A stretch of 63,909 bases of DNA, counting the filler, from Folioceros fuciformis (taxonomy: Eukaryota), in NCBI GenBank assembly GCA_049999805.1. It is 12 parts of 12 records of this genome, joined end to end, with 100 filler letters (N's around TTAATTAATTAA, not from the genome) between each part and the next. Parts side by side here need not be neighbours in the genome. Positions count along the whole stretch, not along the records: positions 1 to 9,752 come from JBNGIO010001505.1; 11 more parts are not named here. One strand, given 5' to 3'. Below the pieces are notes generated by a model that saw nothing but the letters and a program-made list of their open reading frames with translations, was not told the DNA's origin and did not search any database. The translations under genes were made by a program, and so were the position numbers. This document shows positions 1 through 63,909 of this stretch, piece after piece (the stretch's first letter is position 1; the number at the start of each line of letters is the position of its first letter).

Positions 1-110
1 AAGAGGAAGACGCTGAACGTGAAGCACGCCCATACCCCAAGAGAAATCAAAAGAAAGCAAGAGAGGGATAATTATTTTCTTCGAGGATCTTCTGTCAGCA
101 CTTGTGGAGG

Positions 111-143
<33 letters not shown>

Positions 144-180
144 ACCAACAGCCCATGATGAGGACTCAACCTAATGGCCT

Positions 181-1941
181 ATGACCACAACTCTTGGAGA
201 TGTGGTGAATCAGCTTATACAACACTTCAACTCGCTTTCGCTTGATGCTAGTGGCTGCCATGGCTAGTACTCCTTCCACTGGCTCGATTCTCGTCTTCAC
301 AGACCACATTAAAGAGAAAGACTGATTCAATGGCCAGCACTACCCTGTGTGGCGCGTTTGGATGAAGTCGATCCTTATTGGCCGAGGCGTTTGGAAGATT
401 GTCAACGGCACCCTTCCAAAGCCCAACCCTTCTGCCACTCCACCCCCGCTAGTCGCCGTCGTTGAGAGATGGGACTATTTGAAGGGGATAGTTGTGGCAC
501 TTCTGATCAGCGGCCTGGATTCAACTCTTGTGCCTAGTGTTGAATTGCTCTCAGATGCATTTGCCATTTGGGGCCAGTTGTCTAACAACTACAATGTTAC
601 CAATGTTCTAACCTTGTATAGTATAAGGCAGGAATTCAACTCCTTAAGGATGAAGGAGACAGATACGATCTCTGCTCACACCTTGAAGTTTAGACAACTG
701 CGAGGTAGCTCGCCTCCCTTGGCTCAACCATGTCGGAGACCGATGCTGCTGCGCAGCTGCTAATGAGCTTACCACCGTCTTACAAGTATTTTGTTACCAG
801 CCTGATGTTGGTATCAACGCAAGGTAAGGCAGGTACCGCCCCCACCCTAACAGTGGAGGACATCATCGGTGCTCTGTATCAGTGGGAGCATAGCCGCTTA
901 TGTTCTGCAGGAGGGTCCAAGCCCAAAGTAGACAGGGCGCTTTGCACCCACTTCAAGCCCGGGAGGAATTCGAAGGGCGAGGCGAACTTCACCCCTAAAG
1001 GTGACTCAACCTCTGCCCCTCCTCGCCAAGCTGGAAACTGCAATTGGTGCGGAGCTGCCGGCCATTGGGTGCGAGAGTGCCGCAAGAAAGAGGCCGAAGA
1101 GCTGTAGAAGGCTGACTTGTGATAGGCAGCCAGTATCGCAGTTAAGGGGAAGGCCAGCACAGTGGAGACAAAAACCGTAAAGATACTTACGGTTTGCCTC
1201 AACACCCAGTTGCATCAGGATGTGGGGTGGTATCTCGACAGTGGAGCCACCGCCCACACATGCAGCGATCGTACTCTATTCACCAAGCTGGATACTCATC
1301 CTCTCAAGGAAAGGGTTTTACTTGGTGACGAACAGAGTAGATCCAGCCTGCAAATCATGTGACAAGGCACTTGCGAATTTCCCCTCAAGGACAGTTCGGT
1401 GCTTACCTTGGAGCCTGTGCTCCTAGTCCCATAGATGGGCAAGAACCTCGTCTCCATGACTCAGCTGCTGAAGCAAGGCGATCTTAAGATGCTTGCTTCA
1501 AGGAGGTCATGCTACCTTTTCAGGACCACAAATCCTGACTTGTGCCTCTTCAGTGCCGTGCCTCAAGATGGCATGTACAGGCTCTCATTAGCCTTCAGAG
1601 GGAGCGCATCAAAGAGGAGCATCGCGCTCCATGGGAGATAGCCTCCACCACTGGTCAAATTACGTTCAGCTTAAGAGGGAGTGCTACGAAATGGATAACC
1701 TGCCCGTAACCCTATTGACTAGCTAGTTACCATAGATTGTAATTAATAGTATTTAATAATTACGAACGCGTGTGCCTCTTTGGAAGAGACACCCAGTGAC
1801 ACTATTTAAGACACACTTTGTATACACTTTTTAGAGACTAACACGAAATATCTCTCTAAGCATTGCATCTTGATCATATTGGACTAGATGCAATCCTAAT
1901 CATGCTAGATTAGATGCAATCCTACTGCTAGGATTTCAACA
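181..1941 (+). mobile_element. Ty1/Copia element A: degenerate gag + protease, internally deleted, ending in PPT and 3' LTR
   Basis: Gag N-terminus (FNGQHYPVWRVWMKSILIGRGVW), zinc knuckle CNWCGAAGHWVREC and protease WYLDSGATAH, with frameshifts and stops. Homology to elements B and C ends near 1600. PPT CTTAAGAGGGAG at 1670-1681 follows almost directly. Confidence 0.88.
1682..1941 (+). repeat. 3' LTR of Copia element A (~260 bp)
   Basis: Starts TG directly after the PPT and ends ...TTTCAACA. It is AT-rich with a TATA-like TATTTAA. Unrelated gag sequence resumes at 1942. Confidence 0.75.
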
Positions 1942-2524
1942 TTGGGCGGTCGGGACGACCACCAGAGAAGAGGGCAATACTTTTGGGGTTGGAGGTCTCT
2001 CTAGCCTTCCTTCGTTGTTCCTCTTGACGAAGGAGAGAAATAGTCTCATCCAGTGTCTTGGGATTAGCCATCTAAGTCATTACGAGGGCGGACCACGATG
2101 GTGGCATCGCCTGAAGCAGCTGAACAGAGGCATCATGGTCAGAGACTGTGGTGCCGGCAATCTCCATAGAATCCTTCAAGTTTATGAACTTGTTCACGAA
2201 CTACTCGATGGAGTCAGTCTCAGACATGCGGAGGGAATAAAACTTCCGCGTCATGTAACCCTTGTTGACGGCGTTGTCGAAAACATATTTCTTCTTCAAG
2301 TAGTCCCAGACCTCCTTGGAAGTTGGGAGATGCCGAACGACCTTCATTTGAACGTCCTTCATGTACAACATTAAGTTGGCGCGTGCCCGCTGGTCCAAAG
2401 AATCCCATGCTTGCTTGCTACCGGGGTTTAAGGTAGGGGTATGGTAAGTCGTGCCTCCTGGTGTAGGAGGTGGAGTAGAAGGGCGCGGCTCACGGCCATC
2501 CACAATGCTGAACAAATCTTCTCG
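1942..2524 (-). pseudogene. Gag fragment of an older host Copia element, interrupted on both sides
   Basis: UBN2-type gag translation EDLFSIVDG...WDSLDQRARANLML...SKEVWDYLKKKY...KFYSLRMSETDSIE. It joins 9005-9094 across the TSD as WSRKIEVFLLR/EDLFSIVDG. Confidence 0.85.
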
Positions 2525-2747
2525 TGTGAACTTTCGTAGCATGGACTACATGCATAGGCATGATTAGAAGTGTGCTTTACATTACTATGAGAATAAGAGA
2601 AAGTTAGAAAAGTACGAAGATCAGGGGTCCTTTTATAGGAGCCCGGGTACCCCTTCGTAGGGGTGCGACTATTCGCTTAACGAGCTAGGGTTAGCCTAAC
2701 TCTCCTGACTATTGGCTAGGGTTATGTGACTCTTACTAACCTTAACA
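2525..2747 (-). repeat. 3' LTR of element B
   Basis: 223 bp, about 10 mismatches to 8782-9004 by manual count (~95.5% identity). Confidence 0.97.
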
Positions 2748-2759
2748 CTCCCTCTTAAG
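2748..2759 (-). promoter_or_regulatory. Polypurine tract of element B
   Basis: CTTAAGAGGGAG on the minus strand abuts the 3' LTR and is identical to the PPT at 1670-1681. Confidence 0.9.
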
Positions 2760-2814
2760 GGAAACATAGCCTAAGCTACAACTCCCTCTGTCGGGGGGGA
2801 ATGTCTTCTAGTCT

Positions 2815-5800
2815 TCAGTTGTTGGAGAGGTAGGGGGCGAAGTCGATTAGCCCCATACTCTGCATGTGCTGGTAGGGCCGGATCTTGGGTAGCCCTTTTG
2901 TCAGGATGTCTGCTAGGTTATCCTCAGTGGGTACGTAGCTGGCTTGTACCACCTTGCGCTCGACCACATCCCGGATGTAGTGATGTTGGATCTCTATATG
3001 CTTCGTCCTGGCATGAAACCTGGGGCTCGAGATTAGGGCAAGTGCTGACATGTTGTCGCAGTAGAGGGGCGTCGACTGATCTTGCCTCTGGCTAGTGTCG
3101 GCTAAGAAAGTCCTTTCCCACTCAGCTTCCTTATAGGCATTGGTGAGGGACTTGTACTCAGCCTCTGTAGATGAGAGGGCTATGGAAGCTTGCTTCTTGC
3201 AACTCCAATTCACTGCGGCTGAGGAAAGGAGGAAACAGTGTGCGCTTAAACTTTTCCTTGAGTCTGGGTCAGATGCCCAGTCAGCATCCGTATAGCCGCT
3301 GAGTAAAAACTCGCTTGTTCCTCCGCTTTGGTACATCAGCCCATATGTTGAGGTGCCCTTCAAATAGCGGAACACTCTCTTGACGGCAGCCCAATGCGCC
3401 TTGCCGGGGGTCTCCAGGAATTGAGATGCTGTGGAGGCGGAATAGTGGATGTCGGGCCTTGTCTAGCCGCTAACGAAGAGGAGACTTCCTACAGCGTGGC
3501 GGTAGGGGATTTCTTGCATTTCCTTTACCTCCTCTTCGGTCTGGGGGCATTGCTCAATAGTGAGCCTGGTGCCCACAGCATAGGGTGTGGATACGGGCCT
3601 GGCTTGATCCAGCTTAACTTCCACAGTATCTCGTTGATGTATTTATGCTGGTGGATGGTCAACCTTCCCTCAGCTCTGTTTCTTAGGATTTGTAACCCGA
3701 GGCAGAATTGGAGCTCCCCAATGTCCTTCATCTCGAAGCGGGAGCTTAAGAGCTATTTAACCTCTGCTAGCATGTTGTGGTCGTTAGCGGAAAGAATAAG
3801 GTCGTCCACATATAGGGCAAGGATGACAAAATGAGGGCCTCGGGTCAACTTGTACACGTTATCGTTGGCCGCGCTCTGGGCAAAGGAGATGCTGAGCAGG
3901 TAGGTGTGCATAGTGGTATACCACACCCGCTCGCTTTGTTTAAGTCCATATATGCACTTCCTCAGCCTAAGGACTTTGTGAGGATAGTCCTTGCTGACGT
4001 AGCCCTCCGGTTGATCCATATAGAGCTCCTCGTCCAAGTTGCCGTAGAGGTAGGCAGTCTTGACGTCCATTTGGTGAAGCTCTAGGTCAAGTTCGGCCAC
4101 AAGGGCAAGCAAGATCCGAATGGATTGGGCACGTACCACTGGGGAGAAGGTCTCTTGGTAGTCTAGGCCTTCGACCTGGGAGAAGCCGCGAGCTACCAGC
4201 CGAGCCTTGAAGCGATCCACCTGTCCATGAGCATTCAGCTTAAGCTTGAACGTCCACTTGCAGGAAATGGGCTTCCTTCCAGGGGGCGGGTCGACGAGTT
4301 CCCAAGTTTTGTTCTGAAGTAAACTCTGGTACTCGTCCTCCACCGCGACCCGCCACTGGGAGGACTCAGGTCCTGCATAGGCTTGGGCAAGAGTGGTCGG
4401 TTCCTCCGGAAGGGCCGTAGGGGATAAGGCCGCGGATAGGGAGCTGGAAGCCGTCCGGAAGTCAATAGACTGGTAAGGTGGCTCAGCCCATTGAGATGGT
4501 GGGGCTCGGTTGCGGGTACCGCGACGAGGGCCAGGATTAAGTGCCAGGGCAGCCGGCATGGGATCGTCTGCAGCCATCGTGGGCTCCGCAGGAGGTAGCT
4601 CCTCGGGGCCAGCCGGTGGCAAATCCTGGCCAAGGTCGTTAGCAGCATGAACAGCAGGGGGCGGAGGATCAAGGCAGGTACCGTTGCTGTCTTCATGTGG
4701 CGTGCCGGGGACGATAGGCTCGTTGTCATCAGTGACCAGGCTGGCGTCCAAGTGCTCCGAGTAGCCGTGGTCACCGTCCTCGATAGGGTAGGCGCTCACA
4801 GTGTCAGTGTCGACAGTCGCAGGGCTGTCGACTGGCACGTCTCCCTCTGAAGCTGGCTTGACTAGCTCCAAGAAGGTGACAGTGCGCGCCAAGGTGATGT
4901 CATGTGTCTCGGAGTCAAAGAGCTTGTAGGCCTTGGAGCTCTCACTGTATCCCACGAAGATGAGCTTCTTTGCCCTGTCATCCAACTTGCGTCGCTTCTT
5001 GGTAGGGATGTGAGCAAAAGCTGGCGAGTCGCTTACCCGGAGGTGCTGAACGCTGGGTTTTCGCTGCCAATATGCCTCATATGGGGTACGGCCAGGGACA
5101 GAACTTGTAATAACCCGGTTTAGGATATATGTCACCGCCACTATGGCCTCCGCCCAGAAACCTTGCGGAAGTCCAGACCATAGCAACATACTCCGGGTCA
5201 TGGATAGGAGCGTTTGGTTCTTGCGCTCCGCTACTCCATTTTGCTGTGGAGTGTAAGGCACAGTGAGCTGTCTTTGAATTCCTCGCTCGAGGAGGAAGGC
5301 ATCAAACTCATTGTTCACAAACTACGTTCCATTGTCACTCCACAGGGTCTTCAACTTCTGTCCAGTCTGGCGCTCAGCCACTGGGAGCCACTCCTTGAAG
5401 TACGTGAACGTCTCACTCTTCAGATGCATCGGGAACGTCCAGGAGTATCTGCTGAAGTCATCTGTGATAGTGAGATAGTATATAGCACCGCCAAGTGAGG
5501 GAGTGTGGATCTTCCCGGATATGTCGGCATGTGCTAAGGCCAGCACGGCCTCGGCCCTATGCGCCTCCTTCGGGAAGGGAGACTCCTTCTGCTTGGCGAT
5601 AACGCAAGATTCTTAGACCGGTAGGTGTTGGAAACATCTAGGGAGCGGCTCTTGGTAGAGGCCTTGTGAGGACATGGAGATTAGCTTGTGTTTGTTGATG
5701 TGGGCCAGCCTAGCGTGCCAAAGGGTAGCTAGGTCTTCAGGTGAATGTCTAGCGACGTAAGCAAGTGGCCCTTGTTTGCTGTTCAAGATCAGTCTGTACA

Positions 5801-7194
5801 AGCCGTCTTGGGGGATAGCTCCCATCAGGCATAAGTCAGGACTGGGTGGTCTATAGAAACAGCAGGAGTCACGGGAAAAGGTTACTTCCAGTGTACTTTG
5901 CCGCACTAGTTGTCTGAGGGACACGAGATTCTTCCCCATCTGTGGCACATAGAGCACGGGCTTGAGGGTCAGTGTAGATCCATCGGATAGGGGTAGCTCG
6001 CAGGTCCCTTGGCCAAGTATCGGCAGGCTCGACTTGTTCTATTCGTCGCCAAGGAGTACCCTCTCTCTGATCGGACGGTAGTCCAGCTGGGAGAAGAGGG
6101 TGTTGTCGTTGCAGATGTGGGCGGTGGTGCCACTGTCCAGGTACCACCCCTGATCCTGCTGTGGCTGTGTGCTCAAGCAGACAGTAAGGATCTTCACCGT
6201 CTTTGGGTCCTCGGGCTTGCTCTTGACGGCCACGTTTGCAGTCTGGCGAAGGCCGGGCTTCTGAGGCTCCCCAGCTTTTTTCTTCCGGCATTCTCGCGCC
6301 CAGTGGCCGAGAGTGCCACACCAGTGGCAGTTGCCCGTCTGGCGTGGCGGAGCAGAGGTCGATTCACCTTTGGGGGTGGTGGCTTGCTTCCCTTTTGCCT
6401 TCCCGGGCTTGAACCGAGCAGCAAGCGCCTTATCAGCCTTGGGCTTGGACCCGCTTGCCGAAGTAAGGCGACTTTGCTTGTGTTGATAGAGTGCTCCAAT
6501 GATTTCCTCCACTGTCAGGGGGGAGGTAGAGCCGGTGGCACCATGTGTTGACATCAACATCAAACTGGTGACAAAATGCTGATAAGAGGGTGGTAGACTT
6601 ATCAGCAATTGGGCGGCGGTGTCGGTCTCAATCATGGTTGAGCCGAGGGATGCCAGCTGTCCACGTAATTGCCAAAATCTGGATGTATGGGCTGCCACCA
6701 AGTTAGACTCCTTCATTTTAAGGGCGTTGAACTCCTGCCTGACGCTGTAGAGGGTCAAGACATTGTTGACATCGTATGTGTTGGAAAGCTGGTCCCAAAT
6801 TGCGGAAGCGTCGGTGAGGAACTCGATGCTGGGGACCAGGTTGGAGTCCAGGCCACTGATGAGGAGAGCGATGGTGATGCTGTTGAGGTAGTCCCATCGC
6901 TCCACATCGGTAGTCGAAGGTGGAGGAACGGAAGTGGGGGCCCGACTTGGGGTTAGCTGCCGTCCACGACTTTCCATAGGCCTCTACCGATGAGGAAAGA
7001 CTTCATCCGAACTCGCCATACTGGGTAGCGCTGGCCGTTGAAGCGGTCTTTTCGTTTATTTGCTCGGTGAAGATGGGGATGGCGCCCGGTGTTGAGGTCA
7101 AGGGGTTGCTGGCCATCGTAGTTGTTGTGTTCAAAGACAATGAATTCATCTGCTGGATCAGCTGGTCCACAAAGAGGCTGTATCCTGTGGTCAT
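2815..7194 (-). pseudogene. Copia gag-pol polyprotein, disrupted by several stops and frameshifts
   Basis: Zinc knuckle CHWCGTLGHWAREC, protease WYLDSG, GAG-pre-integrase LWHARLAH, integrase TPQQNGVAERKN, RT (KARLVARGF, QMDVKTAYL, LYVDD) and RNase H (GYTDADWA, KHIEIQHHYIRD). Confidence 0.95.
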
Positions 7195-7339
7195 AAAAAA
7201 AACCTCGAAATCGAAGCTGACTCCTTCCTTAGAAATTATGTATAGGGAGGGGTTACGACCGGGAGAAGGAAACAATTGTCACAGTTGTGGAGCTGGTGTC
7301 AGCGTGCTCTCGGACGAGAAAAGGAATCCAATCCTGAAA

Positions 7340-8461
7340 TCACTGATAACAACTCAAGTCTTGCGGGCAAGGAACGTGATAGCTGTCTGGGTCCGGCTCG
7401 GATAGTCGACGTAGTCGGTAGACGAGGTCCACGAGGTCCTCGGTGGTTCTCTCGAGCTGGGCCCACAGATCCTGGGTAGAGTTTATTAGAGCTGGCGGCG
7501 TCGGCGGGGGCTCAGTCTTCACAGGAGGGTCGGGCCCAGGTGCTGGCTGGGTGTTCGTGAGCTGAGTCGGCAGGAGAGGTCCGCACTGCAGGGGAAACAA
7601 AGGCGAAGAAAAGGGCTCAGCGTTATTATTATTAAAAAAATAATAATGGCCCGTGGGGAGGGTAGATGACCCCTCCACCCCCAGCGGGTGCGTGGGCACC
7701 GTTTCGGGACGGGTATGCCCGTCCGCGAACGGGCGCGCATACCCGTTCGCCCGGGGGCCCGTACGTGCGGGACACCCGGGGCTCGGGGCCTCGGGGGGCA
7801 CGGGGCCTGCACCGGCGCCCGCTTTCGGTGAGGCGCCCGCTCCCGCAGTGGCGCCCGCTCCCGTGGTGGCGCCCGCTCCCGTGTGCCCGTTCGGATCTGG
7901 GCCGTGCCTCACCGCGCCAGCCCAGGCTGGGTTGAAGTTCCGGTGTTCGGATAGTGCCTGCTCCACAGCCTCGGCACGCTCTGCTTCCAGAGTTCGAAGA
8001 AGGTCAGGGGAATTCCTCCATCCGGATGCTGGAATGGAGAGTTCAGAGGGAGGCGCCTCCTGTCCGTCCGCATAGAATTTGCGTCGTTGTGGAAATCCCC
8101 TGGATTGCACTTCTGGTGGAACGGACTGAATTCGAGGTGCACCTGGCAGGGACTTAGAGAAATCTGTGGGGGATTCCGGACTTACGGTGGAGGAGTCCGG
8201 GCATGGAGTGGGGAAGCGTGGGGCTGCCCACGAGTGCCTCCTGAGCTCCTCCCGCAGCACTGCCCCCTGTTTGCTTCTAAGCAGGCCGAGCAAAGCTTTC
8301 TCCAGATCCAGGATTGCCGGGTGCTTGGTCGCCCGCCTTCTCTGCAAACGGGGGATTAGATGTGCTGGAAGGTACCGGCGGGAACCCTGGTGCTTGTGCT
8401 TGGGGGGGCAAGCCCTGCAGGGCGTTAGGAGCCTGGAATTGCGCCTGCTCTTCTTTGCCAT
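7340..8461 (-). CDS. Extra 5' ORF (ORF0) of Copia element B, 373 aa, function unknown
   Basis: Uninterrupted ATG-initiated ORF between the PBS and gag, in the sense orientation. Its C-terminal motif is conserved in element C at 19710-19783. Confidence 0.6.
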   Translation of the reverse strand: MAKKSRRNSRLLTPCRACPPKHKHQGSRRYLPAHLIPRLQRRRATKHPAILDLEKALLGLLRSKQGAVLREELRRHSWAAPRFPTPCPDSSTVSPESPTDFSKSLPGAPRIQSVPPEVQSRGFPQRRKFYADGQEAPPSELSIPASGWRNSPDLLRTLEAERAEAVEQALSEHRNFNPAWAGAVRHGPDPNGHTGAGATTGAGATAGAGASPKAGAGAGPVPPEAPSPGCPARTGPRANGYARPFADGHTRPETVPTHPLGVEGSSTLPTGHYYFFNNNNAEPFSSPLFPLQCGPLLPTQLTNTQPAPGPDPPVKTEPPPTPPALINSTQDLWAQLERTTEDLVDLVYRLRRLSEPDPDSYHVPCPQDLSCYQ

Positions 8462-8769
8462 GGAGTCTCGAAGGAAAAACGGGGCACAGGAGCAAGAGGC
8501 GAGAGGAGGGGAGGGGCCTTGAGCCTCTCCCGTTCTTCTTTTTTAAATTCCATTCTTGCTCCGCTATTCCATATCTTAAATATAACTGCAATTTGTTGTA
8601 GGCAAGGTAGCAGAGGGGGGCCGATCTCCGGGGTCTCAGCGGCTAAGCATCCCGCCCGCGGGTCAGTACCCGGACGGGGTGCCTATACAGGCACGAGGTG
8701 CCATATTGTGATTTTTTTTTAGGTTGTTACTGAAGTATGATCGTATAGATCACCGGATGCTGAGCCTGA

Positions 8770-8781
8770 GCTCTGATACCA
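8770..8781 (-). promoter_or_regulatory. Primer binding site (tRNA-iMet)
   Basis: TGGTATCAGAGC on the minus strand, immediately inside the 5' LTR. Confidence 0.96.
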
Positions 8782-9004
8782 TGTGAACTTTCGTAGCATG
8801 GACTACATGCATAGGCATGATCAGAAGTGTGCTTTACATTACTATGAGAATAAGAGAAAGTTAGAAAAGTACGTAGATCAGGGGTCCTTTTATAGGAGCC
8901 CGGGTACCCCTTGTGAGGGGTCCGACTATTCGCTTAACGAGCTAGGGTTAGCCTAACTCTCTTGACTATTGGCTAGGGTTATATGACTCATACTAATCTT
9001 AACA
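8782..9004 (-). repeat. 5' LTR of element B
   Basis: 223-bp direct repeat of 2525-2747 with TG...CA ends and TATAAAA on the minus strand. Confidence 0.97.
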
Positions 9005-9094
9005 TCTCGAAGGAGAAAGACCTCAATCTTACGACTCCATGATGGTGCTGTCGAAGAAATTGACCAGCTTACTTATGGAGTGGTTAGAAGACAT
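9005..9094 (-). pseudogene. N-terminal gag fragment of the host Copia element
   Basis: MSSNHSISKLVNFFDS, then a frameshift to WSRKIEVFLLR, which continues at 2519 once element B and one TSD copy are removed. Confidence 0.75.
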
Positions 9095-9752
9095 TTTATA
9101 TAGAATATATAGGCGTGGTCGATGGGCTCGATCTTCACATGTGGAGGGTGTTTTGGGCCAGTCTCGTGGTCCGCATAGCCAGCAATAGGTGTCAGGCTCC
9201 CAAGGGACAAGTTCAAGTGTGAAAAGGTACAAGGTGAAACCGGTTCCAAAAAGGTGGGGTATAAACTGCTTGGGTGTGAACTTAGGGGGTGTAACTTTTC
9301 GAAGCGACAAGTTAAGTTGTCGCTTCACTTGGGGGGTGCCCCTTCCACTTGGGCACGCCCCTTGGTGACGGCGCGCTCCGCCTCAGCTTGCTTCAGCGCA
9401 GCGATGTGCTCAACCTGCAGCGCATGCTGCAGGTTCGAAGTGTGCACAATTCCTGGAATTGAATCAACAAGCACGGACGCTCCATCCTGCTGTGGGCCGT
9501 GTCGAGAGCCAGTGAATTGCGAGCAGTGATTCACCGAGAATTGCTCCAGATACTGCAAATCTGCACCTCCTCTCAAATCCCCCTCAATTGCCCATGGTAT
9601 CAAATTAGTTTTGATAGCATCGGATGGGGAATGGGAAGCAAGGGGCAGAGAATCAGGGAGGCCCCAGGGACCAAATCGTCGTCAGAAAAGCCGTGGACAA
9701 AGCAATCCTCCCTTGGGCGCCGATTGGGTCTGCAGGTGCAGTGGTGAGGGGC

Positions 9753-9852
9753 NNNNNNNNNNNNNNNNNNNNNNNNNNNNNNNNNNNNNNNNNNNNTTAA
9801 TTAATTAANNNNNNNNNNNNNNNNNNNNNNNNNNNNNNNNNNNNNNNNNNNN
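9753..9852. other. Artificial contig-joining linker (first of 11)
   Basis: Identical 100-bp 44N-TTAATTAATTAA-44N block, with stops in all six frames. It recurs at 11763-11862, 17661-17760, 19597-19696, 22282-22381, 24208-24307, 36228-36327, 52522-52621, 55014-55113, 60144-60243 and 62566-62665. Confidence 0.99.
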
Positions 9853-10210
9853 CAGTATGTTGCACCCGTCGTTGAACCCGGGGTTGCCAAGCATTGGGAT
9901 CAGGATTCCGCAGAACGACTTCATTCGAGCCGTTGCTCGCTCCTTCAGCAGAGCACTTGCTCTCACCAGCGCCAACACCAGCGGGGAAATGAGCACCGTC
10001 AGTGTGGCTGAGTTCCAGGACCTGTGGCCAGATTGCGGGTGTGTGTTCGATGCTGGAACCTTGCCGGCCGTTAGGCTGGGTTCTACCATTGTCGACCTCA
10101 CAGTCCCCGGCAGGTACAAGATCACACGCCCGGGAAGCGCCTTGGAACCAACTGAGACAGTTCTGCGACATTGTGGTCTGGTCGGGGCCTCCGCCATTGG
10201 AGAAAGATGA
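9853..10210 (+). CDS. YRDC: YrdC/Sua5 threonylcarbamoyl-AMP synthase, C-terminal part (5' truncated by contig edge)
   Basis: Motifs LNPG..SIGIRIP, ALTSAN.SG and GSTIVDL...Y.I.RPG. Confidence 0.9.
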
Positions 10211-10356
10211 TGCAGCATATGATTCGGTCAAGCCAGGAGATATGCAGCAGAGCCTTGAGGCACATTGGCGGAACAAGCGTTGGTTAGCATGACACCCAAA
10301 ATTGGCAGGAGCTACAACCAGGAAATGGTTGTATATTTCTCCAGCATGGCTGTTGT

Positions 10357-10444
10357 TCTTGAACCAGGATCCATTGAATTTTGAACCAGGATCCATTGAA
10401 TCTTGAACCAGGATCCATTGAATCTTGAACCAGGATCCATTGAA
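10357..10444. repeat. Tandem repeat, 4 x 22 bp
   Basis: T(C/T)TTGAACCAGGATCCATTGAA repeated head to tail. Confidence 0.97.
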
Positions 10445-10955
10445 GAAAAGATGCACCGGCACCGGCCTGCCCGTGAATTGAAGGATGAGACAACGACGTG
10501 GATAGTGTTTCTTTTCTGTGCTGAGACTCAAGGATGTGGACCTTTTCCTTGTCCCAGATCTTGCCCACTTGCAGGCAAAGTTTGAGTCCACATCTTAACA
10601 ATAATGCAAATAAATAAATAACCCTGTGACATAGTTTTGACCTAATTGTCTCATTAGCTGAGACTTATCGGCGTCAAGAATCCACGGTGTACAGCTGGTG
10701 TACAGCTCTAACCCTAGAAGTGGGAAGTCCTACGTGACAAGATAACCGGAACCAGTGTCAGGAATTGGCGCTAATGCTTGACCAAGGAGGAACTTGGCCC
10801 GATTAACCTCCTGAGCGCTCCGTGAGTCCCTGAAAGACGGCGTAGACTCGGAAGTCACAGTGAAACGGATCACGGGAAGCTAGTGTCCACGGGTGCAGAG
10901 CAAGAACTGACTCTTTCAGATCAGACGCTCACAACTCACACAGATCCAACACTGT

Positions 10956-11672
10956 TCAAAGGACACGTTCCAACGTGCAGCCATCATCCCGGCACTCTAT
11001 CCAAGAGTAAACATGCTCCAAGAAAGACTTGTCCTGGGGTCGGTCCTTCCGTCTCACATAGGTTGCTGCCTCCTGCTCTGTGTAAGCGACAATGTGAGGA
11101 GCGTGCACCATACCGGAAGTGTAATGAGGATCAGCAAAATAAGCCTCGGCTTCGAATTCCAACGACCTGCATACGCTCGGGTCCTGCGCCAGGGCCTCGA
11201 GAGGCGGGGCAAGCTGCAGATCGGTGAGAAGCACCGGGCACCTGACATAGTGTCCTTTCCCCACGCCTTCCAGTTCATCCAGCTTCTCCAGCGCAACGCT
11301 GTCTACCTCGTACACCTCTCCTCGCACTCGGTGGCCTTGGGACGGTATGTTGAGCAGAAAAGGAACTTGGAACGGTCCACACACCAGCGGGAACCGCGTC
11401 CTAGTGGACGCCACTCCGACAAACCGCGCATGTCCGTTCGCCAGCTGGTCCTCCATGAGCCAGTGATTGCCGAAACCTCTTTTCAGGGTGCCGTACACGA
11501 AGGCCAGCGTGCAGGGAGGAGCCAGCAGCTTAGTCTCGTCCTTGGCCGAAGTCAGCGTCCGGCCATCTACAAGTGAGCCGTGTGAGTTCTCCGTTGCACC
11601 TTCTGCCCCTGACCCAGCCTTGCTCACAAACACCACGGGAGACAGCATCTGATGCAAAATTGCACTTGCCAT
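10956..11672 (-). CDS. Gamma-glutamylcyclotransferase, AIG2-like family (intronless, 238 aa)
   Basis: FVYGTLKRGFGNH, PLVCGPFQVPFLLN.P..GHRVRGEVY and LDELEG...GHY.R motifs. Confidence 0.92.
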   Translation of the reverse strand: MASAILHQMLSPVVFVSKAGSGAEGATENSHGSLVDGRTLTSAKDETKLLAPPCTLAFVYGTLKRGFGNHWLMEDQLANGHARFVGVASTRTRFPLVCGPFQVPFLLNIPSQGHRVRGEVYEVDSVALEKLDELEGVGKGHYVRCPVLLTDLQLAPPLEALAQDPSVCRSLEFEAEAYFADPHYTSGMVHAPHIVAYTEQEAATYVRRKDRPQDKSFLEHVYSWIECRDDGCTLERVL

Positions 11673-11862
11673 TGCGCCCCTTGCTTGCCACCTTCAGCTC
11701 CAGCCGGCCCTGTTTACTCCAGCAATGACAACGGAAATGGCAAGCTCCGTGGTGAGCAGGAGNNNNNNNNNNNNNNNNNNNNNNNNNNNNNNNNNNNNNN
11801 NNNNNNTTAATTAATTAANNNNNNNNNNNNNNNNNNNNNNNNNNNNNNNNNNNNNNNNNNNN

Positions 11863-12941
11863 CCACGAGACACCACTCGTGTCGGATGACACAACCGAGG
11901 ATGAAAAACTTGTGATGAGGCCTGTCAAGACCTCCCGGGTGTCAGAAGGTAGCGTGAAGCAGGCTGGGACAAGTACAGCAGCCATTGGCAGCCCTGTCAA
12001 GACCCCACTGACATCAGAAGGAGCTGCTGCCTCGGAGGAAGAGGTAATGTTGGCACAGACGTGATGGAGTGTGAAGACGTTGTCAGTTACGCCGACGAGA
12101 AGGAAGGGAATGCACTCACATGGCGTTCTTCGTCCGGTGCAGGTGCAAGCAAGCGTTAGGAAAGTGCAGGGAATCGATGCTGTAACTCAGGCTGCAGCAG
12201 TCAGGGCTGCAGCCTCTGCCATGGCAGGTGTAGCCCGATCCCTGGTGGCTCCAAAGACTTCCTACGAGTTCGAAACGTTGTGGAAAGGCTTCTATGGAGA
12301 TCGTGCTTCCCAGGCCAGGCTGTTAAAGGTGGGCGACACGTCCCTATCCACAGTTTCACTGTTGAGTAGGTGTTCAAATGTGTAACCACGTCGTCTCTCA
12401 CTGGCAGTTGATGGATCCGGCTTCACTCCCGTCCGTCTTCAAAGATGCGCTAAGTGCCCCTCTGATGATGGAAATCATTCACACATTGGAGGCATTTTTC
12501 CCGTGCGTGAACCCGCCACCCACGTTTATTGCTTCCTCGTGATGGCCGGAATGACTGATTAACAAACTTGTCCAAGACCGAGTGCTCACTAACTGAGCCA
12601 CGCAAATCATTGTGCAGGCACGATGCAGACTTCGGTGTGGATATGCTGGACCATCTCACCCGGGTTGGCAGATTTAGCATGTCCATCATGTTTCTTACTC
12701 GACAGCAGAAAAGCGGTACGTATGTGACACGCCATACTTTCTGGCGCCAGGTATGACGTCGCACTCAAACCGAGTGAACTCCCGGGGTCAAAATACTCAT
12801 CAACACCCATCTAACGGCTGAGTCATGTTTACGTTGGCAGAGCTATGGCAGTTGTGGTGTAGAGTGTTCAAGAGCCAGGCAGTCCCAGAGCCTTCCCGAA
12901 AGCGCGTGGACCAGCTCCAGGTCGCATACCGGTTACCTTGA
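11863..12941 (+). CDS. RPAP3-like (R2TP co-chaperone) 3' exons encoding the RPAP3_C domain
   Basis: Exons <11863-12043, 12143-12328, 12408-12502, 12618-12715 and 12841-12941 splice in frame with GT-AG ends. Translation APKTSYEFETLWK...LPSVFKDALSAPLM..II...LTRVGRFSMSIMFL. Confidence 0.85.
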
Positions 12942-15137
12942 GGACGTGCCAGATGTGCAGTTTTGGAGAGATCTGTGCCGACACCACACGCCGCCTCACG
13001 ACAAGTGTCTATCTTTCTGCCGCCGGTCCGGTGCCTCTGCCACTTGGTCTGCCTTCTTTTTCAATCACTGGGCAGACAAGCGTGCAGTCTCTTCTTGTAT
13101 CATATATTGTATTCTGTTGTTTCCTTGCCATCACTGACGGCTCTTCTTCCCCCTCGTAACGGAATGGGAATGGGAATGGAAGCAGTCTTTGTCATTGCGG
13201 CTACAGTCGAATGAACGATGAATCCACGCACAGAGCTCTCTTTTTCCTGTGGAGTCTGTTAGGTAGTAGCTACCAGCAAGGAGGGAAAGGGTTGGATATG
13301 TACGTGCGTTCGTGTGCCCCAGTATGCCCACCGTGAGCAGGTGTAGGGTCTGCGAGACCCAGACCTAATATTCTACACTTTATCCATGGAGCATCCTCCC
13401 CTGTCCAAGCCCAGGTCCAGGTAGTGTTTGCTTTGGGAGCAGGCCTTGCATCGGGGTGCAGATAGCACCTTGTTTCAGCATTGTGCCTTCCACGCGTGCG
13501 CGTGTGGCTGGGGGCCGGGGGTCCGTGTTTTCTATCCCAGCTTCAGATCTTTCAGTCGGCACCGGGACAGCGGTTGGCGTCGGCAACGGCTCCTGGGCTG
13601 GCTGGGCTGGGGCAGAATGTGTGTAGGAAAAGGCGTGCAAAAGGGATTGGGTGTTGCCACTTCCGATGCCGATGCCCCAACTCTAGTACAAACAAAAGAA
13701 GGGAATGGAAGCCATTCGTCCGAAAGAGTTGCAAACACATGTTGGGCCATCGGGGTTGGAGCTGCGGCTGCAGTGTTGGGTGTCAGACGATCCAATCATG
13801 TAACATTCCGAGGCAGCGGCCCGTTGTATACAAGTCCCGTTGAAGGACAGTGGGCCCCTCCAGCCAAAGTCCGGTGGACAAGATGTCCAGCACACAAAAT
13901 CCTGGGCCGAAGTCCTGTTGATCATACAAAATCCAGTCCCGAGCCCGAGAGCGGGACCGATGCCCATGCCCATGCATTTATTTTGTTGGTGTCACTGGTA
14001 GTGGTAGTGGTACTGGTACTGGTACTGGCACTGGCTCCGAGGCCACAAATCACAGGCATCCCATGGCTGCAATAAAGGCGTGAGTGGCGTGGCAGAGCGT
14101 CCTGTACGTGTATACCAGGAAAGGAGGGGGGCTTGCAGCCAGAGACATGAAGCCCGCAGGGCTGGACACGGAGATGTCTTGGCACATGGACAAGCGGAAA
14201 GGGCACGCAACCTGAGCCTCATGCTTGCGCGCTTCGGAGCCTCCTGCTGTGCGATATCAAGTGGTGTGGGGCAGGAAGCCATCTTTCTGGGTACGGTGTG
14301 GTGACGGGCTGGGCGTGGGCCTAGTGTCATGTGCGAGATGGAGGGGAGGGAAGCCTGTGAAAGGAAAGGCAGGGACCTCATCGTCCTGTCCAGTCCCATC
14401 AATAGTGACTTTGCCATTGCTCCCGGGTCCCTCCGGTCGGACTCATCTGGCTCCCTGTCCCCGTCCCAGACCTCCCCCCCGTCTTCCCTTCTTGTCTCGT
14501 TTGCGAGCAATGAAATGAAATCCCATCTCATTAGCTGCGAGTGCTACAGTACAGTACACTAGGTCCCCACTTCTTAACGGTCACTTGGGCCTTAGCCTTT
14601 GTCGTTTAGGCCTGGGAAGCCGAGCCATCGCGAGACGTTACACCTTGCTTGCCTTGCGCTTCGCTTGGATTGCCATGTTGGGAATCGCGACTCCACTCGA
14701 GTCGTGAATTCGTGTGAAATCGTCACCCTCCCCCTCCACTTGCGCTACCCTACAATACCCTAGCATACCATACCATACCATACTAGAGGGCACATACATG
14801 CTGGACCGTATTCGTACACGTTCCCCGCGGCCTCCTTCCCTCACGTTTTCTCTTACAGCCGCCCAGTGGACGTTGGGAGCGCGGGCAGCTAGTCCGGAGC
14901 TTCCCCGACCGGGGCCCCTTACACTTACGCCTGGTGCCTCCAAGGCTTCCGCTCCTCTCACTCTTCGCGACCCACGCATACCCGACGCGATTCGTCTCCA
15001 AAGCGCAGCGCCCAGCCAGGCAGCATCATCAGGGTCTCGGAGGAGGCTGATGCGGGCTGCCCCAGGGGCTGCCTACCTGCTACCAGCAACAACAGGCTGT
15101 GCCAGCCCATGGTGGATCACCTGGTGGCCTTGTCACC

Positions 15138-17231
15138 ATGGTCCAGCAGCCCAGATATGCCCTGGAGTCGCAGCTCAGCGGGGGCTCCGACGACACCGCC
15201 TACAGCACCACTCAGTCCGAATCCTCATCCTCTGCCTCCGGATCGGCCTCCGTTCCCAGATTGAGCCTCAACGGCAGGATCAGCCAGACCGAGTCCGACG
15301 ACCCCGTCTTCTTGCAATCCTGCACCGCTTCTCCTTACGCCTTGCCCCTCTCCAGCTCTCTTTCTGCTAATGGTGAGCATTGCTTGCAGCTGCACCCTCA
15401 CAGTGTCCATCCAGCGCTTCGTGGTGATCAGGTGCTGTTTGGTCACCTTCACGGTGGCTGTTATGCATCATGGGTGTTGCTGTCCATGGGGGGGGGTGGA
15501 TGGATGGATGCCTGCCTGCTGTCACCGTTTGTTGCTTGTCGTGGCTGGGTGTGGTTGTATGGCGCCAGACCGCCTTGGCGTTTGTGTGTATAATCGTGGT
15601 GGCACAGTCTGGCTAAGGCTTGGTGTGTGTGGATGCTGGGTGATGCGTGGGCGGGCGCAGATTTGAGCGGGGCGCGATGCCTTACCACATTGGAGGGCCA
15701 TCAGGGAGCCGTGCTCTCCTTGTGCCTGGACGGCGACTACCTGTACTCGGGATCGGAGGGGAGTGATATCCGGGTGTGGCGCCATACTCTCCTCAATGTG
15801 TCGCACACTCTGGTGGGCGATAGGTTCCGGCTCAAGGGAGACGGCGGGGCTGTGAAGGCGATGGTGGTGGCCAACGACCGCCTGTACAGCGCGCATCAGG
15901 ATTGCAAGCTGCGGGCGTGGAGCCGGCAATGGCCCGTCTCCGGGGAGGGAGGAGGAGATAGAGATCCGGAGCTGGTGAAGCACAAGCTGCGGGCGACGCT
16001 GCCGACGGTGAAGGACATGGTGGTATCCTGCCTGCCGCCCAAGAATTACGTGCAGGTTCGGCGGCACCATCGGAAGCTCTGGATTCAGCACGCGGACACC
16101 ATCTCCGTGCTGGCGCTGGGCAGCGGGGTGCTCTACTCCGGCTCCTGGGACAAGAGCGTCAAGGTGTGGCGGCTGGAGGACCACAAGTGCCTGGAATCCT
16201 TGACCGCCCACGACGACGCCGTGAACGCGGTCGTCGTGGACCAGGGCAACGCCTTCCTTTACACGGGAGGGGCCGACGCCAAGATCAAGGTCTGGGCCCG
16301 GCTACTCCCCGACGGCTCGCCCACGCCCACGCTGGCCACCCCGACCCCCAGGAGGAAGGACATTTCCATGCCCATCACGGAAGAGCCACTGGGACAGGAG
16401 AATATGCAGAAGATGGACAAGAACGTGCTGCAACAGCGGCAGCCGCCGTCGCTCAGCTTATCCGCCTGGCGCAGCACCCACAATTTGCTCTCGCCGAGCC
16501 TCGTCCACAACCAGCAAGCCAGGCAGACGTACATGTCCTCCCCTGCCTCTGCCCCTGCTGCACCCACCGCGCCATCTCTGACAAAACAAGCAGCAGGTAG
16601 ATCCCCAGGCGCGCCGCAGCACCACCACTTCAAGGGCTCTCCTTTGCACCCCATGGAGAGCAATCGGCACGGATCCCACACCCTGGTGACCACCCTGGAG
16701 GGACACACCTCGGCCGTCAACGCCCTGGCTCTCAGCCCGGACGCCTGCCTGCTCTATTCGGCGTCGGGGGACCGGAGCGTGAGCGTTTGGGAGCGGGAGG
16801 ACTCGGCCCAGCACATGAGCATCGCCACCCTGCTGCGAGGCCACCAGCAGGCCGTGCTGTGCCTGGCAGTGTCGCACCCGGATTCCCAGCACGCCGCTAT
16901 GGCTGACTACGTGCTGTGCAGCGGCTCAGCGGACGGCACAATCCGGGTATGGCGCCGGCAGGATCCCGCCACCGTGCGCCATGTCTGTGTCGCCGTGCTC
17001 AGGGGACACCGAGGGGCGGTGAAGGCGCTAACGCTTGCCCCGAATCTTCACCCCTCGCTGGGAATCGTGCTCTACAGTGGTGGCCTGGATCGAGTCATTC
17101 GGGTGTGGTCACTGCCGATGTTTAATCATCCTTGTCAGCAGCAACAGCAGCAGCAGCAAGAACTACACCAAATCTCCAACAATATTGACTCCTCTGCGAG
17201 AAACGCTTTTCTTCTCCACAATCGACTATAG
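15138..17231 (+). CDS. WD40-repeat protein (JINGUBANG-like), 2 exons
   Basis: Exons 15138-15372 and 15661-17231 join in phase 1. Seven WD repeats; family motifs YVQVRRHHRKLWIQHADTIS and LYSGSWDKSVKVW; low-complexity insertion and a polyQ tail. Confidence 0.92.
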
Positions 17232-19305
17232 GTGGTGGACTGGACGTCCATGAGGCAGGTACACCAGCAATGCCATGCAAATCACACCCGTCGCCAACTT
17301 CCACATCGACTGCGAAACCTGTATACTACAACTTGGAGCCTCCATCACCGTCTGTACTACTGCATATAAATCAATGTAGGCATGACGCTACCATCTCTGG
17401 ATCTTTTTCTTGACTTGGCTGAGTTGCTTGCCAAATACAATATCCTCACAACTTTTGTCTTCTTGCAAGACTGGTTGACTCAGACCAAAATTGTTTTCAT
17501 GTTGCGTACTGGCATTTCTACCTCGGACTCTCCCTCCTGCTCTGCAGAGTGTGGCAATTTACAAAGCAAAAAGTAGAACCACTGCCATGACTTTTGACAA
17601 AATGACACAGCTTTTATTGAGAGAAAAGAGAGGCCACAATTGCCTCCCACCACGGCCTTCNNNNNNNNNNNNNNNNNNNNNNNNNNNNNNNNNNNNNNNN
17701 NNNNTTAATTAATTAANNNNNNNNNNNNNNNNNNNNNNNNNNNNNNNNNNNNNNNNNNNNCCCCGTCTCAGCAGTCCTCGATTCACTTACACCCCGCTTC
17801 ACTTCCGGCTTCCACTCCTTCTGGCGTCCTTTCACATTCACCCTTACTCATCACTCGGTCACTCGCTTCTCCCCTTTCTCACACACGCGCACCCTCGCGC
17901 TTCCTCTTTCGCCGGTTCTTTCGTCTGCTTTCTCAGCAATGCCCCTCCTGGGCTCCTATGAACGTTGAGGAATGGTGAGGTACCGAAGCTAAGGGAAGAG
18001 GAATCCCTTCCACTCCGAACTCGCGGATTCGGCTCCATCACCCACACCAACCACGTGACCACTTCGAGGATAGCTGGGGAGCTTCTCTCCCACTCGGCGA
18101 GGCGCCTCCTCCCGATTCGTCCCCGGACCTGATCACGGAGCGCCCACCACCTACACCCGCACCCCAGGTTGCTACGTGCGCTCGCTTGCCTGGACCTCCC
18201 ATCCAGCAACGGCCATCGCTAGGTCCCTGCAGGGTCGACTGTCCGGTTGGTTCTTGCTCATTCCTTAGGCCTTCAAACCGGCCTCTTGTACACGGTGATG
18301 GCGGTTTTCCCGCCATAAAGTCTGTCAGGCAGGGGAGGTGCGCTCTTAAATTCTGAGCGACTTGGGTCCAAATAAAGCACACTAAAAAGAACTAATCTAG
18401 CCTGCATTTACTATCGCCCTGTCCCACGCCACTAGCGGCTTCCTCCTGGCCTTCGCACGTCACCCCTCGCTGCTCCTCCTCTCGCTCTTCTGCCTCTCCG
18501 TTGGTCCGGCAGATCCTCCCAGAGGATCTCCACATCACTGCTGCTACTGCTGGGCCTAGCTGGCGGCGCAGGTGGGTCCCGCCGCTGTGGTCCACCACCC
18601 CTCCTCCTTCTCTGGTTGCTGAGGACAGCCACAGGCTCCTGTTCTACCCAGCGCTGGGCCTCCTTTTCCGTCAGTTCCTCCGGAACTCCCTCCGTGGGGA
18701 GGCAAAACCCAGGGCACTGATTGCCAACGGGTTCCACCTTTAGTGGCCACACTTATCCCACTGTCGTTGACACATTGGGTTTCGTTCCCACGAAGGAGCG
18801 ATGGGGTTCCTTGCTGCTGTGGATGGAGGGTCGGACTTGATCAACTTAATGATGGATTCGAGGGCTCCCCTCCAGCTCCGATCAGGTGTAGGACAGGCCT
18901 CACTGTCCGGCGGTCAGCTGCACCTCTCTCGGTGCCCACAAACTCACTCCAGTCACTACAACGACCCTAACCTCGTAGATCTGCGACTTCCCTCACTCAC
19001 TTCACTCACTCTCTCACTCCAGCACCAACACCAGCAACTAACAACGACACCACTACCTTCTACACTTCCCTATTGACTTCTTCTACCCGGCAAGAGTCAC
19101 TAGACTAACCCCAAAGAAAAGAAAGAAGGGAACACACTCCCCTCTTGGATATCTCCCCCCCCAACCTTCCCAGACGCCATGAAACATGGCCGGCCTACAG
19201 CACTTGTCCAAGCAAGGAACAAGAGTGGACAGGTGGAGAGAAAGACACATCCTTTACAATCAAGAGCTAGGGGCAAGCCCCTTCACCCTGGTCATTACGC
19301 CTTGT

Positions 19306-19465
19306 GATCCTACCAGACACTATACAATCGGCAACACGCTGCCCGCGATCCTACCAGACACTGTACAGCCGGCAACACGCTACCTGCGATCCTACTAGAC
19401 ACTGTATAGCCGGCAACACGCGGCTTGCGATCCTACCAGACGTTGCACAGCCGGCAACACACTGC
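19306..19465. repeat. Tandem repeat, ~4 x 41 bp
   Basis: GATCCTAC(C/T)AGAC...CGGCAACAC units start at 19306, 19347, 19388 and 19429. Confidence 0.92.
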
Positions 19466-19696
19466 AAGTCCTAAACCAAGCAGGGACAGACCACAAGAGC
19501 TCATGAAGAGAGGACCTCCAAGAGCTCACGAAGAGATAGACTGACTCCCAAAGTGAATGACTCCCTCCTCCTACAGGCTCACCTGATCTTATAGGANNNN
19601 NNNNNNNNNNNNNNNNNNNNNNNNNNNNNNNNNNNNNNNNTTAATTAATTAANNNNNNNNNNNNNNNNNNNNNNNNNNNNNNNNNNNNNNNNNNNN

Positions 19697-22281
19697 TTCC
19701 GCCTCGGCTCTTTGGAACCAGCTTCATTTACTGCCGAGTACTTTGCGGACTTGGTCTATCAACTTCGCCGCCTAGCAGAGCCAGTCCAAGAAAGCTCACC
19801 AGCCCCTTAATTGTAGGATGTCAGCAGTACTTGTGCTAAGAGGACACCAGAACAAGGTTCTCACTTTGACGGTCGAACTTATTATGTAATTCTCGTTTAT
19901 ACCTTTTGAAGTTAAGCCTACGCGGAGCCCTTCGCCAAGTTTTATGACCACGACCTACGACTCCTTTGTGAATCACTTATAGAGCAATTGAGCTCACTTA
20001 CATTAGACCCTACAGCAGCTATGGCGACAAGTGGCGCTGCCACCATCCCTGTCTCTGCCCCTGTCTACACCGATCACATGAAGGAGAAGGATCGATTCAA
20101 CGGCCAACACTACCTAGTGTGGCGCATGAAGTCTATCTTGATAGGTCAGGGCGTATGGAAGATCGTCGACAACACGTTACTAAAGCCTAACCCTTCATCT
20201 ACACCACCCCCTTCCGCTGCCGATATAGAAAGATGGGACTACTTGAATGGGATTGCTATCGCTCTCCTCATCGGTGGCCTTGGCTCTAGCCTGGTGCCCA
20301 GTGTGGAGTTCCTTATGGAAGTGTCTACAATCTGGGACCAGCTATCAAACACGTACAACGTTAACAATGTTCTAACCCTGTATAGTGTAAGGCAAGAATT
20401 TAACCTCCTAAAGATGAAGGAGACCGATACGATCTCTTCCCACACTTCCAAGTTTAGATAGTTGCGAGGATAGCTCGCCTCACTTGGCTCAACTATGTCG
20501 GAGACTGATGCCTCTACACAGTTATTGATGAGCTTGCCACCGTCTTACCAAAACTTTATTACCAGCCTGATGTTGGTATCAACTCAAGGTAAGCCAGGTA
20601 CAGTCCCCACCTAACAGTGGAGGACATCATCGGTGCTTTGTATGAGCAGGAGCAGAGCTGCCTATGCTCTCCAGGAGGGTCCAAGCCCAAAGCAGACAAG
20701 GCGCAGACCACCCGTTTCAAGCCCTGGAAGAATCAAAAAGGCAGAGCAAATTTCACCCCTAGAGGTGAATCTACCTTTGCTCCTCCTTGCCAATTGGTGT
20801 GGAGCTGCCGGCCATTGGGCACGAGAGTGTTGCAGAAGAACACCGGAGAACCACAAAGGACTGCCCTTAAACGAGCGGCTAGTGTCACTGTAAAAGGGAA
20901 AACCAGCGCACAAGAGACAAAGACCATTAAGATGCTTACGGTTTACCTCAACACCCAAATGCACCAGGTTTTAGGGTGGTATCTAGATAGCGGAGCCACC
21001 GCCCACATTTGAAATGACCGTACTCTATTCACCAAGCTGAACACTTGTCCCCTCAGAGAAAGGGTGCTACTTGGTGATGAACAGAGTAGATCTAGCTTGC
21101 CTATAGAGGGACAAGGCACTTGCGAATTCTCCCTTAAGGATAGTTTGGTGCTTATATTGGAGCCTGTGCTCCTCGTCCCCCGCATGGGCAAAAAATCTCG
21201 TCTCCATGACCCCTCTTTTGAAGCATGGCGATCTCGAGATGCTTGTCAAAAGGGGGTCACGCTGTTTCTTCTAGGCCACCAACCCTGAGCAATGCCTCTT
21301 CACTACTGAGCCTCACGATGGTCTCTATAAGCTCTCCTTTGCCGGGGAGAGCGAGCCGTCTACCTTTGCAGCTGGACTATAGAGGTTACCCCCTGATGAT
21401 CTAGCGCCCCTATGGCATGCCAGGCTTGGACACATCAATAAGAACAAGCTGATATCTATGGTGTCATAAGACTTGTATAAAGAGCCCCTACCCAAGTGCT
21501 TTCGGCATCTCCCTGTGTGCGAGTCTTGTGTGCTCGCGAAGCAAAAGGAGTCCCCTTTTCCGAAGCATGCTCATAGGGCAACTACCACACTGGAACTTGT
21601 CCTCCTGGACTTATCCTAGGCACATGAAGAGCGACACGTTCACCTACTTCCAAGATTGGCTGTTGGTTGCCGAGAGACAAACAGGCAACCAACTCAAATT
21701 CCTAAGAAGCAATAATGGAACAGAGTTTGTAAACAATGCCTTCGACGACTTTTTGCGAGAGTGAGGTATTGAAAGGCAGCTAACTATCCCTCATACCCCA
21801 CAGCAAAATGGGGTTTTGGAGAGCAAAAATTAGACCTTGTTATCCATGACCCGGAGTATGTTACTATGGGCCGGCCTTCCTCAGGGCTTCTGGGCAGAGG
21901 CCATCATCACTGCCACCTATATCCTCAATCACGTTATCACCGGCGCAGTCCCTGGGCGTACGCCCTACGAGGTATTTGGAACCAAAAACCTAGCCTCCTT
22001 CACCTCCGAGTCTTTGGGTCTACAGCCTACACTTATATCCCAAAGACCAAGCGCCAGAAGCTGGAGGATAGGTCTCGCAAGCTTATGCTTGTCGAATACA
22101 ACAAGAATGCAAAAGCCTACCAGCTAAAGTCATCCGTGAGGGTGAGATAGTAGCGTGCTCCTCCTAGTGACAGTTCGTGAATCTTTGCGGAGAATCTGCG
22201 GTACCTACATTTCCAGATCTTATCACCACCAGCATGATTCCCTATCACAATTCCCGCTGGATGATGGTGATCCCCAACAGG
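19697..22281 (+). mobile_element. Ty1/Copia element C, internal fragment of the same lineage as A and B: ORF0 tail, gag (from 19944), protease, integrase; heavily degenerate
   Basis: KEKDRFNGQHYLVWRMKSILIGQGVW, WYLDSGATAH, WHARLGH and GLPQGFWAEAI motifs, with many stops. Confidence 0.93.
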
Positions 22282-23851
22282 NNNNNNNNNNNNNNNNNNN
22301 NNNNNNNNNNNNNNNNNNNNNNNNNTTAATTAATTAANNNNNNNNNNNNNNNNNNNNNNNNNNNNNNNNNNNNNNNNNNNNGGCTTCAATTCTGCTCCCT
22401 TAAGGTGAGTGACATGCAAGTTGCTTTGAAGCTACTCAGGAAGTGTCTAAATTCCTGGGAACTAGACGAGACCAAACTAGACCAAAGCCATATATGTTGG
22501 TTGGTGAACATGGCTCAATTTGCCTCAAGTGCCTAAATTAGGACGTCCTAGGATGAAAAGGGCGTTGTCTCGAATCCCCTTGTTATTGCATCACCTTGAA
22601 TAGATTCCATAACAATCAGGAGCTGGATGCAATTCGGGCCTATTCCAATAAGCAAACCCTGATGCAATTCATTCACCGTAGTGAACCGGGTAGCTTTCAC
22701 CTCCAAGAGGTGAACGGAGAGTTTGGTATTTCATCTTAGCAAGTTAAACTTATTTTTCTTGGATACATGAGGTAATACATGAGGGGATATATGAGGTAAT
22801 ACATGAGGGGTTATTACTATAGTGAGTTAGGTATTGATTTCGCGTATGGTCATAGCCCTTGATATGTGAGAAGGAACATAACGGTTTACAACAAAACTGA
22901 TTGTTAAACATATGTTGTAGATGTGCCTTTAGATCTATTTATATTTATATATATATAATTTATAATGAATTGTTACAGATCTATTTATATTTATATTTAT
23001 ATGAATTATATATATATTTAAATTTTATAATGAGCTGTTATAAAATGTGTTGTGAAAGGCTTCATTTTCTTGTAGTGACTTATGCAAGATGAGGCCAACA
23101 AGCAAGCAAGCTACTTGGGATCAAAGTGGTATTGACAACACATTTCATAGTAGAGAGTTTTGAGATGCTTGCCTTTATGTGCTTGGAGATGCCTTGACAA
23201 CTACGGTGTTGTTACGGAAATGTGTCCCTCCAAAGGCACATCAATACTTGGTGTGTTTGACCCAAGATCACATGCATGTTTTGTCTACGTATGACATTAA
23301 TTCGTCTTGCTCCAATCTCCCTCCAAAACCGAAGTAAAAATGAGTGGTCCACACTATCTCCATAGAGTAGTACTACTCTCTATCCCACCTACTCTCTATC
23401 CCACCTACTCTCTATCCCACCTAACGATTGGTGAAAACAACATTTGCCTTTCAGCAACACTTCACTAGGTCAAGATCAACCGATGCTTCTCCATAGGAAT
23501 TCTCAATGGTGCACACAAGTTTGAAAATTGTGTAATATGCACACAAGTTTGAAAATTTGGAAATGTAATATACACACAATAAATAGTGTTTATGGCATCG
23601 TGAGCTATCCGTGAACATAGGATAAGAGAACATAGGATAAGGGAACACAATATAGAATAAGACATAGGATAAGGGACCACAATATAAAATAAGACATGCA
23701 CAAGTCTACAAGGCACTAGTACATAGAACAACAACTACTATATTTATGTCCAACAAGGATGGAAGAACCATCATGGGACATAGATAGTACAGCTTAAAAG
23801 AGGTTTAAAAACCGAGTACACTTACGTACGTCTAAACTAGAGAAGCGGTAC

Positions 23852-24207
23852 CTATATGAGGAAACAGAAAAGAGGGCGAAGACTACAAGGAGTCCAACAA
23901 GGACTGCCGAAGATCAAGAAGCTTAGAGAGACATAGTCCAGAGAGCCTAGGAATGTGGAAAGAAAAAAAAATCCGCGCAGTGAGGAGCGAGCACACTCAA
24001 AAAGAAGAGAGTAACGAGACCGAATATCGGCATAGGCAGGACAATAGAAGAGGAAGTGTGATTCAAATTCAGGATCCAAGGAGCAAAGCTTGCAGATCCT
24101 ATCGTCTTGGGGAGAGGTAGGCTTGAGCCAATGGTCGGTCTCAATCCGGAGGTGGTGGGAGCTAACACGAAATTGACTTATGAGTGTGCGGAGTTTGAAG
24201 GATAGGG
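23852..24207 (-). mobile_element. 3' end of a non-LTR retrotransposon ORF2 (C-terminal Cys/His domain)
   Basis: Open frame from the contig edge: LISQFRVSSHHLRIETDHW...DRICKLCS..PEFESHFLFYCPAYADIR. Confidence 0.82.
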
Positions 24208-24307
24208 NNNNNNNNNNNNNNNNNNNNNNNNNNNNNNNNNNNNNNNNNNNNTTAATTAATTAANNNNNNNNNNNNNNNNNNNNNNNNNNNNNNNNNNNNN
24301 NNNNNNN

Positions 24308-25256
24308 TCTTGAAGTTGCGCATCCTCTCGTGGATGGGGGTATCATCTAAGTCTGCTGGGTCTTCGTCGGGTGTCCATCTTTCCTCATCCCATCTCTTCT
24401 GCACCACCCTGAGTGCTGCGTTGAGAAGGGGGTTGTATTCCCACTGTCTCTTCTTGAGGGCTCTCAACAGATTCTCATACCGAAGCTCCTCAAGCTCATC
24501 ACACTGTATGGAATCCCTCAACATCCTGTAAAATTCTTCTCTTCCTTTTCGGTCTTTGACAGGAGGTGCTGCCCTTTTGAAGAAGTTCCTCATGTGGACC
24601 GAGAGTTTTTCATGGATGTGCTCCATCACTTCAAACGCACATCTTCCTAAAGGCGTTAAAACTTCCCATGTTAGCTCTATTCCCTGACGAGAGAAGTAGT
24701 TGGGCTGCGTTGCCCAGTCCAGTCCTTCCTTCTCTTGTCGTTCTAAGTTATGTTTTATCTCACCAAGTAATTTGGCATTAGGATCCCTCTTAGGCTGGAC
24801 CAGGACAGACAGCGGGATAATGACTTTCTCCCCTGGTCTCAAGGGGAGGTAAGGAGCTATCCTAATGGAGATATTGTAGCCTGACTGCCTGACACGACCC
24901 CAATCGTAAGGCTCTAAATGTGGCAACGGGTCTAGGATACCTGCATATCTTTTCTGTAGTTCAACTATATGTATCACTGGCAGTTTCTTAGGAATCGTCA
25001 CCTCGATCTCTTCGGGTATAGGTTTAATGCGTTGAGGAAATGAGGAAGTCCTGGTCACAGGATACACATACCCTGTCTGACTTTCCAAGTAAAACGTCTG
25101 TACCAGGTGAGGGTTATACACAGGCTTCGGGTCTTCCCATTGATTGAACTGAGACTCCCACTCTGTGAAAGTACTCTTCAAGGGCAGCTTCACCTTGAAG
25201 TAATCAGGAAGGGCAGGGAGGACTGGCGATCGACGGACTGCTAGCACATACCCCAT
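24308..25256 (-). CDS. Unrecognised protein, >316 aa, intronless, 3' truncated by contig edge
   Basis: Long ATG-initiated ORF with globular-protein composition and a clear paralogue immediately upstream. Confidence 0.75.
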
Positions 25257-25581
25257 TTTCTCGAGTCTAACACAACCTCCGCCTTGGCCAACCCCAGGTG
25301 CAAAACTTTACAATTCACCAAAACAAGACCCTTCCCAACGATCTGTAGACGCAATCTCACACAGGATGAGCGTGCTGGATGGTAACCAGTCCTCCCCCCT
25401 TCAACCACGGACACGTGCCAGGAATAGTGCGCAGAACCAAGCCTATCCTAATGCTAAGTTCTGACGTATGCATAGCAAGCATTTACCAAAAATACCTGAT
25501 ACCTGATACCTCTGGGCCTGGACCTAATCATCGTCAACGTCCAGCATAACAGGGCAGTGGAAGATACCCGGCGGGACGAGA

Positions 25582-25974
25582 TCAGGGACAATAGGGAGCG
25601 CGAGTGGAGATGGTCTTGTAGCCTGACGACTTCACGATTTCCGCGTGATACGGCTGCAAGTGAGGCAGAGGATCCGACACACCTGCGTACCGCTTTTGCA
25701 AAGAAACAAGATCAACAACCTGGACCTTCGGGGTAACCTGGATAACCACCGGCACCGGTATAGGCTTGGTTCTGGGAGGAAAGTCGTCAAATCTGGAGAC
25801 GGTACAGACTCGGCCAGTGCCAGCCGCGAGGTGGAACGTCTGGTTCTTCAAATGTGGATCATAAGCCGGATCCACCTTGTGGGAGTCTTGAAACTGAGCT
25901 TCCCAGTCTGTCAGCTTGTCACGGCGAGGAGGACCGATCTTACCAGAGCGAATTCCTGCCGAGAGATGGCTCAT
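25582..25974 (-). CDS. Shorter tandem paralogue of 24308-25256 (~130 aa, possibly a truncated pseudogene)
   Basis: Shares T.WE.QF, Y.PHL, QTF.L...TG, FP.R.KPIP, LQKRYAG..DPLPHL.PY, SGY and APY.P with the neighbouring ORF. Confidence 0.65.
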   Translation of the reverse strand: MSHLSAGIRSGKIGPPRRDKLTDWEAQFQDSHKVDPAYDPHLKNQTFHLAAGTGRVCTVSRFDDFPPRTKPIPVPVVIQVTPKVQVVDLVSLQKRYAGVSDPLPHLQPYHAEIVKSSGYKTISTRAPYCP

Positions 25975-26433
25975 TTCTTCGCCTATCACCCTCGTCTCCT
26001 CCGCAGAAACACGAAGGCCCTGTCCACGAAGCACTCACGCAAATAGGTGCTCTCAAATTTCAGACATCCACAAACCTCTCGGCCGAAGATGCACAGGGGA
26101 TCTCTGACCTTGCCGCCTTCACGCCACACTGCACTCTGGACATACCTGCTGCGTACCCAAATCAAGTGGCAAAGAAGGGCCCAGAATAGGCCGGCTGCAG
26201 GCGACCCGTCACCTCACCAGATCTGTGACTCTTCGAATGTCAGTTGAAGGGGGAAAGTGGTGTACGAAAACAACAAACCACAAGGAGTGCAAGTACCGAA
26301 ATTCGATCATTTGTTGACACAAAGAAGTGCCCACATACGTAGCTCGTAACCGTGGCAGTTTCTTATTAAGTTTAGGGGAAAGAAACTAGCTTATGGATGT
26401 AAACTAGTTTATAAACCAACTAGCTCGGATGCC

Positions 26434-27786
26434 ATGGGAAAGCGGGATCTACCGTTCAAGATCGTGAATGGGAGGGGGTTCGAAGGGCCTGATTTTGACA
26501 ATGTCCTGCTGGGGTGGGAGGCGGAGGAAGACATAGAGGTAGGCTTGTTGGAATGCATCTGGCTGACAGCAGAGAGGCCAGGGAGCTTGTGGCAAAGGAA
26601 GGATATGTCACAACTGTTCATGTATAGGGAGAAGCGGAAGAAGCGGGAGCGGGCGGTGATGGAGATGACGATGGCTCAGGACGAGGCCGAGACAGAGAAG
26701 CAGGATGTGAGGGAGCGGAGAACCAGCCAGCAGAGAGTAAAGCGGGTGCTGGCTGCGTCCTCCAAGCATCTAGAGCAGCTGACGAAGCAGACGCGGCGGC
26801 TGGCTGGGGAGGAGGAGGAGGAGATGCAGGGAGGGGACGGGGGAGCTGTCGTCTTGGATGCCGCGAAGAATGGCCTGCTCAATCTGAAGCAAAGGCACGG
26901 AGAGCTGCGAGAGCGGTTGTCGGCTGAGAGGGCGACTAGGGATCCGCTGCCGCGGGAGGTGGACTTCGCCGTGCTCAAGTCTACCGAGTGTGAAGTTGAT
27001 GGAGAATCTTGGAACGACGAGGTCATCACGACTCTGTGGCAGAGAGTGGAGACTGATGCGTGTTATGCGGACAGTGTGAACGAGGGAGGCGCGGACATTG
27101 CTTCCGACCTCTTCTCGGAGGAGGAGAGAATTTCGTATAGAGTAGGAGCTAGGATTGTCATCTGCGGTTTGCCTCGGAGACGCATTGGCATCCGGTTCGA
27201 GACTAGCTTCGGAGGGCAGGCGTATGAGAGCTACTACTGTGCGCTCACCAGTGAAGAGTCGTCAGACAAGCTGACTGTGTGTGAACAGACCGTGCCCTTT
27301 TTCCTGTCAATGGACGGAGAGAAGGCTTTTCTGGCCACGAGCCCTAAGCAGTTTATTGACAAAATTGACGGCCTTCTTCAAGCTTATGTTGCACGCCGGC
27401 AGCAGTTGAGTTTGTTGAGGGAAACAAGAGGAGACCAGGTGGTAGAGGTTTATCACAGCTTGCCTTATAACCTAGTTGAATTCTCCTTGGAACTGCCTGA
27501 TGCCATGGTGTCGGTGGTTGTGGCCTATGACGACTTGTTATGGGTTCTTCCAAACCGGTGTAATGTTACGGCATGGCAACTTGAAAAGGAAGTTCCTTCA
27601 GCACCACAAGGTCCCAGACGGGTTAAGCGTGGCCCTGCTCCAGTCGTTCCCCATGCTCTCCAGGCCGCGGAGACTGCCTTGCAGAACATGCACCTGCATG
27701 AATCCTATGAGCAAATTGTGGCTGATGTCCACGCGACTGTTGTGGCTTTGGAATCGGGAATTCTAATGTCTCCAGGACTGGGATAA
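26434..27786 (+). CDS. CENPO: Centromere protein O (CENP-O/Mcm21-like), intronless; true start may be ATG 26659
   Basis: N-terminal coiled coil, then plant CENP-O motifs IGIRFETSF.G..YESYYC.L, TVPFFL, FID.I..LLQAYV.RRQQ and YHSLPYNLVEF. Confidence 0.8.
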   Translation: MGKRDLPFKIVNGRGFEGPDFDNVLLGWEAEEDIEVGLLECIWLTAERPGSLWQRKDMSQLFMYREKRKKRERAVMEMTMAQDEAETEKQDVRERRTSQQRVKRVLAASSKHLEQLTKQTRRLAGEEEEEMQGGDGGAVVLDAAKNGLLNLKQRHGELRERLSAERATRDPLPREVDFAVLKSTECEVDGESWNDEVITTLWQRVETDACYADSVNEGGADIASDLFSEEERISYRVGARIVICGLPRRRIGIRFETSFGGQAYESYYCALTSEESSDKLTVCEQTVPFFLSMDGEKAFLATSPKQFIDKIDGLLQAYVARRQQLSLLRETRGDQVVEVYHSLPYNLVEFSLELPDAMVSVVVAYDDLLWVLPNRCNVTAWQLEKEVPSAPQGPRRVKRGPAPVVPHALQAAETALQNMHLHESYEQIVADVHATVVALESGILMSPGLG

Positions 27787-28831
27787 TCTCATTATCGCGT
27801 AAGATTGGCCTCTCAAACGATAGCCTGAGCAGGTTTTCAGATTTGGTGTGCGTCAACTCAACAAGCCCTTGAATCCAGAGACATGAACCACATAAGCAAC
27901 ATACAATCATGGTCTGTGGACCATGCAATACTTTTGGACGATGGAAACCAATACAAGAAGTTACAGGGCAAACGTTTTCCGACCTCACATCCTCGTAGAA
28001 CGGAATCGTTGTTCTGCGTCCTGAGCAGATAGTGTGCATCACCAAGGATCAGAAGAGATCCAGACTCGTCACAATACAAACAAACTGCTTCACAGGAAAC
28101 CTGCAACATACGAAGGCGCTAACCACATTCCATGAAGAGAGGACATACAGACGTCGATCAATGGATCGAACTTAAGCCAATAATTTAACTCATGGCCTTT
28201 TCACCCACGAGAGTGAAAGATTGGAATACTGAGCAAAATCGTTGCCTTTCCCCTTTTCTGCCGTAGTGGCACTCCCCCCTCAAAATTGCATTCGGCGCTC
28301 TCACTATCCAATCCCAACACTTCTCCGGATTCATAGGTTATCCCACCACCTCAATCCCTAGGGATACGCTTCTTCATCCATTCCTGAAAGAACCTACAGG
28401 AACTGTCAAGTGCACAGGGAAGGTCAGAAAAGATTTCCTGCTTCAATTCCAATCTGGGCCACCACATTTCTATAAAACTCTGTAGTACCTTTCAGAAATG
28501 TCGACCTTTGCCAGCATTGGACAGCTACATCAGGTCAGTGAACTCAACTACAGCTGCCAGCCTGCCCACTTTGAATAAGTAAACATCCTTGTTACAGGAG
28601 AGCAACCGAAGCCACAGGGAAGGAAATGAAAGGTTGCCCAACAGAAACATGAGAAAGCGAGCACACATCCACAACGCAGGGTTCAGTCAGCGTCACGAAC
28701 GCGCAGGCATTGTAACAGTTGGGTGGGTGCCCTTCACCCTGTAGGCTTCATCCGCACAAAAATAGGTTGATCGTTGGACATTGTTTGCAATCATTTTCCA
28801 ACAAACCATCTAGGCACCCTACAAAGTTTCC

Positions 28832-30325
28832 TCAACCTTTCTCTCCTCTAGGCCCTCTGCTCCTCTTTTTACGAGGTACAGACCTTGAAGGCCATGATGC
28901 ACTCGTCAGCTGCACTTTCGAAGCTTCACTTTTTCTCTCAGCCCCCACCTTTCCCACTGCAGGACCAAACCTGGCAGCGTCCACATGTGAGCCTTTCTTG
29001 TTGCAGCGTGGAAGACACCTTTGTTGTCGCTCTCTAAATTCCATTCGAGCATGCCGCTTAGCGTAAGTCTCATCATCTGTTGCTTCCAAACTGGACGTTT
29101 CATCTTCAATAACACAAGTCTCATCTACAAGACGCCATTGAGGAGTCTCTATGTGGGCTGGTTTGACCATTTCCACAAACTTAGTCCCCACCTTAACCGG
29201 CATTACCATGTTATCTATATCATAATCAGAAGCCCGTCTTCGAGCACTTACTGGTACAGATCTTGAAGCATGTGTGGTAGCAGGAAAAGGTGGAACTGCT
29301 AAAGAACCACTCACTGCTGGTGCAGACATTGCAGATGACTCTGCATCATCCTTCGTCACAGGTGCTCCCATAAGCAAAAGATCTCTAAGTGTTTCTACTC
29401 GATTTTGTAGACACTCCACTTTCCACAGGAGTTCTTCAAATGACTCCTCCCCACCAACAGGGCCCTGCTCACTAGAGAATCGATGCTCCAAAGAATTGGG
29501 TTGCACGTCTTTGGATGCAACGTCACCACCCATGTTCTCCACCTTATCATTTTCAGTACACTGTGAGAGCACAGGGTCCACTTCCGAGTGACCTTTCAGT
29601 TCCGATCCAACCTCCATCGTCCCTCCGCAACTATGGGCGGATTTGTGCCTATGCTTTGCACTTTTCTGTCCCAGAGTAGTCCCTGAGGCTGAGAGATCAG
29701 TCTCAGCTTTCTGATGTTTGTTAGAATATGTCTCGGGTTTCATAGAAGCTAAAATCCTACCATACTTTGAAGATTCCAATCTCAGCTGACTCAAGCGTAC
29801 CGACAGCCACTGGTGCCTCCACCTATCACCTCTACGAGCTGCTTTCCATTCTGCATCCAAACCTTCCCTACTTCTTGGATGCAGTTCTGCAGCCTGCTTG
29901 TACTTGTCTAACAGAGAAACAGATGCAGACCAGCCATAATCTAGAGTCGGCGATGCACAACCTGCTTCACTATCACTACAACTGCTACCAGCATATCCAA
30001 GCGAACTTGAAGTCTGAAATGCTTCATTAGCTGCACGTTCGAACCTCGTGCAAGTTAGACCAGCAGAAGTTCGCACAGACGAAGACCGCTGTAATCCCTC
30101 CTCATGATGTGTGCCCAGCTCAGAAGTTCGCACATACATCCGTCGCTCTAGTTCTTCATCATTATGTTTGGCCAGCTCTGGTTCTAGATTCACAGTGAAT
30201 GCTCTGCCCATTGGGTGATCAGCGAATATTCTCTTCGGACCAGTATGCCTAGAGGAGATTGCAAAGGTTGGTCTCACGCTGACGCCTGCAGCTTCCATAA
30301 CACCCTTATCCATCACTCGCCCCAT
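28832..30325 (-). CDS. KANSL1/NSL1-like protein with a C-terminal PEHE-like domain, intronless CDS
   Basis: W...R....WRHQWLSVRLSQL block and RRRASDYDIDNMVMP...VEMVKPAHIETPQWR...TDDETYAKRHARME.RE. Confidence 0.75.
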   Translation of the reverse strand: MGRVMDKGVMEAAGVSVRPTFAISSRHTGPKRIFADHPMGRAFTVNLEPELAKHNDEELERRMYVRTSELGTHHEEGLQRSSSVRTSAGLTCTRFERAANEAFQTSSSLGYAGSSCSDSEAGCASPTLDYGWSASVSLLDKYKQAAELHPRSREGLDAEWKAARRGDRWRHQWLSVRLSQLRLESSKYGRILASMKPETYSNKHQKAETDLSASGTTLGQKSAKHRHKSAHSCGGTMEVGSELKGHSEVDPVLSQCTENDKVENMGGDVASKDVQPNSLEHRFSSEQGPVGGEESFEELLWKVECLQNRVETLRDLLLMGAPVTKDDAESSAMSAPAVSGSLAVPPFPATTHASRSVPVSARRRASDYDIDNMVMPVKVGTKFVEMVKPAHIETPQWRLVDETCVIEDETSSLEATDDETYAKRHARMEFRERQQRCLPRCNKKGSHVDAARFGPAVGKVGAERKSEASKVQLTSASWPSRSVPRKKRSRGPRGEKG

Positions 30326-33117
30326 GGAAATCACAGACTGAGAGAGGTAGCCTCCTCATCAATATTGACTCACAGAACTGTTGAATCACAACTGCGGGTT
30401 AAATAACATCACAGCAATGGAGACAACCTGCAGCAGCACACAGAACAAACGCGAAGATGATAACAGCACGAATTCTGTCCCAAAGGCGTCCAGGAAGAAG
30501 ATAGGAAACTCAGAAGCATCACACCTTGGATGCGCACACCGAAGCAGCCATGATAGGATCAGGAACGAGAACACGCACCTTACAACGACGGATCACCCGC
30601 ATGCCCATCGCTTCTCCTCTAACCCTGGCACTGTGTGTAGGTCGATTAGGGCTGGACCGTGTAAATAGTAAGTAAGGACGTAGTTCCTGAGTTCGGAGTG
30701 CTAACCTGTTAGCCCTAAACGGTCGCTGTCACACCTATTCAAAATTGTATGGACTGTGATAGATCGGGTGATGTAGGTGCATAGGCAGCTGGAATGTGGG
30801 ATGAAAAGGTCCAACTTTTTGGCCTCCTGCCCATGGGAATATGGAGTCCTGTGAGGAAGAGAACGAATTTGGTTGTCACCGGTCGAGGCGTTTCCCACCA
30901 GCTGTCGACCAGTCTGGTAATAACATTAAAGACGCCTCAAAAAGCAGGTGGATGTAACACATGGCTCTTGCGTGAGAAATTACACGGCATAGTAACTTTT
31001 AATAATCTCGATGCGGTAGGTGACTGAGGATTCCCTGTGCAGATGTTCCGACGAAAGACAACATCGGCAAGCCCGTGAAGATATCAGGTGCGGTGCGCCT
31101 TTCTATGCGGAGCTGTATGTTCCCACCATGGGCCTTGGTGTTGTGAGGTGCTTGCTCTCATTTTCTTTTCCTGCCCTTGGCCTGAACTGTGAACTCAACT
31201 GAACTGTCGAATTTGCTTGCCTCAGAATTCTTAGCCGTGGCATCAGTTCCTCCTTCTAAGCGTAGCCCATGGTAGATTTTTTTGTTGTTCTATTTCTTTG
31301 AGGTTGGTACATCGACGACGTCTTATTAATAATATGAGGACTTCGGCTTGGGCACTCAGCTCAGCGAAGGCGGGGTCTGGGGAAGGGAACTATCATTCCG
31401 TGTAAGTTTTCCAGTAGTTCGATGATTTGTGAAGACACGGACATCGGAACAGGATTGATCAGTAAGTCGTCAAGGTGAGGCTATTCTGTACTCTATGTGA
31501 AGATCTCATAGGGAAGATGGTGAGTTTGACATCGGGGTTTGTAGGTGGTAACTGACTAGATGACAACGCTACTGGGAGGGGAGGTGGCTGGCCCGGGTTA
31601 CGCTGCTAAAAAGTCCAACCTTCATCCTTATGGCTGGTTTGCAAGGTGTGGAGATGACCACAGCCTGTGGCAAGTTGTCCGCTCTATATCGAAACGAAGG
31701 TACTGTATGTGCAAGCCATCCCTTGCATTGGCCTCCTCCCATGGTTGTCGGCATTGACCGCTCAATTGACCTAACATACAGCTAAGGATGCAAGATGGTG
31801 AAAACTGATACGTGTACAGTCCTGCTGCCATCGATCAGACCTGCTAAGGGGGCAAAGCAGGTAAGCTTCTGCTTCTCGTTGAATGACTTGCATCCAGATG
31901 TTAGGTACCACACGACTCTTGTGGATCACCGGTCGATGTATCTCTGTTTGCAGACGTATGGCCCAAACAAGTCCTGTGCAAATCGCAATAAGAGTTGTAG
32001 CAGAGACTGAAAAGACTGTAAAAGTGTGTCTGTAAATGTCTGTGAACACCTGCAAGCTTGATGCAGCCTTTGTCAAAGCACGTCACTGATCCTCCAGAAG
32101 CTCTCGTGTGTAGGCCACGACTCTCCTCTCGGCAAAATTGAACCCCGGCTGGTTGTTTGCTACTTGATGGGATCAGGTCGACATAGGGATGATGCAAGAA
32201 CTAAAGCGTTACGCACGGGCACGTCCGAACTCGCAGTCCATCATGGACTGCGAGTTCTGTGCACAGCTAGTTTCGGGCCCGCACGGGATGGAGCAAGAAA
32301 ATGGTAAATGACTCGGTGGAACCGGAGCAAGACTTTCAGGTACCTGCCTATTTAAAGCTATAGGTTTAGAAAAACAGAACTGGCTCATTATCCATAAGAT
32401 ATTGAAATCCTGGACAGTCCTTTTCCTCGGCGGTATGGGGTATATGACCACCCATCATTCTCTTCGTAGAACGGACAAAACGACCCCAGGGTCAGTCTTG
32501 CTGCGTCCAAGCGGCAATGATTGCATCTCCTTGAAACCGCACCACTCTTCTGTGATACACATCATCACATGTGCGGCGCACATCAACCAACAAATTTGCT
32601 GTGTCTTGTGGCCATGAGGGACAATCTGCCACTGTATGTTGGAATACTGTCCCGTATAATTAGGTGTTTTACTGGTAGGATAGCGGACACCTGATCGATG
32701 GAATTCCATGGAATTTGTCCTCAGTCGTACGAAGCTGAGAATTATGCACGAGTACATCGATCGCTAGTGTTCCCACTTCTTTCTCAACTTTGAGCCATTC
32801 CCAACTTCTTGATGAAATCTTGCCAAATGGGACATCAGCAGACTACCAGAAATCATTGCAACAACCTTATATAATATTCGGAGCATGCGTAGCAGTGGCA
32901 GGGGTGACGGATCGCTCACCTCTCTTGCCCATTTCAAGCCACGTTCGGTAAGGGCGGCTGTAGAAGCTTCGCCTCTGCCGATCATGATCTCCTAGACTAA
33001 GCTACACTGAACCCGTCAGACAAAATCTGACTGTCCGCGTGTTGGCTGGGGACGGTGGAGCAATAAGCGGGCTGCTATCCTGCACGCCACAGCTTACGAG
33101 AACATGGGGAAAGGGGC

Positions 33118-34380
33118 CTAGAATTGGACCGGTGACGAATACGTGCTGCCGAATGACCAACCCGATGGCGCTATGTTGTTGAACGTCTTCGTAGAACCGT
33201 CGCTAAGAGTGACTAGGAACGACAGCGCCTGTCCCACGAGCTTGGTGTCACATTCCCAGTTCTCTCCCCAGTTCCTCGACATGCTCATCCAGCCTGTGTT
33301 GGAGCCTTTAATGGACACCGCCGTCACGTCACCAGCGCCCGCCACGTTTTGGATGAGCACCAGATTGAAGTAGTCGTTGCCATTGATGGTAAATCGAACA
33401 CCCCCCGTCCTTGTGCACGGGACTCTGAAGAACGATACACAAATGTAAGCATTGATATCACAACCTGCGTGCCTCTCCAACACTAGGAACGCATGAGAGC
33501 ACCGCAGGATTCAAGGTACAAAAGGGAGAAAGGAAATTTCACCTGCGGTACTGCGCTGCGAAATGGCCAACAACTCCTTGTGCGACTTGCGTAAAGGCCG
33601 GTTGCGAGAGGTCGAAGTGCAACTTGCTCCCATCACACCAGCCTCCGTAGCTGCCGGAGGGGCAGAGGTTTGTGGCAGTCACCTTGACCGTGCGCCCGCT
33701 GTAACAGTAGCTGGTGCCGGTGCACTGTATCTCGAAGCAGGCTCCACATTTGGCCCCGTTTTGGAAAAATGCGCTGCTCACCGCGGTTGTGATTGTACCA
33801 TACAGAGCAATCTGATTCCCATACCCACACGCTCCTCCTACACAAGCACAATTTAAACAGCCGGCAATGGCACAGTAAGGGAAAGAATCAAGAATGCGCC
33901 TATCTATGCAAAAAGAAACGACACCAGTCGGACGCCGACAGTCTGAATACAGCAGCGAAGATAACATCAAGAACCACTGCAATCCTAGCTACAGCACGGC
34001 TAGCGCAAGCACGATTGCCCCCGATCCCTGGGCAAGAAGTCCTTCAGCAGCTACGAAGGAAAAACCTGTCATGTCCCCTCACCATTTGTGGCTGATGCAT
34101 CCGAGCCGCCGTAGTACGTGGCTGTGGCGCCAGTGGTCCAACTCGACTGTCCGCTCGCGGCACCGCAAATTGCCAACACGACAGCTCCAATTGCCAAGAC
34201 CTCAAAAATTCTCGAGGTTCTGGACGGAAAAAGAAAGACCTTGGCATCGTCAGACAGGCCACCAGATGCAAAGCAAGATTCGATAGCGCACATCAAGAAT
34301 CAAGCAATCACAGCTCGCACAGCAGGCGAAATGTAAATCAATCACAGGTCAGAAGAGGAACAGGGTTCCACTCACGCCAT
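33118..34380 (-). CDS. EXPA: Alpha-expansin
   Basis: Exons 34380-34376, 34219-34083, 33837-33543 and 33424-33118 splice in frame. Signal peptide, [48 protein letters not shown] and MSRNWG.NW. Confidence 0.96.
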
Positions 34381-34809
34381 GGTAGCTGCACACAGCTTCC
34401 AGAAAGCAATGTCCTTAGAAGTCAGGCAGGAGCGGGAGCGATGCCACAAGAGACGAGGAAGGCAGCGGGTGGAAGGAGCATTCAGCGGTGCCGCCTCTTA
34501 TGCAACGCCGCAGAGATTAAACAATTGTTGAGCATTCAGTGTAAAAAATTGGCGGCATACGTGAGTTGAAGGATGGGCAACATGCGCAGAAAGGCGCAAT
34601 CCCGCGGTTCGCTGCGGGGATAAAGCGTCGGCATGGTCGCCGGTCCCGAGGCAGGGCTCGGAGGCTGATGCGGCAATTTGCGAAAAGAGAAGAGAAAGGA
34701 AGCCGAGCTAGGGGCCCTCACTTGTGACGGTAATAAAAGTCCCAGCATCCGAACGTCACACTGACATACATGACTACCGGCCAGAGGAAAGCGGAGAGCG
34801 AGGTATGGA

Positions 34810-34890
34810 AGCAGAGGCAGAGGCTGAGGCTGAGGCAGAGGCAGAGACAGAGACACAGACACAGACAGAGGCAGCGGCAGCGGCAGAGGG
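34810..34890. repeat. Compound hexanucleotide microsatellite
   Basis: Runs of GCAGAG, GCTGAG, ACAGAG, ACAGAC and GCAGCG. Confidence 0.85.
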
Positions 34891-35339
34891 CGGGAGCAGG
34901 CTCGGCGTACACGCGCCAATGCACGGGCCCTGTCGGGGCACGGGGCCCGTTCTGCCATGTGGCCCGTCCCGTTCCTCATCAATGGTCCACTCAGGCTGTC
35001 CTCCAAAGTGCCATCTCCGGCCCACCCTGCTGGTTCGCTCGTCTCCCCATGCCGAGACGCTATTGTAGATTAGACTATCCACCAACCACCACCCATCAGG
35101 CATGGTTTGCAACCTCCCCGTCACGACTACATCACATCCTACGTACGTGGGTCATAATTTTACAACCAACATCATCCTGTACATACAGAACCCTTGAAAA
35201 CTTCATAGTTTTATGACCCGCACTGCCTTCTTTTCAAAGCCAAGGCTTCCTCTATTCTTTGTATTCCAGAACATGCACCACACACCAGAACATGCACCGC
35301 ACACACAAAGATACCGCCTACTATGCTAGCCAATCATTT

Positions 35340-36227
35340 TATACACAATATAATAAATTAATTAATTAATTAAAAAGATTAATTTAGAAATTTAAACAAT
35401 ATTTGCAAACCGAAATATCTGTTAGTTTTTGCAATACATAGTACTGAATTTACATTGCCTATTTACTAACTAGTATCACATTCACATTGAATGAACAATA
35501 CGAAAATAGGTTACATATTAGAACAACTCACAAACATGTAAATCAATCAGTGAAGCATAGATATTAAAATTATTTAGTTAATAATCAGGTATAAAATAAG
35601 AGTCAGAAATAGATATATTTTATCTCATATTACATATGCATGAATAAAAATAAATAAGTAGGAAAAAAAAAAAGAACGATATAAAACAAAGAACATCCCA
35701 TCTGGCATTTTAATTCCATTTCCCACAAGATTTTTTGCTCTCCCTGTCGCTAAACTCTGTATATTTAAATAATTTTCTACAAAATTCAATTATTTCCTAA
35801 CTCTCAACATCATAAGATTCTTAACCTATCCAATGTTGCAGAAATTTGCAAGCAATTGTTAATGAACTTCCTCTAATATATTAAATGTTACTTATAAAAT
35901 AAACCAAATTCAAGGTAATTATTTATTATAATATTATAGAAATTACAAAAAAAATCTATGATCAATTCTTAGGTGATGCATCTTAGTTAAAAATTTAATT
36001 TTCATCTTGTTAATGAATTTAAATTACTTAATACATAAACAATCATGATAATTCAAATGAATTAATTGAAAAGAAACTAAGTAATCAACAAGTTTACTTA
36101 GTATAGTGAAAAAAACTTTCTAGTACCTCTACTAGTGCTTAAAAAAAAAAAAATTGAGAGTGTATGTGGCCGATAAGTTACAATTTTTGTAACAAAAACG
36201 TAAAGCACATACTTCAATTTGTGGGCT
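35340..36227. other. Abrupt very AT-rich non-coding block, probable transposon remnant
   Basis: Sharp compositional drop relative to the flanking genic DNA; no ORFs. Confidence 0.45.
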
Positions 36228-36327
36228 NNNNNNNNNNNNNNNNNNNNNNNNNNNNNNNNNNNNNNNNNNNNTTAATTAATTAANNNNNNNNNNNNNNNNN
36301 NNNNNNNNNNNNNNNNNNNNNNNNNNN

Positions 36328-37241
36328 AAATAAGGCAGCATCTTGGAGAAGCCCATGTTCTGCAGACTGATCTTCAACCCCTGATTGAAGTAAGTCGGCA
36401 ACCAGTTCATAAGCACATAAAGCGCATAATGGAACGTGAAGTTGTTCACCACGATGGCCCAGACTGCCTGGCTGAGCAGAAGTTTCTTCCAGGGTATGAC
36501 CCTCCGCCTCTCCACCTTCTTCTTCTCTCGAACCACGCCATCACCGTTCTCCTCCCCAGATACCCCAGAATGCAAAAGTTTGGTGCGTTCCGCCACAGTG
36601 GCTGAACTCAAATCCGACAAGGATACCACTTTCGGCAGCACAAGCTCTCGAGGATCTGATGAAAGCTTGTACCACATTAGAGTCCACACCGCCCCCATCC
36701 CAGCAACGAACACGAACTCGGTCCTCGCTCCAATTGCCACCAGATTGGGCAGCAACAGCATACCAAGAGCAGCTCCTAGATACATCCCGGAAGTGGTGAG
36801 CGACACAGATCGAGAGCGCTCATGGGGAGGCACCCACTGCGCCAGCACGGTGTGGATGGAAGGGAAGATAAATCCCTGCGCCATCCCCACAAGCAGGCGG
36901 GCCACTACCAATCCCACCACAGAAGCTGCGTTTGTCGGGGTCAGAGCCGACGTCACGGACCATAGCACGAACGACAGAAGAAGAATCCGCCTGCCCCCAT
37001 ACCGCTGTGCAGCCCATCCGCCCACGATCTGCGAGCTCGCGTAGCCATGGTAGAAGACGGACAGGATCTGGCCTTTGGTAGCTTCATTCACACCCGCAGC
37101 AGTGGCAGAGGCAGTGTAGGCCAGGGAGAATCCCACCCGCTCAATGTAGCACACGCAAGTGCAGAGAAACGTCAGCAAGACTGTCACGTAGCGCTGCGGC
37201 AGCCGTAGCCTCTTGCTTGCATTCCCGGATGGCTCCACCAT
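36328..37241 (-). CDS. PHT4;6: MFS anion/phosphate transporter, PHT4;6 (ANTR5) type, 3' truncated
   Basis: PQRYV.V.LTFL.TCVCYIERVGFS.AYT, FPSIHTVLAQWVPPHERSRSVSLTTSGMYLGA and FHYALYVLMNWLPTYF. Confidence 0.92.
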
Positions 37242-37864
37242 GCCTGCCTGCTTACATTTCAAGCATCAAACCTTCCGGCACTTCAAATCACAGGAGCAGG
37301 AGGAGCACAGCCCCAGCTAGCCAGGTCCTACTGCCCTAAGCTCCACCACAATCCGGCGGGATTGGAACCCTCGATTTACGCCCTCGAACGCCAGAGAGAC
37401 GACGAGCGGAAGCGCGCCATCGCCTAGCGCAAGGGGAGATCGAGGATTTCCCACCAGGGACCTCTCAAGGTGGTTATCTTTGTCCGACTGAACAGGCAGC
37501 TCGTCCTCATGTTTTGGCAGAACATGTTTTTTACATTTTAGAAATGGCTGCACTCTTTTCAAGAGTACATATTGTGGAGGGCAGGGCAACAGGTAAACTG
37601 GCGAAGACCTGGAATGCAGCTCAGGATCTGCGTTCGGGGCAGTGAGCGTGACACAATGAGGTGAGATTCTTGTGGTCCATCTCGTAGGGGCAGGTGTGCT
37701 GGATAATACACATACAGTACGTAAGATCTGCAAGGACGCAGAGCTACACATAAGCTGAGAGAAGAAACACCTCATGGCAGGACCGCCGAGTGTCTGAAAG
37801 CATGAAGCACTTTCTTTCGGAGAGCATGATGCAGGGACGAGGAGGTAGAATCATCCAAAGGGGG

Positions 37865-38857
37865 TCACAAGTGAGGAGACCTTAATAAAGCAGCCAAGCT
37901 CCGAGGCTGGCCATCGTACTGGGTCAGGAATGGGTGCCCGAGGAGGCTTGCAGCAGAAGGCCGCTGGTTAGGATCCCTTTTCAAGCAAGACCTGATGAAG
38001 TCTTGGAAGTGTGGGGAGGCATCTGGAGGCGGGGGAGGAGGCTCGCCCATGCCGATAACATACATGAGCGTGACCCAGTCGCACTTCTCCCCGGGCTTGA
38101 GGCACGGGAATCTGCCCAGGAAGCACTCGAAGAGAGTGAGCCCTAAGCTCCAGATGTCTGCAGAGACACCACAGTAGCCGCCATTGGCATCAGGGTTCAT
38201 CCGCTCGGGGCTCATGTAAGCACATGTGCCCACAAACGAGTTGCACTGAGCCATAGTATGAGCCAGCACAATGCTCACGCCGAAGTCCGCAATCTTCACC
38301 TCCTGCCCCCTGTTGAGCAGCAGGTTGGAGGGCTTGATGTCCCGGTGCACGATCTTGCACTTGTGCAGGTAACACAAGCCTGTCAGCACCTGCCTGGTGA
38401 CTTCCGCCAGATGGTGTTCCTGGATCCTGCCTTGAGCCTGCAGCACATCAGCCAGGGTGCCGCAGTCCATGTACTCCAGAACGAAAGAAACCTCCCCTTC
38501 GCTCTCAAACACTCCGTAGCACTGAATCACATGCCTGTTATTCGTGGTTCTTAGAATCTGCATCTCCTGTATGATCTGCTTCCGGATGGACTCATGCTTC
38601 TCCTGAATCACCTTCAGGGCGTAGAGATGGCCCGTCACCCTGTGGTGCACCTTGTACACTTTCCCTCCGCTCCCGGAACCAAGCAGCATCAGCCTCTCCA
38701 GGTCCTCCAGGGCCACATTCCGATCCAAGCTGCACACCACATCCTTCCTTGACCCAACCCCGGTGTCAGTAATAGGCATCTGCAGCAAGGACGGGGGAGG
38801 CAGAGGCAGCGGGAGAGGAACCGGGCGGTTGAGCCTGGGTAGCCGCTCCCTGTTCAT
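37865..38857 (-). CDS. Mitogen-activated protein kinase kinase (intronless, group C/D type)
   Basis: N-terminal docking site R...LPLP, LGSGSGGKV, YALK, HRDIKPSN, DFG and activation loop T-x5-S followed by FVGTCAYMSPER. Confidence 0.95.
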   Translation of the reverse strand: MNRERLPRLNRPVPLPLPLPPPSLLQMPITDTGVGSRKDVVCSLDRNVALEDLERLMLLGSGSGGKVYKVHHRVTGHLYALKVIQEKHESIRKQIIQEMQILRTTNNRHVIQCYGVFESEGEVSFVLEYMDCGTLADVLQAQGRIQEHHLAEVTRQVLTGLCYLHKCKIVHRDIKPSNLLLNRGQEVKIADFGVSIVLAHTMAQCNSFVGTCAYMSPERMNPDANGGYCGVSADIWSLGLTLFECFLGRFPCLKPGEKCDWVTLMYVIGMGEPPPPPPDASPHFQDFIRSCLKRDPNQRPSAASLLGHPFLTQYDGQPRSLAALLRSPHL

Positions 38858-40189
38858 AGTTCCAAATACCCGCAAAGCCAATCTTCCTCCCTCCTCCTAA
38901 CCACGCCTTCCGATCTCCAGCACCAGCCCCACGCTCACAACCTGCTGACAGGGCTGCTGCCTCGCATCCCCCCCCTCCCCTTCCCCCCCCCAACAAGCCC
39001 GCCAATCGAAGAGAAAATGCAATGCGCACTACAAAAATCCAAACACTTCAAGCACACGCCAGGCAGACCAACACGCCGGGCGTTCAGAATGCTCCAGCTC
39101 CTGCTCTCGCTCCCCTGACGCTGACCTCATCCCTGCCTTTAACCACCACCCAGCAGCAGGCAGCTGCTCTGGGTACAACTGTACCAATTGGTACAGCTCC
39201 TGGAGCAAATGAGGAAATGGCCCAGGAGCTAATCAGGGAAGAGCCGAGCCAAAATGCCTGGTATTCCCACAGGAAACGCAAGGAGGGAATGAGGGCAGCC
39301 ATGATTCTCTTTCTAGGCCACCGTCGTCACCTCGTGCACCGGTGGGTGGATATTCTACCTCCCAACATCCAGCATCCGGCTGATGTTAAATCAATACAAA
39401 GGCAAAAGCAGGGGAAAAGAAAAGACATCTAGATGATCACCAAGTGTCCACTGTTGCTTCGACGCGAAGACAGCCTGGGCACCGAATCTGCCACCGCCAC
39501 GCCCAACCGATTGCCTCGACGTTGCTCCTAGCTTTAACCCCCACTTTCATGAGCAACGAGCATTTCATGAAAGTAAAGGTTTCACACAAAGAGTTCTCCA
39601 AAGTAGCTAAAAAGACTTCATACCCAAGTACAACTTTCATACCTTTCATGTAATCTTCATATCTTCTTCATTCTCTTTGTTATCTTCTATACTCTCCATA
39701 TTGTTATCCTTAGTCAAGTCTAGGATTGTGTCCTCTATTTTGTTGTCTTTATCATAATCTTCCTCATCTTCCTATGTGGTCCATTTCATTTCTTTGTGAG
39801 GTATCATCTATGTATGTTTGCTTATTCACCAAGTTCTATTTAAATATATTCTAGTAACAATAGCTCCAAAGCAACTTCAAGCATTTCATTTTCATCTTAC
39901 CCCTTTGTCCCTTAATCTTCATTCTACATGTCTTTGATGTTTGTTGAACTCTCAATCTATTTGAAGAAAGGTTAACATATCACAATCATTTTCTCGAGTA
40001 TCCATATAGTTATCATAATCATTTTCTGGAGTTTCCATATAGTTATCAATCCCACTTTCACCTAAAGCATTATAGATGTTATTAATTGGAGTCATTTCAT
40101 TTTGCAAATCACTCAGTGCCCCTTCATCGTCATTTATAATTTCATCTTTATATTAATCTATCATCCCATCTTAATCAATGCTATTGCCT

Positions 40190-40396
40190 TCATTGAACCT
40201 CAAAATTGATGTATATTTCATTTCTACAACGTGAACATGTAACTATTCTCTTACATGTATCAAACCACGAAGACGAACAATTTTTATGAAAAATATGGAA
40301 ACATCTATTTATTTTAATAATATCCTCATTAGAACTAAGAGAATTGAGGCAAATTGAGCAAATCCATTGCTTTACAAAGGGCTTAGGCAAAAGCAA
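40190..40396 (-). pseudogene. RING-H2 zinc finger within a decayed AT-rich acidic ORF (~39600-40480)
   Basis: CSICL-x-C-F-H-I-F-H-K-N-C...W...C-S-R-C-R. The same frame continues downstream with D/E/N-rich sequence interrupted by stops. Confidence 0.65.
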
Positions 40397-41194
40397 TTTA
40401 CAAGTTGACTACTAATGCGGTTCTAGCACCATCGTCAACCTCGATTTCAAATATGTCATCACTATCTTCACTTGTCAAATGTTAGGGCTGAGGATACTTA
40501 CGAAACTGGTGTTCACAAGGGCTAGCCCCCCATCTTGGGTTTTGGCCTTATATGGTTTCTTTCCTTCTCTTATCCCGAGTAGATGGGATTTTCCATCTCT
40601 TAAAAAAAAAGACACACTCACCTCCCAAATTTATTAGTAAAAACACAAAAGAATGTAATACTATTGGTTTCATTTACCATCTTGAAGAAAAGTGATCCAC
40701 CTTTAAAGTCTCCAAATAAATTAGATAACTTAAGAAATAAGGATTATGTTTTTATTATTGAAAAAGAGATGGAAAGTCCTATGTACTCTAAAGATTATTT
40801 GAAAAACCTGAGCAAGGCTAAAGGTCAAATGAGTTATTAGTCCCTTCGAACATCTTTCTCAAAAAAACTACCTACTGCCCCCGAAATGTCATGATGTGGA
40901 ATAACAAATGGCCTACCTATCACTCGTGCCCATGAAGCCGCTTGACTCAAGAAATATACACATAATTTGTATATTTGAATGACCACAAATTAGGAATGAT
41001 ACATATTACTGAAAAAAGAGATGAAAAAAATCATCCACCCCAAAGATGAGGAGGAACAACATCAAGAGAACCAAAGGACAAAACAGGACTAACCCCCTCG
41101 AATATTATTCTTAAAACTACCTATTATATTATTCCTAAACTATCGAGATGCAAAATGAAAAATAAGGTCTACCTGCAATGGATGTTGAAGAAGC

Positions 41195-41485
41195 CACTTG
41201 ACTTACATTTGTTGCTATTCTAAAGAGCACATTGGCCAACACTCACTTGACTTACATTTTTCGCTATTCAAAAGACCACATTCGCCAATGGCCACTTAAC
41301 TTATATTTGTTGCTATTCAAAAGATCACATTGGCCAATGGCCACTTGACTTACATTTGTTGCTATTCAAAAGACCACATTGGCCAACGCTCACTTGACTT
41401 ACATCTATCGCTATTCAAAAGACCACATTGGCCAACGCTCACTTCACTTACATTTGTCGCTATTCAAAAGACCACATTGGCCAAT
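41195..41485. repeat. Tandem repeat, 6 x 49 bp
   Basis: CACTTGACTTACATTTGTTGCTATTCAAAAGACCACATTGGCCAA units start at 41195, 41244, 41293, 41342, 41391 and 41440. Confidence 0.95.
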
Positions 41486-41595
41486 CGCAACTGAATTTTG
41501 CAAGTATATACGGGTCTGATGCGAATGAATGAGCATTCTAGTTCGTTTAAAAAGCTCAAAGCTAACAAACAATAAGCACAATATGGTACAATAAA

Positions 41596-41703
41596 CACAA
41601 TATGGTCATGAGCTAATAATTAAATCAAAAGCACAATATGGTCATGAGCTAGTAATTGAATCAAAAGCACAATATGGTCATTAGCTAGTAATTGAATCAA
41701 AGC
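41596..41703. repeat. Tandem repeat, 3 x 36 bp
   Basis: CACAATATGGTCATGAGCTAGTAATTGAATCAAAAG units start at 41596, 41632 and 41668. Confidence 0.93.
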
Positions 41704-41996
41704 TTTTAGTTGCAGTTTTGGTGTTGGAGGTATCCGGGATTTTGTTTTGCAGTTTGTGTGTTGGAGGCATCCATCCCGGATAAGTGATGCACAAAGGGCT
41801 GATATAAGCCGTCAGGGCTAAGCCCTAACAGAAGCATGGCTTCCGTTATTTCCATTGTAGAGTGTACACGCTAACTCAGTGGATGTGAAGCTAGCTCGTC
41901 TGCTGGACTTTACCGCGTTCTTCAACGACGAGACGTTCCGATCTTGTGCTAGATAGAGATCTGGATTGTGAACTGGAAGAGGGGAGACGTTCTGGG

Positions 41997-42886
41997 TCAC
42001 CTCCTTCTCTTAGACTTCAAGGGAGTCCGCCCATTTGACTTCTCAGTTCTTTTACGTTTGGAAGATTTTAAACGAGTTTTGTTGCGAGAATTCTTCTTTG
42101 AGGCCAGCTTCACAGACCTCTTTGCTGGTTGAAGGCCTGCCTTGGATTTTGCCACGCGATCCTCACTACTGCTAACCCTTGGAGCCCCTGGAAGTTCACC
42201 TTCATCATCCTCCCCAAGCATGGAACAAGTGGTCACTGATGTGAGCGTATCACCATCTTCGTAGACCAAGGTGCCTGATGACAACCACTGCAGCCATTAA
42301 GAAGCTTCGAATCAAAGATAAGTGTTCCACAGTTCTCGAAACTTCAGCCATGGAAGATTACCTCTCAAAGGAGCCGAAAGGGAATCCTCAGCATCACTTA
42401 CAGACTCTGCGTTAAGGGTTAACTCAGCTGCTCCACCGTCAAACCCTGGTGCACGGACGTCTTCCAGAGCCTTGCGTCGCTGGATGAGCATCCATGGAAG
42501 AAACGGTTTCAAGTTCCGGAGAAAGCAATCTGTCAGAAGGAGAGAACATGATATAAGCACAGAGATTACCTCCTTCCTCTCGGCCAAGCGCTTCTGCCGG
42601 TCCTTGGCCGCCTTCTGAGCCTCTGCAACCTTCCGCCTTTGATTCTTCCTCTTCTGAAATCCGGTGACATACTCCCTGACCACACAATCCACAAAACCCT
42701 AAACCCCGGCTCCGTCCACATCACACATGAAAAAACCACAACTGACCCGAGGTAACTGCAACAAAATTCGGCCTACTTGCGAGCATCCGGATCGAACACA
42801 ACGACCAGAGACTTGTTCCTCCGCAACCTCTTCTTGAGGTGGTGAGCATGAGCCGTGTCCTCACCATCCGACGCGCCCTCGTCCAT
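41997..42886 (-). CDS. RRP17: Ribosomal RNA-processing protein 17 / nucleolar protein 12
   Basis: Exons 42886-42777, 42675-42570, 42479-42362 and 42274-41997. V.FD...RKEYVTGFQKRK..RRK.A motif and a basic C-terminal tail. Confidence 0.88.
42694..42701. promoter_or_regulatory. Telo-box in intron 1 of RRP17
   Basis: AAACCCTA, a motif typical of plant ribosome-biogenesis genes. Confidence 0.5.
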
Positions 42887-43087
42887 GGCAGCCCCTGGCC
42901 AAGACTTCTCCCTCCACCACAAGATCAGCGTAACAAGCCCCACCAGAAGGCACCCGCATAAAAGGAATACAGGAGCTCGTACCTCAGAGCTCGCGACCTT
43001 TTCTAATGACGAACAGGCTTTGGAGCTCACCACCAATATATATACGTAATATATATATTACATACTGTATGTGCTATTTCGTCTTTC

Positions 43088-43096
43088 ACACGTGGC
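43088..43096. promoter_or_regulatory. G-box/ABRE in a short divergent promoter
   Basis: ACACGTGGC next to a TA-rich tract (43037-43060) between head-to-head genes. Confidence 0.45.
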
Positions 43097-43212
43097 GAGA
43101 TGTTTTGCAATCCGAGTCCAAATCTATTCCAATCGAAACTCAGTCCAGTTCTTTGAATTCAGTGGAGCAAACCATTGCTGCCATGGACTTGGTGTGACAG
43201 GAAGTGGAAGTA

Positions 43213-45794
43213 ATGGGCACGCTTTCCTTGCACAGCGGACCCCTGCTGACGCGCTCTAAGGCGAGGGAGCGTGGATTCTCTCTTCTGGTGGCTTGTCCAG
43301 GCTCTTTTCAGTTGCAGTGGAATGGAGGCGCTGCCAAGCTGGGGTGTGCCGGGTGGGAGGTCTTTCAAGCTAAGAGCAGGCTGTGGTGGAGTGCCAAGGG
43401 AGGCCCGGCTCGTCCGTCTGCTTCCATTGGGTTCACAGCAGACCCTCGAGTCAAGTGCGAGTTTATGCCTCGCCTATCCAGCTTCCTGAAGTTCGCATTG
43501 CGTTGTCACGGGCTGACGTTGAGATTGCTATCTGGTCTGCAGGATAGAGAGATCTGCGAACGGGTTGCTGAAGGACGCGGCAATGCTTTTTGTTTACCAG
43601 GATGTACTCAAGGCTCCTCCTGCTCAAGCGTTTTTGACGGTGCTCCTGGCTCTCCGCAGAGGAGATGGTGGTGTTGCATTCAGCACTTGTGACCTGCTGT
43701 TTGTGCTTGCATTTTGATCTCACGGCGTTGCTTACATTTAGTCTTGTTTGGCAGATGCGCTGAAGGTGCTGGAATCGTATGGACAGTTTTTTAAGCTCAT
43801 GGCTATCAGCCGCAGTCCCAGGTTCTGTTGTTTGTGCACAAGGTTTTTTGCTGTTTCTTTTGCTTTGGGCAGCCCTGATGGTGGATTTTGTTGACGCTGT
43901 GCAGCTGGGAAGATTTCCTCTTGGACGGCATTCTGGTAGGGGATAATAACCCCTTTGCAGAAGCAGCTTCCAATGCTGGAAATACAAAGAGTTTGTGGAC
44001 AGGAGGTGTGCCTCCAGCATTGCAAGCGGCTGCTGCTTCAGACTTGGACGTTTTGCAGAGGCTGAATATTTCAGAATCTACCTTAAGTGGCTGGGTAGGG
44101 CTTGATGGTCCCTCTGTTGCTGAAGTGAAGCACTAGCTAGGGGTGGGGGATAAAAAGGATCTGAGCTGAAGAGCCGGCGGTGTGGTTTCTTTTTTTGGTT
44201 TCAGGTTTCAGCAATTGTGTCAGATGTCAGACCAGAATGGAAGTCAGCTGCTGCAGCCACCCTGAGTTCACGAGGTGTAGTGAAGGCACCATCTAGCGCT
44301 ACCGAAACTAGCAGGCCCTTTGGTTTTTCTGTGTGTGAGGATGTGGAACATGCGGATGAGGAGAGGAAGGATATGCGAACTGATGCCGTAGCAACAACAG
44401 ATTCGAAGAACTTGAAGGGCTCAGCGGTGGCACCGCAACGGGATTTTCTCTCCATTGGTATTTCCTGTGTTAGTTTCTTATTTTGGAGACGTGGCAGTGG
44501 TGTGGATCCGACTGAAACTCAGGGCCTGTTGTGATTCTGCAGACAGAGAGAGGTGGAGGAAGAAGATTGGAGGTCTGTGGAAGTGGTCACAGGCTGTGCC
44601 AATGCTCGAAGAGTATTATGCACAGCATGGCGTGGGCCGGATAGTTTCTACTCAGGGTCAGTCTTGGAATGATATGAGCTCACTGCCTGGGAGTGTGGGA
44701 CATTTCATGAACTTGAGTTGACACTAGGCTTGGTCTAACAGCACTGGTTTGGAAGGGAGGGAAGCTCATGCGAGATCTGAAGCACTTGAGTCGACCCCAT
44801 CCTTGTGAACTTAGTGTGCAAGCCGAACAGAGGGACGATCTCGTCAAGAATCTGAGGAAGCACGCGAAAGGATCATCCGCGCAACATGTTGTCTTGGTGA
44901 GTCCCGGTGCACATGGCAGTGGGTCCAACTTCGTTCAATGTGGTGCTGATTGTTGAAGATTTTGGCTGCCTGGAGAGTGCAATGAAGCTGTTCATCTATC
45001 ATTGATAACAGTGTGGACCAAGTGGGTCAGGGAAATCATGGCTGTTGAGCTATGCCCTCAACAAGGTTTCCCATGAAGATGGCTTGCGCATAGTGAGTTT
45101 GCCAAACTCAGAGATCAAAAGCCTTGGCCAAGTGCTTGAGGACTTGGGGCGGCAGTGGAATGCAAGATTTGCGCTTACAGTTGATGACATCTTTGCTCGG
45201 GTACGAAGCACCTGGTTGAAGACTTTGCAAAGTGTTCTGCAGCCTGAATTTGGTAGCAAGTGCTAAAGTTTCAAGACCTTTCTTTCTTTCCTCTTCAGGG
45301 GTCAGACGAGAGCTTCTGGTTGCTCAAGACTGCTCTGGACGGAGCGTTTCACGTACTATGACCTGACCCTCCATCCAGCATGCATCAACATTTTAAGTCT
45401 TGTACCTCGCTGACTGGCACTGTTGGTAGACTTGGGCCAGTGGAGCTGATGCAATGTGAGCACTGTGCAGGAATGGCCAGACAACGTACTACTGTGTGCC
45501 ACCGCATTGAAGTCCGAGCATCAACCTTCCCGTCCTGCAGAACTGGACGAAGAGAAACGAGCTGCTGATCTGCAGTCGCTTTTTGGGATGATCTTGCAAC
45601 TCAAGGAACTGGAGCTGGATGAGTACGTGACGACGACCACAGAGATTTTCAAGCACAGGACTGAAGCTCTCCACTCCACAAGCAAGACCATTGACGAGGT
45701 GGAGAGAGAGGCAACCTTAGATTACCATATAACAAGGGGCAGGTTTTCTCACAGCATCCGGTACTCTGCACAGTTTGTGAAGACCCTGCTCTGA
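43213..45794 (+). CDS. DUF815-family AAA+ ATPase, cyanobacterial type, ~10 exons, probable transit peptide (start and first intron uncertain)
   Basis: Spliced translation AAMLFVYQDVL..AFL, SYGQFF, WEDFLL...NPF, ALQAAAASDLDVLQ, LEEYYAQHGVG, Walker A VL/CGPSGSGKS (exon 45011-45200), Walker B ALTVDD, LKTALDGAFH/EWPDNVLLCAT. Later exons are 44205-44457, 44543-44656, 44742-44896, 45011-45200, 45299-45352 and 45471-45794. Confidence 0.82.
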
Positions 45795-46470
45795 TTCTGC
45801 TCTTCGACAACCGTCTTCCCCTTTGACTCCGTTGTACTTCCATTGCTTTGTACACTTACAATTTGTTCAGCAGCCCGGTTGAAAGCAGCATGGACATGGG
45901 CATCTTTCAGGACTCGTCACCTAAGACCCGGGACTCTTGCGTACAATGTGATCCCCATGCTCCAAGTGCGAGTGTAGATAGCAGTGCATACAGTGTGTGT
46001 GCTCGTACAGAGCATCCACGCTCGTATGACAATGATTGATGACCAAGCCCCCAGGTACATGGCACGTGAGTGTGTGTCTGTGCGTGAGCAGTCATCGGAC
46101 TCTGGAGCTTCACGGGTCTCGGCAAGTCAAGAAATTGTGGGACAAGCAGAGACATGGCACCCATGTCACCCGAGAATTTGGAGGTACGAGAATGCAGATG
46201 CATACGTACAGTACAGTGTGGAGGAGGTCCGATTGGACACACGAATGTGTGTTGAAAGCTTGCCACGAAAAAGACGGCCTGCAGGCTGCTAGCCAGTCTG
46301 TCGTCCCTGAACCTTGTTTTCAACCAAGAGGCTGATTCCTAAGACTAATGAGACCCGCAACGAGATGTGCCTTCATCAACGCAGTAATAGTGAACGCTCT
46401 GCATCATCAGACCACTTGCCGTCGGCTAATTTGTTGCCAGTCTGCGCCAGTGCCATTTCCAGTGCCAGCT

Positions 46471-48336
46471 TTACAGGAACTCTTGCTTAAGCATCTCGAA
46501 GAGGAAAACGTTCCACGTATCAACAGGACCCGGCATGCACCAATGCAGGCAGTCCTGAGGGGGGTCTCGGCCGTCGGGTCCTTTTTTCGTCTTCTTGTTG
46601 GGATCTGAGTTTCTATAAGGCCCCGGATGCCCGTCTGCTCTGTACTCGAAAACGGGCGTCACGTCCATTATCCTCAGCTTAGACCCGTTGGTGATGCCTC
46701 CTCCAGCTGAAGCTTCCACCGCCTCCCTGTAAGCGTCCAGCTGATGCTTCCGCATGACAGCGGTATACGGGCTGTTGTACACCTCTTCTGCCTTCAATGG
46801 AGCCCGCTGGCCTGTACAGGACCCTCCTGTGTTCCACTCCCCTCCAGAGTAGTGGTCGGGCGAGTACGTTCTGAGAATGGTGACCCCCTTGTAGCCCGGG
46901 TGCGAGACGAGTCGCTTCAAAGCGGTACGCATGGCCACGGCAAAGGCCGCCGCGCTGTCGTAGCTCTTGTTCCGACCAGGCCCGTCCTCCCACCACAACT
47001 GCCCACCCACCACGGCATTGTCCATCACGAACGCCGTCTTCTTGGTGAACCAGTGCCCGGAAGACAACACCAGAACATCGAAGCCCGGGAGGTAGTCGTC
47101 AAATTTCTCGTCCACCTGCTGCAGGAAAAGCTTCGTCAACCCCTCCGGTGCAAAATCCACAGCCTCGCCCGAAGCATGCACCAGCCACGATGACCAGATC
47201 CTGATCACCGTCACTTGGTACGATCTGAAGTACCATCGTTGCATCTTCCTGGATCCGTGATTAGCCGGCTTTTCCACCTGCCAAACGCATCCACACTGTG
47301 AGCCACACCTGCAAAAAAGTAGCATCCCCCACAGCGAGTTCTGACAAGCCGGATGCTGGACCAAAGCCAACATCTCACCTGCATCAGAATGCACATCAGA
47401 GACTCCATCTGGTTGCGTGCCACGGAATCGCCCACAAACGCTAATGTTTTTCCCCGCAAGAGCTCGAGAAATGCGCGCGGATCAAGCCGCGGAATTGTGC
47501 AATCCCTGGGCTGCCACTTCCAGTACAAATAGCCGTTGTCAGGTCTGCCATTGGCCACACAGTTCTGCGCTCCGCTCAAGACGGGGCAGGAGTCGTGATG
47601 GTAAAGCGGCCCCTGGTCATCAGGCACCCACTCACCCGCAAAGAGATCGCAAGATCTATCTGCAACATTGCACCGCATTCCATCAGCCTGGAGAGAACGA
47701 GACGCTGCCTTGACTCGGTGTAGCTCAATCCAGACCAACCCGAACCCACTTACCCGCTGCAACAAGCTTCGGCTCCTGCTCCTGCTCTCCATCCGCCATC
47801 GCCGGCGTCAGTTCTTCCACAACGCTGACCACGTCTCCCCGCTCCGGTTCCGGCTCCGGCTCAGGAGGCGGCGCTACTGGGACGCCGTCCAGAACCCCCC
47901 ACTCCGATCCTTTTGTCCCCGCGCCCGCGAAATCACGATGCAGCACAGGAGAGGAGTGCTCCATGGCAACCGGCCCTTGCACTTTCCGTTCCCGTTCCCC
48001 TCCCGCTCCAGCCCGCTTGTCATCCTCCTCCACCCCGCTGTCCGCCGCAGCGCTCAGCGATGCGTTGGTGCTCAGCACATTCATGTCCTCGAAAACGGTG
48101 TTCTGCTGCTCGCCTGCAGGGTGACGCCCCTGCACCAATTCCTGCGCTTGGAGCACGGTCCCGGGCTTCTCCGGACGCCCGATAAACCCGAGGAAATCCG
48201 TCGGCGCCGAGCTGAGAAAGGGCGTACTAACCATCCCGAGCACGAAGGCCAGCAGAGCTGCTCCCAGCCACATACACGACACCCGGACGCTCAGGCTGGC
48301 CACCAGATTTCTCCCCATCACCCCCGCCTCCTTCAT
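46471..48336 (-). CDS. TBL: Trichome birefringence-like (TBL, YLS7/TBL17-18 type) polysaccharide O-acetyltransferase
   Basis: Exons 48336-47754, 47659-47379 and 47277-46471. N-terminal TM segment, CDLF.GEWV, GDSVARNQ and DCLHWCMPGPVDTWN. Confidence 0.95.
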
Positions 48337-49355
48337 TCCCTCCTACTTCCCCGCCCGCTAAACCGGAATCGTTCCCTCTCCCTTTCCTGGCCTACCTCCC
48401 CACAGATCCAACACCCTACACGTCCCTGGTGCTGCGCACGCATCTACCAATCACACCTTCCACCAAGCCAAGCCAGCGCGATTCCCACACACGCCTGTGA
48501 GGAGCACCCCAAAGAAGAGGAGCCCGGCAACCGAAACAGAAGGAAGTTGCTGCGGAGGTAGATGAAGGGACAGTCCCGGGCCCACGAAAACCACACGATG
48601 TTGGACGGCCCGGCCCCGTGCAGCTGCCGCTGAGACGCGTCATACGTGAACGCCTGCTCCTCGCAACGCCATGCAGGAATCAATCCCAATTCCAGTCCGA
48701 GTCCCAGTCCCAATCCGGAGCCCGGCCAAGTCCCAAACTCGCCAGCTCCAACACAATCATTCACGAAGACAGATCGGTGGCCAGCGGCATGCAGCGCGGA
48801 AAGCAAAGCTGCGCCTCCTCCAGGGATTTTTGTGTGCCCGAATGCCCTACAATGATCATCTTGGCTTTCACGCCTCGACAGTCCCAATCGACGTTGTCCC
48901 ACCATTGAAAAGACCTGGTCGCTGCACATACGTAGCTTGCACGACGTGCAGCAGTCCAGGTCGGCCATCAAATTAGTGTGTACACACGGTGCTGCGTGCG
49001 TGAAAGATTTACGCTATCACTACAAAAACGGATCATTAATCGGGACTCATCAACCCGGACGGTTGTTAGCCGCCTGCTGACCGGCCTACTGCGGTTATGG
49101 CAGTTGCACGATCCACCATCCCCTGCACGCAGACTCGGGCAGGGCCTGCCTGGGCAAGACAAGTGGCATACGCGGGTCCCAGAACGAGAATAGAGGGCAG
49201 TTGGTCGGAGAAAGGAATTGGAGTGTTTATGGGGGCAGTGAGAGCCTAGCGAAACATTGAGCAACATGACATGGCATACGCCTGGAGTCAGGGGGAACAC
49301 GGTAGGCACAACTGTTGTGGGCGACACTTGGATGGAGCAAGTCTCCTCAACCTGG

Positions 49356-52300
49356 TCAGCTGTTGACGCGGCTGCTCTGTCGCTGCAGAGAAGACTTCTT
49401 GCCAAACAATTTGCGGACTGAGACCAGTGGGTCGGCCTGGAGGAGGACGAAGGTGAGTTCGCGGGGGTGGCGAGGAGATAGTGAAGGAGAGGATGAGAAG
49501 CACGCGAAATGCACACCTTGTACATGGAGGCGGTGGACTCTGACTCCGTCATGCCTGCCGCGGGGTGGTCTTGCGCTTGAAGAGTGTCCAGAGCGTCCAT
49601 AGTGAGCTGCCAGCCGCACAGGGCGACGCTACTGCTGGTGCCTGCAGCGGCGACCTGCCCGTTCACCCAGGGGCAGAAATGGCGGTGCTGTCGGATGGGA
49701 TCGAACTCCTGTTGTTCCTTCGTGTCCCAGATTCTCATATCTTCAACAGGTCTTGCTGCTGTCACATGACGACATGTTTCTCTCTTTTGTTAGAAGAAAA
49801 GGGAAGACTGCGGCCGCGGGGGTAACGTGTGGAAACAGCAAAAAGGTACACAATGGCGTTGCCTCACCTGAGTGCTTGTCTTCGCCGTTGGGAGCGCCCA
49901 TCGAGCCGTCGGTGACTTCTTTCTCAGGGTTGTCATCGTCTACGATCACTGCATTGGCAGTGTCCCGTGTGCCCTCTACCTCTGTGTGTCCTCCGTGACT
50001 GCCCTTTTCGTTGTTCTCCCCGGATTCGCCCTCTGCAGGGCTGCCGCCTTCAGCCCGAGCTCGGCCTTGAAAAGCAGAGAGGATTGCTTCGTGGCTGTCC
50101 CCTCGGACTTCAGGGACGAAGTTACCCATCAGAGCGTGATTCTCAGTCACCTCAGTCACAAACTCCACATCACCAGCCACGCTTTCTGTTCCTTGCACAG
50201 ACACGTCGGCGCCGTATGTCTCACCCTGAATCTCTGCCTCGTGGCTTGCACCCATCCCAACACTGCCACCACCCATGCCGATGCTCACTCCCCCACCAGT
50301 TCCAGTGCCAGTGCTGATGATTGCAGCATTCGTGTCCCCGCCTTCCTCGCCCCCTCCTTCATCACTTTTGCTCGAGTCAGGCTCTGTGTTTTGAGTGCCG
50401 CGACATATACTCCGCTGCGCCTGTGGCACACTGCTTCCGCCCTCAACCTGTCCATCACAGTCATTTTTCTCCACACTCACAGCAGTCCCCTGTCCATCGC
50501 TGTCCTGAGGTAAGTTGTCTACACTCTCCATGGAATTGTCCTGCTTGTTGAGATAACAGGTGTCGATCGCATTCACAGAGGATGAGCGAGGTAAATCTCG
50601 ACCACTGGGCCCAGGAAGGAAACGATCCACTCCAAAGTTCCCGCTTTGGTCATTTCTCTGCCTCTTGTTTCCAATCTTTTCTGTGGTGTGAGGACCTGTA
50701 ACGGCGGCTCCACGTGAAACCTGGTCAACAGCGGAACTTTCTCCTGTGCGTTTGCGTTTCGAGGATCCCGTAACAGAACGCTTTCCTTTCCCTACCTCAC
50801 CATAATCAACTTCGTCACCCTCATGGTCCACCACCGTTCCTTCAGCACTGTCTGCTTGAATCTGCCGACTGTGAGAAGCATCCACAGTGCTCCCACCATG
50901 GCCAACTCCTCGTTCCGGATCACGAGGCCCCCGTGACTCATAAGAAGCAGCAGCCCATTCACCCATCTCACTGCTTTCTGGCTGTCCAAATCTCTGATGT
51001 ATTCCAGGGATGGGTCCAAAAGCAGGTGGAACCATTGCTGGTGAGCTCAACTGTGTTGGAGGAGGGCCTCCTGCTATGGTGAGACTCAAATCCAATGTAC
51101 GTCCTGTCAATGGAGTGAATCGTTCCCCAGTCATCTTTGCAGCACCGCTCTCCTTCTCCACAGCCGTACCCTGCTTCTCTTGCCTTTGTCCTTGCTTGCT
51201 CCCACCTCCACAGCGACCTTCAATGCCACTCATGGCACTTCCTCCGCACCCAAGGGCTTGTAGGGGATTACCTCGAGTTCCTGGCACCTCAACATGTACA
51301 GAACCCAGAAGAGGAGAAGGGCGGGAGACTGCTGCAAAGCTCCACAGACCCACACTGGCACCACAGAGGCTACAATCCAAGGCTGCTGATGCCGGATCAC
51401 CCAGCTCAGGCCTTGATCCCTTAGCAGATCCTGTCTCCTGCTTCTCCTCACCTGGAGATGACTTCTTGTTCAACAGCACACTTGGTCCAGGATCGCGTGG
51501 TGTGCGTGACAAGCCCTCACTCTGTCCCACTGGACCTGATCGCTCCTCACAGTCCACCGTGTAGGGTAGCAGACGTGGTTCCCATCCGCACAGACTTATG
51601 ACCCTCTGTGACTGCAAAGACAGCATGCAGATACATTCAAGGCATCAGCTAAATTCATCACCGAGTTACAAGGCTCCTTAGTAACCTCAACACCCAATAC
51701 CTGAAAGAAAGCGTTCAAGACAGCATTTTCATTTGCTGCTCCCCCAGAATCGCCACCGGCAACATCGGGAACGTCGGTAACGTACCCATTGTGACCACCT
51801 GGGAGCATAGGCGGGGGTTGAGCAAAGAGCCGGTCTAACTGTTTGGAGTGTGTAGCCGAAATCTGTTCCAATGCTGCGACGGCAATGATGGGAAGAGCAG
51901 ACAGCTGTGTCAATGCCTCGCATCTGTCATTGTAACCTTCGACTAGGGCAGCCAGGGGAGTAGGAGGGAATTGGGCAAGTGTGTCCGCACACGCATTCCC
52001 CTTCCAAGGGCACAGCGACTTGTGTCCAGTATCCAACTGCTCCGCAAATGCCTCCGCAGCACTCTCAGCTACACACCACGACAGCAAACAGACGCTGTAA
52101 AACAACGCAAGTACGAAGACCTCCAGCTTTGACATAACCTACCTTGGGCCTGAGACCAAGTCAGAGGAATGGCGAAGCTAAGCCTCGTCCCGCAGCTCTC
52201 GCAAGCCAGCAAGTCAACATCCACATTCACCCAGCCCCTTCGCGCACAGGACACAGGCCCAGCCACCTATACATCAACCAGCCAACGGCGCAGGCTCAAC

Positions 52301-52521
52301 CCCCTGTCTGCGCAAAGCCAAGTACTTGACCCTCACATCAACATGCACTCCATCCTCCCAAAAAGCACCAAGTTGTTCAACATGCCTTTGGTTTCCCAAA
52401 CCACATAATGGACTTGAAGGTGGCCAACCGCTTAAGCAGGTCTCCCCGATCCCACGGCCTGCACACCGGCTTCGACGCCGCCGGCGTGGGCATCTGCTGA
52501 GTCGAGAACGTCTCTGTGAGC
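49356..52521 (-). CDS. NIPA/Rsm1-like C3HC zinc finger protein (IAP-like), multi-exon, 5' truncated
   Basis: CRPWDRGDLLKRLATFK..WFGKP, CARRGWVNVD...CESCG, H...CPWKGNAC, ISLCGWEPR, LDCSLCGA.V and EFDPIRQHRHFCPWVNG. Confidence 0.9.
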
Positions 52522-52621
52522 NNNNNNNNNNNNNNNNNNNNNNNNNNNNNNNNNNNNNNNNNNNNTTAATTAATTAANNNNNNNNNNNNNNNNNNNNNNN
52601 NNNNNNNNNNNNNNNNNNNNN

Positions 52622-54009
52622 GATCTATCCTATGAACACCCAGCTCCTCCGGAACACCTGTCATGTCCGTCACCTTGAAGGCAAACACATCCAAATATTC
52701 AGTCAACAGTGCCTTCAAACCTACTTTCTCCTTGGGTGTGAGGTACTTGGACACCTTGACCTTCTTCCCTAGGGCCAACTCCATGTCCTCGACAACATCT
52801 GGATCCACGTAAACTCCTTCGGGACTACTCCCTACACTTGTTCCTAATCCATCTTTCGGGAAATCGTAGTCATAGGCCTTCCCCTTCCAAAAGGCAGCTC
52901 CTTCCCTTTGCTCTTCATCCCCCTGTGGATCTTCATTCTCCACCACTTCAGTATGGAAACAAGTCACCTCTTGACCCAAATCCACCATCCTGACAGTATG
53001 CCCTACTCCCTTGTAGGCTCTTGTACTACTGGAAGTGCTACCTCCAGCACTACCGGATGTGTACCCGGGGGATGGTCCTGCTGTTTCTCCGCCATAGGGA
53101 GCTTTGCTCCACGAGACAAATGAAACTTTTGTAGGTCCTGTAGGTTTAGACCTAAAGGTCACACCTTTCCTGCCAAAAACAAACACACAAGCTGTCCTGT
53201 ATAACCACGGCCTCCCAAGGAGCACCTTGTACCCTAGGTCAGACACTAGCCTCATGACAATATAGGTCAGCTTGAACGTGATCCCTCCTATCACCGTGGG
53301 CACATCCTTCAACACTCGTAGAGGCTTCCTCTTGGTCTGGTCTGCCATCCGAAGGTACACGCGAATAGGGTCAAACTCTGTGAACCCCAAGCGATGGGTT
53401 GTGTCCTCCGTCATGAGATTGACACCAGACCCCGTATCCAATGGTACATCCGGCACCAGACAATCTCCACCTCTATTTCAGGAGCTCCACAATCAGCTAG
53501 CTCCACTGAACTCATCCAGGTCGAGACTGTCTTCCCTTCGAGTGGCTCCGGTATCCCTCGGATGGCCTCCTTCACGATCTTCCTGGCCTTGGGACTAACG
53601 GACAAGAGCTGTCTCAAGCTCACCACAAACTCCTGGTCAAGCAAGGTGTCAGCAAATCCAGCAACCTTCATGGCCAAGGCCTCCCTTGCTGTTGTTGTCT
53701 TAGGAGGATTGATCCCTCCATCCTCCTCGCTTCGATCAACCTTCTCTCCTTCCTGTTCCTTCTCCAAGGGACTTGCACTCTCCACCACCCTTATCACAAG
53801 AGGGTCTGCAAATGTGACCTTCTTAGACCGGTGCATCAGCCTAATCAGCTCTTCCTCCAGCATTGCAGCAACCTCCTTGCTGATGTTGGGTGGGAATGCT
53901 GATTCTTCAGCCTCTCCTTCAGCTAGTTCACCTTCCTCTCGATGAGGTGGATCAACCTCTTGCCCAGTCAGCACATCATTCTTCCCTTGCTGGACGAGTG
54001 GTTCCTCCC
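52622..54009 (-). mobile_element. Ty3/Gypsy fragment (gag C-terminus, aspartic protease, start of RT), frameshifted
   Basis: PLDTGSGVNLM, VLLGRPWL and LLTEYLDVFAFKVTDMTGVPEELGVHRID (non-chromovirus-like). Confidence 0.88.
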
Positions 54010-54336
54010 TATAGGATCACTAGAGGAGCATGGTGGAGGAGAGGAGAAGAGGAGGCAGAGAGGAGAGGAGAAAAAGAGGTCACATTGAGAGTGGTTGGCA
54101 AGGGAGCTCAAGGGGGTATTTATACCCTCTAGAAGAGCTCCCTAGGAAGCTTCACAAGAAGCTCACAGGAAGCTGCGCAAGAAGCTTCCTACAGATTAGC
54201 TTAAGCTAATCTAAACTAATGATACTTAACTAGACACTAATCTTAGACTAAACACATTAGTCTAAGCACATTAACTAGACACTAATCTTAGACTAAACAC
54301 ATTAGCCTAAGCACATTGGGCTTTAATAACCCTACA
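54010..54336 (-). repeat. 3' LTR of a Copia element inserted in the Gypsy fragment
   Basis: Minus strand starts TGTAGGG after PPT AAGTGGGAGGT (54337-54347). Contains TATAAATA and an internal ~45-bp duplication at 54226-54315. The far end is slightly mutated. Confidence 0.7.
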
Positions 54337-54378
54337 ACCTCCCACTTAAAGGCCAATTTACCTTCATAAGAGAGTGGT

Positions 54379-55013
54379 CTAGCTCATGCCCATGAGTGTC
54401 CGAGCTTGTGCGAATTGCTCCGTAGAGAGCCCCTTAGTAAGAACATCTGTAGGGTTCTGACTGGTGTGAACTTTGACAAGCTGTACCCTCTTGTCTTCCA
54501 ACACCTCTCGAATGAAGTGATACTTCACTTCCACATGTTTGGTCTTCGCATGAAACACTGGATTCTTCGCCAACTGGATAGCACTCTGGCTATCACAATG
54601 CAACACTAGCAGCTCACCCTTGATCCCCAAATCTCCCACTAAACGAGCAAGCCACATGGCTTCCTTGCAAGCCTCAGTCGCTGCAACATACTCCGCCTCT
54701 GTGGTAGATAGCGTTATGCACGATTGCAAACGAGATCGCCATGAGACTGCCCCTCCATTGCACATGAAGACATAACCTGATGTGGACCTCCTTTTGTCCA
54801 TATCCCCTGCATAATCAGCATCCGTATATCCCACTACAGATGCATCTTCACTACCAAAACATAAGCACAAAGCTTTTGTACCATTCAAATACCTCATAAC
54901 TCCTTTCACTGCCTCCCAATGCTTCCTGCCAGGGTTTGACATGAACCTGCTAACCACTCCCACTGCAAAAGCAATGTCAGGACGTGTAGCAATCATTGCA
55001 TACATCAAACTCC
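54379..55013 (-). mobile_element. Copia RT-end/RNase H, open frame (Tnt1/Tork-like)
   Basis: TRPDIAFAVGVVSRFMSNPG..HWEAVK, GYTDADYAGD and KHVEVKYHFIRE. Confidence 0.95.
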
Positions 55014-55113
55014 NNNNNNNNNNNNNNNNNNNNNNNNNNNNNNNNNNNNNNNNNNNNTTAATTAATTAANNNNNNNNNNNNNNNNNNNNNNNNNNNNNNN
55101 NNNNNNNNNNNNN

Positions 55114-55934
55114 ACTTGGATGCAGTTAGAAGAATCATGAGATATGTGAAAGGAACTACTGAGTTTGGATTGCTCTATGAGCATAGGAAGCATCTTGAAC
55201 TGACAGGATATACAGATGCTGATTGGGCTGGTTGTGCATATGACAGAAGATCAACCAGTGGATATGCATTCAGTATGGGAAGTAGTATGATCAACTGGCA
55301 AAGCAAGAAACAACCGACAGTTGCTTTGTTAAGCACAGAAGCAGAGTATCGAGGAGCTGCAATGGCAGCCTGTGAAGCAGCTTGGTTGCAGAAGTTGCTA
55401 CATGATCTTGGAAATATAGTGAACAGCAAGGTTACAATCTACTGTGACAACATGAGTAGCATGAGGTTGGCTACTAATCCTGTGTTTCATGCTCGTTCGA
55501 AGCACATAGAAGTACATTATCATTTCATCAGGGAAGCGGTATTACCTGAGAAGATAGATCTTCGGCTCGTGAAGACCGAAGACCAGGTTGCAGATATCTT
55601 TACTAAGTCGCTAGGTAGAGATAAGTTCTTACACTTTCGTGAACTAATTGGAGTGTTACAAATAGTTTGAGCTTGAGGGAGAGTGTTAGAAATCAAGCTC
55701 TAACTGAATTGTTATTAAGAGCATACAACACTTAGGATAGTGTAGATTATCCCATATTGAACTCGTAGTTATCTATCACCTAAGTATTATCAGGATATAC
55801 TAGGATATTGCACCCTAGAGACTAAGGCTTACCTTATCGAGGGTTGCCCTGCCTGAAGGCTATATATGTAGCATCTTGTGCACCATAAGAAAGGAACTGT
55901 GGAGTCCTTCTAGGCCTCTGGTGCTATTTCAACA
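55114..55934 (+). mobile_element. 3' end of a Copia element: RNase H (to 55670), PPT and 251-bp 3' LTR (55684-55934)
   Basis: GYTDADWAG...RRSTSGY and KHIEVHYHFIRE; PPT TTGAGGGAGAG, then TGTTAG...TTCAACA. Confidence 0.93.
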
Positions 55935-58330
55935 CCTCCGCTCTCACCTCTTCGGCTACCAGGGTTGTGGTTTCAGCTACCGGCGTCGTTCCTCCTCCAC
56001 CGGTAGCCCCTTCGGCTACTTCGGGTGTTGCGAGACTACTGATAGCCCCTCCGGCTACTGGTATCGCCATTCGACTACCGGTAGCCCTATCGGCTACCGG
56101 CACTATTGCTCGGCTACCGGTAACCCTGTCGGCTACCGATTCGGGGACTCGACTACCAGTAGCCCTTTCGGCTACCGGTTCTGGAACTTGACTATCAGTA
56201 GCCCCTTCGGCTACCGGCGTCGCCGTCGGGCTACTGCGCCCATGTTGAAATAGCACTACTAGCTTAGATGGACTCCACAGTACATTCCTTATGGTGCACA
56301 TGATGCTACATATATAGCCTTCAAGCGGGGCAACCCTCGATAAGGTAAGCCTTAGTCTCGAGGGTGCAATATCCTGGTATATCCTGATAACACTTATGTG
56401 GTAGATAACTACGAGTTCAATATGGGATAATCTACACTATCCTAAGTGTTGTATGCTCTTAATAACAATTCAGTTAGAGCTTGATTTCTAGCAGCCCAGC
56501 CTTCCCTTTCCCTTTTAGTCGCTCCCAGGCCTCGTCTCGCTCTTGTTTGTACCTGTCCGCCAGCTTCTGGACTTGTTCCATCGCGGCCATCTCCTGCTCC
56601 TGAGCCTTAGCCATCTCCTGTTGTATCTCCAAATTAGTCTCATGGGCTACCCTCACCTGAGCTAGGAGCGACTCCCGTTGCTCCACCAGCACCTCGATCT
56701 CTGCCTTAGCCTGGCGCGCCTCTTCTTCTGCTTGTGCCTTGCCCTCGCTCAGGTCCTGACCCACTACTCTTCTTCCAGGAGCTGTTGTGCCGTCTTAGAC
56801 TCTGTCAGCTGTCTCCAGGCTTCTGACTCCTTTTCTCTTGCCTCTGCCTCCCTACTTCGGGCCTCGGCTTCCTTTTTGCCTGCCTACTCAGCCAGGTCAA
56901 TGCCCTGGCCACCTAGTCCAATACATCTGCTTGTGCCTGCACCACGGCTGAGGTTAGTTCTGGCAGATTCACCTCCTGCGCCCCCACCAGAGCCATTCCC
57001 CTCTGGGTTATCTGCCTTCCCAGAGTGCTCGTAACTTCTCCAGCTCCTCTGTCTACAGCCTATCCTCCTAAGGAATTTTTCTATTAAGGGTTATGGGTTA
57101 TGGGAAGTCTTCTCAGAATGGGAAGATGTTTTTAGAAAAATTCCTTAGGAGGATAGGCTGCAGACAGAGGAGCTGGAGAAGTTACAGGATTAGTTATAGT
57201 TAGAGGATTAATTTTTTTTCTAAAAACATCTTCCCATTTTGGGAAGACTTCCTCCTCCGGAACGTGCCCTAATTCACTCCTCTCCTCATGAGGGGCCACT
57301 TCCCTCACTAGCATCTGATCCTGGGGTGCTTCTAGTTCCTCATCGTTCGGTTCTTACTCTGCCAGCTCTTGGTCTACTGGTTCTTGAACAACTCCCTGCT
57401 CCCCCTTAGCCCGTTCTAGGACTACCTCCTATGACGCCGACCCGCTTCCTTTTCCGACAATCTGACCATTGGCCCGTCTCCTCTTGGCGTGAGTCTTTTT
57501 CCCTGACCCGGCCTTCCTCTTCTGCCTGGCGGGGGTCCCCTCCTCCGAACTATCCGCACCCCCCGACTCCCAGCTGCTGGAGTCGGCTCCTACAGGTTCG
57601 GCGGGCTTCCACTTCACGTCCCTTATCGGCCTCCACATATGCAGCGAGGCTAGCACTTCCAACTAGGACACGAAATTAGCATAGCCGTAGATATGAATGA
57701 GGAAAGGGGAAATCATCGAAGGGCGGGGAGAGGACAGAGTTAGATTTTGCCTCTCCTTGTCCATCCTAGCGTACAAGATTTTCCCCCAATCCACCTTGCT
57801 CCCCTTGACCACCTCATGCACAAACAGGAGCATCTGATCGGACAGATAATCTTGCTTGCGAACCTGCAGGAAACACAGGAACCACCTTGCCAGACCCATC
57901 AGCTGGGAGTTGGCCATATCGTGGACCAGCTATCCATTGGCTTCCTTCTTGGTGCCCGGCTTGAGCAGCACCTCGGCATCCGCTGTACCACCTCATTTCT
58001 TCAAGGACTCCGGCACCAGTCCTCCCTCCTCCTACTAGTCGCGGCCATACACTCGCCTTACCAGCTCCAGGTTCCACTCCTGGGGTCTGCCGCGAATTCC
58101 CTCTTCCCAGACGGGCTCTCTCATCTTCATGGCGCACTCCCTGACCAGCTGCGGCGCCGCATGGTTCCACCTCTGGGTCATGAACCCGAGGCCCAGTTCT
58201 CCGACCAGTTCCCCGGCTCTGACCCTCCAGTGCTCCATGTTGGGCCACAGGAGCACATCGATCTTCGGTACAGGGGATTCTCCTTCCTGCTCAGGTACCG
58301 TTACTCCTGGCAGCAACTCTGGTCACGACC
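55935..58330 (-). pseudogene. Long retrotransposon accessory ORF (globular N-terminus, acidic/low-complexity middle, coiled coil, VA-repeat tail), decayed and interrupted
   Basis: Consecutive minus-strand fragments 58035-58316, 57663-57917, 57429-57662, 57132-57314 and 56494-56764. The frame rejoins across the solo LTR as KGKAG/RSSPTA. VDWGKILY recalls plant-transposon accessory domains. Confidence 0.65.
56243..56493 (-). mobile_element. Solo LTR with TSD, inverted relative to 55684-55934
   Basis: 251-bp reverse complement of 55684-55934 (~18 mismatches by manual count), flanked by the 5-bp TSD GCCCA (56238-56242 and 56494-56498). Confidence 0.95.
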
Positions 58331-58722
58331 TCATCCTACCTGATTCTTCCCCCGTGCTTCGAACCCTACTGCCCTCTTGCGCTTGTGGTCGCCGGCACTC
58401 TCCACCCGTTCTGCTATTTTGCCTAAGCTCTTGCTCCACCTCCGGCCGTCATCGCTCTTCGCGGCTACTTCCGCTCTTGCTCCAACCCGCGGACGCCCCT
58501 GCCTGAATTACTGCCCAGATCCCCCCTGACTCTTTCTAGGGTTTTGTACTACCGTTACCGTTCCACTACTGCCAGTTGGGCTACCGCCGGTTCCCCTTCC
58601 ATGACGGTCGCCCAACCGGCTACCGTCGCCCAATCATCACACTCCGGTTTTCCGCCTAAGTCCACAACTACCTAAGCCCCTCCTACCCCATTGCCTATTT
58701 CTCATTTTTCAGGGGGGGAGCA

Positions 58723-58956
58723 TATATACACACCTGAGTACCCCCAAACCACCAAGGGCCAAGGACACTCTCGCACCCGTTTCTCCTCGGTCCTGTTCAT
58801 TCATCAAAACACCAAGGGCCAAGGAGCATCTTGGGTATAAATACCCAAGTGTTATTTCCAAACTAAGCCGATCCACTCGCGTCTTCACAAAAAAAAACAC
58901 TACCTGTTCATTTTGCTCTTCAAAATGGGAGTCCCGAAAGTTTTTTTTCCTCTACA
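58723..58956 (+). repeat. Putative 3' LTR of the element carrying the antisense accessory ORF
   Basis: PPT AGGGGGGGAG at 58711-58720, start TATATACA (TG probably mutated), TATAAATA at 58836 and end ...CCTCTACA. An unrelated Copia pol begins at 58957. Confidence 0.6.
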
Positions 58957-60045
58957 GCTATGTCTGCTCTTGGCCCAAATTCTTAAGAAGTCTTCTCAAC
59001 TATATGCCTTCCTTTGCAGCTTGAGTTAGGGCTGAATACTTTGCCTTAGTCGAGGATAATGACACTATGGCTTGCTTTTTCGAAGACCAAGTGATTACCC
59101 CTCTAGCTAGCAAGAATGCGTATGCAAAGACAAACTTTCAAGAGGTTTGGATTTGCCGCCCAATGAGCATCTCAATAACCCAACAAGGTTAGTGGCTCAC
59201 CCTCATATGACTGCTTGGAGTAGTGGATGTTGTGCTTACTTGTACCCTTGAGGTACTTGAGGATCCTCTTAATAGCCGACTAGTGGGTCTTGCCAGGCTC
59301 CTTAAGAAACTGCGAGGTTATACTCACAGGTAGTGAGATATCAAGCCTAGCGTGATTAGAGCAGAAGATAAGTGACCCCATTGCTTGTGAATAAGGAATA
59401 TCTTCCATTTCCTACTTATTTGCTGCTGTAATTGGGGACTGCTCAAGACTTAACTTGCAACCTGCTTCCATAGGTGTAGCCACTGACTTTGCATCCAACA
59501 ACTTATATTTATAAAGCATATCAAATATGTATTTCTCCTTATGAATGATGAGTGTGCCACTTAACTGGTCTCGTAGCAGCTGTGTGCCTAAGCAAAAGGA
59601 CAACTCGCTGATATCAACCATGTCAAATCTTCCAGATAAGAGAGTCTTAACTCTATTAATTCCTTCTGGGTTAGTGCCCACCAATATACAGCCATCGACA
59701 TATAGGGCTAACACAACAAACCCTGTTTTGTCTTGCAGAAGGTACACATTGGAATCAAAATCACTTTTGACAAAACCAAGGTCAAGAGGAAAATCTTTGA
59801 TGCACTAGTACCATGCCCTAGGAGATTGCTTCAACCCTTAAATGGTCTTCAGCAATTTGCAGACCCAGTCCTCCCATCCTTGAGCTTCGTAGCCCTCCGG
59901 CTGTGCCATATGTATATCTTCCTCCAACTTACCATGAAGAAAGGCTGTTTTCACATCCATCTGATGGATGAACAAGGCATAGAATACAGACATGGCAAAT
60001 AGGGCATGAAGGGACTGCACCTTCACCACCAGGAAAAAGGTATTC
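58957..60045 (-). pseudogene. Old degenerate Copia RT/RNase H fragment
   Basis: HQMDVKTAFLHG.LEE.I.MAQPEG, LALYVDG and WSSKKQ..VSLSST, with many stops. Confidence 0.9.
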
Positions 60046-60143
60046 TGTAGAGGGAAAAAACCCCTTTTTGAGTGATAAATTTGGTGGATTTTGGTTTTTT
60101 GTGTGAAGTGAAGGAGAAAGCGGCTTGGGTTGAGAATAAAACC
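60046..60143 (-). repeat. Partial LTR related to 58723-58956, opposite orientation
   Basis: TGTAGAGGGAAAAAA...TTTTTTGTGTGAAG...CGGCTT resembles the reverse complement of the end of 58723-58956. It truncates the Copia RT. Confidence 0.5.
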
Positions 60144-60243
60144 NNNNNNNNNNNNNNNNNNNNNNNNNNNNNNNNNNNNNNNNNNNNTTAATTAATTAAN
60201 NNNNNNNNNNNNNNNNNNNNNNNNNNNNNNNNNNNNNNNNNNN

Positions 60244-62565
60244 GCTGGATTCAGCCCGCAGCCTGCCTGGGTCCGCTCCAACCTCATTCGTAGCCGGCTA
60301 GCCAGGCAGCTGCTAGCCCGGCCACCCACCCTATTGCCTATCCTGCTGCCGGCCCGGGCTAGCTTGCTAGCTATGCCCTTCAGCAGCCCGCCAATCTGTC
60401 AGCAGCTCCCCAGCAGTTGCGGTCAATGGTCTGGGCAGCCAGCCTCCAGCGCCCAGCCAAGTCGACTGCGCCCTGCCTGGCCGGTCTGCTGGCCGGCTAG
60501 ATCTAGCCCGCAAGCTAGCTAGACCTGACAGCTAGCCCCCCCTGCCAACCTACGACCTGCCGGCTGCCTACCTGCGCCAGTGCTGGGTCGCCTGCCTGGC
60601 TCCAGGATCTGCTGGCCAAGTAGCTAGGCCGACTCCCGCTGCTGCCTGCCTGCCTGCAACTCGATCGGCTGGGCTGGCCACTGCCGAGCCGATCTGGTTG
60701 CCCGCATGCTCATGGCCCGGCTGCTTGCACCCTGCATGGCCGGTCCGGATCCAACCCAGCTGCCGGCCTGCTGACAGGCCAGGCTGCCTGCTGCCCCTTG
60801 CGCCTGCGGCCAGCCGGCCCGCCCAATCCAACCCGATCCTCAGCTTGGATCCGACCCCGGCCTGCGACGCCCGCGGATCCAGCACCGCCCGCCTAGCCTG
60901 GATCCGACTGCAATTGAGCCGCCTGCCAGCTCCCAGACTCGGCCATGGCCTCAACCAACCTGGATCCACCTGCAGCCGACCCACTGCCAGCCCTCCTAGC
61001 AGCCTATTGCCGGGCCGCTTGCCAGAGGCCGCAAGCTGGCCTCCCTCCTTCCGGATTTGGCCATGCAGCCAACTTGCTTGGCTTGGCTGCTTGCTAAACC
61101 AGTCCGCCCAGAGCTAACGCCGCCGCCTGTCACCTGTTCCAGCCATGCCCAGCCAGCCAGCTCGGCGGGGCGAGCAGCCAGACCGCTGCTAGCCTAGCCC
61201 CCTGCTTTGCCGACCAACCCGGTTGTCTGGCGGGCTAGATCCGCTAGCCCCCCAGCCGCCGCTAGTCACCTGTTCCAACTAGAAGGCCATGTCGCGCAGC
61301 AGCCGCATAGCTGCATGCCTACCTAGCCTGTCTACCAAGCTAGGTCACTAAGCTTCCGCCTGCCTGCGATCTCCTTGGCCTTCGGCCCAGGAGCAACAAT
61401 CCTAGCCTTAATTTGTCCTTGACCTATGGCCAAGAGCAAGGCTACAAAAAGAGACTAGGTTTGCCTAAGAGAGGCAGACCCGAAACCCGTCAACAGGTGA
61501 AATCAAGCTGGAAAATTCTCCCAACCTGGCAATGCAACGAACCACAAGAACCTCTAGGAGACAAAGACACAGCAGGGACGAAGTATGGCTGTCTATTGGA
61601 ACAAGACAAACATCAACAATCCGAGAATCCATGGCTGGGTGCCTACATATATAGGCAAAAACCCCCAGGAGTTCTCGATGAAGTGTCCACCCGTATCGAT
61701 GGTGGGCACTTTATAATCCTACTTTCCTTGATTTATGATTTTTATGTATTTTCTAATATCTTCTAATATAAATCTGCTATCTATATATGCGGCATAGCAC
61801 CGCGCCTTTCATGCACAACCATGCATATAGGTTGCATGCGCCATGACACATCACCTGCCACATGTCCACATACATCACATGTCATCCTTCATCTCCATAT
61901 GCATGCATACATGGCACACATGCATATATGGCATACATGTCATGTGCAGGCCATCCATGGGCCATGTACATGACATCATCAAGCACTTCAGCATCAGGGC
62001 TTATGCCCGAGATGCTCCAGTCAGTATCTAGTCATTTCAGCATTCAGGGCTTATGCCCAGGATGCTCTAGTCAGTATCCAGTCATAGAGTCTTAGGTGCT
62101 CTGTTTCCCATACAGCAACAGCATGACAGCCACCTGAGCGTGCTAGCTAGCCGGCCTGATCTGCTGGGTGGCCCGCCATCTCTTCAACAGCCGGGCCGCT
62201 GCTGGCCAGGCCGCCTGTCGGGCTGCTGCTGGCCCGGCCAGCCACCCAGACCACCTGCCACTCCCGGATCCACCCCTGGCCAAATCTGCCAGCCAGAGTC
62301 TGGTTGCTGTTGGCCCCCGATCCGACCACATCCAAGCCACCACCTCGGATCCCGCCGGTCTGCTAATCCGGCCAGCTGTTCTGCCGCTACCCGGCCTGCC
62401 TACCTACACTCCGGCAGGCCTTCCGCCTACTACCCTGTGTGGAGCCAACTTGCGGTCACCCCGGCCTGTTGGATCAAGCTGAGGCTTGCAGCCGCCGATC
62501 AGCCGGCCTATCGAGAGTCCCACCGCAGCAGGTCGGCCCGCTTGCCGACCAGGATCCAAGCGCGG
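60244..62565. repeat. Degenerate GC-rich simple-motif repeat with a central AT-rich/CATG-rich block; probably TE-derived
   Basis: Dense GCCGGC, GCCAGC, GCTAGC and GGATCC motifs at 60244-61390 and 62130-62565, a CATG/ATGCAT-rich block at 61800-61975 and a ~49-bp duplication at 61987-62085. No credible protein. Confidence 0.6.
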
Positions 62566-63909
62566 NNNNNNNNNNNNNNNNNNNNNNNNNNNNNNNNNNN
62601 NNNNNNNNNTTAATTAATTAANNNNNNNNNNNNNNNNNNNNNNNNNNNNNNNNNNNNNNNNNNNNTATAACCTACTTTAGGGTTAATTAACCGTAGTTAT
62701 GAAAAGACACTTTGTATAAATTGTACTTTTTTTTATGTGAGTTTAATTAATTTTTTTATTGTGCACTAGCTCTTTCCTTCTAGCAAAAACCTCGTCACAG
62801 GCAACATATTTTTAGAGCTACTATTCCACCTTGGAAACATTATTGAAGCAAGGTTGCACTTTAATAGTCCACACTTCTAAGCCCCTCCCCATCTTAAAAT
62901 CTTAGCAAATCAAAAGCTTGCACATTCACATCATTGTTGAACAAGAGGTCATGTTGCCTTGCATGTTGTTATGCAGTTAGTGCATAGTTGTTGTGTGTTA
63001 TTTCTGTCTAAGTACGATTTGTATTTGAGCAATTCAAATCGATTGCCTGATAGTTGGGATGCACTAAGTGAACCAAAGGTAAGTAGCATTGCCATTCACT
63101 TACAAGGTCACATGTGAATGAGTTTTGGGTTTAGGGAAACAATCGAATGAAGCAAAAACAAAACAAACACAACCTTGTTCCGAACAAAATAATTCCTACA
63201 AGATCCGCATTAGAACTCAAGTAGAGAAATCCTACACCTACAGAGCGGCTTATAGCTAGCCCATCCTAACCTTGCACACCTCCATCCCCATTAGTAGCCT
63301 CCACTTTTGGAATATACTCTTTTATAGTTGTCCTCAACTTCTGTAGATTTCCCTTCAAGGTCTCTACTATGCCACTATTGTTGCATCACAAAGAAAAAAT
63401 GTCTTCATCAATGGTGATGGCCTGATTTGGATGCCCTGATGGCCACACACTAGTCATCCGATTATGTTGATTAGGATGAAAATACCGAACCGTATGTGAT
63501 ACCCGATTCGTATTGGTATTCCACAGCCCCACTCCGAGTCCATGGATTTGAAAACTTCCATTTTGAGTACGAAAAGCTGTTTGAAAATGCATGGACAGAT
63601 AACGGGGTGCAAAATCCGGGTATACAACGGGAACCAGAAACTAATGTTGCTATGTCGGGTGTATATCATTCAATTTTGCACCAGCCTATATCGTGAAGCC
63701 ATGGCACAACTGAACGACCTCAGGTTGTGGGCCCTGAAGGAAAAGCCACCACCAAGGGAAGGACGCTAGATGCCGATTCAACGATGCAAGGGGGGGGATT
63801 AGGAAGGAAGACCTTAGGAGCCACAAAGAGTAGATAGTAAGATATTTTGTACTGAGAGGAGAAGAGGGGTTTCCAAAGCTTTTCAGTGGAATATCTAGAC
63901 TAGCGAGAT

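What the first reader, a model, noticed from the sequence alone, without database searches (positions are those of the whole stretch)
7340..8461. Ty1/Copia lineage with an extra, apparently selected ORF upstream of gag
Seen: element B has an intact 373-codon sense ORF between the PBS (8770) and gag (7194), while its own gag-pol carries several lesions. The ORF's tail LWAQLERTTEDLVDLVYRLRRLSEP (7394-7468) reappears 160-200 nt before gag in the diverged element C as LWNQLH-TAEYFADLVYQLRRLAEP (19710-19783, one 1-nt deletion). Many of the differences are synonymous: CTG/CTT, CTC/CTT, ACC/ACT, CTC/TTG, TAC/TAT, CTA/CTT, CGT/CGC, CGA/CGC, CCG/CCA. Known: 5' extra ORFs characterise Ty3/Gypsy Ogre elements, whereas Copia extra ORFs are mainly the 3' env-like ORF of SIRE. 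Inference: this lineage encodes an uncharacterised accessory protein (basic N-terminus, disordered Pro/Gly middle, amphipathic C-terminal helix). It could act in anti-silencing, targeting or particle assembly, and gag would need splicing, an internal promoter or reinitiation to be expressed.
Basis: partly seen in the sequence, partly recalled or inferred. Interest (0 to 1): 0.78.

Follow-up and report, generated by a model that had tools for sequence, protein, structure and literature searches.

The report
Extra gene upstream of Copia gag
A decayed plant Copia retrotransposon carries a long extra reading frame before gag, too long to be chance, whose last helix is shared with a distant relative; this hints at an accessory protein, but one intact copy cannot prove it.

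Summary
Element B (2525-9004, minus strand) is a complete Ty1/copia insertion. It has 223-bp LTRs (10 differences), a 5-bp target duplication, a full tRNA-iMet primer site, a 1575-nt leader and a gag-pol with 8 lesions. The leader holds a 373-codon ORF inside a 400-codon stop-free run. The other five frames of the same 1200 nt carry 8-11 stops, and only 2-4 of 5000 shuffles reach 373 codons.

A ~92-nt island at the ORF's C-terminus is truly homologous to element C (0 of 1000 shuffles reach its score). B and C are otherwise saturated at synonymous sites. In the ORF0 frame the island shows pS 0.53-0.61 against pN 0.20-0.23. The tests give p = 0.006 to 0.08, which is suggestive, not decisive.

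Against: there are no homologues or domains. The codon signal is weak. Ten upstream AUGs precede the start. No other contig of two DNA runs lies on the leader at 80% likeness or more, though many lie on gag-pol. Element C begins at a contig edge, so only 29 codons can be compared.

Verdict: probably a 5' sense extra ORF (eORF-5'F type), with an architecture like the Tekay 5'aORF proteins. Lineage-wide selection is not shown. I rate it a new member of a known kind, of moderate interest.

The parts
8782..9004 (-). 5' LTR of element B (TG...CA, 223 nt). A TATAAAAG box lies at 8887-8894.
   Evidence: Direct repeat with 2525-2747 at 96%; 10 of 223 differences; sequence.
9005..9009 (-). Target-site duplication CGAGA, 5' side. 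Its twin lies at 2520-2524.
   Evidence: Flank sequences printed.
8770..8781 (-). Primer binding site TGGTATCAGAGC, read as complementary to the 3' end of a complete initiator tRNA-Met (the tRNA assignment is recalled).
   Evidence: Only exact match in the window; directly abuts the LTR end.
7195..8769 (-). 1575-nt leader between PBS and gag. It is C-rich on the sense strand.
   Evidence: C 526, G 407, A 337, T 305.
7340..8461 (-). ORF0: 373 codons plus stop, inside a 400-codon stop-free run (8542-7343). It has a single Met. Pro is 15%. The first 50 residues hold 15 K/R and 0 D/E. Predicted helices are at 36-77, 152-174 and 329-354; the rest is disordered.
8462..8875 (-). Upstream part of the leader and R/U5 with 10 ATGs before the ORF0 ATG. 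The last uORF (ATG 8553, 42 codons) overlaps the ORF0 start.
7814..7883 (-). 18-nt tandem repeat, 3.9 copies, in frame; it encodes the GAGAT/GAGAS run.
7709..7766 (.). GC-rich palindrome inside ORF0. Contigs of one DNA run (X2) and of run X3 end here (7764 and 7758).
   Evidence: Self-match 7709-7746; sequence; contig ends.
7381..7472 (-). Conserved island: ORF0 residues ~331-360, the C-terminal amphipathic helix. It has the highest hydrophobic moment in the protein, 0.65.
19706..19796 (+). Homologous island in element C, 149-239 nt before C's gag ATG (19945). It has a 1-nt gap relative to B, and C's contig starts at 19697.
2818..7194 (-). gag-pol of B (gag, protease, integrase, RT, RNase H). 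It is broken by frameshifts near 7050, 6975 and 3600, and by in-frame stops at 6039-6041, 5613-5615, 5322-5324, 3753-3755 and 3463-3465.
2748..2756 (-). Polypurine tract AAGAGGGAG abutting the 3' LTR.
2525..2747 (-). 3' LTR of element B.

Best explanation
ORF0 is, or was when this copy inserted, a genuine element-encoded extra gene of a Ty1/copia retrotransposon. It is a 5' sense additional ORF: eORF-5'F in the terms of Neumann et al. 2019, or 5'aORF in other papers.

Shown:
- The frame is far longer than composition allows.
- Its last ~30 codons form an amphipathic helix.
- That helix has stayed recognisable between two elements whose gag genes are saturated at synonymous sites, with changes concentrated at synonymous positions of the ORF0 frame.

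Inferred:
- The protein is a mostly disordered, proline-rich adaptor. Its arginine/lysine-rich N-terminus binds nucleic acid and/or directs nuclear import.
- Its conserved C-terminal helix docks onto a partner, either the element's Gag or RNA, or a host factor.
- It would be made from the LTR-driven genomic RNA. Both ORF0 and gag would then need leaky scanning, shunting, reinitiation or a shorter transcript, because 10 AUGs precede ORF0 and ORF0 precedes gag.

This copy is a dead insertion. Its intact ORF0 reflects luck since insertion, not selection on this locus.
For: ORF length:
- 0 stops in 400 codons against 8-11 in each of the five other frames of the same 1200 nt.
- 2 of 5000 dinucleotide shuffles and 3-4 of 5000 block shuffles reach 373 codons; 0 of 5000 block shuffles reach 400.

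The island is true homology:
- Local alignment of B 7472-7381 with C 19706-19796 scores 41 against 20 +/- 2.2, with 0 of 1000 shuffles reaching it.
- The leader between the island and gag is unalignable (12-56% identity in forced windows).
- B-C gag has pS 0.80 (saturated) and pN 0.265.

Coding-type pattern in the ORF0 frame:
- 16 of 24 residues are identical against 11.5 +/- 1.6 expected, p 0.006.
- pS 0.61, pN 0.20, omega 0.19. The shifted frames give omega 1.3 and 2.2.
- Frame 0 gives 12 of 18 identical residues against 5-9 in the five other frames.
- tblastn finds the match (E 0.009 against the whole window), whereas blastn with word size 7 did not report it at E <= 1.

Protein-level features:
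- AlphaFold2 places a helix at 329-354.
- The highest hydrophobic moment in the protein (0.65) lies there. C's version keeps amphipathicity (0.50, shuffle p 0.017).
- Similarity ends within 9-20 codons of the stop in both elements.

Architecture: 373 aa, Pro 15.0%, first 50 aa with 15 K/R and 0 D/E, and three helices in disorder. This parallels the sunflower Tekay 5'aORF protein: 400 aa, NLS, three alpha-coils, 92.5% disordered, Pro 15.9% (PMC11728184, passages).

Rival reading not backed: an RNA-structure reading of the island got no support. z is -1.0 and -1.2, the two MFE folds differ, and the consensus energy is -12.65 kcal/mol. Rfam gave nothing.
Against: Only 24-29 codons are comparable, in one decayed relative that has a 1-nt gap in the frame. 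With the region defined at the nucleotide level (29 codons):
- permutation p is 0.077;
- differences by codon position are 7/6/13, chi-square p 0.19;
- Fisher p is 0.014.
Block 2 extended to 78 nt gives p 0.14.

No homologue was found:
- Pfam gave 0 families at E <= 1.
- The word-indexed search of 5.8 billion proteins found none among near-length, longer or shorter candidates.
- phmmer against 1.84 billion representatives gave 1 hit, a PKD-like repeat protein matching 31 residues, which I judge spurious.
- Metagenome loci gave none.
- ESM Atlas recognition was 1234, with no usable hit.

Coding signal in the body is weak:
- GC1/2/3 is 0.66/0.59/0.64.
- The codon-usage score is -0.028. Nine of 12 known ORFs of the window score 0.04 to 0.15 (the other three -0.014 to 0.032). 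Nine spurious ORFs score -0.16 to +0.03.

Translation is awkward. Ten AUGs precede the ORF0 AUG, three of them in strong context, and the last uORF overlaps the ORF0 start. The ORF0 AUG has a pyrimidine at -3.

In two DNA runs laid at 80% likeness or more, the summed depth over 7566-8441 equals that of the single perfect contig. gag-pol and LTR variant sites carry 2-14 contigs each. This is weak evidence that closer relatives lack a similar leader, because contigs show presence, not absence.

Element A's 180 nt before gag show no similarity to B's leader (p 0.32).

ORF0's intactness beside 8 gag-pol lesions is not significant (P about 0.13).
Confidence: 0.45

Rival explanations
1. The leader is non-coding. 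The island is a cis-acting nucleic-acid signal of the genomic RNA or cDNA (packaging, dimerisation, cyclisation or a regulatory site). The long ORF around it is a by-product of a C-rich, stop-poor leader plus an in-frame 18-nt repeat.
For: - Leaders between PBS and gag carry such signals in retroelements (established knowledge, recalled).
- The body of ORF0 has weak codon periodicity, and its codon-usage score lies within the range of spurious ORFs.
- ESM recognition is low and there are no homologues.
- Ten upstream AUGs precede the start.
- The unbiased 29-codon test gives only p 0.077.
- The scan looked at very many windows, so rare chance ORFs will be picked up.
Against: - 0 stops against 8-11 in the five other frames of the same sequence; block shuffles that keep local composition reach 373 codons in 3-4 of 5000 and 400 in 0 of 5000.
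- The tandem repeat covers only 70 of 1200 nt.
- The island has no support for a conserved RNA fold and no Rfam match.
- Substitutions favour synonymous sites of one frame out of six.
Confidence: 0.27
2. Most of ORF0 is a recent private acquisition of B's sublineage. It could be a transduced or inserted coding fragment, or a de novo expansion. It happens to run in frame into an older, short conserved element, the island. In that case ORF0 is not a lineage gene.
For: - Only one contig lies on the leader at 80% or more in two DNA runs, while relatives' contigs lie on gag-pol, the LTR and the first ~50 nt after the PBS (including the joint at 8771/8718).
- The review PMC7264820 (abstract and first part read) states that transduced aORFs occur in one or a few copies.
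- A 1.5-kb leader is long for copia (recalled).
Against: - No second, host-gene copy was laid on the region.
- No protein homologue exists anywhere. A captured conserved host gene should have one.
- The conserved island is in the same frame as the rest, and ORF0 has no internal Met, so the island can only be translated as part of the long ORF in B.
Confidence: 0.2
3. The island is a displaced or frameshifted N-terminal part of gag, so that intact copies encode one longer Gag.
For: The island lies 149-278 nt before the gag ATG in both elements, and it is in the +1 frame relative to gag in both (my arithmetic).
Against: - The ATGACCAC gag start is conserved in A, B and C.
- The spacer between island and gag is unalignable and differs in length between B and C.
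- The ORF0-frame reading ends in a stop within 9-20 codons of the island in both elements.
- No longer protein (654-2000 aa) shares the C-terminal 74 residues; 16 candidates were scored and none passed.
Confidence: 0.04

Closest known systems
eORF-5'F class of extra ORFs in plant LTR retrotransposons (Neumann et al. 2019, REXdb survey, PMC6317226; passages read)
   Same: At least 250 codons, forward orientation, and located between the 5' LTR and the polyprotein. There is no conserved domain. The paper describes eORF proteins as highly heterogeneous and only 21.4% domain-bearing: 582 Ty1/copia elements with eORFs fell into 45 similarity groups.
   Different: In the text only the SIRE 3'-forward eORF is called characteristic of a copia lineage. 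How many copia eORFs are 5'-forward, and in which lineages, is in supplements I could not see. Here there is in addition a short stretch conserved across deeply diverged elements.
Tekay/Del chromovirus 5'aORF proteins (sunflower Tekay 13-2; rice RIRE3/RIRE8/Retrosat-2), PMC11728184 (passages)
   Same: Position before gag and sense orientation. Size is ~400 aa there against 373 here. Both have an NLS-like basic stretch and three helices in a mostly disordered chain. Pro is 15.9% there against 15.0% here. Neither has a known domain. Sequence similarity between species is absent even within Tekay.
   Different: Those are Ty3/gypsy chromoviruses, and the sunflower ORF is present in 500 of 523 family members. 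Here the host element is Ty1/copia and only one full copy is known. No sequence comparison was possible, because none of those proteins was at hand.
Ogre ORF1 (Ty3/gypsy Tat clade)
   Same: A large sense ORF upstream of gag in a plant LTR retrotransposon.
   Different: 57% of Ogre elements carry the plant mobile domain PF10536 in their eORF (PMC6317226). ORF0 has no Pfam match at E <= 1, and the element is copia.
sORF1/sORF2 of Drosophila MDG1-group elements (PMC11952523, passages)
   Same: Accessory sense ORFs between the LTR and gag. They are reported there as judged functional from low dN/dS, and are expressed from the LTR transcript with short and long isoforms.
   Different: They are insect Ty3/gypsy ORFs of 70-110 aa, and sORF2 is a FAST-like membrane fusogen. 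ORF0 is 373 aa; I did not run a transmembrane prediction.
SIRE env-like ORF (eORF-3'F) of Ty1/copia
   Same: An extra, fast-evolving sense ORF in a copia lineage.
   Different: It lies between pol and the 3' LTR (74% of SIRE elements, PMC6317226). ORF0 lies before gag.

Membership tests
Ty1/copia LTR retrotransposon (the carrier element) | Paired LTRs with TG...CA ends and a 5-bp target duplication | tested here: met
   LTRs 2525-2747 and 8782-9004 with 10 of 223 differences; TSD CGAGA on both sides.
Ty1/copia LTR retrotransposon (the carrier element) | copia-type gag, with integrase placed before reverse transcriptase | tested here: met
   Retrotran_gag_2 4e-22; gag_pre-integrs at 5616-6038; SH3_retrovirus then RVT_2 (5e-59) in 3753-5201.
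Ty1/copia LTR retrotransposon (the carrier element) | PBS next to the 5' LTR, and PPT next to the 3' LTR | tested here: met
   TGGTATCAGAGC at 8770-8781; AAGAGGGAG at 2748-2756.
Named REXdb copia lineage (Ale, Ivana, Tork, Lyco, Bryco and others) | Placement of the RT/RH/INT domains in the REXdb tree | not testable with these tools
   No REXdb or TEsorter is available here. The only lead is the PBS. I read it as complementary to a complete tRNA-Met (assignment recalled); if so it argues against Osser/Bryco, which use half-tRNA-Met (PMC6317226).
eORF-5'F / 5'aORF (extra ORF before gag) | At least 250 codons, sense orientation, between the 5' LTR and the polyprotein | tested here: met
   373 codons at 8461-7340, between PBS 8770 and gag ATG 7194.
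eORF-5'F / 5'aORF (extra ORF before gag) | Not an artefact of a tandem-repeat region (at least 3 monomers spanning more than 150 bp; Neumann's exclusion rule) | tested here: met
   The largest array is 18 nt x 3.9 = 70 nt. The ORF remains an outlier under local-block shuffles.
eORF-5'F / 5'aORF (extra ORF before gag) | Separate from the polyprotein in other copies | tested here: inconclusive
   Stops separate the island from gag in B and C. No longer protein shares the tail. No intact relative was available.
Conserved (family-wide) aORF in the sense of Vicient and Casacuberta 2020 | Present in all or most copies, with conservation similar to gag-pol | tested here: inconclusive
   The island pN of 0.20-0.23 is similar to the gag pN of 0.265. 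But only 29 codons in one relative are comparable, and no other contig was laid on the leader at 80% or more.
Transduced host-gene fragment | A host gene or protein family matching the ORF outside the element | tested here: not met
   No protein homologue. No second contig was laid on the region in two DNA runs (absence from contigs is weak evidence).
Ogre ORF1 | Ty3/gypsy Tat-clade element; plant mobile domain PF10536 in many members | tested here: not met
   The element is copia. There are no Pfam hits for ORF0 at E <= 1.
Tekay 5'aORF proteins | Chromovirus carrier; ~400-aa protein with NLS, three helices and Pro-rich disorder | tested here: inconclusive
   The architecture is met. The carrier superfamily is not met. 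Sequence or structure comparison was not done, because no Tekay sequence was at hand and the model pLDDT is 49.5.

The most novel reading that the evidence does not exclude
A Ty1/copia lineage of this plant carries a long-lived accessory gene before gag. Its product would be a basic, proline-rich, disordered protein ending in a conserved amphipathic helix. [quoted passage not shown] Its leader would also force an unconventional way of translating gag: shunting, reinitiation or a subgenomic RNA. It would be the first lineage-level 5' accessory gene described for plant Ty1/copia.
Probability: 0.3. Interest if true: 0.6.

Novelty: new member of a known kind. Interest (0 to 1): 0.4.

Why it matters
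Extra ORFs of plant LTR retrotransposons are common, yet none has an established function. Those placed before gag have been characterised mainly in Ty3/gypsy (Ogre, Tekay).

A copia element with a 5' ORF of the same architecture as the Tekay proteins would suggest that independent retrotransposon lineages converge on the same kind of helper. That architecture is a basic N-terminus, Pro-rich disorder and a few helices. Such convergence is an argument that these ORFs do something, for example nuclear import, RNA chaperoning or countering silencing.

It also poses a concrete translation problem: gag lies behind 1.6 kb containing a 373-codon ORF and many AUGs.

If instead the ORF is private to one dead copy, this is an ordinary case of leader expansion.

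Tried and rejected
- **Whole genome:** none is held for this window. All-copy collection and a proper dN/dS were therefore impossible.
- **Earlier notes of the scan:** nothing for this genome or sequence. The three hits for 'copia ORF gag' are unrelated.
- **Protein searches for ORF0:** near-length, longer and shorter candidates gave nothing. Shorter and longer were searched with residues 300-373 only.
- **phmmer:** the single hit, P0001, is a repeat protein with a WDFGDG-type repeat (PKD-like, name recalled) matching 31 residues of ORF0. I rejected it as spurious.
- **Metagenome loci:** ORF0 and B's gag found none.
- **ESM Atlas:** no usable hit.
- **AlphaFold2 on the single sequence:** pLDDT 49.5 and pTM 0.22. 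The model is too poor for a fold search, so none was run.
- **RNA readings of the island:** RNA fold of the island and Rfam on 6900-9100 gave no support.
- **Contig 17761-19596, which precedes C's contig in the window:** it has no PBS, no ORF over 125 codons and no similarity to B's leader. It cannot be taken as C's leader.
- **Sequencing runs:** no RNA holder is listed. Run X3, labelled RNA only by a guess, holds one 1118-nt contig identical to 7758-8875, from inside the 5' LTR 12 nt after the TATA box to ORF0 codon 235. That contig continues through the PBS/LTR, where the DNA-run contigs stop at 8751. X3 has no cover on the rest of ORF0 or on gag-pol apart from a 40-nt piece. None of this is used as evidence on expression.
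- **Codon-usage scoring:** it did not separate ORF0 from spurious ORFs.
- **'Intact ORF0 against broken gag-pol' as a sign of selection:** rejected, with P about 0.13.
- **Literature:** searches found no description of a lineage-typical 5' sense ORF in plant Ty1/copia. One search failed on term format and was replaced. Supplements of PMC6317226, which list eORFs by class and lineage, are closed and may hold such cases. Steinbauerova et al. 2011 was not seen; I know it only as cited by others.
Full report
**What the window is.** The 63,909-base window is not one continuous sequence. It is 12 contigs joined by N44-TTAATTAATTAA-N44 linkers. Elements A and B lie on the first contig (1-9752). Element C lies on a 2.6-kb contig that starts at 19697. 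Host ORFs include PMR5N plus PC-Esterase, a protein kinase and a GGACT protein, so this is a plant genome. No whole genome is held for it.

**Anatomy of element B.** B is a complete Ty1/copia insertion on the minus strand.
- The LTRs of 223 nt lie at 8782-9004 and 2525-2747 (96%; 10 of 223 differences).
- They are flanked by the 5-bp duplication CGAGA.
- The PBS TGGTATCAGAGC abuts the 5' LTR, and a polypurine tract abuts the 3' LTR.
- Pfam finds copia gag, gag_pre-integrs, the integrase SH3 domain and RVT_2 in the copia order.
- gag-pol (7194-2818) is broken by three frameshifts and five in-frame stops.
- B sits inside the gag of yet another copia (2201-2542).

Between the PBS and the gag ATG (7194) lies a 1575-nt leader, which is C-rich on the sense strand.

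**Is the ORF real?** Yes. ORF 8461-7340 has 373 codons inside a stop-free run of 400 codons. Over the same 1200 nt the other two sense frames have 8 and 10 stops, and the three antisense frames have 8, 11 and 8. Dinucleotide shuffles of the leader reach 373 codons in 2 of 5000. Shuffles confined to 30-, 60- or 150-nt blocks, which keep local composition, reach 373 codons in 3-4 of 5000 and 400 codons in 0 of 5000. The only tandem array of note is 18 nt x 3.9, which is 70 nt and in frame. Chance is therefore a poor explanation, although a scan of very many windows will meet rare events.

**Is it intact because it is selected in this copy?** This is not shown. At 8 lesions per 4377 nt of gag-pol, about 2 would be expected in 1122 nt, so P(0) is about 0.13 (my arithmetic). 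Only 2.8-3.0% of single substitutions in ORF0 would make a stop.

**The conserved island.**
- tblastn of ORF0 against the window finds only element C (19730-19795, E 0.009). blastn with word size 7 did not report the match.
- A local nucleotide alignment of B's leader with the 248 nt before C's gag picks B 7472-7381 against C 19706-19796. The score is 41 against 20 +/- 2.2 in shuffles, and 0 of 1000 reach it.
- Downstream, up to the conserved gag start ATGACCAC, the two leaders cannot be aligned.
- B and C are old relatives. In gag, pS is 0.80, which is saturated, and pN is 0.265. In pol, omega is 0.089.
- A stretch that is still 66-70% identical in such a pair is therefore under constraint.

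They give pS 0.61, pN 0.20 and omega 0.19, and the two shifted frames give omega 1.3 and 2.2. Frame 0 is the best of six (12 of 18 against 5-9).

Those 24 codons were chosen by eye at the protein level. I therefore repeated the test on the 29 codons defined by the nucleotide alignment alone:
- 17 of 29 residues identical against 14.0 +/- 1.8, p 0.077;
- differences by codon position 7/6/13, p 0.19;
- pS 0.53 against pN 0.23, Fisher p 0.014.

Other observations lean the same way. An RNA-structure reading has no support: z is about -1, the two MFE folds differ, and the consensus is weak. Rfam gives nothing. The island coincides with a predicted helix at 329-354, which has the highest hydrophobic moment of the protein, 0.65. 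Element C's version stays amphipathic (0.50, p 0.017). Similarity ends within 9-20 codons of the stop in both elements. I read this as leaning to coding, not proven.

**The rest of the protein.**
- Pro is 15.0%. There is a single Met. The first 50 residues hold 15 K/R and no D/E.
- AlphaFold2 without an alignment gives pLDDT 49.5, with helices at 36-77, 152-174 and 329-354 in otherwise disordered chain.
- There is no Pfam family and no homologue in the word-indexed library at near, longer or shorter lengths.
- The one phmmer hit among 1.84 billion representatives is a repeat-protein artefact.
- No metagenome locus was found, and ESM Atlas recognition is low.
- Codon periodicity is weak overall (GC1/2/3 0.66/0.59/0.64). 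It is coding-like only in codons 1-75 and 300-373.
- A codon-usage score of -0.028 falls between the window's real genes and its spurious ORFs.

**Expression logic.** A TATA box lies at 8887-8894. Between 8875 and the ORF0 ATG there are 10 ATGs, three of them in strong context, and the last uORF overlaps the ORF0 start. The ORF0 ATG has a pyrimidine at -3. Both ORF0 and gag would therefore need something other than simple scanning from a full-length LTR transcript. No run on record as RNA holds the stretch; what the guessed-RNA run X3 covers is listed under Tried and rejected.

**Other copies.** Two DNA runs of the same organism label were laid at 80% likeness or more.
- Many contigs lie on gag-pol and on the LTR. 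Listed variant sites carry 2-14 contigs, and 398 of 576 laid records in X1 are under 90% alike.
- Over 7566-8441 the summed depth equals that of the one perfect contig (6728-8751).
- Contigs show presence, not absence, and leaders evolve fast. A and C, about 80% alike in gag, are already 33-62% alike before gag.
- This weighs only mildly against a family-wide ORF.

**Comparison with what is known.**
- Neumann et al. 2019 (PMC6317226, passages) screened plant elements for extra ORFs of 250 codons or more. They defined the class eORF-5'F and found eORFs in 582 Ty1/copia elements (45 similarity groups) and 3372 Ty3/gypsy elements. They named only the SIRE 3'-forward ORF as typical of a copia lineage. 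The per-class tables are in supplements that I could not open.
- Vicient and Casacuberta 2020 (PMC7264820, abstract and first part) distinguish aORFs present in most copies from transduced ones present in one or a few copies.
- The closest functional analogue is the Tekay 5'aORF protein of sunflower: 400 aa, NLS, three helices, 92.5% disordered, 15.9% Pro, present in 500 of 523 members, and with no sequence similarity to the grass Tekay 5'aORFs (PMC11728184, passages).
- Drosophila MDG1-group elements carry two small functional ORFs before gag (PMC11952523, passages).
- A 2025 review states that aORFs occur in most LTR-retrotransposon lineages (PMC12786077, passages).
- My searches found no lineage-typical 5' sense ORF described for plant Ty1/copia.

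**Verdict.**
- Most likely (0.45): ORF0 is a genuine 5' extra ORF of this copia lineage, and its C-terminal helix has been under purifying selection.
- Rival (0.27): a non-coding leader with a cis element and a chance ORF.
- Rival (0.20): a private acquisition fused to an older short element.
- Rival (0.04): a displaced N-terminal part of gag.

It is a new member of a known kind (5' additional ORFs), carried by an unusual superfamily for that position. A complete set of genomic copies would settle it.

Noticed in passing
window 9753-9852, 11763-11862, 17661-17760, 19597-19696 and seven further sites: The window is 12 contigs joined by N44-TTAATTAATTAA-N44 linkers. Neighbouring features across a linker need not be linked in the genome.
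   Followed up: yes
window 2201-2542 (-) and 9005-9752: Element B is nested inside the gag (Retrotran_gag_2, 2.6e-17) of another copia element on the same strand. Element A (1 to about 2200, + strand) lies next to it, so this contig is a pile of copia insertions.
   Followed up: partly
window 7709-7766: A GC-rich palindrome inside ORF0. Contigs of one DNA run (X2) and of run X3 end here (7764 and 7758), which suggests an assembly breakpoint or a strong hairpin.
   Followed up: partly
window 19303-19463: A 41-nt tandem repeat (three overlapping 79-nt copies, 84-87% alike to the first) in the contig placed before element C. The contig has no PBS and no long ORF.
   Followed up: partly
window 46471-47792 (-): A PMR5N plus PC-Esterase (TBL-type) gene split over two overlapping ORFs, probably by an intron or a frameshift. 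It marks the genome as a plant.
   Followed up: no
window 52566-53414, 54379-55005, 55137-55670: Further retrotransposon fragments at contig ends. Two are copia-like RNase H-end ORFs in opposite orientation, and one is a polyprotein piece. This is judged by eye from the translations and was not run through Pfam.
   Followed up: no
window 8718-8771: In both DNA runs a high-depth contig joins 8771 back to 8718 (goes back 54). This suggests that relatives share, and duplicate, the ~50 nt just after the PBS, while the rest of the leader differs.
   Followed up: no
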